This document shows positions 1-64,000 of a stretch of DNA of 64,000 bases, one piece after another; within the stretch, counting starts at the first letter, position 1, and the number at the start of each line of letters is the position of its first letter. Made by a program: the position numbers and the translations under genes. Source of the DNA: Candidatus Latescibacterota bacterium (GTDB lineage Bacteria > Latescibacterota > UBA2968 > UBA8231); contig OZ253462.1 of NCBI GenBank assembly GCA_965261395.1, positions 4,320,001-4,384,000 of the forward strand, read 5' to 3'. The notes beneath the pieces were generated by a model. That model did no database searches. It had not been told where the DNA came from and saw only the letters and a list, made by a program, of their open reading frames with translations.

Positions 1-39
1 CGGCAGACTCCCCGTAATCGACCCAACGCCGTTTTGGCC

Positions 40-882
40 TTATAAGAAAAACGGATTGTGCTCCCGTTCTTCGCCGACGGTGGTAGCTGGCCCATGACCG
101 GGAAAGAGCGCGACGTTTGCGTCTAGCGCGAGTAGCTTCTCGGCCACTGCTTGGCGCTGCATCCGGTAGCTGACCACGCTGCGAGTGCCTCCGAGTGAAC
201 CCGCGAAAAGCGCGTCCCCGACAAAGGCCATTTCCTCGTGGACCAAGCTAATACCGCCCGCAGTATGCCCGGGCGTGGAGCGAACCTCAAAGCGCAATTT
301 GCCGATGTGTACTACTTCGCCTTCTTCTAATTCGCCCGCGATTTGGTCGGCCAAGCTGCCCGTTAGGGCCAAGTCACCGCGGTGAATCCGCGCTGGTGCG
401 GCCGTGACGCGACCAATCTCGGCGAGAGCGCCGATGTGGTCTTGGTGGCCGTGCGTCAGCAAGATCTGTTCGACCTTTAGCCCAGAGGCGGCCAAGCGCT
501 GGAGGATTTTATCCGCGTCGAACCCTGGGTCGATGACCGCAGCTTGGCCCGTTGCCGCACAGCCGACGATGTAGCCGTTCATCAGAAAGCCGCTGCCGAG
601 CACCATCATCTCCACCTGCGCCCCGGCAAGCGGGTGGCCCGCTGGATGGCGCGGGAAAAACGCCTGCGCCGCGCTCGCCTGCAATTTGCCCGGGTGCAAC
701 CCGAGAGCTTCGGCCAGCCGCTCGATGGTGTCTGCGGCCGGGATCAGCTCGTAGTCTTCGACCCTGGCGATATCCCCGGCAGTCAATCCCACCCGGTCGA
801 CTAGGGCTGCGGTCGCAATCTCCTGCCCGCGCCGGGCCTTGGCGACGATGTCGCCGAACTCGTCTTCTAATTGTGTGTACAT
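40..882 (-). CDS. Metallo-beta-lactamase-fold hydrolase (glyoxalase II-like) with N-terminal XRE-type HTH
   Basis: THGHQDH, TPGHT, GDALF and PGHG MBL motifs; first ~70 aa (DIVAKARRGQEI...RLAEALGL) look like an XRE HTH. Confidence 0.85.
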   Translation of the reverse strand: MYTQLEDEFGDIVAKARRGQEIATAALVDRVGLTAGDIARVEDYELIPAADTIERLAEALGLHPGKLQASAAQAFFPRHPAGHPLAGAQVEMMVLGSGFLMNGYIVGCAATGQAAVIDPGFDADKILQRLAASGLKVEQILLTHGHQDHIGALAEIGRVTAAPARIHRGDLALTGSLADQIAGELEEGEVVHIGKLRFEVRSTPGHTAGGISLVHEEMAFVGDALFAGSLGGTRSVVSYRMQRQAVAEKLLALDANVALFPGHGPATTVGEEREHNPFFL

Positions 883-888
883 GTTTCC

Positions 889-1557
889 TCAGTATTCAAG
901 GTTCGACTGAGCGGCTTGCAAGCTACCCAAGAACTCGTCAAAACTGGCGGTCCACTGCTCGACGGTCTGGGCCGGTCCAGTCATCTTGCAAAACACCGTG
1001 CCCGAGCGATGGATAGCTATAGCCCCGAGCATCCGGTAGCCCGTTTGGGGCTCCGCGTTCCCCATCCCCATTCCCCCGGAGAAGGTGCCGCTGACATCAA
1101 CTCCGGTTATCTCGATGTCCCCCACCTGCCGCGTCCAACGCCGCCCTTGAGCCGGCTGGCCGTCCTCCTGTTTGAACTGACCGAACCAACGCTCGATATT
1201 GGCCTCTACGCTTCCGCCTTGCCCCGGGCCAAAGAAAAAGATACCCAGCGTCGCTTCCCCGGCTGGTCCGGGGAGGCCATATTGGGCCACTCGCATGGAA
1301 CTGGACGGCTGCTGCACCACCCAACCCTTGGGGGCCACCGCGCTGAGTGGCCCCAGTGCCTGCCGCCCGCCCGCCTGACCCAAAGCGGGCGCTGGCGTCG
1401 CAGTGGTTGGCGTTGGGGAACGGGCGGTGAGTCCCCGCTCGGCCATGGCCGCCGCCGGCTCTTGATCGCTGAAATTTTGGCTGCACCCGATAGCCCCAAA
1501 GACCCAAGCGCATATCCATATAGATTGGCCCCAAGATCGAAGATTGTCCTTTATCAT
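889..1557 (-). CDS. Conserved hypothetical exported protein or lipoprotein
   Basis: Probable ATG at 1557; hydrophobic stretch ending AIGC (lipobox-like); PKGW...MRVAQY...GGSVEANIERWFGQF segment. Confidence 0.6.
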   Translation of the reverse strand: MIKDNLRSWGQSIWICAWVFGAIGCSQNFSDQEPAAAMAERGLTARSPTPTTATPAPALGQAGGRQALGPLSAVAPKGWVVQQPSSSMRVAQYGLPGPAGEATLGIFFFGPGQGGSVEANIERWFGQFKQEDGQPAQGRRWTRQVGDIEITGVDVSGTFSGGMGMGNAEPQTGYRMLGAIAIHRSGTVFCKMTGPAQTVEQWTASFDEFLGSLQAAQSNLEY

Positions 1558-2069
1558 CACAGGCCTCCCCAAGCGATGAGGCTGGCAAGGGCCGCTAATG
1601 CGACCAAGCCCCCTGTGTAAAACCAAACCCTGCTTCGCGCGCGCTGTCGCTGTCTTTTAGGCGGTTGCTGTCTGGGCCGGTTGAGACCCAGCGTCCCTAC
1701 TTGCAGGGTCGGCGATTTATGTTGGATATAGTGGGCCATTCCCTCGTATATGCGGCGGATACTATGGGCATTCTCGGCCTCCGCGTAATCGGCCAGATGC
1801 GATAGCGGCAACCACTGCACCGGGGCGATGTCTTGGGAAATGGGAAATTCGATCTGCGCTTTGACCCGCGCCTGTTCGTAGCCCAAGAGGCGGACGTAAT
1901 AGCGCAGCCGACAGCTATCGAAATCGACCAGACAACAGCGGTAGCCGGTCTCACATAGCTGGCGCAATCCCTCCTCTACATCGCGCAACAAGCCCATGTC
2001 GCGTTCTTGGCGCGCGTTCACTAGCTGCTCGCGCAGCACTTTGACGGTTGTTGGGGTATCTTTGTTCAT
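1557..2069 (-). CDS. Hypothetical protein with C-terminal hydrophobic anchor
   Basis: 170-aa ORF abutting the next gene; C-terminal TM-like segment. Confidence 0.55.
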   Translation of the reverse strand: MNKDTPTTVKVLREQLVNARQERDMGLLRDVEEGLRQLCETGYRCCLVDFDSCRLRYYVRLLGYEQARVKAQIEFPISQDIAPVQWLPLSHLADYAEAENAHSIRRIYEGMAHYIQHKSPTLQVGTLGLNRPRQQPPKRQRQRARSRVWFYTGGLVALAALASLIAWGGL

Positions 2070-2160
2070 GGATCTATGGCGAAATTAGAGCACAGAAATA
2101 AGGCCGTTCTCGTGCAGGCTGTCAACTTTCTTCCGGCGCGCTTTTTGTGCAGACTGTGGT

Positions 2161-2190
2161 TTGACAAATTAGCTGTGCATCGGTTAAGAT
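2161..2190 (+). promoter_or_regulatory. Putative sigma70 promoter upstream of msrAB
   Basis: TTGACA-18bp-TAAGAT. Confidence 0.4.
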
Positions 2191-2513
2191 AGCCCCAACT
2201 TGTATCCGCCTCGTTTCCCTCGCCAGCCCATGTCGTGCGACAGTCGCCCATACTTCCCGTTGGGTTGGATCTTCCTGCTTGCGCGGCTATGCCCCACGGC
2301 GCTACGACGGCACTAGACGCGTACTGTTCAACTTGGAAGCGCGCCCCACTTGGGTTCGTCGGCCTTGGTATACTCTCGCCAGTGCCGCCTTTGTGGATTG
2401 TAGATGAGGGTGCTTATGTGTTGTCCGTGGGATTAGGGCAGTACTTTTAGATAGTGTGAACCTTTTAGCATACTTGGAGCGTTTATAAAAGAACCCAACC
2501 AAAAGGAGGATCT

Positions 2514-3569
2514 ATGAACGCCAAACTACTCATTCTGACCGGCGTGGCCCTGTGTGCTCTTAGTGCCCAAGCCAGCCGTGCCCAAGACTATGCTCAAGCG
2601 ACGTTTGCCGGGGGATGTTTCTGGTGCATCGAAGCGCCCTTTGACAAGGTCGAGGGGGTCGTCTCAGCCGTTTCCGGCTACACCGGCGGCGAGCGCGAAA
2701 ACCCAACCTATAAACAAGTCAGCTCTGGTAGGACCAAGCACATAGAGTCCGTCCTGGGCACCTTTGATCCCGAGGTTATCTCCTATGGTCAACTCCTCGA
2801 CATCTACTGGCGTCAATTCGACCCCACCGATCCCGGGGGATCCTTTTACGATCGCGGCCATCAATATACCTCGGCCATATTTTACCACGACGAAGAGCAA
2901 CTCACCTTAGCCGAAGCCAGCAAACAGGCCCTCGACGCCTCGGGCCGCTTTGACAAACCCATCGTCACACCCATCCGTTCAGCCACCACCTTTTACCAGG
3001 CCGAGGAGTACCACCAAGATTACTACCTGAAGAACCCCCAGCACTATAAGCGCTATCGCCGGGGATCGGGCCGCGACCGCTTTATCGAAGAGACGTGGAG
3101 CAAAGACCTCCCGGCACCAACGGCCAGCGTCCAATACGCCAAGCCTCCCATCGACACCTTGCGCGCCCAACTCACGAACTTGCAATTTCAGGTCACGCAG
3201 GAAGACGCCACCGAGCGACCCTTCAGCAACCTGTACTGGGACAACAAGGCAGTGGGCATCTACGTCGATATCGTTTCCGGCGAACCCCTCTTTAGCTCGC
3301 AGCACAAGTTCAAATCCGGCACTGGCTGGCCCAGCTTTACTCAACCCTTAGAGCCGGATCACATCGTCGAGCACACCGACAATTCACTGTTTATGACCCG
3401 TGCCGAGATCCGCAGCAAATACGCCGACTCGCATCTCGGACATGTCTTTGCGGACGGCCCGGCCCCCACTGGGCTGCGCTACTGCATCAACTCGGCTTCC
3501 CTGCGCTTTATTCCCATTGAGAATTTGGCCAAGGAAGGCTATGGTGAGTACGCGGCCCTGTTTGAGTAA
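2514..3569 (+). CDS. msrAB: Exported bifunctional methionine sulfoxide reductase MsrA/MsrB
   Basis: Signal peptide; MsrA GGCFWC and AEEYHQDY; Msr[21 protein letters not shown]; AGGAGG RBS. Confidence 0.96.
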
Positions 3570-3632
3570 GCGCAGGGCTTTTGCTGCATTGCAGAAATGA
3601 CAACGGCCGGACAACCTCACCCAGAATTGGGA
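3516..3632 (+). repeat. Diverged direct repeat copy 1 (msrAB last 17 codons, stop and ~65 bp downstream)
   Basis: Aligns by eye with 7431-7548. Confidence 0.9.
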
Positions 3633-3667
3633 TCGGTTGGTCCGGCCGTTTACTAAGGCCGACCTCC

Positions 3668-5971
3668 CTAGTAAACCACCGACACCCCCCACCGCACCTT
3701 CTCCACTCGGGTATCTCCCTCCACGTGCAGTTCCAGCAAATACAGCCCCGGCACCACCAGCCTGCCGCTGCTGTCCCGCCCATCCCAGCTCAGTTCCCGG
3801 TGACCAGCCAGCCCTTTCCCTTCGACCTCCCCGAGTAAACGCCCGGAGAGATCGAGCACGCGCATCCACAGCGGCCGCTGCTCCAGCACATTGACCAGAT
3901 CGACCGAGACCACCAGTACATCGTTGCGCTCATCGCCGTTGGGCGTGAGCACCCTGGTATCGAGCACCGCATTGGCGAACAGGCGGTCAGAAACCGGCAG
4001 ACTCACCACGTTGGTGCTGCTCTCCACCTCCGGAGCCGCGTCTCCGGGCTCCACCGCCTGGCGGCCCAATGCCTCCTGCCCGCTGTCCACCAGAAAGACA
4101 TCGAAGCGCGTCGACTGCAGAAAGACCGAAGACGTGAAGCGCAGCTCCACCAGCTCCTGCTGCCGGATCGAGCGCGAAAACGTGACCTGAAATCCCTCCT
4201 CGGTTTCCTCTACCTCCGCTTCCGTCGGCTTCTCACCGACCATCACCTCTCTGAACTGCATCGATGCCGAGGCCGCCACCATCAGCCGGTCGAATCCCGG
4301 CGTCCGCCCGGGCCGCAGGAAGTACGAAAACTCCGTCGCCTCTCCCGGCAGCACCGCAGTCGGGAAGATCTCTCCCACCACCTCGTCGGCCAGCGGCTCG
4401 TGGAACTCCACCTCAAGATAGTCCAGAGACGCCGCCCGGTCTGGATTTTCGGATACCAGACTTACCTCCAGCTCCATATAGCGACGGGGGGAAGGGGACT
4501 GGAATCTCTGATCTGGTGCCAGATAGACATTGCTCCAGGGGCTCTGGTCGTCTCCCGGCACCGAAGTAGTATCCACGGATCCTCGGAAGCTGGGGATCAG
4601 TTTGTCCCACTTCCTTTTGGTCACTTGCTTGCCGTTCTTGTCGTAGTAGGTGATGTCGTACCGCACCTCGTTGCTCGTGCGGCTGCGCACCTCGATCCGG
4701 GCGTCCGGTGAAGTATCTGCCCGCCAGCGGATGGCGCTCACCTGCTTGTTCCCTTTCAGGTCGATCAGCGGGGAGCGGAAGGTCACCCTGGCTGGATGTC
4801 CCTCGCCGAAGACCTGCAGCTCGCGTGTACTGCCATAGAAATTGCAGGGATTTGCTGTACTGCTGGCCCAGAGCGCCGCGCAGGCAGCGTCGAAATACAC
4901 CCAGGCGATGCGCACGTACCGGGTCTGAATGAGTTCGAAGTGGTGCTCGGCGAAAGGCCAAAGTTGGTTCTGGGCGGTACTCTTGCCGACGAAGTGCCGG
5001 TGCCAAATGCGGGTCCCATCCGGCGCCAGGGAGCCGTCCGAACTCAGCACCTCGTAGGTGTCGAAGTCGAAATAGCTTTTCGATCTGGGACCCAACAGAA
5101 AATGGCCCACGATGCGCACCAAATCCACCCAGTACACGGCGCCTAGATCCAGCGTCATGTGCGAGATGACGTTGACCTGGCTGTTGATTCGGCGGGGCTG
5201 GAGCCATGCGGAGAAGTTCCCGTCCGCGATGGACATGGCATTGCCCAAGGTAGCGGCGTCACCGGCACCTTCCACGTCCAAGATGATCTCTAGTCCCCCC
5301 CCTCTTTCCAGCAGACCCAGCGTAATATTGTCGCCGATGGCCTCCACTTCCACTTCCACCAAGCGCGCTCCGGGAACGTGGAGCAATGACTCCACCCTCA
5401 GGAACTGGACTGGCGGTTGTTTGGCCAGGTCCAGGTCCAGGGGCACTCGGTGTCTTTTGTTCTCCTTGAACCGTTCCCGGAAGCGGTAGATCAGGCTGCT
5501 TTCGACGGTATTGCCGACCGCGTCGATAGCCAGTTCGCCCGTCGACAGGAAGAGTGTGAAAAGTTCAAAAGGCGGGGCTTCTTCGTCGAAAACCAGGGTC
5601 ACTCCCCTGGCCGCAACAGCTCTGCCCAGATCAATCTCGATGAACCAATCCTCGGGGGAATCATTCGGGTCCAGGCTCCAGCCGGTGGCCGGATCGCCGT
5701 CCATGACGAACGCGGCCTGTCGCGAATTCGAGCCGACGCTGCGGATGCCGCCGCCGAAATCCGCGGCGTTGAGCACGGCGTTGATCTCCTTGCGGATGCG
5801 GACCGGAAGGATCGTGCCGTCCTGTGTGAGTTCAACCGCACCGAGCGGGAGTTCCCATCGACTCCATTCCGCCGCCGTGTCAAAGCGCATCTGCTCTCCG
5901 TATGCCCCCAACGCCGCGCATCCGCACAGTGCCAGAGAGCGAAGAACCTGGAAACGGATTCGATTGTCCAT
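3668..5971 (-). CDS. Large secreted protein with discoidin/F5-8-like beta-sandwich segments and C-terminal FlgD-Ig-like domain
   Basis: Signal peptide; MDGDPATGW...IEIDLGR and LDLGAVYWVD segments; C-terminal LTPNGD...WDGRD..G..V.PGLYLL; AGGAGG RBS. Confidence 0.75.
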   Translation of the reverse strand: MDNRIRFQVLRSLALCGCAALGAYGEQMRFDTAAEWSRWELPLGAVELTQDGTILPVRIRKEINAVLNAADFGGGIRSVGSNSRQAAFVMDGDPATGWSLDPNDSPEDWFIEIDLGRAVAARGVTLVFDEEAPPFELFTLFLSTGELAIDAVGNTVESSLIYRFRERFKENKRHRVPLDLDLAKQPPVQFLRVESLLHVPGARLVEVEVEAIGDNITLGLLERGGGLEIILDVEGAGDAATLGNAMSIADGNFSAWLQPRRINSQVNVISHMTLDLGAVYWVDLVRIVGHFLLGPRSKSYFDFDTYEVLSSDGSLAPDGTRIWHRHFVGKSTAQNQLWPFAEHHFELIQTRYVRIAWVYFDAACAALWASSTANPCNFYGSTRELQVFGEGHPARVTFRSPLIDLKGNKQVSAIRWRADTSPDARIEVRSRTSNEVRYDITYYDKNGKQVTKRKWDKLIPSFRGSVDTTSVPGDDQSPWSNVYLAPDQRFQSPSPRRYMELEVSLVSENPDRAASLDYLEVEFHEPLADEVVGEIFPTAVLPGEATEFSYFLRPGRTPGFDRLMVAASASMQFREVMVGEKPTEAEVEETEEGFQVTFSRSIRQQELVELRFTSSVFLQSTRFDVFLVDSGQEALGRQAVEPGDAAPEVESSTNVVSLPVSDRLFANAVLDTRVLTPNGDERNDVLVVSVDLVNVLEQRPLWMRVLDLSGRLLGEVEGKGLAGHRELSWDGRDSSGRLVVPGLYLLELHVEGDTRVEKVRWGVSVVY

Positions 5972-6034
5972 AGCGAACCTCCTGCGCTGGAACGGCTGGT
6001 GGGTTCTATGTTTACTATGTTAGGCGGGACAATA

Positions 6035-7270
6035 TTGACTACTCCCAATCCTAAAGGAGTTGGGATTCTTGGCAGCGTTAAGCCGCCGCAGACTGTAGCC
6101 CCAGTCTGCAAATGTTACGCGCCGCGTTTGCGTCTCGGTCGCAGTCCAGACCGCAAAAGGGGCACACATGCCGGCGCACCGAAAGCGCCTTTTGCAAGCG
6201 ATGCCCGCAGGCCGAACAATCCTGCGACGTATAGGCCGGGTTCACGGCGACCAAGTGCCTACCAGCTTCTTCCGCTTTGTAGGACAGGATTTGCCGGAAC
6301 TGCGACCAAGCGGCGTCAGAAATACTTTTGGCAAGGCAGCGGTTGCGAACCATGGCCTTGACATGCAACGCTTCTACGGCGATCAGGCCATAGCGGTTGA
6401 CGATGCGCCGTGCGTGCTGATGCACAAAGTCATGCCGCCGACAGCGGATGCGCTCGTGGACACGGGCAACCACCTTGCGGGCTTTCTGGCGCTCAGGGGT
6501 TCCCTTGGCGGCCTTGGCCAGTTTGCGTTGTGCCTTCGCCAGCGCCTTTTCGTCTTGGCGGAAGAAGCGGGGGTTGTTGACCGTCTCGCCATTCGACAAC
6601 GTGGCGAACTGCTCCAGCCCGACGTCGATACCTACCGCTTCGTCGCTTTTGGGCAACGGTTGGTTTGCCACCTCGCAGACGATGGTGGCAAACCACTTGC
6701 CCGTCGCACGGCGGCGGATCGTGCAGGTCTTCGGCTTGCCTTCCAAGGGCCGAGACCACGCACCGCGCAAGCACCCGATCTTAGCAAGCCGCAAGCCCTT
6801 GTCGTCGAGGCGAAAAGCGGTCTCTTGCGGATAGGTCAGGCTATCGTAGCGGCCAGCGCCTTTGAAGCGGGGAAATCCGGGTTTCTCACCCCCGTCCTTG
6901 CAGCGGCGATAGAAGGCCTGAAAGGCCAAGTCAACGCGCACGGCCACGTTTTGCAAGACTTGGGAATAGACCTGTGCTAGGGTGGAACGATCCGTCTTGA
7001 GAAAGGGCAACTGGTTGATCTGCTCGTAGCGGCCAAAGGATACCCCTCGGTCCTTATAGGCTTGGATGCGATCCACGACGAAGTGGTTGTAGAGCATTCG
7101 GCATTCTTCGAGGTGAGCCGCCAGGGTCGTAGCCTGTTTTGCCGTTGGTCTCAGCCGATATTGGAACGCTTTATGCATACCAGAAGACATAGCGCAAAGA
7201 GAGCACCGACACAAGGGGATGATGCTAAAGCCGCTCTTATATCCAAAGCCTAAAGGCAGTTTGATAAAAC
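6035..7270 (-). mobile_element. Non-autonomous IS200/IS605-family (IS1341-like) element carrying tnpB only
   Basis: Right end on minus strand GAAT-CCCAACTCC(TTTA)GGATTGGG-AGTAG-TCAA (6069-6035); related bulged TAAA-loop hairpin at ~7243-7263; no tnpA; left boundary approximate. Confidence 0.8.
6078..7190 (-). CDS. tnpB: RNA-guided endonuclease TnpB
   Basis: KAFQYRLRPT N-terminus; RuvC GIDVG, AVEAL, DRDANAA; zinc finger CSAC...CPFC; start at 7190 or 7178. Confidence 0.95.
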   Translation of the reverse strand: MSSGMHKAFQYRLRPTAKQATTLAAHLEECRMLYNHFVVDRIQAYKDRGVSFGRYEQINQLPFLKTDRSTLAQVYSQVLQNVAVRVDLAFQAFYRRCKDGGEKPGFPRFKGAGRYDSLTYPQETAFRLDDKGLRLAKIGCLRGAWSRPLEGKPKTCTIRRRATGKWFATIVCEVANQPLPKSDEAVGIDVGLEQFATLSNGETVNNPRFFRQDEKALAKAQRKLAKAAKGTPERQKARKVVARVHERIRCRRHDFVHQHARRIVNRYGLIAVEALHVKAMVRNRCLAKSISDAAWSQFRQILSYKAEEAGRHLVAVNPAYTSQDCSACGHRLQKALSVRRHVCPFCGLDCDRDANAARNICRLGLQSAAA

Positions 7271-7430
7271 TGGACAGTTCTATTGCCAACAATGAAGTTG
7301 GCCTAAAAACTATTTGTCAACGGATTATTGCGTTGTAAGAGCAGAAAGAAAGTTTGGACGCAGAGATCGTAGAGCTTGATATGCAGATTGTCGAACTCAA
7401 ACAACAAATCGCCGACGCTCCTGAATTCTC

Positions 7431-7548
7431 ATCGAGGATTTGGCCAAGGAAGGGTACGGAGAGTACGCGGCCCTCTTTGAATGAAGCGCTAAGCCTTTAG
7501 CGCATCGTAGAAATGCAAACGGCCGGATAACCGCACCCAGAATCGGGA
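7431..7548 (+). pseudogene. Displaced 3' fragment of an msrB homolog (repeat copy 2)
   Basis: Encodes [17 protein letters not shown] versus [17 protein letters not shown] in msrAB. Confidence 0.9.
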
Positions 7549-7549
7549 G

Positions 7550-8329
7550 TCAAGAGCGCACTTCATCCTCCGTGGGGCACTCGGGCGCGAAAACACTTCC
7601 AAGGTCCACGGTTATTTGGGCGTAGTGTCTACTCAGCCACTGTTTAGCTTTTTCAGTCTCTGGGCAGAGGCTTTGCACCGTCAACCAGAACTTGACCGAG
7701 TGATCCGGAATGGCCAGATGCACTATCTCATGGGTAATCAGGTACCGGAGAACGAAGTCCGGCGTGAGAATAAGTCGCCAGTTGAACGAGAGATTCCTAC
7801 GCGAGGAGCAGTTGCCCCACTTGGTGCGCTGACCCATCACATATATCCGTTCAGGTTGCTGACGGATGCGTGCGGTCATGACAGAAAGGTAACCCGTTAT
7901 CGCCGCGCGAGCCTGCTTTCGCAGCCAGTTCTCGAGGCCGCGTGCCGCCGGCGTCCGCGTGTTCGAGCCCCGACGCACTATGATCCCACCATCAGTCAAG
8001 CTGACGGAGTTTCCTCGCGCCTTCGTCTCAACGAATTCGACTCGTACTGGGGTCGGTTCACCGCGAAACAAGATCTCGCCAAGTGGGCGCCGTTCCGGCC
8101 GCCTCACACCGCGAAGACTGGACACCCGGTCGATCTGAGCGAGCACCCAGGTCCCGTTCCTGCGCAGAAACGACGATACCTCCTCGTCGCCAATACCAAC
8201 GGGTTGTACGACCTCGACGCCGCGCGAGCCGATTCGAACGCGGGCCTGCCTAGCATCCTTCGAAACTACGACATCATACTCAATGCAGCGGCCGCGCAGC
8301 AGAATCTGGCGTTGCGTCGATGGTCTCAT
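7550..8329 (-). CDS. M48/YgjP (DUF45) zinc metallopeptidase-like protein associated with type I RM
   Basis: QRTKWGNCS, FNWRL, HEIVH, HSVKFW; directly downstream of hsdR. Confidence 0.9.
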   Translation of the reverse strand: MRPSTQRQILLRGRCIEYDVVVSKDARQARVRIGSRGVEVVQPVGIGDEEVSSFLRRNGTWVLAQIDRVSSLRGVRRPERRPLGEILFRGEPTPVRVEFVETKARGNSVSLTDGGIIVRRGSNTRTPAARGLENWLRKQARAAITGYLSVMTARIRQQPERIYVMGQRTKWGNCSSRRNLSFNWRLILTPDFVLRYLITHEIVHLAIPDHSVKFWLTVQSLCPETEKAKQWLSRHYAQITVDLGSVFAPECPTEDEVRS

Positions 8330-8332
8330 GCG

Positions 8333-11300
8333 TCAGGTCGTCCCGTCTGCCTTGGCGAGTTCGGCCACCGCTGGCTTGAGAAATGGAGGGTCTTCGGTGT
8401 TCGGATCGAACCCGAGGTGGGTGTAGGGCGGATTCCAAGACTCCACCAATAAGGACCGCTCGACCCCCATGCGACCACCTATCGAATTGCTCCATCCTTG
8501 TACCAAGAGTTGATGGTTATGCAGATGGCCAACCATGCACCGCGCGCAATTCGCAAGGTACCCCTCGTCATTCACGGCTGCATGGGCGCGCAGGATCATG
8601 AACAGCTCATATTCCCCTGGCCGGGTGAGGCCGAGCCGCTCGGGATCCTGCCTGACATCTACAGCCTCACCCGCTATATCCTCTAGTTCTCGTAGGCGTT
8701 TCGCCGTCGTCTCATCCCCCGCGTCCTGACGCTCCTTGATCCTCTTGAGCCGCTCCCCAAGCAATCGATAGACGAAGCTCGGGTCGTCCTCGGATAGCTC
8801 GGCCGTCAACATCGCCTCCAAGGCGGCTGCCTTGTCCGCGGGCGTAGGAAGTTCATCAAGCCTCCCCGCGTAGTCTTGGTCAATTTTGAGGACTGGAAGC
8901 GATTCTGCCGTATCGATGAACGTCGTGTTTTCTTCGATCAGCTTCTTCGTCTTGGCTGACAACTCCCCGTAGGTGTCCCTACTCCCCTGTTGCCGACGAC
9001 GGTGGGCAACGTATATACCGCACAACCATTTGTATTCCAACCGGTGCGGATATAGGCACGGATCGGGCGACACGGCTTCCCAGAGTCGTTCGAGGCTCAT
9101 GAAGTTCTGCTCGAAGTTCTTGGCGGCCTCGTGGTCGCTCAGCCGCCGCAGGGCAGACAGTAGACATTCGCGAGTATCCGCGATGCCGATACCCTCGAAG
9201 ATCGCCATGCATCGGGCGACTTCTCCGGGCACGATTGCCCGCAGCTTGTTCCAGTCAATCAGGGATTCCTCACGGATGCTCTCGTCGAAGTTGAGCGCCT
9301 TCTCAAGATCGGAGAAAACCCCGAAATAATCGACGACGATGCCCGTATGCTTTTTCATCGACGGCAAGGGGCGATTGGTGCGGGCGATTGCTTGCAGCAG
9401 ATTATGGTCGCGCAGCGGTTTGTCCAGATACATTACCTGCTCGACCGGCGCGTCGAATCCGGTCAGCAGCCGATCACAGACGATGAGAATCTTGAGCGGC
9501 GGTCGCCATTGGCTCCGGTCGTCTCCGTGCCGCTCGCGGTTCCGCTCCTCCCACTCCGCTGGCGTCAGCTTGAAATAGTCGATCAGATCGTCCTGCTTCA
9601 CTTTGGAATACTCAAACCGGCAAATGTCCGGTTCGCTGTTCTGCGCTGACGAGATGATCACCTCCACCGTTTCTGGAGGGAGTCCCTTGGCTTTGAGCCT
9701 GCTATCGAGGGCATCCTTGTAGATCACGCAGGCTTTGCGGTCGATAGCGACGAGCTGAGCCTTGAAACCGTTTGGGTCCGGATGTTCCAGAAAGTGAGCG
9801 AGCAGTTTATCCGCCACGATATCGACCCGATCCGGATGCCGGACAAGCTGTTTCCACTGGGACCGCTGACGCTGAACGAACTCCTTTACCTCCTCGTCCT
9901 CCAACTCCATCTCTTCGCACATCTGCTCGAACCCGACGCTTAGAGTTTCCTCGTCAACGCGGATCGGCACAGTGTCTCGAACGTAGTGCACCTCCAGCGT
10001 CGCCCCATCCCGAATGGAGCGACGAATACCGTAGTAGCTGAGATAACGCTCCTGCCCGCCGTCCTTCTGCGGGCCGAAGTCGCGATGCGTGTTCTGCAGG
10101 GTACGATCGATCGGAGTGCCAGTAAAGCCATACCGGAATCCATTTTCTAGCTTGACGCGCATGGTCAGCGCATAACTCTTGGTGCCGCTTCTTCCCGAAG
10201 AAGTCTGCGAGCGGTGGCACTCGTCGACTAGGCTAACGATGTTGTCGCGGGTCAGTGGCACAAGATCGCCCATCCCCTGGAATGACTGGATGGTCGTCAC
10301 CAGCGTACCGCGCCAGTCGGAGCGAAGTTTCTGCTTCAGGTCCTCGACGCCAAGCGCTTTCTCGACATTGGGATAGTCGCAGGCATCGAAGTCGTCGGAT
10401 AGCTGGGTCTTGATGTCTCGCCGATCGACGACAATAAGCACAGTCGGATTGTTCAGGGCCGGATGCCGCCGCAGTTTCTGGCCGGCGAAGATCATGGTCA
10501 GAGACTTTCCCGAGCCTTGGGTGTGCCAGACGAGGCCAGTGCGATCCTGAGCGCTCACGGGCTTGCCTACGAGCGATAGGGTCCGGTCCATAAGTTCGTT
10601 GACCGCCTCGAATTGTTGATAACGGGCGATCTTTTTCGCTGTCGTGCCTTTCTTAGTTTCGAAGACAACGAAGTGCTGCAAGAAATCGAGCACATGCGCA
10701 GGCTTCAGCCGGAGGAGACCCTTAACCGGCATCTCCAGCGGGTCGTCGGGATTCGATGCCTCTGGTTCGTTCCACCAGCCGTGGCGGTCAGGATAAAGGC
10801 TAAGCCAGCGGCCCCACAGGTCTAGGTGACGGTCAATGTGTTCCTTGCTAGCGTCGTGAAACAGCACGGTGCCATAGCGGAATTCGTCCTCGTCGGCTGC
10901 CACGCAGAACACGTTGGGTGTCAGCATCAGCGGTGCTTCTCTCTGATAGCGGTGGAGCTGGTGCACCGCCTCCCGCCAGTCCTTCCGGCTCGTCACGTAG
11001 CTCTTGTACTCCGCCACGACGAGTGGGATGCCATTGACGAGAAGCACCGTATCGTCTCGGCACTGCTTAACCCTTTGTACCCGGTATTGGTTGGTCGCGG
11101 TAAAGTCGTTCAGTTCCTGACGGTCTGGGTCGAAGGCGATGAACTGAACGGTCTGCGCGTCCTGGCCCGGTTGGAGCACGACTGTGGCACCGTCTCGCAA
11201 CAGGTCGAGGGTCGCGCGGTTAGCGGTGAGGCGATCCGGCTGCGACATAGCCTTGCGAAGCGCGTCTACCGCCGGTCTCGCCTGGGTCTCGTTGGTCACA

Positions 11301-11491
11301 TGCGGATTGATGCTCAGGATGGCTTCCACCAGCAGCTTCTCGACCAACGGATCTTCCAACGGCCGTTCGAATTGCGCCATGGCGGCCTCGTCCCGGTATG
11401 TCCATCCTAAGCCACCCACGCGGTAGGTAGCTTTATCTTCGCCACAGAGCCAGTTAAGAATGGGCTGCTCGATGTAACGGTATTCGCTCAT
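8333..11491 (-). CDS. hsdR: Type I restriction endonuclease subunit R
   Basis: LLVNGIPLVVAEYK nuclease motif; WHTQGSGKS, DECHR, GFTGTP, LLTGFDAP, QAIARTNR. Confidence 0.96.
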   Translation of the reverse strand: MSEYRYIEQPILNWLCGEDKATYRVGGLGWTYRDEAAMAQFERPLEDPLVEKLLVEAILSINPHVTNETQARPAVDALRKAMSQPDRLTANRATLDLLRDGATVVLQPGQDAQTVQFIAFDPDRQELNDFTATNQYRVQRVKQCRDDTVLLVNGIPLVVAEYKSYVTSRKDWREAVHQLHRYQREAPLMLTPNVFCVAADEDEFRYGTVLFHDASKEHIDRHLDLWGRWLSLYPDRHGWWNEPEASNPDDPLEMPVKGLLRLKPAHVLDFLQHFVVFETKKGTTAKKIARYQQFEAVNELMDRTLSLVGKPVSAQDRTGLVWHTQGSGKSLTMIFAGQKLRRHPALNNPTVLIVVDRRDIKTQLSDDFDACDYPNVEKALGVEDLKQKLRSDWRGTLVTTIQSFQGMGDLVPLTRDNIVSLVDECHRSQTSSGRSGTKSYALTMRVKLENGFRYGFTGTPIDRTLQNTHRDFGPQKDGGQERYLSYYGIRRSIRDGATLEVHYVRDTVPIRVDEETLSVGFEQMCEEMELEDEEVKEFVQRQRSQWKQLVRHPDRVDIVADKLLAHFLEHPDPNGFKAQLVAIDRKACVIYKDALDSRLKAKGLPPETVEVIISSAQNSEPDICRFEYSKVKQDDLIDYFKLTPAEWEERNRERHGDDRSQWRPPLKILIVCDRLLTGFDAPVEQVMYLDKPLRDHNLLQAIARTNRPLPSMKKHTGIVVDYFGVFSDLEKALNFDESIREESLIDWNKLRAIVPGEVARCMAIFEGIGIADTRECLLSALRRLSDHEAAKNFEQNFMSLERLWEAVSPDPCLYPHRLEYKWLCGIYVAHRRRQQGSRDTYGELSAKTKKLIEENTTFIDTAESLPVLKIDQDYAGRLDELPTPADKAAALEAMLTAELSEDDPSFVYRLLGERLKRIKERQDAGDETTAKRLRELEDIAGEAVDVRQDPERLGLTRPGEYELFMILRAHAAVNDEGYLANCARCMVGHLHNHQLLVQGWSNSIGGRMGVERSLLVESWNPPYTHLGFDPNTEDPPFLKPAVAELAKADGTT

Positions 11492-12723
11492 GATGTAACC
11501 GCCTTCGAGGCATCGGGCACACGGACCTTGCCGGTGAGGAGATCGTGCATGAGGGACTTCTTGAGTTCGCAGAGAGCCGTTTCCTTCTGCGATAGTCCAG
11601 CAAGCAAAGACTTGGAACGCGCCACAATCTCAACGATCTGGCGCTGTTCACTTAGAGTCGGCGGAATGGGAAAACGGAATGCACGAACCTGCGTCTTGTT
11701 GGTGGAAGCAAGGTTAGTAGTGCGCTTTGCTACCCGACTGAAATACCGTTTAGCGATGTCGGACTCTACAACTATAGCGTAAAACGAAGGTTCAAGTACT
11801 TCACGATTGGCGCGGATGCGGAAGATATGGTTTTGGTGTAGGCAGTCTGGAATCTGTCCGTCCCAAATGGTGCCGCGGCCAAGCTTGTCGATGTCGCCTC
11901 CCTCTGTCATCAGGACATCTCCAGCTTCCAACCGGTATTTCTGTACGTCGTCAACAGGGACTCGAATGGTCTTGATGGTATTGAGGTCGAGGTACCCATC
12001 CTGAACATTGGCAACACGAAGGTAAGGTAGCTCAACTGATTTATGGCCGGACGTGTCCTTGCCAAGTGTCACTCCTGAGCCAACTGTTGCCACTTCATCA
12101 ACTCGGGTCATGCGCCAGTGCTGAGGAAAGCGCCTACGGCTGCAGTTAGCCGATCCTAGTCCTCGCTCAAGCAATTCGTGTAACAAGCAGTGGTCGAGCT
12201 GTCGGGCACGTTTGATGGCAATGCGAGCGTGCTCGATGGCTGCGTCCACGGCGTCGAGAATGCGGGCGATAGCAGTCTGCTCCTTGAGGGGAGGAAACAC
12301 CCCCCGTAAAGCATAGGCGTCGCGACGCGACAACCCTGGAACGCCAGTCGCAGCGTTCAAGAGCTTCAGAGGTAGGTAATCAAGAAGATGGCGGATAAAC
12401 TGCAGATGGTCCCCCGCATTCGCGAGCACGTAGTACACAGTGTCGATCGGCCAGAAAGGCCCGCTCGCGTAGTGAACTGCACCAACCGTGCCCTTCCGTC
12501 CGACCAGAATCCCTGGCCCATCCAACAGCGGCACGTTGTGGCTGCCTACAATGCCATTCGATCCATATACGTCCACATGACCGGCTTCGCGATCCTCCTC
12601 CCGCAATCCAGTACCATAGGCGAGATCGATACGAGCGCCCAACGGAACGCAATCCCAATCGGATGGCAAATCGTTAATCTCAAAGATTTGGCAACCAGAC
12701 AAAGCCCTACTGGTCGACGGCAT
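11488..12723 (-). CDS. hsdS: Type I RM specificity subunit S
   Basis: Two TRDs with PPLKEQTAIA and PPTLSEQRQI conserved regions; KKSLMHDLLTGKVRV; ATGA overlap with hsdR; start uncertain (12723-12765). Confidence 0.93.
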   Translation of the reverse strand: MPSTSRALSGCQIFEINDLPSDWDCVPLGARIDLAYGTGLREEDREAGHVDVYGSNGIVGSHNVPLLDGPGILVGRKGTVGAVHYASGPFWPIDTVYYVLANAGDHLQFIRHLLDYLPLKLLNAATGVPGLSRRDAYALRGVFPPLKEQTAIARILDAVDAAIEHARIAIKRARQLDHCLLHELLERGLGSANCSRRRFPQHWRMTRVDEVATVGSGVTLGKDTSGHKSVELPYLRVANVQDGYLDLNTIKTIRVPVDDVQKYRLEAGDVLMTEGGDIDKLGRGTIWDGQIPDCLHQNHIFRIRANREVLEPSFYAIVVESDIAKRYFSRVAKRTTNLASTNKTQVRAFRFPIPPTLSEQRQIVEIVARSKSLLAGLSQKETALCELKKSLMHDLLTGKVRVPDASKAVTS

Positions 12724-14706
12724 ATCCAACATCCTGAAGTAGGCTGGAGAGGGCCTCCTCGGCACTCCTCGCTTTCGCCTCCGCTTTCTGGAGAGCTTTC
12801 AGCGCATCTCGGACTTCGATTCGTGGCTCCGGCTCAAACGTATCTACGTACCGGGGCACATTAAGATTGAATTCGTTCTCCTCAATTTCGTCTAGGTCTA
12901 CGACCCGGGCGTGCTTGATCAGCTCGTCCGGGTCGCCGTAGAGGGAAACCAACTCGTCGGCGACGGCACTCACATCGGCCCGGTCGTCCTCGGCGCTCCG
13001 GCGGATTTCTGCGATACGCTGGTCGCGTTCGGCGATCTTGGCGGTCGCCTTGTCGCGCTCCTTGTCGCGCTGCTTCTCAAGCTTACCAACTACTTTTGCC
13101 GCCTTGATCTTGTCGGATTTTGCGGTGACCTCCTTCTCTACCTCGCGTGCCTCCGTCAGCTCTCTTTCCAACCCCGCCAGCTTATCGGCATGCGGCTGGT
13201 ACTCCGCCTCAAGTCGCCCGATTTCCTCTGCTTCTCGTCGGTTGATCTCCGTGCGAATCCTCCCGCCGTGTTCGCCGACGAGTTCGGGAACCTTCAAGAC
13301 GTCCCCATAAGCTTGATAGTGAACAAGCATCCGCATGATGTCCTGCGGGCGCAGCTCATTCTGCGCGGAAAGCTCCCGGTAGTGTCGAGCGGCATAAACG
13401 AGCAGCACTTGGTCGCGGCGCTCAACCGGACGTTGCTTTCGGAGGATCAACAGGCAGGCGGGCACGCCGGCACCGTAAAAGACATTAAGAGGAAGCGAGA
13501 TCACCGCATCGAGCAAGCGAGACCCGATCAGCGCCCGGCGGATGAGATGTTCGTCGTCGGCCTTGCGCCGCTTTATCTTCGGAACAGCACGCCTTGGGGA
13601 CAGACGATGCCCGCGCGGCCGTTGTCCGCGAGTGAAGCCAAGATGTGCAGGATGAACGCGTAGTCGCCATACCCGGCCGGGGGCGCTTTAAAACCAGTGC
13701 CGCGGCCGAAGCGGCCGAACGGATCCTTGTAGCCTTCCCCGCCGAAGATTTCCTTCTTGAGTCTGTCTTTTTTTGTCTTATCGTCGGTTTGCTGCTCGGG
13801 TTTCAACCACCAGAATTCATCGGAGAACGGGAAATTGGCGAGCACAAGTGAGAACTTCCTCACTTCTCCGTCTTCGCGGAACTGGGGGTCGGTGATCGTG
13901 CTGTCGCCAGCCCTGATGTCGGCTTCGAGTCTATGTAGAACGGAGTTGATCTTGCCGATGGCGGCGTTGCCCCAGTTCATTTCCTGCGCAAAATACTGTG
14001 CGTTGGTCGCAGAATGGCCACACTCACGGAGGTAGTCGGCGGCATGTACCAGCATGCCGCCGGAGCCGGCAGTGGGGTCGTAGATCGTGTCGCCCAGCCG
14101 GGGTTCGAGGATGCGCACCAAGGTGTCCACGACTTCCGGCGGCGTGAAGAACTCGCCCGCCTTGGCACCGGCGTCGTCGGCGAACTTTTTGATGAGGTAT
14201 TCGTAGGCCCGGCCCAGCACGTCGGGCGAGACGCTACTGTTGGAGAGGTCGTGCTCGTCGAAGTGCTGAACCAGTGCATGAACGACTTCGTTCGCAATCA
14301 ATAGCCTGCCGGAACCATCGGGCGCCGGCTGGTTCCAGTCGACCGTGAATACGCCGCGCAGCTCGCCGTTAGATTCGGCGACCGCGCGCATCGCACGGGT
14401 CAGCGCCTCACCGATGTTAGTGGCGACGGCCTTGATGTCGCCCCAGCGTGAGTCGTCCGGGATTTGGTAGCGATGCTCGCCCCGTTTGCGGAAGATCGCC
14501 TTTTCCGCTTCAGTGAAGGCACGGCCTTGCTGACGCTCCTGCTCGGCTATAGCATCGTCCGCCTCGCACTCCCATTGGTCGCAGAGACGTTTGTAGAACA
14601 TCAACGACAGTATGTAGTTCTTGTAGTCCTGTCCGGCGGTCTTGCCGCGCAGGATGTTCGCCGCGCCCCACAGGTGCGCCTCAAGTTGTTGGAGAGTGAG
14701 CTTCAT
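12707..14706 (-). pseudogene. hsdM: Type I RM methyltransferase subunit M split by a frameshift at ~13575
   Basis: 5' ORF (LWGAANILRG, GEFFTP, DPTAGSGG, ANFPF, PQGVLFR) stops at 13573; another frame continues KIKRRKADDEHLIRRALIGSRLLDAVISLPLNVFYG to 12707. Confidence 0.88.
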
Positions 14707-14779
14707 TGCGCTGTGCGGAGTTCCGACTCTCCCCTGAGAGCGTTCTGATGGCTGTACACGTCAGTCGATACCAGTCCGG

Positions 14780-14995
14780 TCATGTTTGATCTCGATTTCT
14801 CCATTTATTGCGATTCCTATTCAGCCTTCTCTGGTTGTACCATTCCTCATATGATTCAACAACCCTGTGAACAGTCTTATAAAGGAATGATTTATTTTCA
14901 TATGAAAACTCGCCATTTGAAATAATGTCGTCCACATATGCAAACAACTTCTTCTTTTGTTCATTAATTTGGTCAATACGCTCAGAATCGTTCAT
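14780..14995 (-). CDS. Small AT-rich hypothetical protein
   Basis: 71-aa ORF with AAAGGAG RBS; visibly lower GC than flanks. Confidence 0.55.
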   Translation of the reverse strand: MNDSERIDQINEQKKKLFAYVDDIISNGEFSYENKSFLYKTVHRVVESYEEWYNQRRLNRNRNKWRNRDQT

Positions 14996-15139
14996 GGCAG
15001 TTCTCCTTTGTTGAGCGGCGACCGCGGCCTGACAGAGGCTCTATCTGGTTTTGCGCCGCGATGTAGATTGAAGGGTTCAGCCTGCAGCGGCGACCCGCTC
15101 CAGTAAAAAGGTGGCGATCCCTTGCAGGGGCAAGGTACC

Positions 15140-15352
15140 GCCGAACGCCGCGTGACTGTTACCGGCCGACCGGTGGGTCCAGCTAACCGCCGCCGAGTAC
15201 GAACTGCTCTTCGAGCTTTCGGTCAAGACCGGACGGGTTTGACCCACGACCAGTTGGGCCTGACGAACTCCGGCGATGTGCGAGTGATCCGAACCCTCGT
15301 CAGGAGACTCCACCGCAAGCTGGACAACGACGCGAGCAGCCCCACGTACATA
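15140..15352 (+). pseudogene. Degraded OmpR/KdpE-type winged-helix DNA-binding domain
   Basis: Across frameshifts reads AERRVTVTGRPV/QLTAAEYELLFELSVKTGRV/LTHDQL..SGDVRVIRTLVRRLHRKL..ASSPTYI. Confidence 0.7.
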
Positions 15353-15474
15353 GGTCTTTGCGGTTGTCCGGCCGTTTGCTATGTGGATCCCCTTGCACAC
15401 CCCTCTTCATAACCCCTCACCACTCGGCCCCAGATAATAAGCCCTTATAAATGGATCAGGTCGTTCCCGCTACG

Positions 15475-16245
15475 CTATTGACATACAAGGGACCTGCCGG
15501 TTCGCCAATCAACAACGACGATCCTTGACCACGGTGTTCTTGGCCGAATAGCGCCCAATAGCTGTTTGCACTCGTCACGGCTGAGAAAGCTATACCCAAT
15601 ACAGTCGACAAGCAGCAACCACCATTCATCGTACTTTCCAAACTTGACATTGCTTTTCTTGGACTGCTTTTCGTGCGTCTCGCTCTTGTCCTCGATGCAG
15701 ATGTCGATATTACGCTCCAACTCGGGAAATAACAGGACACCGGTGTCACTATCCGAGGTCATGCCCATCAAGAACTTGCTCCGGTGCGGAGAGGAGGCTG
15801 GAAAGATAGAGAGGCGGAGACCGCAAGATAGGTCTAGATCACACCCATTCCAATCGCCACTTAAGAATGAATTAAGGGCCGCACGCATCTCGCTATGCAT
15901 TTGTTCCCAGTTCTTTGAACCCTTTTTCAAGACCGGCGGAAACTCTCCTACGCATTCGTATGAAACAAACCAACTTTGTCCTGTGTCGGGTGGACCGTAT
16001 GACGACAAAGCGTGTTCAAAGGAATGCTTAAGCGGGATAGCATCCTGCTCAACACCTCTCACCTCGCCTCGAATTACACGGTTGTAGTTGAGCCGACGCA
16101 CCTCGACAGCTATTCGGTCACAAATGGAAAAATCCGGGGAGGTTTGCCCGTCCGGCTCATAAATGATGTGCTGGTAACCTTGGCCTTCCAAGTACTTCTT
16201 GGCAAAGGCCTCCTCTGCTTTCATTTTGTCACTCGCTCCTGCCAA
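15475..16245 (-). CDS. Hypothetical protein, putative PD-(D/E)xK nuclease fold
   Basis: AKKYLEGQGY..YEPDGQTSPDF....IAVEVRRL pattern; lower GC; start may be 16224. Confidence 0.6.
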   Translation of the reverse strand: MAGASDKMKAEEAFAKKYLEGQGYQHIIYEPDGQTSPDFSICDRIAVEVRRLNYNRVIRGEVRGVEQDAIPLKHSFEHALSSYGPPDTGQSWFVSYECVGEFPPVLKKGSKNWEQMHSEMRAALNSFLSGDWNGCDLDLSCGLRLSIFPASSPHRSKFLMGMTSDSDTGVLLFPELERNIDICIEDKSETHEKQSKKSNVKFGKYDEWWLLLVDCIGYSFLSRDECKQLLGAIRPRTPWSRIVVVDWRTGRSLVCQ

Positions 16246-16323
16246 GGCTCCCCTTGCTGCATTCGACGGGATCGGACGTAGAAGACTTCGGGTCGTGGAT
16301 CAAATTTTTCATTGGGCAGGTCC

Positions 16324-17691
16324 TTACGGATTCGGGCCCAGTCGCTTTTGTAGTCCGGGATAAGCATAATAGCCCAACGTATCGCCACTCATTTGATCGA
16401 TCTGTTCCTCGACAAATGCCTCCCAGTGAGGTCGACTTTTGGAAAGAAGCGAAGTCGTCTGCTCGAATAGTTGTTCGAGGATGTCCGGTGTGCCGGCAGC
16501 TTTCCAAATCTGTTCGTTATCACTCACGGCCTTCAGCACCACTTTCACATCTCTATGGGAAAACCACTTGGCAAGCGGCAAGACAATGGACTGACCGAGA
16601 TGCTCGGCGTGGCGAAAACTTCCGGCTTGAGCGTACATCTTAAGTCCCCGACCGATGAATTCCTTTCTCGGGTGCTCGACGACGATGCTGATTTGCGCGG
16701 TTTCATCGAAGCCATCGAACCGATTGAGCAGGACTTCGGACAACTGGGCTATAGCAAACGCATCAAAGGCGGCGTATGTCTTGAGGGTTTCGACGTCAGC
16801 GGTATCGAGAAGGCGTCTGATACGCGCCTGTTCGGGCTCCCTGAGCCAGTCCCAAATACGCGGGTCGTTCTCGAGGAATGGACAGATACTTAGAAGAACT
16901 TCGTCGGTAACATGTTCAAGTTTCTCGGCCACATAGCCCGGCATTACTGAGTCATAAATCTCGGTCTTTGCCTTTGCAATCTCACGTAGCGTCAGCGCCA
17001 GCGTTCGGATTTTACTTGTATATTTAGCGTGCTCAGCGCCGAACGGTGCACTGACTATGGCCTTGACGAGATTGATCACTAGTACGTCCTTCGCCCGGTC
17101 GAGGTATCTCGAGCGAAGAAAAGTGCTGATCTCCTCAGCCGTCACTGGGAAAGAGGCGCTCAGCAGATCAGAGTCGAACCGGGCAATGGCACTTTTACCC
17201 TGCAACGGGGCATGCACGAGAAGGTATTTCAGCGCATGGACGATGTGTGCACGAACCAACTCTGGCGATGGTTGATAAAGCTCATCCTCGACCACGAAGG
17301 CAGGGTGAGCGCACAGATGCCGATCTTTCTGAAGGCGCGCGAGGGCGGAGTACTCATGTGGCACAAGGAGCTGGAGATCGTTGTTGGATTTGGTCAACAG
17401 CTCAGCCTCAATGGTCTGTAACTTCCGCTTGTTGTTGGCCTCGATTGCGTCGTCGAGTTCCTTCACGAACTCTCTGGGAGCCGCTTCTCCCTGACCGGCT
17501 AGCTCTCGGGTCTTAGCAATGATGTCGTAAGCAACCGCAATCCATGTAGACATAAGCGCAGATCGTAAAGCGCCGCCACGATAGGCGGTTATCGCTTCGC
17601 CTATCAGTCGACGCGACTCGCGATCACGCACAGAAAGCGCGAGCATATCGATATCTGTGAGCCCCAGACTGCCAGACGCGCTCATGCGCAC
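16324..17691 (-). CDS. Hypothetical protein with N-terminal HEPN-like domain and helical C-terminal region
   Basis: EAITAYRGGALRSALMSTWIAV helix and DRHLCAHP (R-x4-H) motif. Confidence 0.7.
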   Translation of the reverse strand: MRMSASGSLGLTDIDMLALSVRDRESRRLIGEAITAYRGGALRSALMSTWIAVAYDIIAKTRELAGQGEAAPREFVKELDDAIEANNKRKLQTIEAELLTKSNNDLQLLVPHEYSALARLQKDRHLCAHPAFVVEDELYQPSPELVRAHIVHALKYLLVHAPLQGKSAIARFDSDLLSASFPVTAEEISTFLRSRYLDRAKDVLVINLVKAIVSAPFGAEHAKYTSKIRTLALTLREIAKAKTEIYDSVMPGYVAEKLEHVTDEVLLSICPFLENDPRIWDWLREPEQARIRRLLDTADVETLKTYAAFDAFAIAQLSEVLLNRFDGFDETAQISIVVEHPRKEFIGRGLKMYAQAGSFRHAEHLGQSIVLPLAKWFSHRDVKVVLKAVSDNEQIWKAAGTPDILEQLFEQTTSLLSKSRPHWEAFVEEQIDQMSGDTLGYYAYPGLQKRLGPNP

Positions 17692-17759
17692 TCCACCCCA
17701 AGGGGTAACTTTGCGGTTTCCTCCAAAGTAACTTGTCGTTTTCGACTGACCATAATTGA

Positions 17760-17975
17760 TCAGGAAGCCTTCTTCAGCACACCCAGTACCCAGCGGAAGC
17801 TGGTGAGGCAGGCTTTGAGGTTCTCGATGATCTCTTCGGCGAGGTCATTGGGTTCGGGCAGGTTATCCAAGTCTGTCAGGCTCTTGTCTTTGAACCAAGA
17901 GATGTCGAGACAGGTCTTGTCGCGCTCTGATTTCCTCATAGCTGTAGCTGCACCAGCGGCCTTCCAGTCCTATAT
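17760..17975 (-). pseudogene. 3' remnant of a second, different hsdM
   Basis: EGRWCSYSYEEI/RDKTCLDISWFKDKSLTDLDNLPEPNDLAEEIIENLKACLTSFR..* with one frameshift; no 5' part. Confidence 0.75.
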
Positions 17976-18015
17976 GTGGGAGGTATGAGTCTTTGATAAT
18001 ACGCCACTAATAACA

Positions 18016-18045
18016 AGGCCCCGAGGGGATAAGCCCTCAGGGCCT
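18016..18045 (-). terminator. Hairpin downstream of tRNA-Asn, putative terminator
   Basis: AGGCCCCGAGGG...CCCTCAGGGCCT inverted repeat followed by T-rich sequence on the minus strand. Confidence 0.45.
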
Positions 18046-18085
18046 CACGTTAATAAAGAGCCGCGAAAATTCGCGGTTGAAAAAA

Positions 18086-18161
18086 TGGCTCCGCGGGTAG
18101 GATTCGAACCTACGACCAAGTGGTTAACAGCCACCCGCTCTGCCAGCTGAGCTACCGCGGA
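18086..18161 (-). tRNA. tRNA-Asn(GTT)
   Basis: TCCGCGG acceptor stem, anticodon loop CTGTTAA, GGTTCGAATCC, encoded CCA. Confidence 0.97.
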
Positions 18162-18261
18162 ATGAACAAATATACTAACGAAAAATCGGGCAAAAATCAA
18201 ATAAGGCCAAGACGCCAGCAGCCTTGCACGCCCACTTTTTTCGTCCCGCAGCAGCGGATAA

Positions 18262-19107
18262 TTAGTCCGCGTAGTACTCCTTGAGGGAATCGCAGCGAGC
18301 TGGATGACGGAGCTTCTGCAGAGCCTTTTCCTTGATTTGCCGCACCCGCTCCCGAGTGCGCCCGACGTAAGCCCCGATCTTCTCCAAAGTCATCGGCTCG
18401 TGCCCATCCAATCCGTAATACATCTTCAAGACGCGCGCCTCGCCCTCGGTCAGGGCGTGCATAGCGTTGAAAATCTCCGCTTTGAGCTCATCGCTGGAGA
18501 GGACCTCGTCGCTGGAAGGCTGGCTGTAGTCGGGAAGCAGATCGCCGAAACAGCGATCCGGCTCGGATTCGTCACAGGGCATCTCCAGCGAAACGGGCCT
18601 TTGGGCCAATCGCAATAGGAGATCCATGTCGCCGGGTTCGACATCTAGCTCTTCGGCTATTTCATCTACTTCCGGGGGACGCCCCAGCCCCTGCTCGAGC
18701 TTGTTGAGCACCCGGTTGACGCGCGTCAGCTCACCGATGCGATTTAGCGGTAGCCGTACAATGCGTGACTGATTGGCCAACGCTTGCAGGATCGACTGGC
18801 GGATCCACCATACGGCATAGGAAATGAATTTAAAGCCCTTAGTGCCGTCAAAGCGCTTAGCGGCGATAATAAGCCCCAAATTCCCCTCGTTGATCAGATC
18901 CGAAAGCGGCAAGCCCAGATTCTGATACTGCTTCGCCACGCTTACGACAAAGCGCAAGTTGGCTTTGACCAGATCGGATAGTGCATCTTCATCGCCCTCT
19001 TTTATTTGCTCGGCGATGGCCACTTCGTCCGCGGACGATAGCCCGACAGCATCCTCTATCTCGTGGAAATACTGGTCGACGATGGAATCAGTCTGCAAGG
19101 TAGTCAT
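18262..19107 (-). CDS. RpoD/SigA-family sigma70 factor lacking region 1.1
   Basis: ANLRFVVSVAKQY, DLINEGNLGL, FKFISYAVWWIRQSI, TRERVRQIKEKAL. Confidence 0.93.
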   Translation of the reverse strand: MTTLQTDSIVDQYFHEIEDAVGLSSADEVAIAEQIKEGDEDALSDLVKANLRFVVSVAKQYQNLGLPLSDLINEGNLGLIIAAKRFDGTKGFKFISYAVWWIRQSILQALANQSRIVRLPLNRIGELTRVNRVLNKLEQGLGRPPEVDEIAEELDVEPGDMDLLLRLAQRPVSLEMPCDESEPDRCFGDLLPDYSQPSSDEVLSSDELKAEIFNAMHALTEGEARVLKMYYGLDGHEPMTLEKIGAYVGRTRERVRQIKEKALQKLRHPARCDSLKEYYAD

Positions 19108-19268
19108 AACTTGACGCCTCCTGTTGCTAATGAGCCAGCATGGGGACTCGTGGCTGCATTAAGCTATGATGGTACCTAATGTGGTATGGCAGGGAGTTTC
19201 GGATGTGGGGGGAATACATCCGAAAAGCAAAGCGGTTTAGATAAACCGAATAGGAGAGGATGAAGGTT

Positions 19269-19297
19269 AATATAGGGCCTAAATGTTATATAATCAA
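19269..19297 (-). promoter_or_regulatory. Putative sigma70 promoter of the sigma-factor gene
   Basis: TTGATT-17bp-TATATT. Confidence 0.5.
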
Positions 19298-19340
19298 CTC
19301 TTTTCGTTCTTTTTTGTTCCTTAACTGTTTGGTGTTTGGC

Positions 19341-20783
19341 TCAATCTATGCCGATGGCTTCTTTGGCTAGCCGGACACAACGCTCGACATCGTAATCGCG
19401 CAGAATGGTGATTTTCTGGGTTTCCAATGAGCCTTCGGCGTGGATGGCCAACAGCTCGTTGTAACCACCAAAAGTTGAAGCCGTCAAGTCGCGCACCAAG
19501 TTGATCGCCTTTAGCCGCGCCTTGGCATCAACGCCGCTCCCACCGCCCAAGAAGTGTTCGATATAGCCCTTGGTCTCGGGATTGGCCAAGTCCTCTTCCG
19601 ACGGCCCGGTGACCACTAGCCCTCCGGCGATATCCTGGACCCAAGACACGGCTTGGTGATAGTTATTGGCAAAGTGGAATTTGGCCAAGTTGGTGAAGAC
19701 GATATTGGGCACGGCCGTGCCATTTGCCGCGATGCGGCAATCGTGGGCCGCGGCCAAGGTCAGCCCTCTAACGGTCTCGGCATAAGTGATGAGCTTGGTC
19801 AGTTTTTCGCGCACGTGGCCGGCCTTGGCGATGCCGTTGTACTGGGCGAGGAGCGCCGCCGCTCCGATAAAGAGATCGCACAGCGGCGGTTTGTATGAGG
19901 CGGCCGTAAAGCGGTGAAATTCGACGAAGGCGTTGGCCAGTGGCCCGGCGTATTGCCACTCTCCTTTGAGGAAGACGCGCTCGTTGGGAATAAAGACATC
20001 GTCGAAGATCGTCAGCGTGTCGATCATGCGGTGCTCGGAGCTGACCGGGTGGTGGAACTGGCTCACCGGCGGCGAGCCAAAAGGGCTGGCGATTAGTTTG
20101 ATCCCCGGCGCATTGACCGGCGCGGCAAAGGCAACCGCATAGGCCGCGTCCTCTTCCTTGAGCGCACGGGTCGGCAAGACGATGAGTTCATCGACATACG
20201 GGGCACATGTCGTATGGGCTTTGGCCCCGCGCACCACGATCCCATCGCTCCGCTCCTCGACAATGTGGACATAGTAATCGGGGTGCGCTTGCTGCGAGGG
20301 CAAGAGGCTGCGGTCGCCTTTTACGTCGGTTTGGGCCACGGCTAAGCTCAGATCGCGCTGCTTGCACTCGCGGTGGAAGGCTTGCACGCGCGCGTTGTAT
20401 TGCCCGCCGGCATTTTGGTCCAAATGGTCGGAGACCAAGTCGAGGGCAAAGAGCGCGTCGGTGCCGATTTCCTTGATGAGCAACACCACGCTGCTGCCTA
20501 TCCGCGTCGAACGCTCAATCATCTCGCGTCGGTTGAGCAAATCCTCAGCATCCGTCGGCGTCTTAAAGTAGCGACTGACCGGTTCGCCCAGCTCCCCATC
20601 CATCCAAGTCATCAGGTCGCGGTGAGCCGGATCCTCGGCCAGTTCAAAATCCAAGGCGACGTGATCCGCCCCAATCCCCAAGTCGTCATGCGCGGTTACG
20701 TCCTCGACCCGCTCTCCCCGATGGTACACCTCCCGCCCGTCGCGCAAGCCCTCTTTAAATTCAGCGGCGCTACGCAAGCCCAT
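19341..20783 (-). CDS. 4-hydroxybutyryl-CoA dehydratase / HpaB-family flavoprotein lacking Fe-S cysteines
   Basis: AQTDVKGDRS, DGIVVRGAKAH, FDDVFIPNERVF, FHRFT, HAEGS. Confidence 0.85.
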   Translation of the reverse strand: MGLRSAAEFKEGLRDGREVYHRGERVEDVTAHDDLGIGADHVALDFELAEDPAHRDLMTWMDGELGEPVSRYFKTPTDAEDLLNRREMIERSTRIGSSVVLLIKEIGTDALFALDLVSDHLDQNAGGQYNARVQAFHRECKQRDLSLAVAQTDVKGDRSLLPSQQAHPDYYVHIVEERSDGIVVRGAKAHTTCAPYVDELIVLPTRALKEEDAAYAVAFAAPVNAPGIKLIASPFGSPPVSQFHHPVSSEHRMIDTLTIFDDVFIPNERVFLKGEWQYAGPLANAFVEFHRFTAASYKPPLCDLFIGAAALLAQYNGIAKAGHVREKLTKLITYAETVRGLTLAAAHDCRIAANGTAVPNIVFTNLAKFHFANNYHQAVSWVQDIAGGLVVTGPSEEDLANPETKGYIEHFLGGGSGVDAKARLKAINLVRDLTASTFGGYNELLAIHAEGSLETQKITILRDYDVERCVRLAKEAIGID

Positions 20784-20799
20784 AAGACCCCCTTCTCTT

Positions 20800-23073
20800 T
20801 CAATTTCTCAATGGTTTACCCGTGTGAAGCATGTGTGCGATGCGCTGTCGCGTGCGCTCGGTACTGCACAGTTGCAGAAAGACCTCGCGTTCCAAATTAA
20901 GCAAATGGCACTCCTCTACTTCCCGACGTGCCCCACCACCTCCTGTAAGCACTCGTGCCAGACCGCGCCCTACGACCACGTCGTGCTCGCTGAGCTGCCC
21001 AGCAGCTTGGCCTTCATCTAGGCGCTCGTGCAAAAGCGCTAGCCCTCCGTCTCCAGTGACCTCTACCCCATCCGGTGTGCTGACGCAGTAGCCTGCGGCG
21101 AGCAGGCTGCGCAATTTGACTACGGCCCGCTTTAAGAGTTGGCCCTCGGCAAAGGCAATCTCGTCCTCAGCGCCGAGGAGGCCCCAAGCTTGGGCCTGAA
21201 AGGCGTTGTCGCTGAAGTTTCCGGCAAAAATCGTCTCAAACGCGGATGCTATGTCATTTGTTCCCCTCCGTGCCATCTCCATACAGCCGCCGCTGCCGGG
21301 GATCAGGCCAACCTTGGTCTCCACCAAGCCCATACCTAATTCAGCCGTCGCCACGCGCGCATCGGCACCCAAGGCGAACTCGCACCCACCTCCCAGCACC
21401 AAGCCACGGAGGACCGCGACGACCGGAAAAGGCGCGTAGCGCAGCGCTTGCACGGCCTCTTGGAAGGCGGCGACAAACGCTTCCAGCTCCAGCCAGTCGT
21501 TCTCATCGACGAGCTTGGCTACGTACTTCAAGTCGGCACCGACCGAGAATAAGGAACCAACTCCGGCGAGCACCAAGCCAGTAAAGGGGGCCGTATCCAC
21601 TGCCCGATGGACGGCTTCCAGCGCCGCTGGCCCCAAGGCGTTCATCTTGCCGCTGAAAACCAGCGCCCCCATTCCCTCGTCCAACTCGACCAAGTAGGCC
21701 CCGGCATTAGACCAGATGGCGCGCTCGGAAGCTAGCCTAGCCCAATCGTCTGCTGGCTGTTGCCAGCTTTCGCGCCGCAACCGGGTCGGCGAGAACGCGC
21801 CCTGCTCGCGGTAAAAGTGCGTTTCACCGGCGGCGAGCAATTGGGCGGCGAGGTCGGGTACGCGCTGTTGGTTGGCTTCCAGAGCGCGGACGACCTCTTC
21901 GATGCCGAAGAGATCCCACAACTCAAAAGGCCCTAGCGCCCAGTTAAATCCCCAGCGCATCGCCTGATCGATTTGGACGATATCGCCTGCTATGTCGGCA
22001 GCGTGCTCGGCAGCGTAGGCTAGCACGGCCGTAAGATGCGCCCTCCCGAGCTGACCCCACGGCCCTGGATCGTCCCATAACGCGCAGAGGCGACGCGCTG
22101 GGGAGCGCTCGCTCAAGGCCGATTCCAGGATCTCCACCCTTTGCACGGGTTGGTAGGCGAAAGTATCTAAGTCGAGGGCCTCGATGCCCGCCTCGGCCTT
22201 GCGATAAAATCCGGCATTGACCTTGGCCCCGAGCAAGTTCTCCTCCAACATCCGCCGATAAAATGCCGGCAGGGCAAAAAGCGATCGCCACGGATCCGCT
22301 GGCAATCCCTCGTAACTAGTCTCAGCCACGTGCGCGACCGTGTCCAAACCCACGATGTCACAAACGCGCAGGATCGCGCTTGGGGGCCGCCCCATCAGGG
22401 GACCGGTTAGCGCGTCAACTTCGGCCACGTCCAGTCCGTCCCGCTCCATCCTCTGTAGCACGTCGCAGACGACGAAAATCCACAGACGATTGCCGATAAA
22501 ATTAGGCGTGTCCCGGCCGCAGACCACTCCCTTGCCCAACTCCCCGGCGAGAAAAGAGACCATATGCTGAACGATGGCCGGCTCGGTGTCAGGCCCGGGT
22601 ATGACTTCGACCAACTTCATGTAGCGCGGCGGATTGAAGAAATGTACCCCAAGGAAACGGCGGCAAAACTCCGGCGACCGGCTGCGAGCCAGCTCGGCGA
22701 TAGATAGCCCCGAGGTATTGCTGCTGATGACCAATCCATCGTGCAGGTACGGCTCTAGCCGGGCCAGCAACGCCCGCTTGGGCTCGCTTTCTTCTACTAC
22801 GGCTTCAATGACCCAATCGGCCGTCCCAACGCATGTTAGATCCTCCATGCTCCCCAGCTCGATGCGTTGGGCCATCTCCTCTAGATAGAAAGCAGGAGGT
22901 CGGCTCGCGAGGGATCTCTCCAGCCCCTGACGCGCACGGCCCGCCTCATCGCCTGCCAGCGGCAAGTCGAGGAGGCGCACCTTGTGGCCCGCACAGGCGA
23001 GCAAGGCCGCAATTTGCCCTCCCATGACCCCGGCACCGAGTACCACCACATTTTTCACTTTTTCATTCGCCAT
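20800..23073 (-). CDS. fadN: 3-hydroxyacyl-CoA dehydrogenase / enoyl-CoA hydratase (FadN-type)
   Basis: GAGVMG, SNTSGL, HFFNPPRYM, FIGNR; crotonase FSVGADL and LGGGCE. Confidence 0.9.
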   Translation of the reverse strand: MANEKVKNVVVLGAGVMGGQIAALLACAGHKVRLLDLPLAGDEAGRARQGLERSLASRPPAFYLEEMAQRIELGSMEDLTCVGTADWVIEAVVEESEPKRALLARLEPYLHDGLVISSNTSGLSIAELARSRSPEFCRRFLGVHFFNPPRYMKLVEVIPGPDTEPAIVQHMVSFLAGELGKGVVCGRDTPNFIGNRLWIFVVCDVLQRMERDGLDVAEVDALTGPLMGRPPSAILRVCDIVGLDTVAHVAETSYEGLPADPWRSLFALPAFYRRMLEENLLGAKVNAGFYRKAEAGIEALDLDTFAYQPVQRVEILESALSERSPARRLCALWDDPGPWGQLGRAHLTAVLAYAAEHAADIAGDIVQIDQAMRWGFNWALGPFELWDLFGIEEVVRALEANQQRVPDLAAQLLAAGETHFYREQGAFSPTRLRRESWQQPADDWARLASERAIWSNAGAYLVELDEGMGALVFSGKMNALGPAALEAVHRAVDTAPFTGLVLAGVGSLFSVGADLKYVAKLVDENDWLELEAFVAAFQEAVQALRYAPFPVVAVLRGLVLGGGCEFALGADARVATAELGMGLVETKVGLIPGSGGCMEMARRGTNDIASAFETIFAGNFSDNAFQAQAWGLLGAEDEIAFAEGQLLKRAVVKLRSLLAAGYCVSTPDGVEVTGDGGLALLHERLDEGQAAGQLSEHDVVVGRGLARVLTGGGGARREVEECHLLNLEREVFLQLCSTERTRQRIAHMLHTGKPLRN

Positions 23074-23320
23074 TTTCCCCCTTCGTCGGGAAGAGGGAGA
23101 GTTGATCTAGATTGGACGGCATCGCCTTCCCCCGCAAGAGCGCCGATCCCTCGTGGTGCAGGGCCAACCAGCGCTCGATCTCGCTCAGGCGAAACCGCAC
23201 CAGCTTGCCAAATCTATAGTGGGGAATCTGGCCTCGACGGACGAAGCGACGCACAGTGGAGGGCGAACAGCGGAGATAGGCGGCGACCTCTCCGGCGACC
23301 ATCATCTGTTCCTGCACCAT
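23063..23320 (-). CDS. Excisionase-like HTH (HTH_17) DNA-binding protein
   Basis: EVAAYLRCSPSTVRRFVRRGQIPHYRFGKLVRF..EIERWL; C-terminal QLSLF. Confidence 0.85.
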   Translation of the reverse strand: MVQEQMMVAGEVAAYLRCSPSTVRRFVRRGQIPHYRFGKLVRFRLSEIERWLALHHEGSALLRGKAMPSNLDQLSLFPTKGENGE

Positions 23321-23338
23321 AGCTCTGCCCCCAAGTGC

Positions 23339-23779
23339 TCAGCAATGAAGAAGGCGCTCGGCAACAAAGAAATTGTTGTCGGTCTCCTGGATGGAAACTT
23401 CGATGTGGTACTTATGGCCGCGCTGTGGGAACAGCCCCTGCAATACGTCGACAGCGTGGTCGAGACAGTACTCGGCCACGTTTTCCACACTCGGATTTTC
23501 ACCTGGCATGACCACGACCCCTTGTGGATCGAAGAGCTTGGGATCTAGAAAGGTCACATCCCGAGCGGCAACCAGCATTTTGTGATCCAAAAATTTGAAG
23601 ATGTCCTTGAGCGCTCCGAAATCAACGGTCATGTCCAGTTTTTCGAGCCGCGGAAAGCGCTCGGTGCGGATGACGAACACGCCGCGCCAAGTATGCCCGT
23701 GGACGTAGGCGCATTTGCCGTCGTAGTCTAGCTGTCGATGGGCGGCGTGGAATTTACCTCGGGCCTTAATGGTCTCCAT
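23339..23779 (-). CDS. queD: 6-carboxy-tetrahydropterin synthase / PTPS family
   Basis: FHAAH, CAYVHGHTW, VDFG, LDHK, NPSVEN, IQET. Confidence 0.8.
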   Translation of the reverse strand: METIKARGKFHAAHRQLDYDGKCAYVHGHTWRGVFVIRTERFPRLEKLDMTVDFGALKDIFKFLDHKMLVAARDVTFLDPKLFDPQGVVVMPGENPSVENVAEYCLDHAVDVLQGLFPQRGHKYHIEVSIQETDNNFFVAERLLHC

Positions 23780-24038
23780 GCGAGCTATCCCCCTCGACCC
23801 TTGCCAGCGCTTTCTCCAAGCGAGTGCGGTAGTACCAAGTCCCTACCGACGCGAGGGCCTGCAACGCGATGACATAGTAGAGTGCCTTGCCAGTCGCGCG
23901 CACCCACTCCGCTGTCGAGATCGTGGTTAGGATGATGATGAGCGCAAAAGCCGCGAGTATGACCCCGGTGTTGATGCGGAGCATCTTCTGGCATAGCGCC
24001 AGTGCTTTGTGCTGTGCTGTGTTGGTGTCTTCCGCCAT
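23766..24038 (-). CDS. Small two-TM membrane protein
   Basis: 90 aa, two hydrophobic segments, packed between dxr and queD. Confidence 0.65.
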   Translation of the reverse strand: MAEDTNTAQHKALALCQKMLRINTGVILAAFALIIILTTISTAEWVRATGKALYYVIALQALASVGTWYYRTRLEKALARVEGDSSHGDH

Positions 24039-24041
24039 AAA

Positions 24042-25208
24042 TTATCCCGCCTGTTCGGCGACCCACTCCCGGGCCAGCCGCCGTGCACAGCGGTCCTCGT
24101 CTAATATGGATTCGAGGGAAACCGCCTCCTGCGTGCCGCAACGTGCAAGCACGTCGCGGTTCAGATCGGCGATATGGAGAAACCCGATTTTCCGCGCCAA
24201 AAAAGCCTCCACAGCTTCCTCGTTGGCCGCGTTGAGAACGGCTGGAAAGGTCCCTCCATTCCGGCCGGCTTCGTAGCACAGATCCAGACAGGGAAAATTC
24301 GCTCTGTCCGGAGCGGCGAAACTCAGGTGGCCCACTTGCTTGAGGTCGAGGTTGTCGAGAGGTACCTCCCGCCGCTCTGGGTGGGTCAGCGCGTATTGGA
24401 TCGGCAGCATCATATCGGTCTTGCCCATGTGCGCCAACAGCGATCCATCGGCGAATTCAACTAGCGCATGCACAACCGACTGGCGGTGGACGACCACATC
24501 CACTTGATCGACCGCCACACCAAAGAGCCATGCAGCCTCGATAACTTCAAAGCCCTTGTTCATCAGGGTTGCCGAATCCACGCTGATCTTGGGGCCCATT
24601 TTCCAAGTGGGGTGAGCAATGGCCTGCTCCGGGGTGATGTCGCGCATCTGCTCGCGACTGCGCCCAAAGAACGGCCCCCCAGAGGCCGTGAGGATGATCC
24701 GCTTTAGACTTTTGCGGTTTTCGCCCTTCAGGCACTGCCAAATAGCATTGGGCTCGCTGTCCAACGGCAACACGGAGCCGCCGCCGCGTTGGGCTTGCTG
24801 CAAGATTAGCCCGCCGGCCATGACTAGGGGTTCCTTGTTGGCCATGGCTACGGTCTTGCCCTGCTCCAACGCCGCCAGCGTCGGAGCGAGGCCGACGGCA
24901 CCGACGAGCCCGTTGAGCACCAGATCAGCTTCCGGCATGGTGGCCAGTTCACACAGCCCCTCTGCGCCGCAAACCACCTCGACCCGCGATACTGCGCTCT
25001 GCACTCGTTTTCTAGCCTCGGCATCTAGAACGCAGATTTTTTGCGGCTGCCAGCGGCGAGCACACGCGATCAGCTTTTCGACCTTGGTCCCACCTCCCAA
25101 GCCCACGACCTCGTACCCATTTCCCAAGTTTTCGAGGACTTTGAAACACGTGTCGCCAATGGACCCGGTGCAGCCGAGGACGACGATTTTTTTGGAGTCG
25201 TCAGCCAT
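24042..25208 (-). CDS. dxr: 1-deoxy-D-xylulose 5-phosphate reductoisomerase
   Basis: LGCTGSIG, ANKE, DSE, LTASGGPF, HPTWKMGPKISVDSATLMNKG; start reassigned to MADDSKK. Confidence 0.96.
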   Translation of the reverse strand: MADDSKKIVVLGCTGSIGDTCFKVLENLGNGYEVVGLGGGTKVEKLIACARRWQPQKICVLDAEARKRVQSAVSRVEVVCGAEGLCELATMPEADLVLNGLVGAVGLAPTLAALEQGKTVAMANKEPLVMAGGLILQQAQRGGGSVLPLDSEPNAIWQCLKGENRKSLKRIILTASGGPFFGRSREQMRDITPEQAIAHPTWKMGPKISVDSATLMNKGFEVIEAAWLFGVAVDQVDVVVHRQSVVHALVEFADGSLLAHMGKTDMMLPIQYALTHPERREVPLDNLDLKQVGHLSFAAPDRANFPCLDLCYEAGRNGGTFPAVLNAANEEAVEAFLARKIGFLHIADLNRDVLARCGTQEAVSLESILDEDRCARRLAREWVAEQAG

Positions 25209-25224
25209 TTCAGTTGGGGCGAAT

Positions 25225-26883
25225 TTAGCTGCTGTCGCCCCCTCTACGGCCTCCGTTGCGCGGCCGACGATCGCTCCCATTGCGAGCATCGTTATTGCGT
25301 CGGTCGCCGCGACCCCGCTCGGTATGGCGCACCACCTGCGTCTGGCGCACGACCACGACCTTGACTTGGCCCGCAAAGGTCAACTCGGTCTTGACGCGCT
25401 CGGCTATGTCGAATGCCAGCATCTCGGCGTCTTCATCCCCGATCTGTTCGCCGCAGACCATGACGCGGATCTCGCGGCCTGCGTTGATGGCGTACACATC
25501 TGTGACGCCCGCAAACGAAGTCGCGATTTCTTCCAAGCGCATAATGCGGCGGGTATAACCTTCGAGGTCTTCGCGCCGCCCTCCGGGCCGTATCGACGAT
25601 ATGGTATCGGCCGCCTTGACCAAGAAGCAGATCGGCGAAAGGCGATCGTGGTCCTCGTGGTGCTCGGCGATGACTTCCTTGACGGTCGGATGCTCGTCAA
25701 ATCGCTCGCCTAGCGTAATACCCAATTCGACGTGGCCTCCCTCCAACTCCTTGCTGACGGTCTTGCCGATATCGTGCAAGAGGCCCGCCCGCTTGGCCAA
25801 CGGCACATCCAATCCTACTTCGGCGGCCATCAGCCCCGATAAATGGGCGACTTCTAGGCAGTGCTGTAAAAGGTTTTGCCCAAAGCTAGCGCGATATTTG
25901 AGCATGCCCACGTAATGGGGCAAATCGGCGTGGTATTGGCTAGCCCCAATCTCGCCGAGGGCACTCTTGCCGACCTCGACCATATCTTGGTCTAGACTAA
26001 TGCGGCATTCCTCTACCACTTCCTCTATTTTGGTCGGGGTGAAGCCGCCGCCGCCGATTAGCTGATGCATCGCACGGCTGGCCACTTCACGCCGCGCTGG
26101 ATCATAGGAAGAGAGCAGCACAGCGTCGGGCGTATCATCGACCACGACTTTGACTCCGGTCGCCGTCTCAAAGGCACGCACATTGCGCCCTTCCTTGCCG
26201 ATGATGCGACTTTTGATTCCCTCGTTGGGCAAGGGCACAGTCGAGGTGACCAAGTGGACGGTCTCTTCAACTGCACAGCGCTGAATAGCTTGGGCGATGA
26301 TTTTTTTGGCTTCTCGATCCGACTCTTCCTTCGCCTTGGTGCGCTCGCTGCGGATCATGGCCGCCGCCCGCCCGCGGACCTCGCTGGCCAGATGCTCCAT
26401 CATCTGTTCACGCGCCTCGTCCGCGGGCAGCCCACTGGCCAGCTCTAGTCGTTGCTGGTACTCAGCACGCATCTGGCTCAGTTCCTCTTCTTTTTCTTTT
26501 GAGGTCCGTTCGCGCTGGCCAATCCGCCGCTCTTGATTTTTGAGGCGGTTCCACGCCCGGCTCTGCTCCTCTTTCTGGCTACTGAGGTCACGCACAAGCT
26601 GTGCCAAGCTCTTATCGCGACGGTCCAGATCGGCCAATTGATCTTCTAACTCGGCCTCTTGGCGGGCTTTGGTTTTATACCAGTTATCTCGCTCCTCAAG
26701 CAAGCTCAGTCGCACCGCGTGCTCTTCTTCGGCTAGCTGCTGCCGCACTCGGTCTTCTGCCTCTTTCTCCACTTGGGGCAGGACGCCCCTTTTTAATTGA
26801 TAACTCAGCAGAAAACCCAGACCACCGCCCAAAGCGAGCAGGCCCAAGCCCGCTAATGCTTGGATCACATCTGGATATTCCAT
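25225..26883 (-). CDS. rny: Ribonuclease Y
   Basis: N-terminal TM, coiled coil, KH (RIIGKEGRNVR), HD (LLHDIGK), AGREIRV. Confidence 0.96.
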   Translation of the reverse strand: MEYPDVIQALAGLGLLALGGGLGFLLSYQLKRGVLPQVEKEAEDRVRQQLAEEEHAVRLSLLEERDNWYKTKARQEAELEDQLADLDRRDKSLAQLVRDLSSQKEEQSRAWNRLKNQERRIGQRERTSKEKEEELSQMRAEYQQRLELASGLPADEAREQMMEHLASEVRGRAAAMIRSERTKAKEESDREAKKIIAQAIQRCAVEETVHLVTSTVPLPNEGIKSRIIGKEGRNVRAFETATGVKVVVDDTPDAVLLSSYDPARREVASRAMHQLIGGGGFTPTKIEEVVEECRISLDQDMVEVGKSALGEIGASQYHADLPHYVGMLKYRASFGQNLLQHCLEVAHLSGLMAAEVGLDVPLAKRAGLLHDIGKTVSKELEGGHVELGITLGERFDEHPTVKEVIAEHHEDHDRLSPICFLVKAADTISSIRPGGRREDLEGYTRRIMRLEEIATSFAGVTDVYAINAGREIRVMVCGEQIGDEDAEMLAFDIAERVKTELTFAGQVKVVVVRQTQVVRHTERGRGDRRNNDARNGSDRRPRNGGRRGGDSS

Positions 26884-26982
26884 TGCTGTAAGCCTTGATA
26901 GTCTTAAGGTTTAATTGTTGCTAATAGATAAGGCATACCTATCCACAAGGGCAAATGGCCGGCCCTCGTGGCTTCTCGCTCG

Positions 26983-28344
26983 CTACGTCTGGATAGCGGC
27001 CTCTAACGCCGCTTGTCGCATGGCCGCGCGTTCGGCCGGATCGCTCCAGCGCTGGACGATCATCGGGTCGAGCGCATCTAAGGGGTCGTAATAAAAGAAG
27101 AACTCGCCGGGCCGCACGGCTGGGCTGGTAAATACGGCGATGCCCGTCTGGCGATCATAGTGTTCGTAGGAGTGGACATCGCGTTTCCCACCGCCCCCCA
27201 TAGTGTCGAGCACAAAGGCCGGCGTATTGAACCCAGCGGTCCGCCCCCGAACCGACTTCTCCAAGTCGATCGCCGTCGCTAAGGTCGTGCGTAGCTCTTC
27301 GACCCCGCGAACCATATCGTGGACAAAGGTGTAATACGGATGCACGTTGAGATAGCTGAGCCGCCGCACGAGATTATGCATGGTGTCGACGTCGTCGTTG
27401 ACGTCCTTTTGCAAGACGGTTTGGTTGCGCACGCAGATGCCGCGCTCCATCAATTCGTCGAGTGCGTGGCCGCTGATGGCCGTGATTTCGCGCGGGTGGT
27501 TGAAATGCGTGTGCAGCGCGACTTCCTTGTGAACCTTGCGCCCCGCTTCGACAACTCGTGTAAGGGCATCGACCCACTCTCGGTCTGTAACGAGTTTCTG
27601 CGGCATAATCGCCGGAGCCTTCGTCGCGTAGCGCATCCGCCGCACATGCTCAATGTTGAGCAAGCGAGTGCCGATGTATTCGATGTGTTCGGCCTTGAGG
27701 TTGGCCACATCGCCGCCGCTGATGACGATGTCTTCTAACTCGGGTCGCGAAGAGACATAGGCAAAGACCCGCTCCCACCGCTGGACAACGGCCCCAAAAT
27801 GCACTTTTTCCACATCCTCGGTATCCAACCCCACCGCATAGGAGCGGGTACAGAAACGACAGTACACCGGACAGGTATCGAGCGTCAAAAACAGCGCCCG
27901 GTCGGCGTAGCGATGAGTCAGGCCCGGCACGGGGGAATCCACTTGCTCGTGCAGCGAATCTAAGGCGAGTTCCGGGTGATCGGGCCGCATCCGCGACCCC
28001 ATGGGCAGAAACTGAATGCGTAGGGGATCCGTAGCTGGCTCCGACCAGTCGATCAAACTCAGCAGGTACGGGGAAATCCGCAGACTCATCGGCGAACGCA
28101 AAAGTCCCTGCTCGACGTCTCGATAAAACGCCTCTGAAACGAGGCTACCAAGCACTTCCTGCAGCTTCTTTAAGCTCGTCACGCTATTGCGGCTCTGAAA
28201 GCGGTGCTCGTGGAACTCATCCGCACGCAAATCGGCATAGGCGGGAATAGCGCGCCAATAGTCGTCGTCGCGCAAGTCCCGGTGGGAGGTATCAATTACC
28301 GCGCTGGTAGGCGGCGTCAGCACCTGCTCTTGAATCTCAGACAT
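26983..28344 (-). CDS. KamA-family radical SAM/PLP aminomutase
   Basis: GLTHRY, CPVYCRFCTR, ISGGD, THFNHPREI, GGGGK. Confidence 0.9.
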   Translation of the reverse strand: MSEIQEQVLTPPTSAVIDTSHRDLRDDDYWRAIPAYADLRADEFHEHRFQSRNSVTSLKKLQEVLGSLVSEAFYRDVEQGLLRSPMSLRISPYLLSLIDWSEPATDPLRIQFLPMGSRMRPDHPELALDSLHEQVDSPVPGLTHRYADRALFLTLDTCPVYCRFCTRSYAVGLDTEDVEKVHFGAVVQRWERVFAYVSSRPELEDIVISGGDVANLKAEHIEYIGTRLLNIEHVRRMRYATKAPAIMPQKLVTDREWVDALTRVVEAGRKVHKEVALHTHFNHPREITAISGHALDELMERGICVRNQTVLQKDVNDDVDTMHNLVRRLSYLNVHPYYTFVHDMVRGVEELRTTLATAIDLEKSVRGRTAGFNTPAFVLDTMGGGGKRDVHSYEHYDRQTGIAVFTSPAVRPGEFFFYYDPLDALDPMIVQRWSDPAERAAMRQAALEAAIQT

Positions 28345-28363
28345 GGGTCCGTCCCGTACTGCT

Positions 28364-28990
28364 TTAATTTTTTTTCATTAAATTGAAAAATTCTTCGCGT
28401 ACTATCGGCTCGGCAAAACGGCCCCGTAGCGCCGAAGTGGTCGTCACCGCCCCAGGCCTTTCCACTCCCCGCATCTCCATGCACAAATGTCGAGCCTCCA
28501 TTACGACGATGGATCCTTTGGGTGCCAGCTTGGCTTCAAGGAAGTCCACGATTTGCTGGGTGAGACGTTCTTGAAGCTGGGGCCGGCGGGAATAGAACTC
28601 GACAATGCGCGCGATCTTGCTCAGACCAACGATGGTTTCCCCAGGTATATAGGCTACATGTGCCTTGCCGAAAAACGGGATCATGTGGTGGGAACAAACC
28701 GAAAAGAACTCAATGTTCTTGACGATCACCATGTTGTCGTAGCCATCGCTATTGGGAAAGCAGGTAATCTCCGGTTCGCCTTGGTCGTCCAGTTCCCGAA
28801 AGATCTCCATGTACATCCGCCCGACGCGGTCGGGGGTGCCTCGCAAGTGCGGATTGCTCAAGTCGAGCCCCAAAACCTGCATGATCTGGGCGAAGTGGCC
28901 GGCTATTTCGGCGGCCTTGGCCTTGTTCTGGCCCTGGAGCCAACTCGGAGTATCTCGCTCGCTAAGCGACTCTGCCGGCACATCTTCCAT
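28364..28990 (-). CDS. folE: GTP cyclohydrolase I
   Basis: TPDRV, CSHHMIPF, GLSK, RPQLQERLT, HLCMEMRGV. Confidence 0.96.
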   Translation of the reverse strand: MEDVPAESLSERDTPSWLQGQNKAKAAEIAGHFAQIMQVLGLDLSNPHLRGTPDRVGRMYMEIFRELDDQGEPEITCFPNSDGYDNMVIVKNIEFFSVCSHHMIPFFGKAHVAYIPGETIVGLSKIARIVEFYSRRPQLQERLTQQIVDFLEAKLAPKGSIVVMEARHLCMEMRGVERPGAVTTTSALRGRFAEPIVREEFFNLMKKN

Positions 28991-29074
28991 TGCGTACTTT
29001 CCTTTGCGGGCACTATAAACAGTGGGGCAAAGCCGTTTGTGCCTTGCCCCACTCTACTGCGAAAACGAAGTGCT

Positions 29075-29542
29075 TCAGTTGAGCGATTGCAAACAAGCCC
29101 TAATGGCCGCAAAATCTGGCAGGACCTTGGGGGTGTCAGATACCCAAGCGTAGCGGACGACACCTTGCCCATCGACGACAAAGGCCGAGCGCTTGGCAAC
29201 GCCTTTGAAGCCCAACAGGTCTTCGTGCTGGGCACCGTATGCGGCGGAGACCTCCTTGTTGAAATCGCTGAGTAGCGGAATCTCAATGCCTTCCTTTTCG
29301 GCCCAGGCGCTGAGGCTAAACGGGCTATCGACGCTGATTCCCAAAACCTGGGCATCGAGATCCTGGTACGCATTGATCCCGGCGGAAATCTCGCAAAGCT
29401 CCTGCGTACAGACACCGGTGAAGGCCAGCGGCACGAAGAGCAAGACGACGTTTTTACCGGCGAAATCTCCAAGGCTTACGTCCTCCATGTCCGCATTCTT
29501 GAGAGCGAACGCAGGCGCGTTGTCTCCTACTTGGATCGCCAT
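29075..29542 (-). CDS. Peroxiredoxin (AhpC/TSA family)
   Basis: PLAFTGVCTQELC (PxxxTxxC), LLSDFN, RSAFVVD. Confidence 0.92.
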   Translation of the reverse strand: MAIQVGDNAPAFALKNADMEDVSLGDFAGKNVVLLFVPLAFTGVCTQELCEISAGINAYQDLDAQVLGISVDSPFSLSAWAEKEGIEIPLLSDFNKEVSAAYGAQHEDLLGFKGVAKRSAFVVDGQGVVRYAWVSDTPKVLPDFAAIRACLQSLN

Positions 29543-29545
29543 CTG

Positions 29546-30166
29546 CTAACTCCCCATCGCCTCGGCAAAGCGGCGATTGACTTCATTCCAGTTGACGATG
29601 TCGGTCCAGGCTGCGATATAGTCGGGCCGGCGGTTCTGGTAGTTAAGATAATAGGCGTGTTCCCAGACATCGATACCGAGGATGGGAACTCCGTCGCCAG
29701 TCATCAGGGGATTATCCTGATTGGCGGTGCTGAGGAGGTCTAGCTTGCCGTCCTTGACTACGACCCAAGCCCAGCCGCTGCCGAACCGTTTGGTTGCGGC
29801 TTCCACGAAGGCTTGGTGAGCCTCGTCTTGGCTACCGATTGCGGCTTCCACGGCAGCCAGAAATTCAGCCGAAGGCTCGCCGCGTTCCCCTGCTGGAGCC
29901 ATGATCTGCCAAAATAGGCTGTGGTTGGCATGGCCGCCGCCGTGGTTGCGCACCGCCGTGCGGATGCTCTCGGGGACGGCGTCAAGGTCGCTGATGAGGT
30001 CTTCGACGCTTTTAGCGGCCAAGTCATCGTGCCCTTCGAGAGCAGTGTTGAGGCTGGTCACGTAGGTATTGTGGTGCTTGGTGTGGTGAATCTCCATGGT
30101 GCGGGCGTCTATGACAGGCTCTAGCGCGTCATAGGCATAGGGGAGATCGGGAAGAGAGTGGGCCAT
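29546..30166 (-). CDS. sodA: Superoxide dismutase, Mn-type signature
   Basis: [35 protein letters not shown]. Confidence 0.95.
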
Positions 30167-30210
30167 GGTCAATCCTTTCGGCTTGAGGTTAAAAGACAAG
30201 CGAGAATGAG

Positions 30211-30588
30211 TTAGGGGGCGGTACTGGCTTGGTAGTTTTTCACTAGGGCCTGGGTCGCGTCAGCGGCCAGTTGGGCGGCGTGGCGCTTCATTGGCGGCAG
30301 CCCCCCTAGCGCCTCCTCAATAGCTGCCGGCTCTAGCTGAGCCGCGTCCACCAATAGCAAGTCTGCCAGCAACTCGGTGAGTACCGAGCCAGCCGCGACC
30401 GAAGGGGCGCAGCCAAAGGTCTTACAACTAGCGCGGATGATGCGACCGTTTTCGACGCGGGCAAAAAGCTGCATCGCATCGCCACAAGCCTGATTTTCAG
30501 CTTGCCCCGAGGCATTGGCGTCACCGATTTGTCCAGCGTTTCGGGGATGCCGGTAGTGATCGAAAACCGCTGCGCTAAAGGAGGTCAT
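30211..30588 (-). CDS. IscU/NifU-like Fe-S scaffold
   Basis: [29 protein letters not shown]. Confidence 0.85.
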
Positions 30589-30633
30589 CTACTCGCTTCA
30601 ACAGCTAGTAAAGAGGTCCGAGAAGTGGGTTGT

Positions 30634-30662
30634 ATAATACTTGTGGCCACGGGAGTTGTCAA
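30634..30662 (-). promoter_or_regulatory. Near-consensus sigma70 promoter for iscU-sodA-prx
   Basis: TTGACA-17bp-TATTAT. Confidence 0.65.
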
Positions 30663-30712
30663 CCGCATATCCCCCTGAACTGCAATCTATACAATGAGTT
30701 ATAGCCACCACA

Positions 30713-31036
30713 TCAGGCTTGGAGACCACCGGAACCGCCCGGCCCACCAGAACCGCAATCCCGCCAGTAGGTCCGCACCATCTGCAAGATGTCCCAGAGT
30801 ATGGTATCCTTAGCTACTTGATCGATCAACACGTGCAGCCTCGCGGCCTTCTCAGGTTCGATCAGCCCCAGTCCGCTCATCATCGTCAGGTGATGGATCA
30901 AGCCCGTTTGCAACAAAGTGCGATTCATGTCTGAGAGAGGGATACTGCTTTTGTTGGAGAACTCCTCTTCGAGGCCGGCATAGAGTTCGGCCAAGCTGTG
31001 GGAAAGTGTGGTCTCGACTTTGTAAACTTTTTCCAT
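30713..31036 (-). CDS. Hypothetical protein
   Basis: 107-aa ORF with GAGAGG RBS and upstream TTGACA-16bp-TATATT (31069-31096). Confidence 0.6.
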   Translation of the reverse strand: MEKVYKVETTLSHSLAELYAGLEEEFSNKSSIPLSDMNRTLLQTGLIHHLTMMSGLGLIEPEKAARLHVLIDQVAKDTILWDILQMVRTYWRDCGSGGPGGSGGLQA

Positions 31037-31124
31037 GCGCCTCTCGCCCTTGTGGGAGCCTTGCGGTTAATATACCCGGCGCGTTTCCACTGTCAACAAG
31101 ACTCGGCCCGGAGGACGCGGTTGG

Positions 31125-32555
31125 TCATTTGGCAATGATTTGGTATTTGCGGAGCAAATGTCGAAAGCGATCGTAGGTCAAGCCCAATTGCTGTGCCGCG
31201 TCTTTCTGCTGCCCTCCCACTTTGGCGAGCGCACCGTCGAGCAAGCCCCGCTCGACGCGCGCGACTTGCTCATCGAAACTGCCCCCATCGGGAAGGGCAA
31301 CGCCACTGCCGCCGCGTACTTCCGGGGGCAAGTCCTCCACGACCACTTCATCTCCTTGCGCGACGCAGAGGGCGCGCTCGACGGCGAATTTGAGTTCGCG
31401 CACATTGCCCGGCCAAGTGTAGGTCTCGAGCGCGGCCAAAACGCCTTTGGCGAACGGCCGTCGTTCAATCGCCGGCACTTCGTCGCATAGCTGCTGAGTA
31501 AAGTACTCAACCAAGGGCCGGATGTCCTCGGGCCGCTCCCGCAAGGGCGGTAGCTGGAGCACGCTAAACCGCAGGCGGTCGTAGAGGTCAGCACGAAATT
31601 GCCCGCTAGCTATTTCCCGCTCCAGATCCGCGTTGGTCGCCGCCACGACGCGCACGTCAACGTGGATCGTCTGCGTCCCACCCGTGCGCTCAAATTCTTG
31701 ATATTCTATGACGCGCAATACGTTTTTTTGGAAGTCCAGTGAAGTGTTGCCGATCTCGTCGAGAAAAAGCGTGCCGCCATTGGCGGCTTCAAAGCGGCCG
31801 TGGCGCATTTCGGCCGCGCCCGTAAAGGCCCCTTTCTCGTGGCCGAACAGCTCGCTTTCGAGCAAGGTATCCGATAGCGCCGCGCAGTTCATCTTGACAA
31901 AGGCCCGCTCACGGCGATTGCTCCCGTAGTGCAAGGCGGCGGCGATCAATTCCTTGCCAGTGCCGCGCTCGCCGCAGATCAACACGGGCCGCGGTATGGA
32001 GGCGATTTGTTCAACTTGCTCTAGCAGGTCCTGAATCAGGGAACTGCGGCTAACAATCTGATAGCGCTGACCTAGCTGGGTCCGGTAAAAGGTGTTGTCG
32101 CGGCCCAAGGTCTCGTTCTCGGCCTTGAGGCGGGCGTTTTCGCGCAATACCGCCAACATCCGCTCGACCTTTTCCATCTCCACTTCGAGCTTGTCCTCAA
32201 CGTACAAGTCCTTCTCGATAAAATCCGCCGCCCCGGCCTGCACCGCTTCGACCGCCAAGTCAACGCTTCCCTTGCCCGTGAGAATGATAACCGGCAGCTC
32301 GGCCCACTGCTTTTTGATCTCTTTCAACACTTCGAGGCCATTGGGCTGGCCAGCGCCAAAGTCAAAGTCCAGCACCACAAGTTCGACGTCCATCGGCCTA
32401 GCGGCTAGATGCCCGAGCAACCGCTGGCCATTGGAAAACGAGATGACTTCCTTGCCCAAACTGCGCAGCTTCTCCGCCAACATCTCGCGCAATTCCCGCT
32501 GGTCATCGGCGATTAAGACGGCTTTCTGTTTTTTGCCTACCATGACCATCCTCAT
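31125..32555 (-). CDS. Sigma54 enhancer-binding response regulator (REC + PspF-like AAA+ + HTH)
   Basis: REC (IADD, VLDF, FIEK); GERGTGKELIA, GAFTGA, LRVIEY, FRADLYDRL; C-terminal LGLTYDRFRHLLRKYQI; start 32555-32543. Confidence 0.92.
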   Translation of the reverse strand: MRMVMVGKKQKAVLIADDQRELREMLAEKLRSLGKEVISFSNGQRLLGHLAARPMDVELVVLDFDFGAGQPNGLEVLKEIKKQWAELPVIILTGKGSVDLAVEAVQAGAADFIEKDLYVEDKLEVEMEKVERMLAVLRENARLKAENETLGRDNTFYRTQLGQRYQIVSRSSLIQDLLEQVEQIASIPRPVLICGERGTGKELIAAALHYGSNRRERAFVKMNCAALSDTLLESELFGHEKGAFTGAAEMRHGRFEAANGGTLFLDEIGNTSLDFQKNVLRVIEYQEFERTGGTQTIHVDVRVVAATNADLEREIASGQFRADLYDRLRFSVLQLPPLRERPEDIRPLVEYFTQQLCDEVPAIERRPFAKGVLAALETYTWPGNVRELKFAVERALCVAQGDEVVVEDLPPEVRGGSGVALPDGGSFDEQVARVERGLLDGALAKVGGQQKDAAQQLGLTYDRFRHLLRKYQIIAK

Positions 32556-32571
32556 TCAATTCACTGAAAGG

Positions 32572-33927
32572 CTAGGTCTGACCGCCCGCGAAATTGAGCG
32601 GCAGATCGAGCCGAAAAACGGTCCCATGTCCCTTTCTGCTCTTGACGCGCAGCACGCCCTGGTGGGCTTGGGCGATGCGGCGCGCAATGCTCAAGCCATA
32701 GCCATTGCCCCGCTCCCTAGTGGTAAATCCAGGCTCGAATATCAATTCCAAATGCTCTTCCTCAATGCCTGGCCCATCGTCCTCGACCTCAATAAAGACC
32801 AGCGACTGCTCCCCGTCGTAGCCAGCACCCACCACCACTTGGCCACCACGTCCTTCTTCGAGGATTTCCAACGCGTTGAGGCAGAGGTTAGTAATGGCCT
32901 CGCGCAGCATCCGCTCGTCGGCCTCTACGCGCGGCAAGCCCTCTTGGACCCGCGTCTGGATCGTGGATTTCCAAGTCTGTCGGCCAAACCCAGCGGCCAC
33001 CCTGCGCACCAAGCTCCCGAGATCGACCACCGCCGGGTGGATTTTATCCGTTTTCATCGCTTCCAAGAACCCCACCCACTCGTCGTACAGAGCCTCGTAT
33101 TCGCCCCCTAAGCGATTCAACTCCCCCCGCTGCGCCTCTTCGGCCTTGCGCCCTAACCCTCGCAAGCGGCTGCCGATGATCCCCATCAGATTCTTGATGC
33201 GATGCCCCTTCGTGTAAAACCCCTCGTACACCTGCTCCTTTCCCAGCTCGACCATTTCCAGCGACAGACGAGCGAGGACTTGTGGAGCGCTTTGCTCAAA
33301 TTCCTCGCAGATGTGCTGGTATTCTTGTTCTAATTCAGGGGGTTTTACATGGCGAAAAAACAAACGGGCCAAATTCGCGTACGGCTGACTGAGCTTGGGG
33401 TCGAGCTGGATGGCTACCTTGAATTCCCCCATCGCCCCCAACACTTGGCCGCCTTGTAGCAAAAGCTGACCCAAGCTGTTGTGCCCAACCGCCGAAAGCG
33501 GGTTGAGCGCCAGCCCCTGGCGGAACGCGCCGATGGCTTCTCCACGCCGCTGCGGATCTTCGTTGTATTGACTGCCAAGAGCGAAAAAGACGCGATCGAG
33601 AGCTGGGTATTCGCGCCCTTCCTCGGCCGCGCGCACGATGGCCTCAAAGTGAGTCAGCGACCGCTCGCGGAACCGGGCATTGCGCCGTCCTTGGCGCATT
33701 GCGAGCAAGCCGAGTTGGTAATGACTTTCTAGATGCCCGCTCTCCGCGGCCGCTTCCAGCGCTGTGATGCCCACTTGCTCATCCCCCAGTTCCAAGAGAC
33801 AAAGCCCTTTGCGATGCTGAAGCTCCAAGTCATCGGGCTCCTGCGCTAGGCCGCGCTCGCACCACTCCAGCGCCTCGGCCCAACGCGCACCTTCACAAGC
33901 CTCTACAGCGCGGTCAAGCCAATTCAC
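32572..33927 (-). CDS. Soluble TPR-repeat histidine kinase
   Basis: N-terminal TPR-like repeats; H-box GHRIKNLM; NLCLNA, EDDGPGI, IFEPGFTT, GNGYGLSI; no TM segment. Confidence 0.9.
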   Translation of the reverse strand: MNWLDRAVEACEGARWAEALEWCERGLAQEPDDLELQHRKGLCLLELGDEQVGITALEAAAESGHLESHYQLGLLAMRQGRRNARFRERSLTHFEAIVRAAEEGREYPALDRVFFALGSQYNEDPQRRGEAIGAFRQGLALNPLSAVGHNSLGQLLLQGGQVLGAMGEFKVAIQLDPKLSQPYANLARLFFRHVKPPELEQEYQHICEEFEQSAPQVLARLSLEMVELGKEQVYEGFYTKGHRIKNLMGIIGSRLRGLGRKAEEAQRGELNRLGGEYEALYDEWVGFLEAMKTDKIHPAVVDLGSLVRRVAAGFGRQTWKSTIQTRVQEGLPRVEADERMLREAITNLCLNALEILEEGRGGQVVVGAGYDGEQSLVFIEVEDDGPGIEEEHLELIFEPGFTTRERGNGYGLSIARRIAQAHQGVLRVKSRKGHGTVFRLDLPLNFAGGQT

Positions 33928-33930
33928 GGC

Positions 33931-34299
33931 CTAGCCTTGCTCTCGTTGTTCCTGGCGCTCCCAAGGTTTAGATTCTGCCCCGTCCATATGGTCAATCTTT
34001 TCGCTGAGAGCAATCATGACGTCCTGCACCTCGGTCAGCCGCTGCTCGACTGAGGCCAACCGCTCCCGCAGTGCGTCTGGCTCAATGCCCTTGTCCTCGG
34101 ATACAGTCGCCTTGAGCTTGAGGTATTCGGCAACTTTGGCGATGCCGAAAATCGCCACAGCGGCCAACAAGAGTGGCGTCAGAATGACGGGCCCCATCAG
34201 ACCGAAGGAGCTCGGGTGGCTGGGAAACGCAGAGAAAAAAAGAACACACAACGCGATACCAGCGAGGAATCCGAAGACGATCCCCTTATTCTTGTCCAT
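33931..34299 (-). CDS. Small membrane protein with C-terminal coiled coil (PspB-like)
   Basis: Two TM segments then LRERLASVEQRLTEVQDVMIALSEKID; AAGGAG RBS. Confidence 0.7.
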   Translation of the reverse strand: MDKNKGIVFGFLAGIALCVLFFSAFPSHPSSFGLMGPVILTPLLLAAVAIFGIAKVAEYLKLKATVSEDKGIEPDALRERLASVEQRLTEVQDVMIALSEKIDHMDGAESKPWERQEQREQG

Positions 34300-34465
34300 G
34301 ATTAGCTCCTTTCCCTCTCTTCGATGGAATTAACTTTTTCAATCAGCTCTTCTTCCCATCTGCCTTTTTCGTGCTCCAAGGTTTAGCTCCTACCCCGTCC
34401 ATGTAGTCGATCTTTTCGCTGAGGGCAATCATGACGTCCTGCACCTCGGTCAGCCGCTGCTCAAC
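33958..34465. repeat. ~90-bp duplicated segment (about 33958-34050 and 34373-34465) encoding the shared C-terminus of the two PspB-like genes
   Basis: GCAATCATGACGTCCTGCACCTCGGTCAGCCGCTGCTC is identical in both copies. Confidence 0.9.
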
Positions 34466-34618
34466 TCGCTCTAGCCGCTTGACGATCAAATCCTCTTCCT
34501 CTTTGGCTTTTTTGTCCCTTCGCTTGCGGCTCGAATAATACTTGTTGCCCCAATTGACCAATCCACTGCACAGGATGATGAGACATACGCCAATGGCGAC
34601 CTGCAAAAACCCATTCAT
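34343..34618 (-). CDS. Small membrane protein with C-terminal coiled coil (PspB-like), paralog of 33931-34299
   Basis: One TM, basic linker, RLERVEQRLTEVQDVMIALSEKID; GGAG RBS. Confidence 0.7.
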   Translation of the reverse strand: MNGFLQVAIGVCLIILCSGLVNWGNKYYSSRKRRDKKAKEEEDLIVKRLERVEQRLTEVQDVMIALSEKIDYMDGVGAKPWSTKKADGKKS

Positions 34619-34721
34619 TTGCTCCCTCCCTGTCTGAGCCTATGCACGCGCCAGCCATGAGCACGTGCCATTGAATCGCTGCAAAAACCAGTTCACTTGA
34701 TCCCGCCTTTGCCTGTTTGTA

Positions 34722-35246
34722 TCAGGCGCTTTCGACGCCCCGACTCCAGTGTTTTTCGTGCGCGAAAAGCACTTCTGGAAAGCGATAGACGATCAGACCC
34801 GAATCGGTTATTTCGACCTCGACGAATCCCCCATCGGCCAAACGCTTGAGAATCTCCGAGGCTTCCTCGACCGTCAGCCCGGTATCGGCCGCCGCTTCGG
34901 TCACCGTCAGGCGGCCACTTCTCTTCTGAGCCAGACGCACCACGCGGTTTTGTTGACGGCGGTAGCGGACCAAATGCGCGGCTGCATCGAGCTTTTTGGC
35001 CAGTATCCAGAGCAAGCTGCCAAAAATGGTCTGGGTGACGCCAATGGCAAAAAACTCGAAATGGGAATCTGGACCATCGGCATGGAGGATTTGAAAAAGT
35101 CCGTAGAGCATAAACCCCAGCCCCATCGGCACCATCGGCACGGCCATTACCTTGAGAAAAAGAGCGCCTAGGCGCTTGAATCCCCCTTCCATAGCACTTC
35201 TTACCTCGCTTTTTGCCGCGTTGGGCGGTCTCATCGTCATAGCCAT
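34722..35246 (-). CDS. Two-TM membrane protein with C-terminal winged-helix-like domain
   Basis: Two hydrophobic segments; GRLTVTEAAADTGLTVEEASEILKRLADGGFVEVEITDSGLIVYRF. Confidence 0.75.
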   Translation of the reverse strand: MAMTMRPPNAAKSEVRSAMEGGFKRLGALFLKVMAVPMVPMGLGFMLYGLFQILHADGPDSHFEFFAIGVTQTIFGSLLWILAKKLDAAAHLVRYRRQQNRVVRLAQKRSGRLTVTEAAADTGLTVEEASEILKRLADGGFVEVEITDSGLIVYRFPEVLFAHEKHWSRGVESA

Positions 35247-35293
35247 CAGTTCTCCGAATTCAGCAGTCGCACAACATGCTGCGGGCCATAGGG

Positions 35294-35968
35294 TTACTTA
35301 TCTTTTTTCATCTTGTCCTTTAAAGCCTTCAATTCGTCGTCAACGCTGTGATCTGCTTCGATTTGGCGGATCTCTTTCTCAACATCTTCCATCTCGCCCG
35401 AAATCTCTACGTGCGCGGCAGCTTCTGCCTCGCTCTCTTCGACTTTCTGCTCAAAGCGCTCAAAACTGGAAAAGGCGTCCTGACCCAACCCGGAAATGCT
35501 TTGGGCGAGACGCTTGCGGGCCTGGGCAGCTTGGTGGCGAGCGATCAACGTGCCCTGTCGGGTCCGTGCTTCTTCGAGCTTGGTCTTTAGCTCGCGTAAC
35601 TGCTCGCGCAATTGCTCGGCCGTCTGCCGACTCTCCTCCACGGCCGGAGCCAGATCCTCGGCCGCTTTGGCAAACACCGCTTTGCGCTCCAGCGCCCGTC
35701 GCGCCAGCACATCCTCGCCCGCTTCCACCGCCCGTTCGGCCTTGCGCTGCCATTCGGCTACCTGGCTTTGCTTGTCGTTGAACTGGCGCTCGAGCCGCTT
35801 GTGATTGGCCACAGCGGTCCCGACCGAGGCCGTGGCCTTGCCGACTGCCTCTTCCATGTCCCGCACCATTTGGCGGATCATCTTGTCCGGCTCTTCGGCC
35901 CGGTCGAGCATTTCGTTGATATTGGACTTGAGGATATCGCTTATCCTCGCAAAGGCTCCCTTAGCCAT
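35294..35968 (-). CDS. pspA: Phage shock protein A (PspA/IM30/Vipp1 family)
   Basis: FARISDILKSNINEMLDRAEEPDKMIRQ, AGEDVLARRAL, FERFEQKVE, VDDELKALK. Confidence 0.95.
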   Translation of the reverse strand: MAKGAFARISDILKSNINEMLDRAEEPDKMIRQMVRDMEEAVGKATASVGTAVANHKRLERQFNDKQSQVAEWQRKAERAVEAGEDVLARRALERKAVFAKAAEDLAPAVEESRQTAEQLREQLRELKTKLEEARTRQGTLIARHQAAQARKRLAQSISGLGQDAFSSFERFEQKVEESEAEAAAHVEISGEMEDVEKEIRQIEADHSVDDELKALKDKMKKDK

Positions 35969-36017
35969 CGTACACCTTCCTTGATTGAGTGAAGCTTATC
36001 ATGCGTTATTCCTAACT

Positions 36018-36033
36018 TGCAAGAGCTGTGCCA
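36018..36033 (-). promoter_or_regulatory. Sigma54 (-24/-12) promoter of the pspA operon
   Basis: TGGCAC-AGCTC-TTGCA matches the TGGCAC-N5-TTGC consensus, 50 bp upstream of pspA ATG. Confidence 0.88.
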
Positions 36034-36194
36034 AAAATGCCAGCACATCCGTAATTTATTACAGCCCATTGTGTTATAGACAAAACATATATCGAATTAC
36101 CACTTGTTAATGGCCAGATTCGCCACTTGACTGGCGTCATTGGCCATTTTCGCTCCTTTAGTTATTATAACAAATCTTCAAAAAGGATCGTGCC

Positions 36195-37637
36195 ATGGCC
36201 AATCCATTGGTCTTGATCGGCTTGGGTGTCTATCTCGCGGTGATGCTCGGCGTTGGCCTATACGCTGGCCGCCGCGTCCGCAACTCGACCGACTTCATCG
36301 TCGCCGGCCAACGCCTGCCCCTGTTGCTCTGTACCGCAACCCTCGCAGCAACATGGTTTGGCGGTGGAATCTGCATTGGCGCTGCAAGTGCTGCATATAA
36401 GGGCGGCATCCTCGCGGTCATTGCCGACCCTTTTGGCGCGGCTTTGTGCCTGTTCCTCGCCGGCCTCTTTTACGTGCGGATGATGCGGCGCATGGGTTTG
36501 ATGACGATCGCATCCTTTTTTAGCCGCCGCTTCGGCCCTCGGGCGGGCCTACTGGCCAGCCTTTGCACCATTCCCGCCTATGTCGGCTGGACGGGCTCGC
36601 TCTTGGTGGCCTTTGGGCGAATCCTGCAGAGCCTCACCGGCATCGATCCCGCCATCGGCATCTGTGCAGCCGCAGTCATCGTGCTGATCTACACTTGGGC
36701 CGGCGGCATGTGGGCCGTAACGCTAACCGACTTTATCCAAGTGACCGTCCTCATACTCGGGTTGTTTATTTTGACGCCGATTCTCCTCGGCGACATGGGC
36801 GGCTGGAAGGCCCTCGTCGCTCAAATTCCGGCCTCCCGCTTCGATTTCTACCCTCGCGGCGACGCGACCAGTTGGTTGGCCTATGCGCGCGACTGGCTGG
36901 TCATCGGCCTCGGCAACCTAGCGGGCCAAGACCTAATCCAGCGCAGTCTTTCCAGCCGCGACGAAAAGGTGGCCTACCGCAGCGCGTACCTCGCTGGGCT
37001 GCTTTATATAACAGTCGGGCTATTGCCCGTTTTCCTCGGCATGGCGGGTGCGATCGTCCTCCCGGATTTGGCCGACCCCGACCTAGTTATGATGGCCCTC
37101 GCACTAAAGTACCTCCCGGATCTGGCCTTGGTCCTCTTTATGGGTGCCCTCGTCTCGGCCCTCCTGTCCAGCGCCGACAGTGCCCTCCTCGCTCCAGCGA
37201 GCGTCATTGGCTGGGACCTCCTGCGCTTTTTCAAACCCGACGCTGAAGAGCGGTCGTCGCTGCGCGTGACGCGCTGGTCCGTCCTCTTTTTGGGCGCGGT
37301 ATCTCTACTGTTGGCCCTCCGGACCGCTTCGGTGTACGATTTGATGGTCAACTCTTGGTCTGTGCTCCTCGCCTCGCTGTTCGTCCCGCTAACCGCTGGC
37401 TTGTGGTGGCCCAAAAGCAACGGCCCCGGGGCCTTAGCTTCCATAGGAGTCGGCCTGTGCACCTGGCAGATACTGAGGATGCTCTCCACGGATTTGCCGG
37501 CCGATCTTTTGGCCGTACCCTTTTCCGCCCTCGCCTTGGTAATCGTCAGCTTACTAACCCAGAAGCAGGCCCCGCCACAGCCCTTGCTCGATGCCGAGGG
37601 ACGCCCCCTGCCCTATAAAAACCGCTTGGGCATTTAA
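36195..37637 (+). CDS. Sodium:solute symporter family protein
   Basis: ~13 TM; DFIVAGQRL, ATWFGG, GGMWAVTLTDFIQ, SSADSALL. Confidence 0.92.
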   Translation: MANPLVLIGLGVYLAVMLGVGLYAGRRVRNSTDFIVAGQRLPLLLCTATLAATWFGGGICIGAASAAYKGGILAVIADPFGAALCLFLAGLFYVRMMRRMGLMTIASFFSRRFGPRAGLLASLCTIPAYVGWTGSLLVAFGRILQSLTGIDPAIGICAAAVIVLIYTWAGGMWAVTLTDFIQVTVLILGLFILTPILLGDMGGWKALVAQIPASRFDFYPRGDATSWLAYARDWLVIGLGNLAGQDLIQRSLSSRDEKVAYRSAYLAGLLYITVGLLPVFLGMAGAIVLPDLADPDLVMMALALKYLPDLALVLFMGALVSALLSSADSALLAPASVIGWDLLRFFKPDAEERSSLRVTRWSVLFLGAVSLLLALRTASVYDLMVNSWSVLLASLFVPLTAGLWWPKSNGPGALASIGVGLCTWQILRMLSTDLPADLLAVPFSALALVIVSLLTQKQAPPQPLLDAEGRPLPYKNRLGI

Positions 37638-37716
37638 TCCCAAACTTGCTTGACAGGTAGAAGCGCACGCTTAACTTGTTGGAAACTTACCACACCACTT
37701 AAAGAGGAATTTGACC

Positions 37717-39126
37717 ATGAAGATGTACATCGCCGGAGACTGGGTTGATAAAGCCGCAACCATGGACGTCGTCAACCCCTATGACGGCTCGGTCATCGAC
37801 ACCGTCCCGAGGGGCGACGCCGCAGACATCGACCGCGCCATTGACTCGGCCGAGCGCGGCACCAAGGCCATGGCCGCAATGAGCGCCTATGAGCGCTACC
37901 AGATCATCCATCGAGCGGCAGATATAATGCTAGAACGGCTCGACGACCTAGGGCGCACGATTACCCTCGAAGAGGGCAAGGTCCTCGCCGAGGGCATGGG
38001 CGAAGCATCCCGTGCCCAAGAGACTATCGTCCTGTCTGCCGAGGAAGCCAAGCGCTTGACTGGCGAAACGCTCGACCTGAGCGGGGCCTCTAACGGGGCG
38101 GGTAAATTCGGCTTTACACTGCGGGTTCCCTGTGGTGTAGTAGCCGCCATTACGCCTTTTAACTTCCCGCTCAATCTCGTCTGCCACAAAGTCGGCCCAG
38201 CCCTCGCGGCCGGCAATGCGATCATCATCAAACCCGCCAGCGACACCCCACTTTCGGCACTCAAACTGACCGAGATTTTTATCGACGCGGGCCTGCCGGA
38301 GGAAGCCATTCAATGCGTCACAGGTTCGGGCGGCGTCATTGGCGACGCAATCAGTTCCAATCCCAAGGTCCGCAAAATCAGCTTTACCGGCAGCCGCGAT
38401 GTCGGCGAACACATCTGTCAGATCGCCGGCCTGAAGAAAGTGACGATGGAGCTAGGCTCCAACGCTCCGCTGATCGTCATGCCAGACGCCGATCTCGAAA
38501 AAGTCGCCGCCGCCACCGCCAATTCCGGCTTTGCCAACGCAGGCCAAGTCTGCATCTCGACTCAGCGAGTATTCGCCAGCAGCGAGGTGTACGGGGATTT
38601 TATCGACGCCCTCAAACCCGCCGTCGAAGCCTTAACGACCGGCAATCCCCTTGACGGCGACGTCAAGATGGGGCCAATGATCCGCGCCCAAGACGCCGAG
38701 CGCGTCGAAGCTTGGGTCCAAGAAGCCGTTGGATCTGGAGCCAGCATCGTCACCGGCGGCACCCGTGAGGGCACGATGCACGCCCCGACCATCCTAGCCG
38801 ATGTAGCACCCGAGATGAAGGTCTCCTGCGACGAGATTTTTGGGCCGGCGCTCGGCGTCAGCCGGATCGACGATATCGATCAAGCCATCGCCATGGCCAA
38901 CGACACCAACTATGGTCTCAGCGCCGCAATTTTCACCGAAAACCTCAACTGGGCCCTCCAGTTTGCCCAGCAGGTGGAATCGGGCAACATCCACATCAAC
39001 TGGGGTACTCAGTGGCGCGCCGATCTGATGCCCTATGGCGGCCTCAAGGAAAGCGGCATGGGCAAAGAGGGCCCCAAATACGCGATCGAGGAGATGACCG
39101 AAACCAAGATGGTCGTCATCCATTAA
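37717..39126 (+). CDS. Aldehyde dehydrogenase
   Basis: ITPFNFP, FTGS, MELGSN, GQVCIS, EIFGP, PYGGLKESG. Confidence 0.95.
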   Translation: MKMYIAGDWVDKAATMDVVNPYDGSVIDTVPRGDAADIDRAIDSAERGTKAMAAMSAYERYQIIHRAADIMLERLDDLGRTITLEEGKVLAEGMGEASRAQETIVLSAEEAKRLTGETLDLSGASNGAGKFGFTLRVPCGVVAAITPFNFPLNLVCHKVGPALAAGNAIIIKPASDTPLSALKLTEIFIDAGLPEEAIQCVTGSGGVIGDAISSNPKVRKISFTGSRDVGEHICQIAGLKKVTMELGSNAPLIVMPDADLEKVAAATANSGFANAGQVCISTQRVFASSEVYGDFIDALKPAVEALTTGNPLDGDVKMGPMIRAQDAERVEAWVQEAVGSGASIVTGGTREGTMHAPTILADVAPEMKVSCDEIFGPALGVSRIDDIDQAIAMANDTNYGLSAAIFTENLNWALQFAQQVESGNIHINWGTQWRADLMPYGGLKESGMGKEGPKYAIEEMTETKMVVIH

Positions 39127-39145
39127 AAATCTCTGGCAACAACGC

Positions 39146-39186
39146 AAAAAGGGGGGACGCCCAGCCAGCGCGTCCCCCCTTTTTTA
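39146..39186. terminator. Bidirectional rho-independent terminator
   Basis: AAAAAGGGGGGACGC..GCGTCCCCCCTTTTTT between convergent genes. Confidence 0.88.
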
Positions 39187-39203
39187 TTTTTTCCCCGATC
39201 CTT

Positions 39204-40055
39204 TCAGGTCAACCCCAGCGACTCCAGAAACGCGACGCGAACCTGCCGCGTTATCGAACCCGGCGCACCATCGCCGATAACGGCATCATCAATCTGTACC
39301 ACCGGCATCGCCTCGGTAGCAGTACCGGCGAGAAAGACCTCTTCGGCTTCCTTAAATTGCTCCAGCGTGCAAAACTTTTCGTCGATGGGTATGCCGAGTT
39401 TGCGAGCCAAATCGAGAAGAATCCCCCTAGTGATACTCGGCAGGATATGAGGGCCAATAGGCGCTGTACACAATCGCCCCGCCTGTATGCAGAAAGCACT
39501 GGTCGAAGCCCCTTCGGTGACCCGACCTTCTGCATCGACCAGCAATGCCTCAAAAGCCCCCACTTGCGCCGCCGCCTGTTTGGCCAAGATGTTGGGCAGT
39601 AAGGCGATACTTTTGATATCGCAGCGCTTCCAGCGCAAGTCTTCGGTGCTAATGACCTCGACACCGCGGTCGTAGAGGTCCTGCGGTAGGCGATGCAATT
39701 CCTTAAACGTCATTACGACGGTGGGCGTGACCGAGACAGCGGGAAACTCGTGCCGCCTAGGGGCGACCCCGCGCGTAACTTGGATATAGACCAACGTCTC
39801 GCCAAAACCGCTCCGCTTAATGCCCTCCATCAGCTTGGCTCTAAGGCCATACTCGCAGATATCCAACGGCAAGTGCAGCGCTTCTAAGTTGCCTTGGAGG
39901 CGCGCCAAGTGCGGCTCTAAGGCATAGGGACACCCGCCGTAGGTCGCAACGACCTCATAGACGCCATCGGCGAACTGATAGCCCCGGTCCTCGACCGACA
40001 CCACGGCTTCCGCCAGTGGACAGAAGCGGCCATTGACATAGGCGACCTCAGGCAT
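39204..40055 (-). CDS. dat: D-amino acid aminotransferase (class IV PLP)
   Basis: EDRGYQFADGVYE, YIQVTRG, DIKSIALLPN, ILPSITR. Confidence 0.85.
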   Translation of the reverse strand: MPEVAYVNGRFCPLAEAVVSVEDRGYQFADGVYEVVATYGGCPYALEPHLARLQGNLEALHLPLDICEYGLRAKLMEGIKRSGFGETLVYIQVTRGVAPRRHEFPAVSVTPTVVMTFKELHRLPQDLYDRGVEVISTEDLRWKRCDIKSIALLPNILAKQAAAQVGAFEALLVDAEGRVTEGASTSAFCIQAGRLCTAPIGPHILPSITRGILLDLARKLGIPIDEKFCTLEQFKEAEEVFLAGTATEAMPVVQIDDAVIGDGAPGSITRQVRVAFLESLGLT

Positions 40056-40064
40056 CTCCCCTCG

Positions 40065-40829
40065 CTAGCGTTTGGCGAGGGCCTGCCACAAGGCCCGATA
40101 ATAGCGCATCAGGCGCAGGGGCTCTGGACTTTCGGGGATTTCGGCGAGGCAATAACCTGAGTAGCCGCTCTGCCGCAGCAGAGTAAAGAGCCGCTCCCAC
40201 GGGTAATCGCTCCACAACTCGGTAATGTGGACCAAGGCAATGGCGTCCTGCAAGGAGGCGAAACTGCCGTCGATGGAGCCGTCGACGAGGTCCGTTGCAT
40301 TGGAGTTCCAGCAGACAAAGACGTTGTCGTGGTCGGCGTAGTCGATGATCTTGCGGATGTTGGCTGGATTCGAGGTCGTGCGGCCGTGGACCTCCAAGCG
40401 AATCTGCACCCCTAGGTCGCGGGCGAATTCGCCGCACTCGCGCAAGCTGACGCCGATCTGCTCCAAGGTCTGCTCAATGGGGATCCCTTTATCTACGTGT
40501 ACGTTGTTGGGGCGCACCTTGACTCCTCCGACCCCGAGATCATGGGCTAAGCGCACGTATTCTTTGGTCCCGTCGATGTGACTTCGGAGCACCTGCGGAT
40601 CGACGGCGTCGTATTCAAAGGCGCTGCCCAACCCTACCAACTCGACCGCCGAGTCGGCAAAGCGCCTTTTGACCTCGGCTCGTTCAGTAGCACTGAGGCC
40701 GACTTCGACCCCGTGGGCGTGCGTCGTCCGCAACTCAACTCCGGCAAAACCGGCTTCTTCGCAACGGGCAATCAGCGTCTCTAAATCCCAATCGCGGCCC
40801 AAATTGTAGGTCACCATGCCGAGCTTCAC
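40065..40829 (-). CDS. Sugar phosphate isomerase/epimerase (xylose-isomerase-like TIM barrel)
   Basis: GFAGVELR, RLEVHG, VHI, LAEI. Confidence 0.8.
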   Translation of the reverse strand: MKLGMVTYNLGRDWDLETLIARCEEAGFAGVELRTTHAHGVEVGLSATERAEVKRRFADSAVELVGLGSAFEYDAVDPQVLRSHIDGTKEYVRLAHDLGVGGVKVRPNNVHVDKGIPIEQTLEQIGVSLRECGEFARDLGVQIRLEVHGRTTSNPANIRKIIDYADHDNVFVCWNSNATDLVDGSIDGSFASLQDAIALVHITELWSDYPWERLFTLLRQSGYSGYCLAEIPESPEPLRLMRYYRALWQALAKR

Positions 40830-42181
40830 GTTGCATTCCTCCCTGTTTGACCGCCGGCAAAGAGCTCCCGACGAAAGAGTGCCTTTTGTTGTTGGAGATA
40901 TTCGCCCTTACTCATGTTGGGCGCATGGGTTTGCAGGATGCCCTGGGCCGCGGACGCATCGCCGTACAGCAGGTCAATTGCCATCATGGCCAAGATTTTA
41001 GCCGGGGCGAGGTACCCAGCGGCTGGGTCGGCGATGCTCCAATCGGGTCCGTGGATCGTGCCGCTGGCCCCGGTCATAGCCGGGTGCAGCACGGGCATGA
41101 TCTGACTGAGGTCGCCAGCGTCGGTGGAGCCGCCGCCGTGGGGGTAATCCCGATACTGATCGGGGCCAAAAATCTGCGCAGCGTTGTCCTTAAAAAGCTG
41201 CCCTAAGTCGGGATCATTGCACAGCGGCAGGTACCCGGGCACGGTTTCGATCTCAACTGAGCAGCCGAGGGCGACCGCCGCACCCCGCAACGCCCGATCG
41301 ACCTTGTGAGACGCATCGAGTATCGCCTCGGAAGTGCGGGCGCGGACGTAGGTTTCCAGCCGCACATCGGCCGGGATGATATTGACCAGATCGCCCCCCT
41401 TGGTGATGATCGGATGCACCCGCACGCAGTCTTGGTCGCGGAAGGTCTCGCGCTGGGCGTCAATCGCGCTGAGGGCCAGTGTCGCCGCGCTGAGCGCGTT
41501 GACGCCTTTCTCTGGCGCACCTCCGGCGTGGGCAGCCCGGCCAATAAAACGCACGTTCTTGGCCAAGAAGCCATTGGACGAACGGGCGATCCCCACCGCT
41601 CCCTCGGTTTGGGCCGCACTGCTGGTGTGGATCATCACGGCCATATCTACGTCGTCGAAGTGGCCTAATTCGACCAGTTCGGGCTTGCCGCCGAGAAACG
41701 CGATCTTGCCTTCCTCGACAAGTCCTAAGCGGTAGTCTATCTCGACGTATTCTTCTGCGGGCACGGCGAAAAACGCGATGTCCCCAACCAATTCCTCGCT
41801 AACGCCGGCCTCTACAAGCCCATAGGCGGCCCCTACCATCCCGGCGATCTGGGCGTTGTGTCCACAGGCATGTGCCGCCCCGGTTGCCGGGTCGGCGCGT
41901 GGGTGATCGGGCACGATAAGCGCATCGAGTTCGCCCATCAGCGCCACCGTCGGCCCCAATTGCCGCCCTTTGAGCCGGGCCTTCACGCCAGTCAGTGCCA
42001 GTTCCCGCTCGTACTGCAATCCAAGATCGGAAAAACTTTCGCAGACGCGATGGGCCGTCTGCTCCTCCTTAAAGCCCAATTCGGGCTGGTCCATGATGGC
42101 TTCGCCCAGCCCGATGATCCGCTCGCTCTGCCGATCAATGGCCGCGCAGACAGCCGCCTTTAATTCCTCTTTGCTCCGCAT
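40826..42181 (-). CDS. M20-family amidohydrolase
   Basis: PELGFKE, GELDAL, HACGH, PAEE, GSTDAGD; start reassigned to MRSKEEL. Confidence 0.9.
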   Translation of the reverse strand: MRSKEELKAAVCAAIDRQSERIIGLGEAIMDQPELGFKEEQTAHRVCESFSDLGLQYERELALTGVKARLKGRQLGPTVALMGELDALIVPDHPRADPATGAAHACGHNAQIAGMVGAAYGLVEAGVSEELVGDIAFFAVPAEEYVEIDYRLGLVEEGKIAFLGGKPELVELGHFDDVDMAVMIHTSSAAQTEGAVGIARSSNGFLAKNVRFIGRAAHAGGAPEKGVNALSAATLALSAIDAQRETFRDQDCVRVHPIITKGGDLVNIIPADVRLETYVRARTSEAILDASHKVDRALRGAAVALGCSVEIETVPGYLPLCNDPDLGQLFKDNAAQIFGPDQYRDYPHGGGSTDAGDLSQIMPVLHPAMTGASGTIHGPDWSIADPAAGYLAPAKILAMMAIDLLYGDASAAQGILQTHAPNMSKGEYLQQQKALFRRELFAGGQTGRNAT

Positions 42182-42328
42182 AAATCTCCGTCTTTTTAGG
42201 TCGGCCAGTATAGCCGGCGTCGCTGGGGTTGTCAAGCAATTCCTTGGCTTGCGCAGGTATAGCACACCCCTTAATTTTTTGAGGCCGGAAGCCTTTGCCC
42301 AGCCCCAAACTCGTCCAGAGCCATTGCA

Positions 42329-42697
42329 TTGTACAAAATCCTTATCATCGACCGCAATCCCATATTTGGTGCCACCCTCGCCGGGCTGCTCGAGCGGGCC
42401 GGCTATCAGGTCGAAGTCGCCAACCAACTAGACGACGGACTCGACCACTACCTACTCAACGCCCCGGACTTAGTCCTCCTCGGCGTCGAGGTTGACGACC
42501 CCGCCCCTTTTGTCGCGGCGAGTCGCTTGCTCGGCAACACCAAGGTCATCGCCTTCCTGTCGCGCCAAAGGCGCTCATCCGACGACCTGCAGGAGGTGCT
42601 GCAAACCCTCAGAGGGTGCCCCATTTTTTACAAACCCTTCCGCACCGAGGACGTCCTCACCGCCATCGCCGCAGAATTAGTGCCGCACGAGACCTGA
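42329..42697 (+). CDS. Stand-alone atypical receiver domain
   Basis: KILIID, PDLVLLG (G at the phospho-Asp position), YKPF; TTG start. Confidence 0.7.
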   Translation: MYKILIIDRNPIFGATLAGLLERAGYQVEVANQLDDGLDHYLLNAPDLVLLGVEVDDPAPFVAASRLLGNTKVIAFLSRQRRSSDDLQEVLQTLRGCPIFYKPFRTEDVLTAIAAELVPHET

Positions 42698-42700
42698 GCC

Positions 42701-43678
42701 TCAGCCGTGCGACAACACCCCGATGTCCTCGCCGCGCTGATAGTTAAGCGCATCTACCATCATCCGCACGATGTCGCAACTGGGGCTGAACCCTAGATAT
42801 TCCTCGGCCTTGCGCAGGTTGAATTCGTAAAAGGTGGGAGTAGCCTTTACAGCCGCTTCGACGTGGGGCATGTCGCGCAATTCGGCGAGCCGGTAACTAA
42901 CCTCGTCCCAAGTGAAAGGACGCGGCCCAGCTAGCTGGAAGGTCTCGCCCAACGCCCTTTCTTTGCCCAAGGCGCAAAGGCACCCATGCACGATGTCGCG
43001 CACATCGGCGATGTGCTTTTTGAAGGGACGGTCGCGCTGGTCTTTTAGTAGCACCGCGCACTCCTCGCCCTGCCACAGGGCAGCCAGTTCCGGGTGCACC
43101 TCCTTCATCTTGCTCAGGTAGAACTGCGGGAACTGCAAAATTTCGTCCGCCGCCCGGACCATGGCGAAACGCAAGATCGTCGTCGGCACCCCGTAGCCCT
43201 GCCAATAGCCGTTGCACAATTCCTCGCCCAGCGCCTTAGTCAAGGCATAAGCCCCCTTGGGCACACACGGCGTCTGTTCATCAATGGGCGAGCTCATGCC
43301 GCCGGGGACGTACTTGTCGTAGAGCGCATCCGAGCTGGCGAACAGGAGTTGGCCCATCCCCTTCACTCGACGCACGGCCTCTAGCATGTTGAAGGTGCCG
43401 CGCACGTTGATCTCAAAAAACTCCTCGTCGGTAAAGGGGCCACCACCCTGGAAGGCCGCCCCCAAGTGATAGACTGCCTCAACTCCCTCGACCGCCTGCT
43501 CGACTGCGGCCGGCTCTGTCAAACTCCCCTCGACTAGCTCGACCTGCATCTTCTTGAGGTTTTCCACTCGCGGATCTCGGGGCCAGACCAACCCGCGCAG
43601 ATGGTGGCCGCGCTCGACGAGTTGTTTGGCCAAGTTGGCACCAATGCGGCCGGTAATCCCAGTAATCAGTATCTTCAC
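42701..43678 (-). CDS. NAD-dependent epimerase/dehydratase
   Basis: ITGITGRIG, FASS, YALTK. Confidence 0.9.
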   Translation of the reverse strand: MKILITGITGRIGANLAKQLVERGHHLRGLVWPRDPRVENLKKMQVELVEGSLTEPAAVEQAVEGVEAVYHLGAAFQGGGPFTDEEFFEINVRGTFNMLEAVRRVKGMGQLLFASSDALYDKYVPGGMSSPIDEQTPCVPKGAYALTKALGEELCNGYWQGYGVPTTILRFAMVRAADEILQFPQFYLSKMKEVHPELAALWQGEECAVLLKDQRDRPFKKHIADVRDIVHGCLCALGKERALGETFQLAGPRPFTWDEVSYRLAELRDMPHVEAAVKATPTFYEFNLRKAEEYLGFSPSCDIVRMMVDALNYQRGEDIGVLSHG

Positions 43679-43833
43679 GCAGCCCTCCCGGTTGAATTGC
43701 CAACAACAAACCGCACCGCATCGCTGCTGGCAACCCCACCGCGACGAGAAAGAAGGCTGGAAAAGATGACGGCCTGTTTTATATTTAAAGAATATTACTT
43801 CCTCGGCCCTTGGCTTGACGCCTTACAACGAAG

Positions 43834-45114
43834 ATGTCACCTGCTCAACTTCGCATTCTAGTCCCTCTCGAAAACCCGCACCAAGAACACAATCTCGTCG
43901 ACTTGGCTGCGACCCTCGCCCCTTCTCCTTGGGGCGAACTGCACTTGACCCACATCCTGACGCCCGACTCTGCACCCCTGCCCAACATAGAACAGGCACT
44001 CCAAGTTTCGGCCGACCGGGCCATGGCCCACGACATCGGCGCAATCGCGCATTTGGAAGAAGACGAGGACGTGACGAGCGGAATTCAGCGGGCTGTCCGC
44101 CGCTGGAGCTGCAACATGATGCTCATGGCCTGGAAGGCCAATGTCGAGCGCGACGCGATCCTATCCGCAGCCAACCGCGCTCTGACCAAGGCCATCGACG
44201 TCGACACCTTGATTTTTAAGGAAAAGAAGCGCGGGCCGGTGCGCCGGATTCTCGTGCCCTTCGGCGGCGGCAATCACGCGCTGGTGGGCGTGCAGATCGC
44301 CTACGATCTGGCCCAAACCTGGGGCGCTGAGTTGGAGATTCTCCGCATCGCCCGCGACACCCGCGACCCCTCCGACCCGATCCTCCAGCGCTACTGTTCG
44401 CAGCTAGCCGCAGACACGCGCTTGCAGCTAGAGTTGCTGAAGATCGATGTACCGTTGACGGTGGTCCCGGCCGTCGATGTGGTCCCGGCCATCGTCGAAA
44501 AGGCGCAAAACCACGATTTGATCGTACTCGGTGCCTCAAACGACTGGCGCCAAGAGGAACATCTCGCCGGCTCCATCCCGGACGAGATCGCCTATCGGGT
44601 GCCCTGTTCGGTACTAATGGTCCGCTCGGCTGCGGCCAACGACTTGCAGCTAAGTCGCATTTTCTGGGAGCACACCATCCGCTTGGACCTCACCCCCAAA
44701 GACAAGTGGGATGCCATCGCCCAGATGGTCGATGCGTTAATCGAAGAAAAACAAATCCCCGCCAACGAACGCCAGACCGTACTCGAGGCCGCGCTCGACC
44801 GCGAGCGCAAAGGCTCAACCTCGCTAGGGCACGGCACGGCCATTCCCCATGCGCCCATCCCGGATCTGGACGGGATTATCGGCTGCTTGGGGATTTGCCG
44901 ACAGGGCATTGACTTTGAAGGTACTACCCCTGAGCCGGTACACTTCATCTTCCTGCTGTTGACCCCGGAACAAAACTACCGCAGCTATATCCCGATCCTC
45001 GCCCAGATCGCGACCTTGATGCATGCCGACACCACCCACCGCGACATGCTCGCCTCGCAAACGCCGGCGGAAATAACCGCCGTTCTCAAGAGCCTGCCGC
45101 AACCGCGCCGCTAA
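43834..45114 (+). CDS. Tandem universal stress protein domains fused to PTS EIIA (Ntr/Fru type)
   Basis: RILVPL, RILVPFGGG, DLIVLGA, PCSVLMVR; DRERKGSTSLGHGTAIPHA. Confidence 0.85.
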   Translation: MSPAQLRILVPLENPHQEHNLVDLAATLAPSPWGELHLTHILTPDSAPLPNIEQALQVSADRAMAHDIGAIAHLEEDEDVTSGIQRAVRRWSCNMMLMAWKANVERDAILSAANRALTKAIDVDTLIFKEKKRGPVRRILVPFGGGNHALVGVQIAYDLAQTWGAELEILRIARDTRDPSDPILQRYCSQLAADTRLQLELLKIDVPLTVVPAVDVVPAIVEKAQNHDLIVLGASNDWRQEEHLAGSIPDEIAYRVPCSVLMVRSAAANDLQLSRIFWEHTIRLDLTPKDKWDAIAQMVDALIEEKQIPANERQTVLEAALDRERKGSTSLGHGTAIPHAPIPDLDGIIGCLGICRQGIDFEGTTPEPVHFIFLLLTPEQNYRSYIPILAQIATLMHADTTHRDMLASQTPAEITAVLKSLPQPRR

Positions 45115-45761
45115 GCCCCCTCGACCTGGCCGGCAAAATAATCGCAATGCGGCATGAGTACGCACTCGTCGCACAGGGGCTTGCGCGCCTTGCACACGTA
45201 GCGACCGTGCAAAACCACGCGCTGTCCAAAAGCCGTCCATTCCTCGGCTGGCAGTAGCTGCTCTAAGGCCATTTCGACCTTGGCCGGATCCTTTTCTGCA
45301 GTCAGCCCCAAGCGCCGACCCACCCGGCCTACGTGCGTATCGACCACGATGCCGGGCACGCCATACACGTTGCCGAGGATGACATTGGCACTCTTGCGAC
45401 CAATGCCGGGCAAGCGAGTCAAAGCGTCCATTTGCCCGGGGACTTGGCCGTCGTGTTCGGCAATGAGCATCGCCATGGCCGCGCGGATATTTTTGGCCTT
45501 TTGCCGGTAGAAGCCGGTTGGACGAATATCCTTCTCCAGTTCCTCTGCCTTCACCGCCACGTAATCGGCTGCGCACTGGTATTTTTTGAACAACACTGCG
45601 GTGACTTCATTGACCTTAACATCCGTGCTCTGCGCCGCGAGCACGGTGGCCACCATCAGCTCCAAGGCATTGCCGTAGTTGAGTTCCACTCTCGCTTCGG
45701 GAATGGTTTTCTTCAATTCCCTACAGACGATCTGTGCCCGCTCGACTTCGCGCTCCCCCAC
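45111..45761 (-). CDS. nth: Endonuclease III
   Basis: LAAQSTD, LPGIGRKSANV, VDTHV, CKARKPLCDEC.....C; probable GTG start. Confidence 0.95.
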   Translation of the reverse strand: MGEREVERAQIVCRELKKTIPEARVELNYGNALELMVATVLAAQSTDVKVNEVTAVLFKKYQCAADYVAVKAEELEKDIRPTGFYRQKAKNIRAAMAMLIAEHDGQVPGQMDALTRLPGIGRKSANVILGNVYGVPGIVVDTHVGRVGRRLGLTAEKDPAKVEMALEQLLPAEEWTAFGQRVVLHGRYVCKARKPLCDECVLMPHCDYFAGQVEGA

Positions 45762-45775
45762 TTCGACTTCCTTCT

Positions 45776-46972
45776 TCAGCGCCGAGACGGCTCGGATAGC
45801 TCGACGCCAGGGCCGGCCCCACGCACGCGCCGGCCCCACAGGTGGATGCGGCCCTTCCAGCGAAAAATCCCCAAGCATCCAACACTGCCGACCAAAACTA
45901 CGTGCAGAGGCTGCAACAAGGCCCAAAGAGGAAAATAGCGGCGTAATTCGCGCCGGCCCGATAGCACTATTCCACCATTAAACACACCCCACTCGCCCCA
46001 CACTTTTGCCACCACCACGCCCAAGGCCCACAGGGGATCCAGCAAGCCGGCCAAGCACAGCAAGGGGGCCACGAGCATCACCCAGCTCAAAACGTAGGTG
46101 AGCAGCATATAGCCAAAAAAAAGCGGATCTAGGCGGGCGAGGACCGGGGCATTGGAGGCCCAGCGACTGCGCTGACCGAATAATCCGCCCCAAGATCCGG
46201 CCACCGGGTGCCGCACAAAGGTCGCTGGCTGGTTGGCAAAAACAATGGACCACCGGCCTGAGCGGCGCATGGCCTGCATGAGTAGCACATCGTCTCCAGA
46301 AGCCCGGTGCATGATCTTTTCATAGCCACCAACGTCGAAAAACGCCTCCCGCAAAAAGGCCAAATTCTGCCCGGAGGCCGCCATGGGATGGCCCCATCCG
46401 GCGCTGCCCCATATACAAGCCATCAAACAGGTGAAGTCAACGGCCTCGTATCCCTGGCACCACCCTTTGATCTCGGATGGCGAGCCGATTTGCGAAAAGC
46501 CTATGACCATGCCCACCCCGTCGGCAAAGTGCGACAATATCCCGCTGATCCATCCCGGAGTGACCTGGCAGTCGGCATCCGTGGTGAGAATCACCTCCCC
46601 CCGTGCTTCGGCGATCCCCAAGCTGAGCGCGGCCTTCTTGGAACCCGGCCCTTCGGTTCGCAGCAATCGCACAGCCACAGTCTCCCCGCTGAACTCGCGC
46701 ACTATGTGGCCAGTGCCATCGGTGGAGCCGTCGTCAACGACGATGATTTCGTAGCGATCTTGGGGATAATCCTGCGCCAGCAGGGAGCGCAGACAGCAGG
46801 CTATGTGCGAGGATTCGTTGCGGGCGGCGACGACGACCGAGGCCAAGGGGACGCGCTCGGCATTGGCATTGCCGGGACCGCGGCGCATCCCGGTGACGAA
46901 CCAACAAGCCCCGAGCAAGTAGGCTAGCGCACAGAATGCCAAGAGGTACTCGGGCGCGTACAGCGCGTGCAT
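45776..46972 (-). CDS. GT2 glycosyltransferase, membrane-anchored
   Basis: AARNE, VDDGSTD, TDAD, GDD, QRSRW. Confidence 0.9.
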   Translation of the reverse strand: MHALYAPEYLLAFCALAYLLGACWFVTGMRRGPGNANAERVPLASVVVAARNESSHIACCLRSLLAQDYPQDRYEIIVVDDGSTDGTGHIVREFSGETVAVRLLRTEGPGSKKAALSLGIAEARGEVILTTDADCQVTPGWISGILSHFADGVGMVIGFSQIGSPSEIKGWCQGYEAVDFTCLMACIWGSAGWGHPMAASGQNLAFLREAFFDVGGYEKIMHRASGDDVLLMQAMRRSGRWSIVFANQPATFVRHPVAGSWGGLFGQRSRWASNAPVLARLDPLFFGYMLLTYVLSWVMLVAPLLCLAGLLDPLWALGVVVAKVWGEWGVFNGGIVLSGRRELRRYFPLWALLQPLHVVLVGSVGCLGIFRWKGRIHLWGRRVRGAGPGVELSEPSRR

Positions 46973-48039
46973 TAGCCCTTGATTTCCTTGATCAGTGAGA
47001 ACATACCTCGATAGCCTTCGGAGCAGTTGCGGCACATGTCGAAGCTATTGCGGTCGGCGAGGACCTGACCGCGAAAGTCCATATAGGCCCGGCTGTGCCA
47101 GATCTCGTCAAAAGAACGGCCGTCGAAAGCCTGTCCCATGGCAAAGTCAACGTCCTTGTCGAAACAGCAGGGCGCGACCGCTCCATTCCAATTGACCATT
47201 GAGCTGTACCACAGCACTTTGCAACCCCGCGTGGGCTGCCCCTTGACCACCAATTCGTCCTCCGCGTGCTCGTAGCGGCTGTATTGTTCGTCCTCGGGCA
47301 AGAACGCCTCGGCGTCCGCCGCGGTGTAAACCTGGGCGGTCTTGACCAAGAACTTGTCAACACGTAGGTCCTTGGCCAGCGCTTCGGCCGTGGCCATATC
47401 GCGCTCGTTGTGCTTCATAACGATGAATTGCAAGTTGATCTGCGGCGTCTGAGAACCGAGTGCCTCTTTGGCTGCGACCAGCAGGCGGACCCCAGAAAAG
47501 ACGCGCTCGATCTGGCCGCCGACCCGGTACTGTTCGTACGTGGCTTGGTCAACCCCGTCCAGCGAGACGATCATTTCGTCTAGCCCAGACTCGACGATGG
47601 CCTGCGCCTGCTCTGGGCTGCGGACGAAGTGGCCGTTGGTGCTGGTGAAGGTGAAGATGCCACGGTCGCTGGCGTAGCGCACCATCTGGTTAAAGCACTT
47701 GTTGATATACGGCTCGCCTTGGTTCCACAGCATCATCATAAAGACCTCGTCGCCGAGCTCATCAACCAACTTTTTGAAATCCTCCAAGCCCATAGTGCCC
47801 CGGGGGCGACGCATCTCGCCGTTGCCCGATGGGCACAAGGGGCACTTGAGGTTACAGAAGTTGGTCGGCTCGACCATGAGCATAAAAGGACGCCCCCATA
47901 CAATGGGCCGACGGGTCATCCACGACAGCCCCATGGAGGCCAAAACGGCGCAAAAATTAATTAGCCGCTTCCAGGAAAATACGCGGGCGTAGCGCCGAAC
48001 GTAGCTCGGCAGTGCTTTGGGCGTGATTAGGTAAGCCAA
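46972..48039 (-). CDS. Radical SAM protein with SPASM/twitch domain
   Basis: CNLKCPLC, QGEP, SLDG; C-terminal C..PCCFD..CRNC. Confidence 0.9.
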   Translation of the reverse strand: MAYLITPKALPSYVRRYARVFSWKRLINFCAVLASMGLSWMTRRPIVWGRPFMLMVEPTNFCNLKCPLCPSGNGEMRRPRGTMGLEDFKKLVDELGDEVFMMMLWNQGEPYINKCFNQMVRYASDRGIFTFTSTNGHFVRSPEQAQAIVESGLDEMIVSLDGVDQATYEQYRVGGQIERVFSGVRLLVAAKEALGSQTPQINLQFIVMKHNERDMATAEALAKDLRVDKFLVKTAQVYTAADAEAFLPEDEQYSRYEHAEDELVVKGQPTRGCKVLWYSSMVNWNGAVAPCCFDKDVDFAMGQAFDGRSFDEIWHSRAYMDFRGQVLADRNSFDMCRNCSEGYRGMFSLIKEIKG

Positions 48040-48052
48040 ATCAACTCCTTTA

Positions 48053-49165
48053 TCAGGTTTTCCAGCGAAACCATCCCCAACGGCCGAGGATGGTAAAAAT
48101 CAGCACATAGGGAATATATAAAACTTCCACTAGCGGCAAATAGCGCAGGTGCGCGTGCTCCTCGGGCGTGGCCATCCGCTTGAGCAGCAAAAAGTCAACG
48201 GCCCAGCGCATAAACCACGCGCCCGCGACCCAGCCATCCCAGCTTTGGGTCCAGAGCATCTGCACCAGTCCCCAAGCGAGAAAGCCGTGGAACAAATAGA
48301 CGCCTACGGCCAAATAAAACGCGCGGCCCTTGTAGTGGCCTCCTTTGGCCGCGTGCCGCAGCTTTTGCTGCACCGCGTCCGCGAGCTTAGCTGGCGGCGG
48401 CTGCGAGAGGACGACAGCTTGGCGATTAAACGCCATGGCCCACCTGCCTTGGGCACTCAACAAACGCATGAAGTACACGTCGTCGCCCCCGATCAGATGC
48501 CCGATTTGCGCGAAGCCACCCAGCTCGTCGTACACTTGGCGGCGATAGCCCAAATTGCGGCCTGTACACGACAGCGGGTGCCCCATGCCAAAGCTGCCCG
48601 CTCCCAGCGCCCCGACCCCGATATTGTCCACAGCCAAGACCTTGGCCAGCACGCCGGAAACCGGATCGGGCCGCGCATACCCGGCGACTAAGCCAACCTC
48701 TGGCGCAAAGTGCGCCACCATCGAGCGAACCCAATCTGCGGGCGGGCGGCAATCGGCATCAGTAAAGAGCAAGATATCCCCCGTGCTCGCTGCAATCCCC
48801 TCGGCTAACGCGCTTTTCTTCGGGCACTTAAACCGCCCGTCCGGCGCAGCTTGCACGCCCTTGAGCGCCGGCCAAGTCGCCGCCTTCGCGGCAATGAGGT
48901 CCCAAGTTCGGTCGCGCGAGTGGTCGTCCACAACGATCACTTCAAACGCTCCCTGATAATCTTGGCAGGCGAGAGCGTCCAAGCAATGCGGCAAGGTTGC
49001 CTCCTCGTCACGTGCGGCGACGATGGCGCTGACTGAGGGTCGATCTCTGACTAGGGCCGGGCCGGGTCGCCGCCCGTTCAAGCCGCGCCACAGCCAGAGG
49101 ACACTGCCCACGTAGATCGCGCCGCTCAAGAGCAAACCGGCCTTTTGCAGATCCATAAGCTCCAT
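48053..49165 (-). CDS. GT2 glycosyltransferase, membrane-anchored
   Basis: AARDE, VDDHSRD, TDAD, GDD, QKLRH. Confidence 0.9.
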   Translation of the reverse strand: MELMDLQKAGLLLSGAIYVGSVLWLWRGLNGRRPGPALVRDRPSVSAIVAARDEEATLPHCLDALACQDYQGAFEVIVVDDHSRDRTWDLIAAKAATWPALKGVQAAPDGRFKCPKKSALAEGIAASTGDILLFTDADCRPPADWVRSMVAHFAPEVGLVAGYARPDPVSGVLAKVLAVDNIGVGALGAGSFGMGHPLSCTGRNLGYRRQVYDELGGFAQIGHLIGGDDVYFMRLLSAQGRWAMAFNRQAVVLSQPPPAKLADAVQQKLRHAAKGGHYKGRAFYLAVGVYLFHGFLAWGLVQMLWTQSWDGWVAGAWFMRWAVDFLLLKRMATPEEHAHLRYLPLVEVLYIPYVLIFTILGRWGWFRWKT

Positions 49166-49174
49166 AAGGCGGCC

Positions 49175-50872
49175 TCAGAAGTAGTGGAAGCGCAAGTCAA
49201 AGCGCAGGTGCTGCTGGCGACCATCTCCGTAGCCAGAGCGCCACGCCAATGGCACGGCCGGGCCCCAAGCTGGAGGCAGCGGCACGCCTTGGCCCCACTC
49301 CTGCACGTACTCGGCCTCCAACTGGAGCTGGGGCAAAATCCGCCAGTGTAGGCCAGCGGCCAGTGTGGTACGCCGGACCTGATGCCCATCGAGGAATTGC
49401 TTGGTCACACGCTCGTCCCCTGGCCGCCAGCCATAGTGCATATCGCCGCCGACATTGCGAATGGTGCCGTCTGCCCCTAACTCGTTCTCGCCGTGTCGGC
49501 TGCGCGATACATATACCGCAAACTCTAGGTCTCGGGTCGCCCGCTTAGTCAGGCCCAATTGCCATTGGTCGCTGTTGGGCGCGAGGCTGTGTCCCAGTGG
49601 TGAATCGAAGTGGCGAAAGGTGTTAATGGGAAACCGATGCGAGTAAAGCCAAGGTTCGATGCGCACGTACTCGGCCCGCAGCTCGGCATCGGGCAACCCC
49701 AGCGGATCGACCCATAGCATTCCGGCCTGCAAGGAAAACTTGTTGGCAAAATCGTCGGAAAAGATGCGGGCCTTCTTCAGGTCATCGACCACGTACGCCA
49801 AATAATAGCGCCGCCCGCGCCCCGGATGGACATCTAAATCTATGCCCATCAGGAGGTTGTCCTTGTCGCCTAGGTGGCTCTGGGCTGCCCAGTAGAACAT
49901 CAGCGGGTTGACGTAGCTAGGCTCTAGCCCCCGATCGCCGTACACTACCACTTCCTGAAAACCCAAGTCGAGCCAAGGGGCCAGCGCGACCTCCAAGCGG
50001 TGGGCCGCCAAGTACTTCTGGCGCTCTAATAGACGCACCATGCCGTTGGCTACATACGTCGCCGCTGAATCGGCCGTCCCCGCACAAAGCGGCGAGTCGG
50101 GCCGATTGGGACAGGGGCGGAGTTCAGCAGAGATGCTGACCAGCTTAAAGGCCCCAAACTGCGACTGCAAGCGGATCATGTTAAACGACGGCGCGTTGTT
50201 GCTCAGTCCCAAATTTTGCTCTGGAGCCGGCCCCCACAGCGCCTCGTCTTTGCCCAATTGCACGTCCACCGGCCCCACCGCGAACTTCACGTACGCCGTG
50301 CCCTCGTGAAAATCGGCCGCCTCGCCCTTTAGCTGGGGCAGGTCAACTCGCCGTTCGTATAGATCGTGGCGATAGACGTAATGGCGCGAGCCTTGCTCCC
50401 GCACCTGTTCAAAAGCCATGCGGAAACCCACGCTACGGTCTAGATGCCCGCGGACGATGCCGCCGCCGCGATGGCGGTACACCACTTCGGCTGCCGACCG
50501 CCCCCGGCCGCTAAAGCGATCGGTTTGCTGGCGGGCGAGAAAATCGGCGAAAACGGCACCCCCACGGGCGCGATAGTGGAGCATAGCTCGCTCGTGTGCA
50601 AACTCGCCGCGCAACAAGTCCAATTCGCCCAGTTCGATCGGCGAGAGTTCAGGGCGATATTTTTTATCAACTGCGTCAAGTAATTCTATTATTTTATTGC
50701 GGCTGTATGGTCTAATACCATCTGCGACGCCGTTGGCTCGCCCTTGGGCCTCGAGCCGTTCGACAAAGCGATAAACCCAGTGCTCCAAAGGCGCGTAAAC
50801 CGACGAATCTGCCCCGGCAGCGACGGTGCCCAACGGGATCAACAAGCCTAGTAGAACCTGTGTTGACAGCAC
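49175..50872 (-). CDS. Capsule assembly Wzi-like outer-membrane protein
   Basis: Signal peptide; VYRFVERL..RPYSR; LGKD..WGP..LSNNAP; AHRLE; terminal F; start uncertain (50872 or 50917). Confidence 0.7.
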   Translation of the reverse strand: MLSTQVLLGLLIPLGTVAAGADSSVYAPLEHWVYRFVERLEAQGRANGVADGIRPYSRNKIIELLDAVDKKYRPELSPIELGELDLLRGEFAHERAMLHYRARGGAVFADFLARQQTDRFSGRGRSAAEVVYRHRGGGIVRGHLDRSVGFRMAFEQVREQGSRHYVYRHDLYERRVDLPQLKGEAADFHEGTAYVKFAVGPVDVQLGKDEALWGPAPEQNLGLSNNAPSFNMIRLQSQFGAFKLVSISAELRPCPNRPDSPLCAGTADSAATYVANGMVRLLERQKYLAAHRLEVALAPWLDLGFQEVVVYGDRGLEPSYVNPLMFYWAAQSHLGDKDNLLMGIDLDVHPGRGRRYYLAYVVDDLKKARIFSDDFANKFSLQAGMLWVDPLGLPDAELRAEYVRIEPWLYSHRFPINTFRHFDSPLGHSLAPNSDQWQLGLTKRATRDLEFAVYVSRSRHGENELGADGTIRNVGGDMHYGWRPGDERVTKQFLDGHQVRRTTLAAGLHWRILPQLQLEAEYVQEWGQGVPLPPAWGPAVPLAWRSGYGDGRQQHLRFDLRFHYF

Positions 50873-50893
50873 TCTCAAGGGCTTGTAGCTTAA

Positions 50894-53426
<2,533 letters not shown>

Positions 53427-53434
<8 letters not shown>

Positions 53435-54281
53435 CGCTTGCTTCGCCCGTGTATAGATCGGGATTGCCCAACTGGGCGAAGCCCTCGTCAAACCCGTGGC
53501 AAAATCTTTCCACAGCCGATTCGCCCAGCTTGAGGACCTCCTCGTAGGCTTGATCTGAGGGTAGCAGCGGACGGGCCAAGGCCGCGCCATCCTTAAAGCG
53601 CACCCAGTGTTGGAGCCAATCCCCGAGGACTTTGCGCCCTAGATGGGCAAACGTCAATGTACACAGGGGATTAGGGCGGCGTCCGGCCACGCGGATGTGC
53701 CCTCCCCACCAGAGAATTTTGGGGATTCGCTGCAGCCACCGGGCGGTGGCCTCACCTCCTCGCTCCAGCAGGCGCTCGTCGGCATCTCGGCCGTAGAAAG
53801 CCTCCCCCACTTCCCCTAACAAGCTGTGGCCATCAGCGCGGCGGGGAAAATGCAAGCGCGCGTTCCACAGCCCGTCCATCCCCTCGCCGGCCAGCAAGCG
53901 GCAATCAAGCCCCCATTCCAAGCGCAGGTGCCACAAATCGGGCGAGGCCGGCCGAGTACCCTCGCTGAGCAATGCGGCCACGCGGGCCTCAACCCAAGGA
54001 TGCACGGCCATATCTGTATAGACGTGCAATCCCCAACCCGCGGCAAACGCCCGCTCGTTAGCGCTGGAGGCCCCTTGGGTCAGGGCGCGCAAAAAGTCGC
54101 CGGGCCGCTCCAGATGCGCGCGATGCGACAAGGCCGCCGGGCCGCCGGGGAAAAAACCGATATCCGGGCCTACAGAACCAGCGGCAAAGGCCGCCGGCAT
54201 CTCTACCTCGCCCGCGCAGTCGCCAAAAACTAGGGGAAAGACGCGCTCGGCCAGCCACAAGTGGAAGAAGCTACCCGCCAA
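53427..54281 (-). CDS. Zinc-dependent phospholipase C / P1 nuclease-like protein
   Basis: N-terminal H, GSVGPD, H, GWGLHVYTDMAVHP, HLRLE..D. Confidence 0.75.
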
Positions 54282-54284
54282 ACT

Positions 54285-54752
54285 CTAGAACGGCAGGTCG
54301 TCGTCATCGCCACCCGGCGGCGGGGGCGCCTCTGGCTGGGCGGCCGGACCGACGTTTTGTCCGCCGGACGGACGGTCGGAGTAACCGGCATCTCTGCCAC
54401 CGCTGCCACCCTCGCCGCGGGAATCGAGCATCTGCATGTCGTTGACCACGACCTCGGTCATATAGCGCTTCTGGCCGCTCTGGTCGTCCCAAGAACGAGT
54501 CTGCAACTTGCCCTCGACATAGATCCTAGCGCCCTTTTTGAGATACTGCTGGGCGATCTCGGCCAGCTTGCGCCAGAGCACGAGCCGGTGCCATTCGGTC
54601 CGCTCCTGGCGCTCGCCCGTATTGCGGTCGTTCCAGCTTTCAGAGGTGGCCAAGCTGAAATTGGCTACGGGCACTCCGTCCGGCGTGTATTTCACTTCGG
54701 GGTCGCTGCCCAAATTGCCGATCAAGATTACCTTGTTTACCCCACGGGCCAT
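54285..54752 (-). CDS. ssb: Single-stranded DNA-binding protein
   Basis: [26 protein letters not shown] tail. Confidence 0.98.
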
Positions 54753-54819
54753 ATATTCGCTCCTTTTTGCGGGCGCGCCGCAAGCGCGTACACACCCATT
54801 AACGTTCGCAATTTCGCTT

Positions 54820-54902
54820 ATCTTAGGCGCAAGCCTTAGCCCAGTCAAGGCCAGCCCCAGCCCCCCGGCGGGCTTGACTTTCTCCGATGGCTTTCCTATT
54901 CT
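54820..54902. promoter_or_regulatory. Divergent sigma70 promoters for ssb and ftsA
   Basis: Minus strand TTGACT-17-TAAGAT (54848-54820); plus strand TTGACT-17-TATTCT (54874-54902). Confidence 0.6.
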
Positions 54903-55107
54903 TCCATATCCTTAATTATTTAAGTGCTTACGGTAGGCCGACTTCCCCCTTTGTCTGGCGTTGTAAGCACTAGTAATTTGGGGTCGAGTGCCCCAATCCG
55001 TCGCATCACTGCCGCTAGACGGTAGCCTTTCTCCCCCCAGTATGTCCTCGCCTTGCTCCTGCTGCGCTGCATTTTGCGGCTGCGCTTAGAAAAAAGGTAC
55101 GCCGACC

Positions 55108-56322
55108 ATGGCTGGATCCCCCGTCGTCGTTCTCGATGTTGGTGCCTCAAAAGTTCTATGCCTAGTCGGCGAGGTGCAAAACAATTCCCAAGTCAAAATC
55201 TTGGGTCTAGGGCAAAGCCCCTGCACGGGCCTGCGCCGCAGCGCCGTCATCGACATGCCCCAAGTGGCAGAGTCCATCCGCTCGGCTCTCGCCGAAGCCG
55301 AGCGCTCGACCGGTCTCAAAATCGCCGGGGCCTATCTCGGCATAGCTGGCGAAGGCATCAACGCCCAGACGAGTTATAGCACGGTGGGCATCTCCGGCTC
55401 CTCCAACCCCATCTCCGAAGAGGACCGGGACCGCGCGCTACTCGCCGTCGCGCAGGAACAGATAGCCGAGGACCAGACGGTGATACATCGCTTCGTCCAG
55501 AGCTATGCCGTCGATGGCGAGCCAGTGCAAAACCCGCTCTGGCTGCACGGCAACCGCTTGTCGGTCGAGGTGCTGACCGTTTCCGTGGCTGAGCATCTAT
55601 GCACGGCGTTTCGCCACGCTGCCTCCAAAGCCGGTGTTGAGATCGCCGGCGTCGTCCTCGAAAGCGTCGGCATTGCCCATGCCACCTTGTCCCAAGATGA
55701 ACGCGACATGGGCGTTGCCCTGCTCGATCTCGGTGCCGGTACCTGCGACCTAGCTGTGTTCCAAGGTCCAATGCGGCACGTAGAGGAAATTCCGCTGGGG
55801 GGCGACGATATAACGCGCGATCTCTCGGTCGTCTTGAGCATCCCAATCCGCGAAGCCGAGCAGCTCAAATGCCGCTTCGGCAGCGTTAGCTGCTCCGGGG
55901 AAGACGGCGATGAGACCGTCACCTACCACACGACCGCCGGCCGCGCCTGCACCCTAACCAAGCAGCAGGTCAGCATGGTCATCGAAGCCCGACAGCGCGA
56001 GATTTTTGAATACGTGCGCCAAGCCCTCGTCAATGCTCCGTACAACGATCGCTTGGCCGCTGGCATCGTGCTCACCGGCGGCGGGGCCTCACTCAACCAG
56101 ATCGCGCCACTCGCCGAAGAGGTGCTTGGCCACCACGTCCGCATTGGCGTCCCCCAAGACGTGATCGCCCCAGTCGCGGTCAACGACCCCAGCTATGCCA
56201 CCGCGATCGGGCTGTTGAGTTTTGTCGCCGCCGGACACAGCGCCCCGGTCGAGTCGCCCGACGCCGACCGGACTCGCAACGGCTTTGCCCACGCGCTAGG
56301 CAAACTGTTCAATTTCTTTTAG
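55108..56322 (+). CDS. ftsA: Cell division protein FtsA
   Basis: LDVGASK, LDLGAGTCD, GGDDITRD, AEQLK, IVLTGGG, YATAIGL, C-terminal amphipathic helix. Confidence 0.92.
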   Translation: MAGSPVVVLDVGASKVLCLVGEVQNNSQVKILGLGQSPCTGLRRSAVIDMPQVAESIRSALAEAERSTGLKIAGAYLGIAGEGINAQTSYSTVGISGSSNPISEEDRDRALLAVAQEQIAEDQTVIHRFVQSYAVDGEPVQNPLWLHGNRLSVEVLTVSVAEHLCTAFRHAASKAGVEIAGVVLESVGIAHATLSQDERDMGVALLDLGAGTCDLAVFQGPMRHVEEIPLGGDDITRDLSVVLSIPIREAEQLKCRFGSVSCSGEDGDETVTYHTTAGRACTLTKQQVSMVIEARQREIFEYVRQALVNAPYNDRLAAGIVLTGGGASLNQIAPLAEEVLGHHVRIGVPQDVIAPVAVNDPSYATAIGLLSFVAAGHSAPVESPDADRTRNGFAHALGKLFNFF

Positions 56323-56347
56323 TGCGTGGCACCGACCGGGGCGGTTC

Positions 56348-56376
56348 TTGACACCGTAGCTGGCCCCGCCTAGTTT
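56348..56376 (+). promoter_or_regulatory. Sigma70 promoter of tRNA-Thr
   Basis: TTGACA-17bp-TAGTTT. Confidence 0.6.
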
Positions 56377-56391
56377 TTACTCCACAGCATG

Positions 56392-56467
56392 GCCGCCATA
56401 GCTCAGCTGGTAGAGCAACTCACTCGTAATGAGTAGGTCCCCGGTTCGAGTCCGGGTGGCGGCTCCA
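56392..56467 (+). tRNA. tRNA-Thr(CGT)
   Basis: GCCGCCA/TGGCGGC acceptor stem, anticodon loop CTCGTAA, GGTTCGAGTCC, CCA. Confidence 0.97.
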
Positions 56468-56473
56468 CAACAC

Positions 56474-56509
56474 AACGAGGGCTTGCGCACTAGTCGCTAG
56501 CCCTCGTTT
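56474..56509 (+). terminator. Hairpin after tRNA-Thr
   Basis: AACGAGGGCT...AGCCCTCGTT inverted repeat. Confidence 0.55.
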
Positions 56510-56535
56510 ACATTGGTCTCCTTCCCGCTCAGCCT

Positions 56536-56949
56536 GTGTCTATTCTAGATCTTCCCACGCTAAACGCCTGCCTCAACACGTTGTGCACGCTCCTGCTCGT
56601 ACGCGGCTTTCTGCAGATCCGCCGCGGTGCGCGTCACGCCCACCAAAAGTCTATGTTGGCCGCGCTCGTCTGCTCCGCGCTCTTCCTCTGTTCGTATTTG
56701 GTTTACCACATTCAGGTAGGTTCGGTGCCCTATCCCCACCACGACTGGACCCGCCCCCTGTACTTCGCCGTGCTTATACCCCACGTGGTCCTCGCCGCGT
56801 TGATGGCCCCCTTTGTGGCCCTCGTCGTCTGGCGTGCTTACAACCAAGATTTCGCTCGCCACCGTCGGCTGGCCCGCTGGGTCTGGCCGGTGTGGATCTT
56901 TGTCTCGGTTAGCGGCGTGGTGGTCTATCTAATGCTCTACCGGCTCTGA
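56536..56949 (+). CDS. DUF420 family membrane protein
   Basis: LPTLNACLN, H.KSM, FLCSYLVYH, H V.LA, HRRLARW..PVW..VS.SGV.VY.MLY. Confidence 0.85.
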   Translation: MSILDLPTLNACLNTLCTLLLVRGFLQIRRGARHAHQKSMLAALVCSALFLCSYLVYHIQVGSVPYPHHDWTRPLYFAVLIPHVVLAALMAPFVALVVWRAYNQDFARHRRLARWVWPVWIFVSVSGVVVYLMLYRL

Positions 56950-56951
56950 AG

Positions 56952-57716
56952 TCAGGGGCCACGATTGCGGGCCACCATCCAAGCGGCCCCGGAGGTCGTC
57001 AGCACTGTCCAGCCGCCGGTGACCAACAGGGCACGCACAAACGCCGCGTCGGCTATCAGTTGGGCCGGAGCCAAGTAGAACGCCTTGCGCAAAACGACCA
57101 GCGCATAAGTCACGGGATTGCACTGCATCACCCACTCTAGCCAAGGCGCGGCCCCTTCAATCGGGAAGAGAGCGCCGGAAAGAAACCACAAGGGGATGAG
57201 CACGACGCTCATCACCGCGTGGTAGCCAGCCACTGAATCCAACTTCCACGCGACTATAAAGCCCAACCCTGTGAAGCCCATGCCGATCAGCGCGCAGAGG
57301 ACCAAGAGCGCCAAGATCATCTCCACAGCCAAGCCAATGCCGGCCACCGGAGCCAGCAGCAAAAATACAAGCACCTGCAAGAGGGCGATGAGCGTACCGC
57401 CGACCAGCTTGCCCAGCGCTATACTCAAGCGCGGCACCGGGGCTACCAGCACGCCTTGCAAGAAGCCGACGCTGCGGTCTTCGATGAGAGTGATGGTGGA
57501 AAAAATCGCTGCGAATAGCAGGAGCATCAGCACGACGCCCGGATAGAAGAATTCTCCGTAGCTCAACTCGCTGCCCTTGCTGATGAAGCTGTCGGCAAAA
57601 CCCGAGCCCATGAAAAACCACAGCATCAGCGGCTGCACCAAGCTCCCCAAAAGCCGAGAGGGCTGGCGGAAAAAGCGCAGTACTTCGCGCTGGGCCAGAA
57701 TCCAGACGCCGTTCAA
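56952..57716 (-). CDS. ABC-2 type transporter permease
   Basis: REVLRFFRQ, EDRSVGFL..VLVAP, FLSGALFP, NPVTY; TTGA overlap with the ATPase. Confidence 0.9.
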   Translation of the reverse strand: MNGVWILAQREVLRFFRQPSRLLGSLVQPLMLWFFMGSGFADSFISKGSELSYGEFFYPGVVLMLLLFAAIFSTITLIEDRSVGFLQGVLVAPVPRLSIALGKLVGGTLIALLQVLVFLLLAPVAGIGLAVEMILALLVLCALIGMGFTGLGFIVAWKLDSVAGYHAVMSVVLIPLWFLSGALFPIEGAAPWLEWVMQCNPVTYALVVLRKAFYLAPAQLIADAAFVRALLVTGGWTVLTTSGAAWMVARNRGP

Positions 57717-58654
57717 GCGGCGTTCCCCTCCTCGAGGTGCTGGCCGGTATGGCGCACGAACACATCGTCGAGCGAGGGAGGGGCCAGCGACAGCGAGCGG
57801 ATCTGGGAGCCGAAGCGCTGAAATACCTCGTCGAGGCTGATGTCGCTTTTGAGTGGAACGCGCAAGTCCTGATCGACGACTAGACCTTCTAGGCCCATGG
57901 CGTGGCGCAGTGCGGCTTGCAGCGCGACCGCATCGTCGCTGCGCAGCGTGAGAATTTCGCGCCCCAATTGGCGCTGCAAGACCCTTGGGGGGCCGCAGAC
58001 GAGCAACTGTCCTTGGTGCAAAATGGCGACTTGGTCGGCGCGCTCGGCCTCGTCTAAGAGGTGAGTCGAGACCACGACCGTGAGCTGTTCGTCCGCTTTG
58101 AGTTCCTCCACTTGGTGCCAGAAATCCTGGCGCGCCACTGGATCCAACCCAGCCGTCGGCTCGTCGAGCACGAGAATAGCCGGTGTCGGCAGCAGCGCTT
58201 TGGCCAATTCGACGCGCCGCCGCATACCCCCAGACAGCTTCTCCACCCGCTCGTTGCGCCGATCCCACAAGCCGACGGACTCCAGCAGCAGTTGGCTGCG
58301 CTGGCGCACGGCACGGCGGCCCATGCCGTAGAGCAAACCCGCCATCCGCAAGTTTTCGCCGACCGTCATTTTCCCGTCCAGCGCGGGATTTTGGAAGACC
58401 ACTCCCAACTGGCGGCGCACCGCCGACGGATCTTGCCCCAAGAGCGCACCGCCGACTCGCACTGCGCCCGAAGTGGGCACCAGAGCGGTGGTCAGCACGC
58501 GTAGGAGCGTGGATTTACCGCTACCATTAGGCCCCAACAGGGCCACCATCTCCCCGGAACGAATGTCGAGATTGACCTCTTGGAGCGCGCGGTGTGCAGT
58601 TTTCTTGCGCGTGCCAGCATAGACGTGGGAAAGATGTGAGATGCTGATGAGCAC
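57713..58654 (-). CDS. ABC transporter ATP-binding protein
   Basis: GPNGSGKST, LSGGM, LDEPT, STH. Confidence 0.93.
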   Translation of the reverse strand: MLISISHLSHVYAGTRKKTAHRALQEVNLDIRSGEMVALLGPNGSGKSTLLRVLTTALVPTSGAVRVGGALLGQDPSAVRRQLGVVFQNPALDGKMTVGENLRMAGLLYGMGRRAVRQRSQLLLESVGLWDRRNERVEKLSGGMRRRVELAKALLPTPAILVLDEPTAGLDPVARQDFWHQVEELKADEQLTVVVSTHLLDEAERADQVAILHQGQLLVCGPPRVLQRQLGREILTLRSDDAVALQAALRHAMGLEGLVVDQDLRVPLKSDISLDEVFQRFGSQIRSLSLAPPSLDDVFVRHTGQHLEEGNAA

Positions 58655-58938
58655 TTGGGGATCCAACTGAAATCTCCTGAAACCGCGCCGCAAGGCCGAG
58701 CGCATCGAGGCGACAAGATAAAAAGTTGAGAAATTAACCGATTCCCAGCCAGCGTCAAGAAAGCAGTGCAGATTGACACTGGCTGTCTTTTCTTATAAAT
58801 TTCGACTCTCAGCCTTGGTTGTAAAAAAATTCCCCATCCATATTTTTGCGCTATATCTTAGTTTGTAGCCCACTTCTTCATAGGAATGGGCGCGAAACTC
58901 GACACACCCGAATCACTTTTTTAGGTAGGGCCGATGGT

Positions 58939-59970
58939 ATGTCAACTAAAGCCAAGTCTGGACGCTGGTTCCGCGCGCTCTTACTCGGCGCGGCTATAGG
59001 GCTGGTGGGGGGGGCGTTGCCGCTTGGGGCGTTGTGGTATTTGAACCAACCCACCTACGAATACCCAGCACGCCAGATCCACATCCCGCAGGGTGCGAGC
59101 GCCCGCTGGATCGGCCAGTTGCTAGAGCGGGAAAACCTAATCCACAACGCGCATGTCTTTACCTGGACCGTCCAGTTCAAGGGCCTCGGTCATCAGCTCA
59201 AGGCGGGGACCTATCAGCTCGACGGCACTGGCACGACAGCCGTCATTGCCCAATCCCTGCTCAAGGCCCCCATCCAGACCCAGCCCGCGACGATCCCCGA
59301 AGGCCTGAACCGCCACCAGATCGCGGGCCAGCTACAGGCCGCAGGCGTGGCGGACTCGGCCCGCTTTGTCGCCGTCACCGAAGATCCGCGTCTCATCCGC
59401 CAACTCGGCGTGGCCGCGCCCACTCTCGAAGGCTACCTCTTCCCCGAGACGTACTTCTTTGACCCAGACGCCGATGAACGCGCCATCGCCTCCCTCATGG
59501 TCAACCAGTTCCACCGCGTATTCACCGACTCCCTGCGCCAACAGCTCGAGATGCGAGGTCTTTCGCTGCACCAAGCGGTGACGCTGGCCTCGATCGTCGA
59601 GCGCGAAGCGGTGGCCGTCGAGGAGCAGCCCATTATCTCCGGCGTCTTCCAGCGCCGCCTCAAGCTCAATCGCCGCCTCGAATCCTGCGCGACCATCAAC
59701 TACGCCCTCGGCACGAACAATAAGCGGCTGACCTACGCCGATTTGGAAGTGGATTCGCCCTTTAACACCTATCGCCACCACGGCCTGCCCCCCGGCCCCA
59801 TCAGCAATCCCGGCCGCACAGCCCTGCTCGCCGTGCTCTATCCCTCGGAAACCGAGTATCTCTACTTCGTCTCCCGCGGCGACGGCACCCACATCTTCAG
59901 CCGCACCAACAAGGAACACGAGCGCGCCAAGCGCCAGATCAAGCTAGCCCAGCGCATGCAGACGAACTGA
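58939..59970 (+). CDS. mltG: Endolytic transglycosylase MltG
   Basis: TIPEG, LEGYLFPETY, LASIVERE, SPFNTY..GLPPGPI. Confidence 0.95.
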   Translation: MSTKAKSGRWFRALLLGAAIGLVGGALPLGALWYLNQPTYEYPARQIHIPQGASARWIGQLLERENLIHNAHVFTWTVQFKGLGHQLKAGTYQLDGTGTTAVIAQSLLKAPIQTQPATIPEGLNRHQIAGQLQAAGVADSARFVAVTEDPRLIRQLGVAAPTLEGYLFPETYFFDPDADERAIASLMVNQFHRVFTDSLRQQLEMRGLSLHQAVTLASIVEREAVAVEEQPIISGVFQRRLKLNRRLESCATINYALGTNNKRLTYADLEVDSPFNTYRHHGLPPGPISNPGRTALLAVLYPSETEYLYFVSRGDGTHIFSRTNKEHERAKRQIKLAQRMQTN

Positions 59971-59972
59971 GG

Positions 59973-62189
59973 ATGTCCATACTAGACGCCCTTAATCCAG
60001 AGCAACGCCGCGCCGCCGAGGCCGAAGGCGGCCCGCTATTGATCCTCGCCGGGGCCGGCTCGGGCAAGACCCGCGTACTCACCCATCGCATCGCTTTCCT
60101 CATCGAAGAAGTCGGCGTGGCCCCGTGGCGCATCCTTGCCGCGACCTTCACTAACAAGGCTGCGGGCGAAATGCGCGAGCGCATTGAGCAGCTCGTTGGG
60201 CCGGCGGCGGCCGAGCTATGGATCGGCACCTTCCACTCGATCTGTGCGCGCATCCTGCGCCACCAAGCCGAGGGGTTCGGTTTAGATCCCAACTTCTCTA
60301 TCTACGACGAAGACGACCGCCGCGCCACCATCCGCCGCGTCCTCGACGCCCACCAGATCGACGAGCGCGAGCTCGCCCCGCGCGCGGTCGTCAGTCAGAT
60401 CAGCCGCGCTAAGAACGCCATGCTCGACCCATTGGAATTCGCGCGTCAAGGGGGTGAGAACCAGCGACAAATCGCCGAACTCTACGCCGACTACGAGCGC
60501 GAGTTGCACCGCAACCAAGCCCTTGATTTCGACGACTTGCTCATCGAGGTCGTGCGCCAGTTCGACCGCCACCTGGACATTCTGCAAACCTACCAAGAGC
60601 GCTTTGAGCACCTGCTCATCGATGAATACCAAGACACCAACCGGCCCCAGTACTTGCTCTGCCGTCAGCTAGCGGCTCGCCACCGCAATATCTGCGTGGT
60701 CGGGGACGACGACCAGTCGATCTACCAATTTCGCGGTGCCGACATCCGCAACATCCTCGACTTTGAGCGCGATTACCCAGACACCCGCAGCGTGCGGCTG
60801 GAGCAAAACTACCGCTCCACCGGCCGTATCCTCGCCGCAGCCAACGCCGTCATCAGCCACAACCAAGGCCGCAAGGGCAAAGAGCTGTGGACGAACGGCC
60901 CCGAAGGCGACCCGGTCGCGGTCGTCGAATGCGACTCGGATCGCCGCGAGGCCCGCCACGTGGTCGATGCCATCCGCCGCTACGACCGCTTGGGACGCTA
61001 CAGCCTCGGGGACGCCGCCGTGCTCTACCGCACCAACGCCCAGTCGCGGCCCTTTGAAGAGGAGCTACAGCGCGCTGGCCTCCCCTATATAATCGTTGGG
61101 GGCATCCGCTTTTACGACCGCCGAGAAATCCGCGACGTGCTGTCCTATATGCGCCTGTTGGTCAACCCGGCCGACGACATTGCCCTGCGCCGCATCGTCA
61201 ATATGCCCCGCCGCGGCATTGGCGATACCTCCCTCGACCGCTTGCAGGATTTCGCCCAAGCCAAGGGTTGGAGCCTCTCCACTGCGCTCAATCACCTCGA
61301 CGACGTACCCGGCCTCAACAGCCGCGCGCAAAAGAGTATAGCGGCTTTCGCCGCCCTGATCGGCGAGCTAATGGCCGCCACCGAAGCGCTCTCCTTGCCC
61401 GAGTTGGGCTTTGCCGTCGTCGAAAAGAGTGGGTACCGCGCAATGCTCGCGGCTGAAAATACCCCAGAGGCCGAGGCGCGCTTGCAGAATATCGACCAGT
61501 TACTAGCCGAGATGACCGAGTACGCCGACGCAAACCCAGACTCGACTTTAGCGACCTATCTGGAAGAAAAGTCGCTGCTGACCTCGGCGGATGAAAGCGA
61601 CGACGATGGCAACGCCATTACCTTGATGACCCTGCACAGCGCCAAGGGCCTAGAGTTCCCCTTGGTCTTTGTCTGCGGCCTCGAAGAAAACCTCTTTCCC
61701 ACGGCGCGGGCCATCGACGATCCCCAAGCCATCGAAGAGGAGCGCCGTCTCTGCTACGTGGGCATAACCCGGGCGCAAGAGCAACTCAGCCTCACCTATG
61801 CCCTGCGCCGCTATGCATACGGCTCGCTGCTCGCGACCGAACCCTCGCGGTTTTTGGGCGAAATCCCCGCCGAGTTGACGGCCCAAAGCTACGAGTTGGA
61901 CCGCGGTTTTGCTCGCTCGCGGCAACGCGTCGATCCGCCGCGCCGCAAAAAGGCTGCCCAAGCCCAAGGCGTCCACTACGAGTGGGACGCCGAGCAGTCG
62001 CCCGGCTTCGGCGAATTGGTCGCCCAAGACGACTTCCTCGCCGAGGGCCAGTGGGTACGCCACCCCCAATGGGGGCGCGGCCAGATCGTCAGCCGCGAAG
62101 GGCACGGCGAAAAGATGAAGCTCTCCATCCGCTTTCAGACGCAGACCAAACGCATCGCCGTCGCGTACGCCCAGCTCGAACCCGCCTGA
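59973..62189 (+). CDS. pcrA: ATP-dependent DNA helicase PcrA/UvrD
   Basis: AGAGSGKT, DEYQDTN, VGDDDQSIY, EQNYRS, HSAKGLEF, EERRL.YV..TRA. Confidence 0.95.
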   Translation: MSILDALNPEQRRAAEAEGGPLLILAGAGSGKTRVLTHRIAFLIEEVGVAPWRILAATFTNKAAGEMRERIEQLVGPAAAELWIGTFHSICARILRHQAEGFGLDPNFSIYDEDDRRATIRRVLDAHQIDERELAPRAVVSQISRAKNAMLDPLEFARQGGENQRQIAELYADYERELHRNQALDFDDLLIEVVRQFDRHLDILQTYQERFEHLLIDEYQDTNRPQYLLCRQLAARHRNICVVGDDDQSIYQFRGADIRNILDFERDYPDTRSVRLEQNYRSTGRILAAANAVISHNQGRKGKELWTNGPEGDPVAVVECDSDRREARHVVDAIRRYDRLGRYSLGDAAVLYRTNAQSRPFEEELQRAGLPYIIVGGIRFYDRREIRDVLSYMRLLVNPADDIALRRIVNMPRRGIGDTSLDRLQDFAQAKGWSLSTALNHLDDVPGLNSRAQKSIAAFAALIGELMAATEALSLPELGFAVVEKSGYRAMLAAENTPEAEARLQNIDQLLAEMTEYADANPDSTLATYLEEKSLLTSADESDDDGNAITLMTLHSAKGLEFPLVFVCGLEENLFPTARAIDDPQAIEEERRLCYVGITRAQEQLSLTYALRRYAYGSLLATEPSRFLGEIPAELTAQSYELDRGFARSRQRVDPPRRKKAAQAQGVHYEWDAEQSPGFGELVAQDDFLAEGQWVRHPQWGRGQIVSREGHGEKMKLSIRFQTQTKRIAVAYAQLEPA

Positions 62190-62258
62190 GCGGCCCATTG
62201 CCTCAGAGAAGGCCGATCTTTAGTTTTAATTGTTTATCTCGTTTCCCTTTACGGACTT

Positions 62259-63578
62259 ATGGGCACTCCAACATCTGAAAACACGCGCGTGGCGCTGCAA
62301 AACGTGGGTTGCAAGCTCAATGCCTACGAAGTAGAAGCCCTCGCCCACCGCCTGACCGAGCGCGGCTATGCAATCGTGCCCTTCGGCTCTGAGGCCGACG
62401 TGTACGTGGTCAATACCTGTACGGTCACCGGCGCGGGCGATGCGGACTCGCGCAAGGCCGTGCGCCGCGCCCGGCGGCGCAATCCAAGCGCGGAGATCGT
62501 CGCCACTGGCTGCTATGCCCAGCGACGGCCGGCGGACCTCGCAGCGGCCGGTGCCGATTTGGTCGTGGGTAACGGCCAGAAGGCCCAGCTCGTTGAGCTA
62601 CTCGAAGCGCATCTAGCGGGTGCCGAGACTCCCGTGCCTTCGGCAACGAGGCCACGCACCGAGCAATTTCTCGCCATTGACGGCGCGGTGCCCCAAGGCC
62701 GCACGCGCGGCAGCCTGCAAATCCAAGACGGCTGCGACGAACACTGCACCTATTGCATCATCCCGGCGGTGCGCGGGCACAGCGCGAGCCGCCCAGCCGC
62801 CGAAGTCGTCGCCCAAGCCCAGAGTATGGTCGCGGCCGGCTACCGCGAGCTGGCCCTGACCGGCGTCCACACGGGCCGCTACGGGTTTGACCAAGGCCAG
62901 TCCGAAGCTCTCGTCGAGCTGCTCGCCGCGCTGGAGCAAATCGACGGCTTGGCGCGCATTCGCCTCAACTCCATTGAGCCGGGTTACGTCACCGACGCGC
63001 TGATCGACCAAGCCGCGGCTTCCACAGCGGTCTGCCGCCACTTCCACGTGCCTTTGCAAAGCGGCGACGACCACATTCTCAAGCGCATGGGACGGCGCTA
63101 CACCCGCGCCTATTACGCCGAGCGGATCGAGCGGATCGCCAGCCGCATCCCCGATTGCGCCATTGGTGCCGACGTCATGGTCGGCTTTCCCGGGGAAACC
63201 GACGCGCATTTTGCCCAGACCCGCGCCTTGTTGGCCGACCTGCCGTTGACGTACCTCCACGTCTTTTCGTACTCCCTGCGCGAAGGCACCCCGGCCGAAC
63301 GCCTACCCGAACACCAAGAAGCCGCCGTCAAAAAGGAGCGCAGCCAAGCGCTCATCGCCCTCGGCGCAGCCAAGCGACTCGCCTTCCATCAGCGCTTTGT
63401 CGGCCGCTCGCTCCAAGTCCTTGCCGAAGGGCGTTCAGACCCAGCCACCGGCTTGCAAGTCGGCTTGAGCGATAACTACGTCAAGGCTCTCTTCGCCGGC
63501 CCGGCCCAGCCCAACGAATTCGTGGACGTGCAGATCGAGCAAGCCCGCGAAGAGCTAACTTTTGGAGCGCGCCGATGA
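62259..63578 (+). CDS. mtaB: tRNA t6A37 methylthiotransferase
   Basis: GCKLN.YE, NTCTVT, TGCYAQ, QDGCDEHCTYC, HVFSYS. Confidence 0.92.
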   Translation: MGTPTSENTRVALQNVGCKLNAYEVEALAHRLTERGYAIVPFGSEADVYVVNTCTVTGAGDADSRKAVRRARRRNPSAEIVATGCYAQRRPADLAAAGADLVVGNGQKAQLVELLEAHLAGAETPVPSATRPRTEQFLAIDGAVPQGRTRGSLQIQDGCDEHCTYCIIPAVRGHSASRPAAEVVAQAQSMVAAGYRELALTGVHTGRYGFDQGQSEALVELLAALEQIDGLARIRLNSIEPGYVTDALIDQAAASTAVCRHFHVPLQSGDDHILKRMGRRYTRAYYAERIERIASRIPDCAIGADVMVGFPGETDAHFAQTRALLADLPLTYLHVFSYSLREGTPAERLPEHQEAAVKKERSQALIALGAAKRLAFHQRFVGRSLQVLAEGRSDPATGLQVGLSDNYVKALFAGPAQPNEFVDVQIEQAREELTFGARR

Positions 63579-64000
63579 ACTTGCCTCTCCTCGAAGCGAC
63601 CGAATACCAGCCCGTGGCAACGCGCCCCGGTCCGGCGGGCCGCCGCGTGTACATCGAGACCTATGGCTGCCAGATGAACGTGGCCGACAGCGAGTTGGTG
63701 GCCAGCATCCTCGCCGACGCCGGGTTCCAGATTACAGAACAAGCCGACCGTGCCGACATCATCCTGCTCAACACCTGCGCGGTGCGCGAGCATGCTGAGG
63801 AGCGGGTCATCGGCCGCGTCAGCCAGCTCAACGGCCTCCGCGCTCACCGCCCCAACCTCACCTTGGGCATCCTCGGCTGCATGGCCCAGCACCTGAGCAA
63901 AACCCTGCCAGATCGCGCTCCTTTCGTCGATTTAGTCATGGGACCGGATTCCTACCGCCGCCTGCCCCAGCTCCTCGCCCAATCCAGCGACGACGCGCTT
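63575..64000 (+). CDS. miaB: tRNA i6A37 methylthiotransferase, truncated by the window edge
   Basis: ATGA overlap with mtaB; YIETYGCQMNVADSE, NTCAVREHAE, LGCMAQ. Confidence 0.92.
   Translation, partial: MNLPLLEATEYQPVATRPGPAGRRVYIETYGCQMNVADSELVASILADAGFQITEQADRADIILLNTCAVREHAEERVIGRVSQLNGLRAHRPNLTLGILGCMAQHLSKTLPDRAPFVDLVMGPDSYRRLPQLLAQSSDDAL

Follow-up and report, generated by a model that had tools for sequence, protein, structure and literature searches.

A PspF-lineage sigma54 activator paired with a soluble TPR histidine kinase in a pspA operon of Candidatus Latescibacterota

In this study, we examined a pspA gene cluster in a 64,000-nucleotide stretch of a Candidatus Latescibacterota genome (contig OZ253462.1, positions 4,320,001 to 4,384,000), referred to here as the window. 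An earlier note made from the sequence alone had described six co-directional, closely spaced genes behind a sigma54 promoter, and this description was borne out: six open reading frames, all on the minus strand and separated by gaps of 47, 103, 43, 3, and 16 bp, follow an exact match to the promoter consensus (Table 1). They encode PspA, a winged-helix protein with two TM segments, a pair of small membrane proteins with coiled coils, a soluble TPR kinase, and a REC-AAA+-HTH activator. The same note had reported neither PspC nor a stand-alone pspF, and both absences extend to the genome, which is 95% complete: profile searches found no match to PspC (PF04024) and none over the cut-off to PspB, and of the 20 other sigma54 AAA+ paralogs none groups within the PspF clade, so that no stand-alone PspF was found among them. 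The genome carries rpoN. As a side observation outside the evidence used here, metatranscriptome contigs from four runs of one study (contigs only, with no DNA control) cover 30/30 bins of positions 30000 to 38000; among the pieces listed from this single study, likewise with no DNA control, those of three runs stop at 35981 to 36023 and restart near 36190.

Table 1. Features of the pspA cluster, in window coordinates
Feature	Position	Strand	Basis
pspA, encoding a membrane repair protein of 224 aa (PspA/IM30, ESCRT-III-like)	35294..35968	-	PF04012
Protein of 174 aa with two TM segments and a winged-helix-like domain at the C terminus	34722..35246	-	Hydropathy and sub-threshold wHTH matches
Small membrane protein 1, 91 aa, one TM and cytoplasmic coiled coil	34343..34618	-	Hydropathy
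Small membrane protein 2, 122 aa, two hydrophobic segments and coiled-coil tail common to protein 1	33931..34299	-	Hydropathy
Soluble TPR histidine kinase, 451 aa	32572..33927	-	TPR and HATPase_c
PspF-lineage sigma54 activator, REC, sigma54 AAA+, and HTH_8	31125..32555	-	Profile matches
sigma54 -24/-12 promoter	36018..36033	-	Exact consensus match
Distal enhancer palindrome TGGYG-N5-CRCCA, predicted activator site	36132..36146	-	47/47 loci
Proximal enhancer palindrome, spaced 21 bp from the distal palindrome	36111..36125	-	Same pair analysis

The pspA product is a PspA homolog, scoring above the PF04012 cut-off (161 bits) and sharing 33% identity with E. coli PspA across 221 aa; its score lies below the TIGR02977 equivalog cut-off. 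The neighboring two-TM protein has two hydrophobic segments and weak winged-helix matches, all under cut-off, and in the ESM Atlas it had high scores to unnamed clusters only, with no named family. Its gene adjoins pspA in 20/20 loci. The two small membrane proteins are paralogs with a common coiled-coil tail of about 40 residues that is 72 to 73% identical, and the copy number of the second differs among relatives. These two proteins had been called PspB-like, a label that holds for topology and shape but not for sequence: the profile probability of kinship with PspB was 5.6%, 16/16 family members had no PspB match, and profile comparisons detected no kinship with PspC either.

The linkage of the kinase/activator pair to pspA, which the earlier note had seen in one window, is kept in relatives. 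The activator follows the kinase in 46/46 loci and pspA lies upstream in 43/46, the three misses being at contig ends, and the full gene order is retained in 20/20 loci. The kinase was found in 99/168 genomes of the phylum, and only 1 of these 99 (which are kin, not independent samples) carries PspC; a query with E. coli PspF matched at E<=1e-75 in 94/168 genomes, where almost all of the matches listed lie directly behind the kinase. A second lineage was sampled as 80 metagenome loci chosen by activator motif alone, with source names of Kofleriaceae, Myxococcales, and Deltaproteobacteria. pspA was present in 39 of these and a kinase of the same family in 23, in a rearranged order of kinase-activator-pspA, and PspA is the sole non-signaling partner common to both lineages. 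When 301 genomes of another phylum were queried with the Myxococcota-type activator, there were two weak matches, both beside kinases that scored like unrelated ones.

E. coli PspF is the textbook sigma54 activator without a sensor domain, and it is freed by release from PspA. The window activator, with a probable start at 32543 (most relatives have 472 aa), bears a receiver (PF00072, 69.8 bits, residues 13 to 118) in which D17, D18, D63, T93, and K115 are present, followed by a AAA+ domain with the GAFTGA loop and a PspF-like HTH. It is 49% identical to E. coli PspF over 312 aa, with an HTH that matches that of PspF, and PspF is its best NCBIfam match, at 367.5 bits, which is below the TIGR02974 equivalog cut-off of 443.55. 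Phylogenetic comparison with PspF and NtrC, an issue raised by the earlier note, placed the AAA+ domain in a PspF super-clade with support of 100 in a 158-domain tree (29 of 187 proteins, with tandem or short AAA+ domains, had been left out beforehand) and of 100/98 in a 58-domain tree, sister or basal to the stand-alone PspF branch and outside it. Placement among NtrC, ZraR, and AtoC was rejected (p-AU 0.028). On sequence grounds, we assign the activator to the PspF lineage.

The acidic pocket, phospho-Asp, T/S, and K of the receiver are present in all 74 Latescibacterota activators, and the five catalytic residues are intact in these 74 and in 26/26 metagenome activators linked to a kinase or pspA; among the metagenome activators with no such link they are intact in 3/21, most of these receivers being decayed. 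In E. coli PspF, Y51 has been described as the main PspA docking residue and the W56A variant largely escapes PspA control (PMC3791423). The YLW docking patch of PspF reads Y-G-R in the window activator, and the W56 equivalent occurs in 0/121 receiver-bearing forms (0/74 in Latescibacterota), compared with 12/12 stand-alone PspF proteins. The equivalents of L52 and W56 are lost in 74/74 Latescibacterota activators; that of Y51 is kept in 67/74, so some direct control by PspA may remain, and it is missing in 25/26 Myxococcota-like activators. A Y at this position is also seen in AtoC.

A scan of the window with one mismatch allowed gave 2 sigma54 matches where chance alone would give 2.19, and the match in the window therefore proves little by itself; the case is carried by conservation, as a sigma54 promoter lies upstream of pspA in 47/47 loci (relaxed pattern), compared with 0.7% of shuffles. 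The palindrome pair also occurs in 47/47 loci, mostly 111 to 127 bp upstream of this promoter, with a mean of 2.3 mismatches versus 8.1 in shuffles, none of which (0/235) was equally good. The E. coli pspF-pspA intergenic region contains a matching pair with 3 mismatches and a period of 20; from its position and the two UASs named in PMC3709507, we infer that it is the footprinted UAS pair. In a genome scan, only 2 of 1,388 sigma54-like sites had a strong palindrome pair (32.6 and 31.3 bits, the next being 16.8), and both precede pspA genes, the other target being a second pspA operon. At the Myxococcota-like loci, a scan with the Latescibacterota matrix detected no such combination of enhancer and promoter, so that the target promoter is shown for the Latescibacterota lineage only; near the activator in 21 other metagenome loci, a pair of >23 bits was found in four, only one of which also had a convincing promoter at a suitable distance. 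The kinase and activator genes lie behind a promoter that itself needs them, a difficulty for the reading proposed below; the only candidate for a basal promoter is a sigma70-like match inside the kinase gene that agrees at 9 of 12 positions.

The TPR kinase has no membrane segment (peak hydropathy, 1.07). Its predicted structure (pLDDT 88) is closest in fold to HisKA DHp-CA structures, among them those of ZraS and HK853, and sequence and model alike show a phospho-His in the DHp hairpin with N, G1, and G2 boxes. Matches in the ESM Atlas were to generic TPR kinases only, and Pfam HisKA gave no match at E<=0.1. The ATP-binding boxes are intact, and the phospho-His, H242, lies in an atypical H-box, G-H-R/Q-x-K-N. 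Within the family, H242, N347, and N351 are present in 42/42 members and the G boxes in 41/42, and the phospho-His and ATP boxes are conserved across two phyla at about 25 to 31% identity. Of 79 loci, the 33 that matched the ATPase part only were used as controls; from the comparison of active-site residues, 25 segments without the N-box pattern, 6 without the H-box pattern, and 3 CheA-like mis-picks were excluded. At H+1 the family has R (26) or Q (16), compared with D/E in 15/15 canonical control kinases, and at H+4 it has N in 42/42; position 343 is E/D in 42/42, where the controls have Q in 11/15 and E in 1/15. In HisKA enzymes, H+1 serves kinase activity, for which an acid there is reported to be required, and H+4 (T/N) serves phosphatase activity (PMC8292422). 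With R or Q where HisKA kinases have the catalytic acid, the TPR protein may act mainly as a phosphatase; the acid fixed at position 343, where controls mostly have Q, suggests a compensating swap. Membership in the HWE/HisKA2 kinases was ruled out by N347 in 42/42 and by the lack of a Pfam HWE_HK or HisKA_2 match.

Based on these sequence data, we consider it probable, at roughly 0.6, that the stress response is turned on by phosphorylation and not, as in E. coli, through release from PspA, with the kinase switching on a PspF-lineage activator at a tandem enhancer. H242 would be phosphorylated from ATP, the conserved acid at position 343 taking the role of the absent acid at H+1, and would pass the phosphate to D63 of the activator. 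The phosphorylated activator would assemble on the palindromes and open both pspA promoters, raising the levels of PspA, its membrane partners, the kinase, and the activator itself in a positive feedback. As to input, the least certain step, we favor a model in which the TPR repeats would capture free cytoplasmic PspA, so that the kinase stays in its phosphatase state until the small membrane proteins draw PspA to damaged membrane and thereby release the kinase; the loop logic of E. coli would be kept but run through phosphate. The earlier note had spoken of an operon apparently rewired onto a two-component system, with induction through phosphorylation. Phosphorylation control fits the conserved pair, the PspF lineage, the receiver with its residues intact, the missing W56, and the PspF-type enhancer; the word rewired presupposes that a receiver was added, and the tree is compatible with either gain or loss. 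Constraining all 34 non-canonical members to one clade was not rejected (p-AU of 0.525), and a classical PspF that lost its receiver is at least as simple an account as a gain here.

It can also be envisioned that the TPR protein works as a sensor phosphatase that stress shuts off, the activator receiving its phosphate from acetyl phosphate or from a different kinase. The non-acidic H+1 and the N at H+4 in 42/42 would suit such an enzyme, given the roles of these positions (PMC8292422), and phosphatase-driven systems such as BumSR exist (PMC12469816); we nevertheless regard this explanation as unlikely, because the phospho-His and ATP boxes have been kept across two phyla at such low identity, along with the acid at 343. 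Somewhat less credible again is a dual control in which phosphorylation is needed but a remnant of the docking loop still lets PspA bind the activator and restrain it directly. Such a remnant could be read from the Y51 equivalent kept in most Latescibacterota activators, and a second PspA site on PspF has been reported (PMC6003685); however, the L52 and W56 equivalents are gone in all 74 Latescibacterota activators, AtoC has the same Y, and the Myxococcota-like forms nearly all lack it. That the pair is an operon passenger acting on other genes, with pspA under another activator, we hold to be very improbable: the genome has 20 other sigma54 activators and no enhancer was found beside the Myxococcota-like clusters, but the enhancer matches the E. 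coli pspA promoter pair, the HTH matches that of PspF, and the only two strong pairs in the genome both precede pspA.

The phosphorylation reading can be extended to a bolder proposal, which we regard as doubtful, if somewhat less so than the sensor phosphatase. The kinase would directly sense the assembly state of PspA, a bacterial ESCRT-III protein, being off with free PspA on its TPR and firing when PspA is polymerised or membrane bound, and its catalytic arrangement (R/Q at H+1, acid one turn ahead of the N-box) would belong to neither the HisKA nor the HWE type. This would be the ancestral Psp regulator; textbook PspF would have lost the receiver and gained the W56 patch, with PspA as a regulatory domain in trans.

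In two distant lineages, a soluble kinase accompanies an activator of PspF descent with no PspC, and in Latescibacterota the enhancer is of the PspF type as well. How Psp systems read membrane damage is still argued, and signaling parts that are all soluble make the sensor question tractable in vitro. The activator family shows three natural states, namely, a phospho-receiver with a kinase, a decayed receiver beside flotillin-type genes, and no receiver with a PspA docking patch, which are useful for tracing how PspF control evolved. The TPR kinase is of interest for its unusual active site.

The cluster is reminiscent of the enterobacterial Psp system of E. coli in its PspA effector, sigma54 promoter, PspF-lineage AAA+/HTH protein, paired palindromic enhancer, and small membrane partners, and in having two target promoters per genome (PMC3709507). 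Unlike E. coli PspF, the activator has an intact receiver, lacks L52/W56, and is cotranscribed rather than divergent; the cluster has a soluble TPR kinase and neither PspC nor a recognizable PspB, and the second target is another pspA operon, where in E. coli it is pspG. Operons in which pspA accompanies other two-component systems (LiaRS type) have already been published, but the sigma54 form with a kinase-paired PspF relative was not found in the literature searched and appears to be new, in keeping with the earlier note, which had not recognized the architecture as characterized. The Lia system (Bacillus LiaIH-GFSR) and actinobacterial PspA-PspAA likewise join a pspA homolog to its own kinase and response regulator (PMC11237479), but with membrane-bound kinases and REC-wHTH regulators, whereas the present cluster combines a soluble kinase with a sigma54 AAA+ regulator of the PspF lineage; in the supplement to that paper, all REC rows are REC+wHTH, and the three NtrC-AAA rows are without a receiver. 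The NtrB/NtrC, ZraS/ZraR, and AtoS/AtoC pairs have the same regulator domain order and a HisKA-type DHp-CA kinase fold. NtrB, like the TPR kinase, is soluble; the present pair differs in an AAA+ domain that groups with PspF, in its TPR input, and in R/Q at H+1. The H-box of HWE/HisKA2 kinases has an H-R-x-K-N look. Many of these enzymes are soluble, and in them Glu replaces the first N-box Asn (PMC12148442), a position at which the window kinase and its family retain N347.

The operon constitutes a real and conserved system. All six genes are encoded by the minus strand of the window, with gaps of 3 to 103 bp, and match the earlier note's description of them as codirectional and closely spaced. 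In Pfam searches, gene 1 matched PspA_IM30, gene 5 (the kinase) matched TPR and HATPase_c, and gene 6 (the activator) matched a receiver, a sigma54 AAA+ domain, and a Fis-type helix-turn-helix (HTH). The three small genes matched no Pfam family above cutoff; in operon order, the numbers of hydrophobic segments in their products are two, one, and two. The kinase has no membrane segment, which agrees with its earlier description as a cytoplasmic TPR kinase. The genome carries rpoN and three pspA homologs; PspC was not found in it, as had been claimed, and neither was PspB above cutoff. The label "PspB-like" for two of the small genes stands as regards topology but not as a family assignment.

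The kinase was present in 36 of 41 relatives and in 99 of 168 genomes of the phylum, all from three families; the closest loci bear the title Candidatus Latescibacterota, with kinase identities of up to 96%. In 20/20 loci, pspA comes first and is followed by the TM-wHTH gene, the small proteins, the kinase, and the activator, in that order. In a set partly overlapping these, the activator followed the kinase in 46/46 loci and pspA preceded it in 43/46, the three misses being contig ends, so the pairing beside pspA on which the earlier note relied is retained in relatives. Twelve additional loci all had pspA and the kinase, and 11 had the activator. PspC was detected in 29 of the 168 genomes, just one of which has the kinase, although related genomes are not independent counts. 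In two other families, the kinase is preceded by inserted genes for an ECF sigma factor and for a flotillin adjoined by a membrane gene, to which STAS or Toastrack genes are added in some cases (loci L038, L039, L041, and L049). After the activator, L041 and L049 encode a membrane protein with what we take to be a PP2C-like tail.

On sequence grounds, the activator is related to PspF and is no generic member of the NtrC type. PspF was its top NCBIfam match (367 bits, against a cutoff of 443), and it shares 49% identity with Escherichia coli PspF across a 312-residue alignment that takes in the HTH. With E. coli PspF as the query, a match at an E value of ≤1e-75 was obtained in 94 of the 168 genomes, the matches listed being nearly always immediately behind the kinase. 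A tree of 158 AAA+ domains (29 of 187 were left out as tandem or short) contained a clade of 42 rows with a support of 100, comprising 12 stand-alone PspF proteins and 30 mostly receiver-bearing proteins, our activator among them. Outside it fell E. coli NtrC, ZraR, AtoC, and TyrR and all 20 sigma54 AAA+ paralogs of the genome, consistent with the earlier claim that a stand-alone pspF is absent. IQ-TREE analysis of 58 rows recovered the PspF clade with a support of 100/98, its inner order not being settled, and forcing the Latescibacterota activators among NtrC-type rows was rejected (p-AU, 0.028); the comparison with PspF and NtrC that the earlier note had suggested thus places the activator with PspF. 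Many sigma54 activators have two or three AAA+ domains per chain (e.g., proteins P0127 to P0146) and were omitted from the trees.

Monophyly of all noncanonical forms was neither rejected nor shown by a topology test. Receiver gain in the receiver-bearing lineage and receiver loss in classical PspF are each possible; we infer that loss is at least as simple, because receivers occur in several outgroups and throughout most of the clade's branches. Two receiver-less proteins of 322 to 323 amino acids (P0157 and P0165), inside the PspF superclade and outside the stand-alone branch, represent either independent losses or short gene calls. Activators from some Gemmatimonadetes-labeled records and one Planctomycetota record nest in the Latescibacterota branch, and these are therefore read as label differences.

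A DNA pattern of an activator-only motif yielded at least 80 metagenome loci with flanks. Among the 80 listed, pspA was present in 39 and the family kinase in 23, including 17 loci with the two together; the other 35, a good number of them short, had neither. The Myxococcota-like order is kinase, activator, pspA, a 130-amino-acid gene, and an ECF sigma factor, and the source names are Kofleriaceae, Myxococcales, and Deltaproteobacteria. In L203, L236, and L255, pspA is followed by an unnamed protein of ~130 amino acids, the ECF sigma factor, and a membrane protein, possibly the anti-sigma of that factor. A HEAT-repeat gene and two membrane genes also lie 5' of the kinase in L203 and L236. In a third group, a sister group of PspF-lineage activators that lacks the kinase, SPFH/band-7 genes adjoin 5/7 long loci inspected; decayed receivers were seen beside such genes in L204, L209, L220, L231, and L245, and a palindrome pair like that of the operon was seen in L211, L234, L249, and L264.

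Receiver integrity was scored where the reading frame was long enough (74/78 Latescibacterota and 47/80 metagenome loci). The five catalytic residues were intact in 74/74 Latescibacterota activators and 26/26 metagenome activators adjoining pspA or the kinase but in just 3/21 of the others, a pattern suggesting that phosphorylation has been retained wherever the kinase has been retained.

The kinase model (pLDDT, 88) comprises helical repeats (residues 3 to 193) joined by a long helical linker to a hairpin of two helices, which starts at H242, and an ATP-binding domain, and its top solved-structure matches were HisKA cores, such as those of ZraS, HK853, and CckA. The kinase does not fit the HWE/HisKA2 type. 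Across 42 kinases from both lineages, H242, K245, N246, N347, and N351 were invariant, and the G boxes were intact in 41. The H+1 residue was R or Q in 42/42, compared with D or E in 15/15 canonical control kinases. An acid at H+1 serves as a general base, and T or N at H+4 serves phosphatase activity (PMC8292422). The main rival explanation is that the protein is a phosphatase-only sensor, like BumS (PMC12469816). Position 343, one turn ahead of the N box, was E or D in 42/42 kinases and Q in 11/15 controls; this acid may replace that at H+1, a swap that would preserve kinase activity. Phosphorylation of D63 in the activator by the kinase is considered most likely.

The PspA docking patch of PspF comprises Y51, L52, and W56, and a W56A variant is largely refractory to PspA (PMC3791423). 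W56 was found in 12/12 stand-alone PspF proteins and 0/121 receiver-bearing forms; the Latescibacterota activators kept the Y in 67/74 cases and lost the L, and the Myxococcota-like activators kept the L in 23/26 and lost the Y. Because W56 is absent and the Y/L patch partly lost, direct inhibition by PspA is probably weakened or gone.

As the earlier note had proposed, a sigma54 promoter precedes the operon: a relaxed pattern occurred upstream of pspA in 47/47 loci, picked to span families and including two duplicates, compared with 0.7% of shuffles. Two palindromes (TGGYG-N5-CRCCA), mostly spaced 21 to 22 bp, begin 111 to 127 bp upstream of the promoter in 44/47 loci and 136 to 172 bp upstream in three. 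The pair averaged 2.3 mismatches, compared with 8.1 in shuffles (equally good shuffles, 0/235); since the consensus was picked after these loci had been viewed, tests outside the training set weigh more. The E. coli pspF-pspA intergenic region has such a pair with 3 mismatches and a spacing of 20 bp, located 99 bp upstream of its promoter, which would correspond to the two PspF sites published for that promoter (PMC3709507). Among 1,388 sigma54-like sites in the window's genome, just two had a strong pair 90 to 150 bp upstream: the operon (32.6 bits) and position 5007582 of contig C1 (31.3 bits), the next scoring 16.8. No enhancer-promoter pair of the Latescibacterota type was found in the Myxococcota-like loci.

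Behind the second site come a small gene of HTH-like type, another pspA (47% identity over 144 amino acids to that of the operon), and a small membrane gene. It is kept in 27/28 loci of the genus, the single miss being a contig end, and the ~68-amino-acid open reading frame (ORF) is present in 26/27 loci having the promoter. This ORF, which we take to resemble a lone Fis-type HTH, could be a feedback repressor. The third pspA lacks an enhancer-promoter site and has a different gene context, presumably made up of an FAD oxidoreductase, a membrane gene resembling spermidine synthase, and a small gene resembling a chaperone.

Features of the operon, its surroundings, and related loci (G000:C1, contig C1 of the window's genome; L numbers, individual loci)
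Feature	Location	Strand	Remarks
Sigma54 promoter	window 36018-36033		
Tandem palindromes	window 36111-36125, 36132-36146		
Weak sigma70-like match	window 36140-36168		9/12
Sodium:solute symporter gene	window 36195-37637	+	divergent, beside operon
Downstream unit	window 26983-31096	-	own sigma70-like promoter 31096-31069, 11/12
Second predicted target	G000:C1:5006221-5007693 (L055 7223-8694)	-	tandem enhancer + sigma54 site, ~68-aa ORF, second pspA, 122-aa membrane protein
Third pspA cluster	G000:C1:4262000-4268000 (L054)		no enhancer pair
Low-complexity tandem repeat	L049 about 7200-7550		flotillin-kinase intergenic

The activator might dampen the symporter gene, since the sigma70-like match overlaps the distal palindrome. 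The downstream unit starts with an unnamed 107-amino-acid gene and a NifU/IscU-like gene; the rest are presumably superoxide-dismutase-, peroxiredoxin-, GTP-cyclohydrolase-, and aminomutase-like genes.

We postulate that the phosphorylated activator, bound at the tandem enhancer, would open the two sigma54 promoters, with positive feedback on the kinase and activator because the operon holds both signaling genes. PspA is the preferred candidate for the input to the kinase, as it is the sole nonsignaling partner common to both lineages; alternatively, the small membrane proteins may provide the input in Latescibacterota.

In the mostly open-access literature searched, a PspF with a receiver was nowhere described next to pspA; this accords with the earlier impression that the architecture had not been characterized. 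One survey lists membrane kinases and REC-wHTH regulators as partners of pspA, lists PspF variants without receivers, and leaves PspF and two-component systems out of detailed analysis (PMC11237479). PspF orthologs beyond Enterobacteriaceae are described as hard to tie to Psp (PMC9239133), Desulfovibrio has a stand-alone PspF (PMC4641369), and the word "receiver" is absent from the available text of PMC3041696. Compared with known systems, the operon is a member of neither the classical pspF/pspABC type nor the Lia type, although its predicted mode of action is that of a Psp system and the activator has its origin in the PspF lineage.
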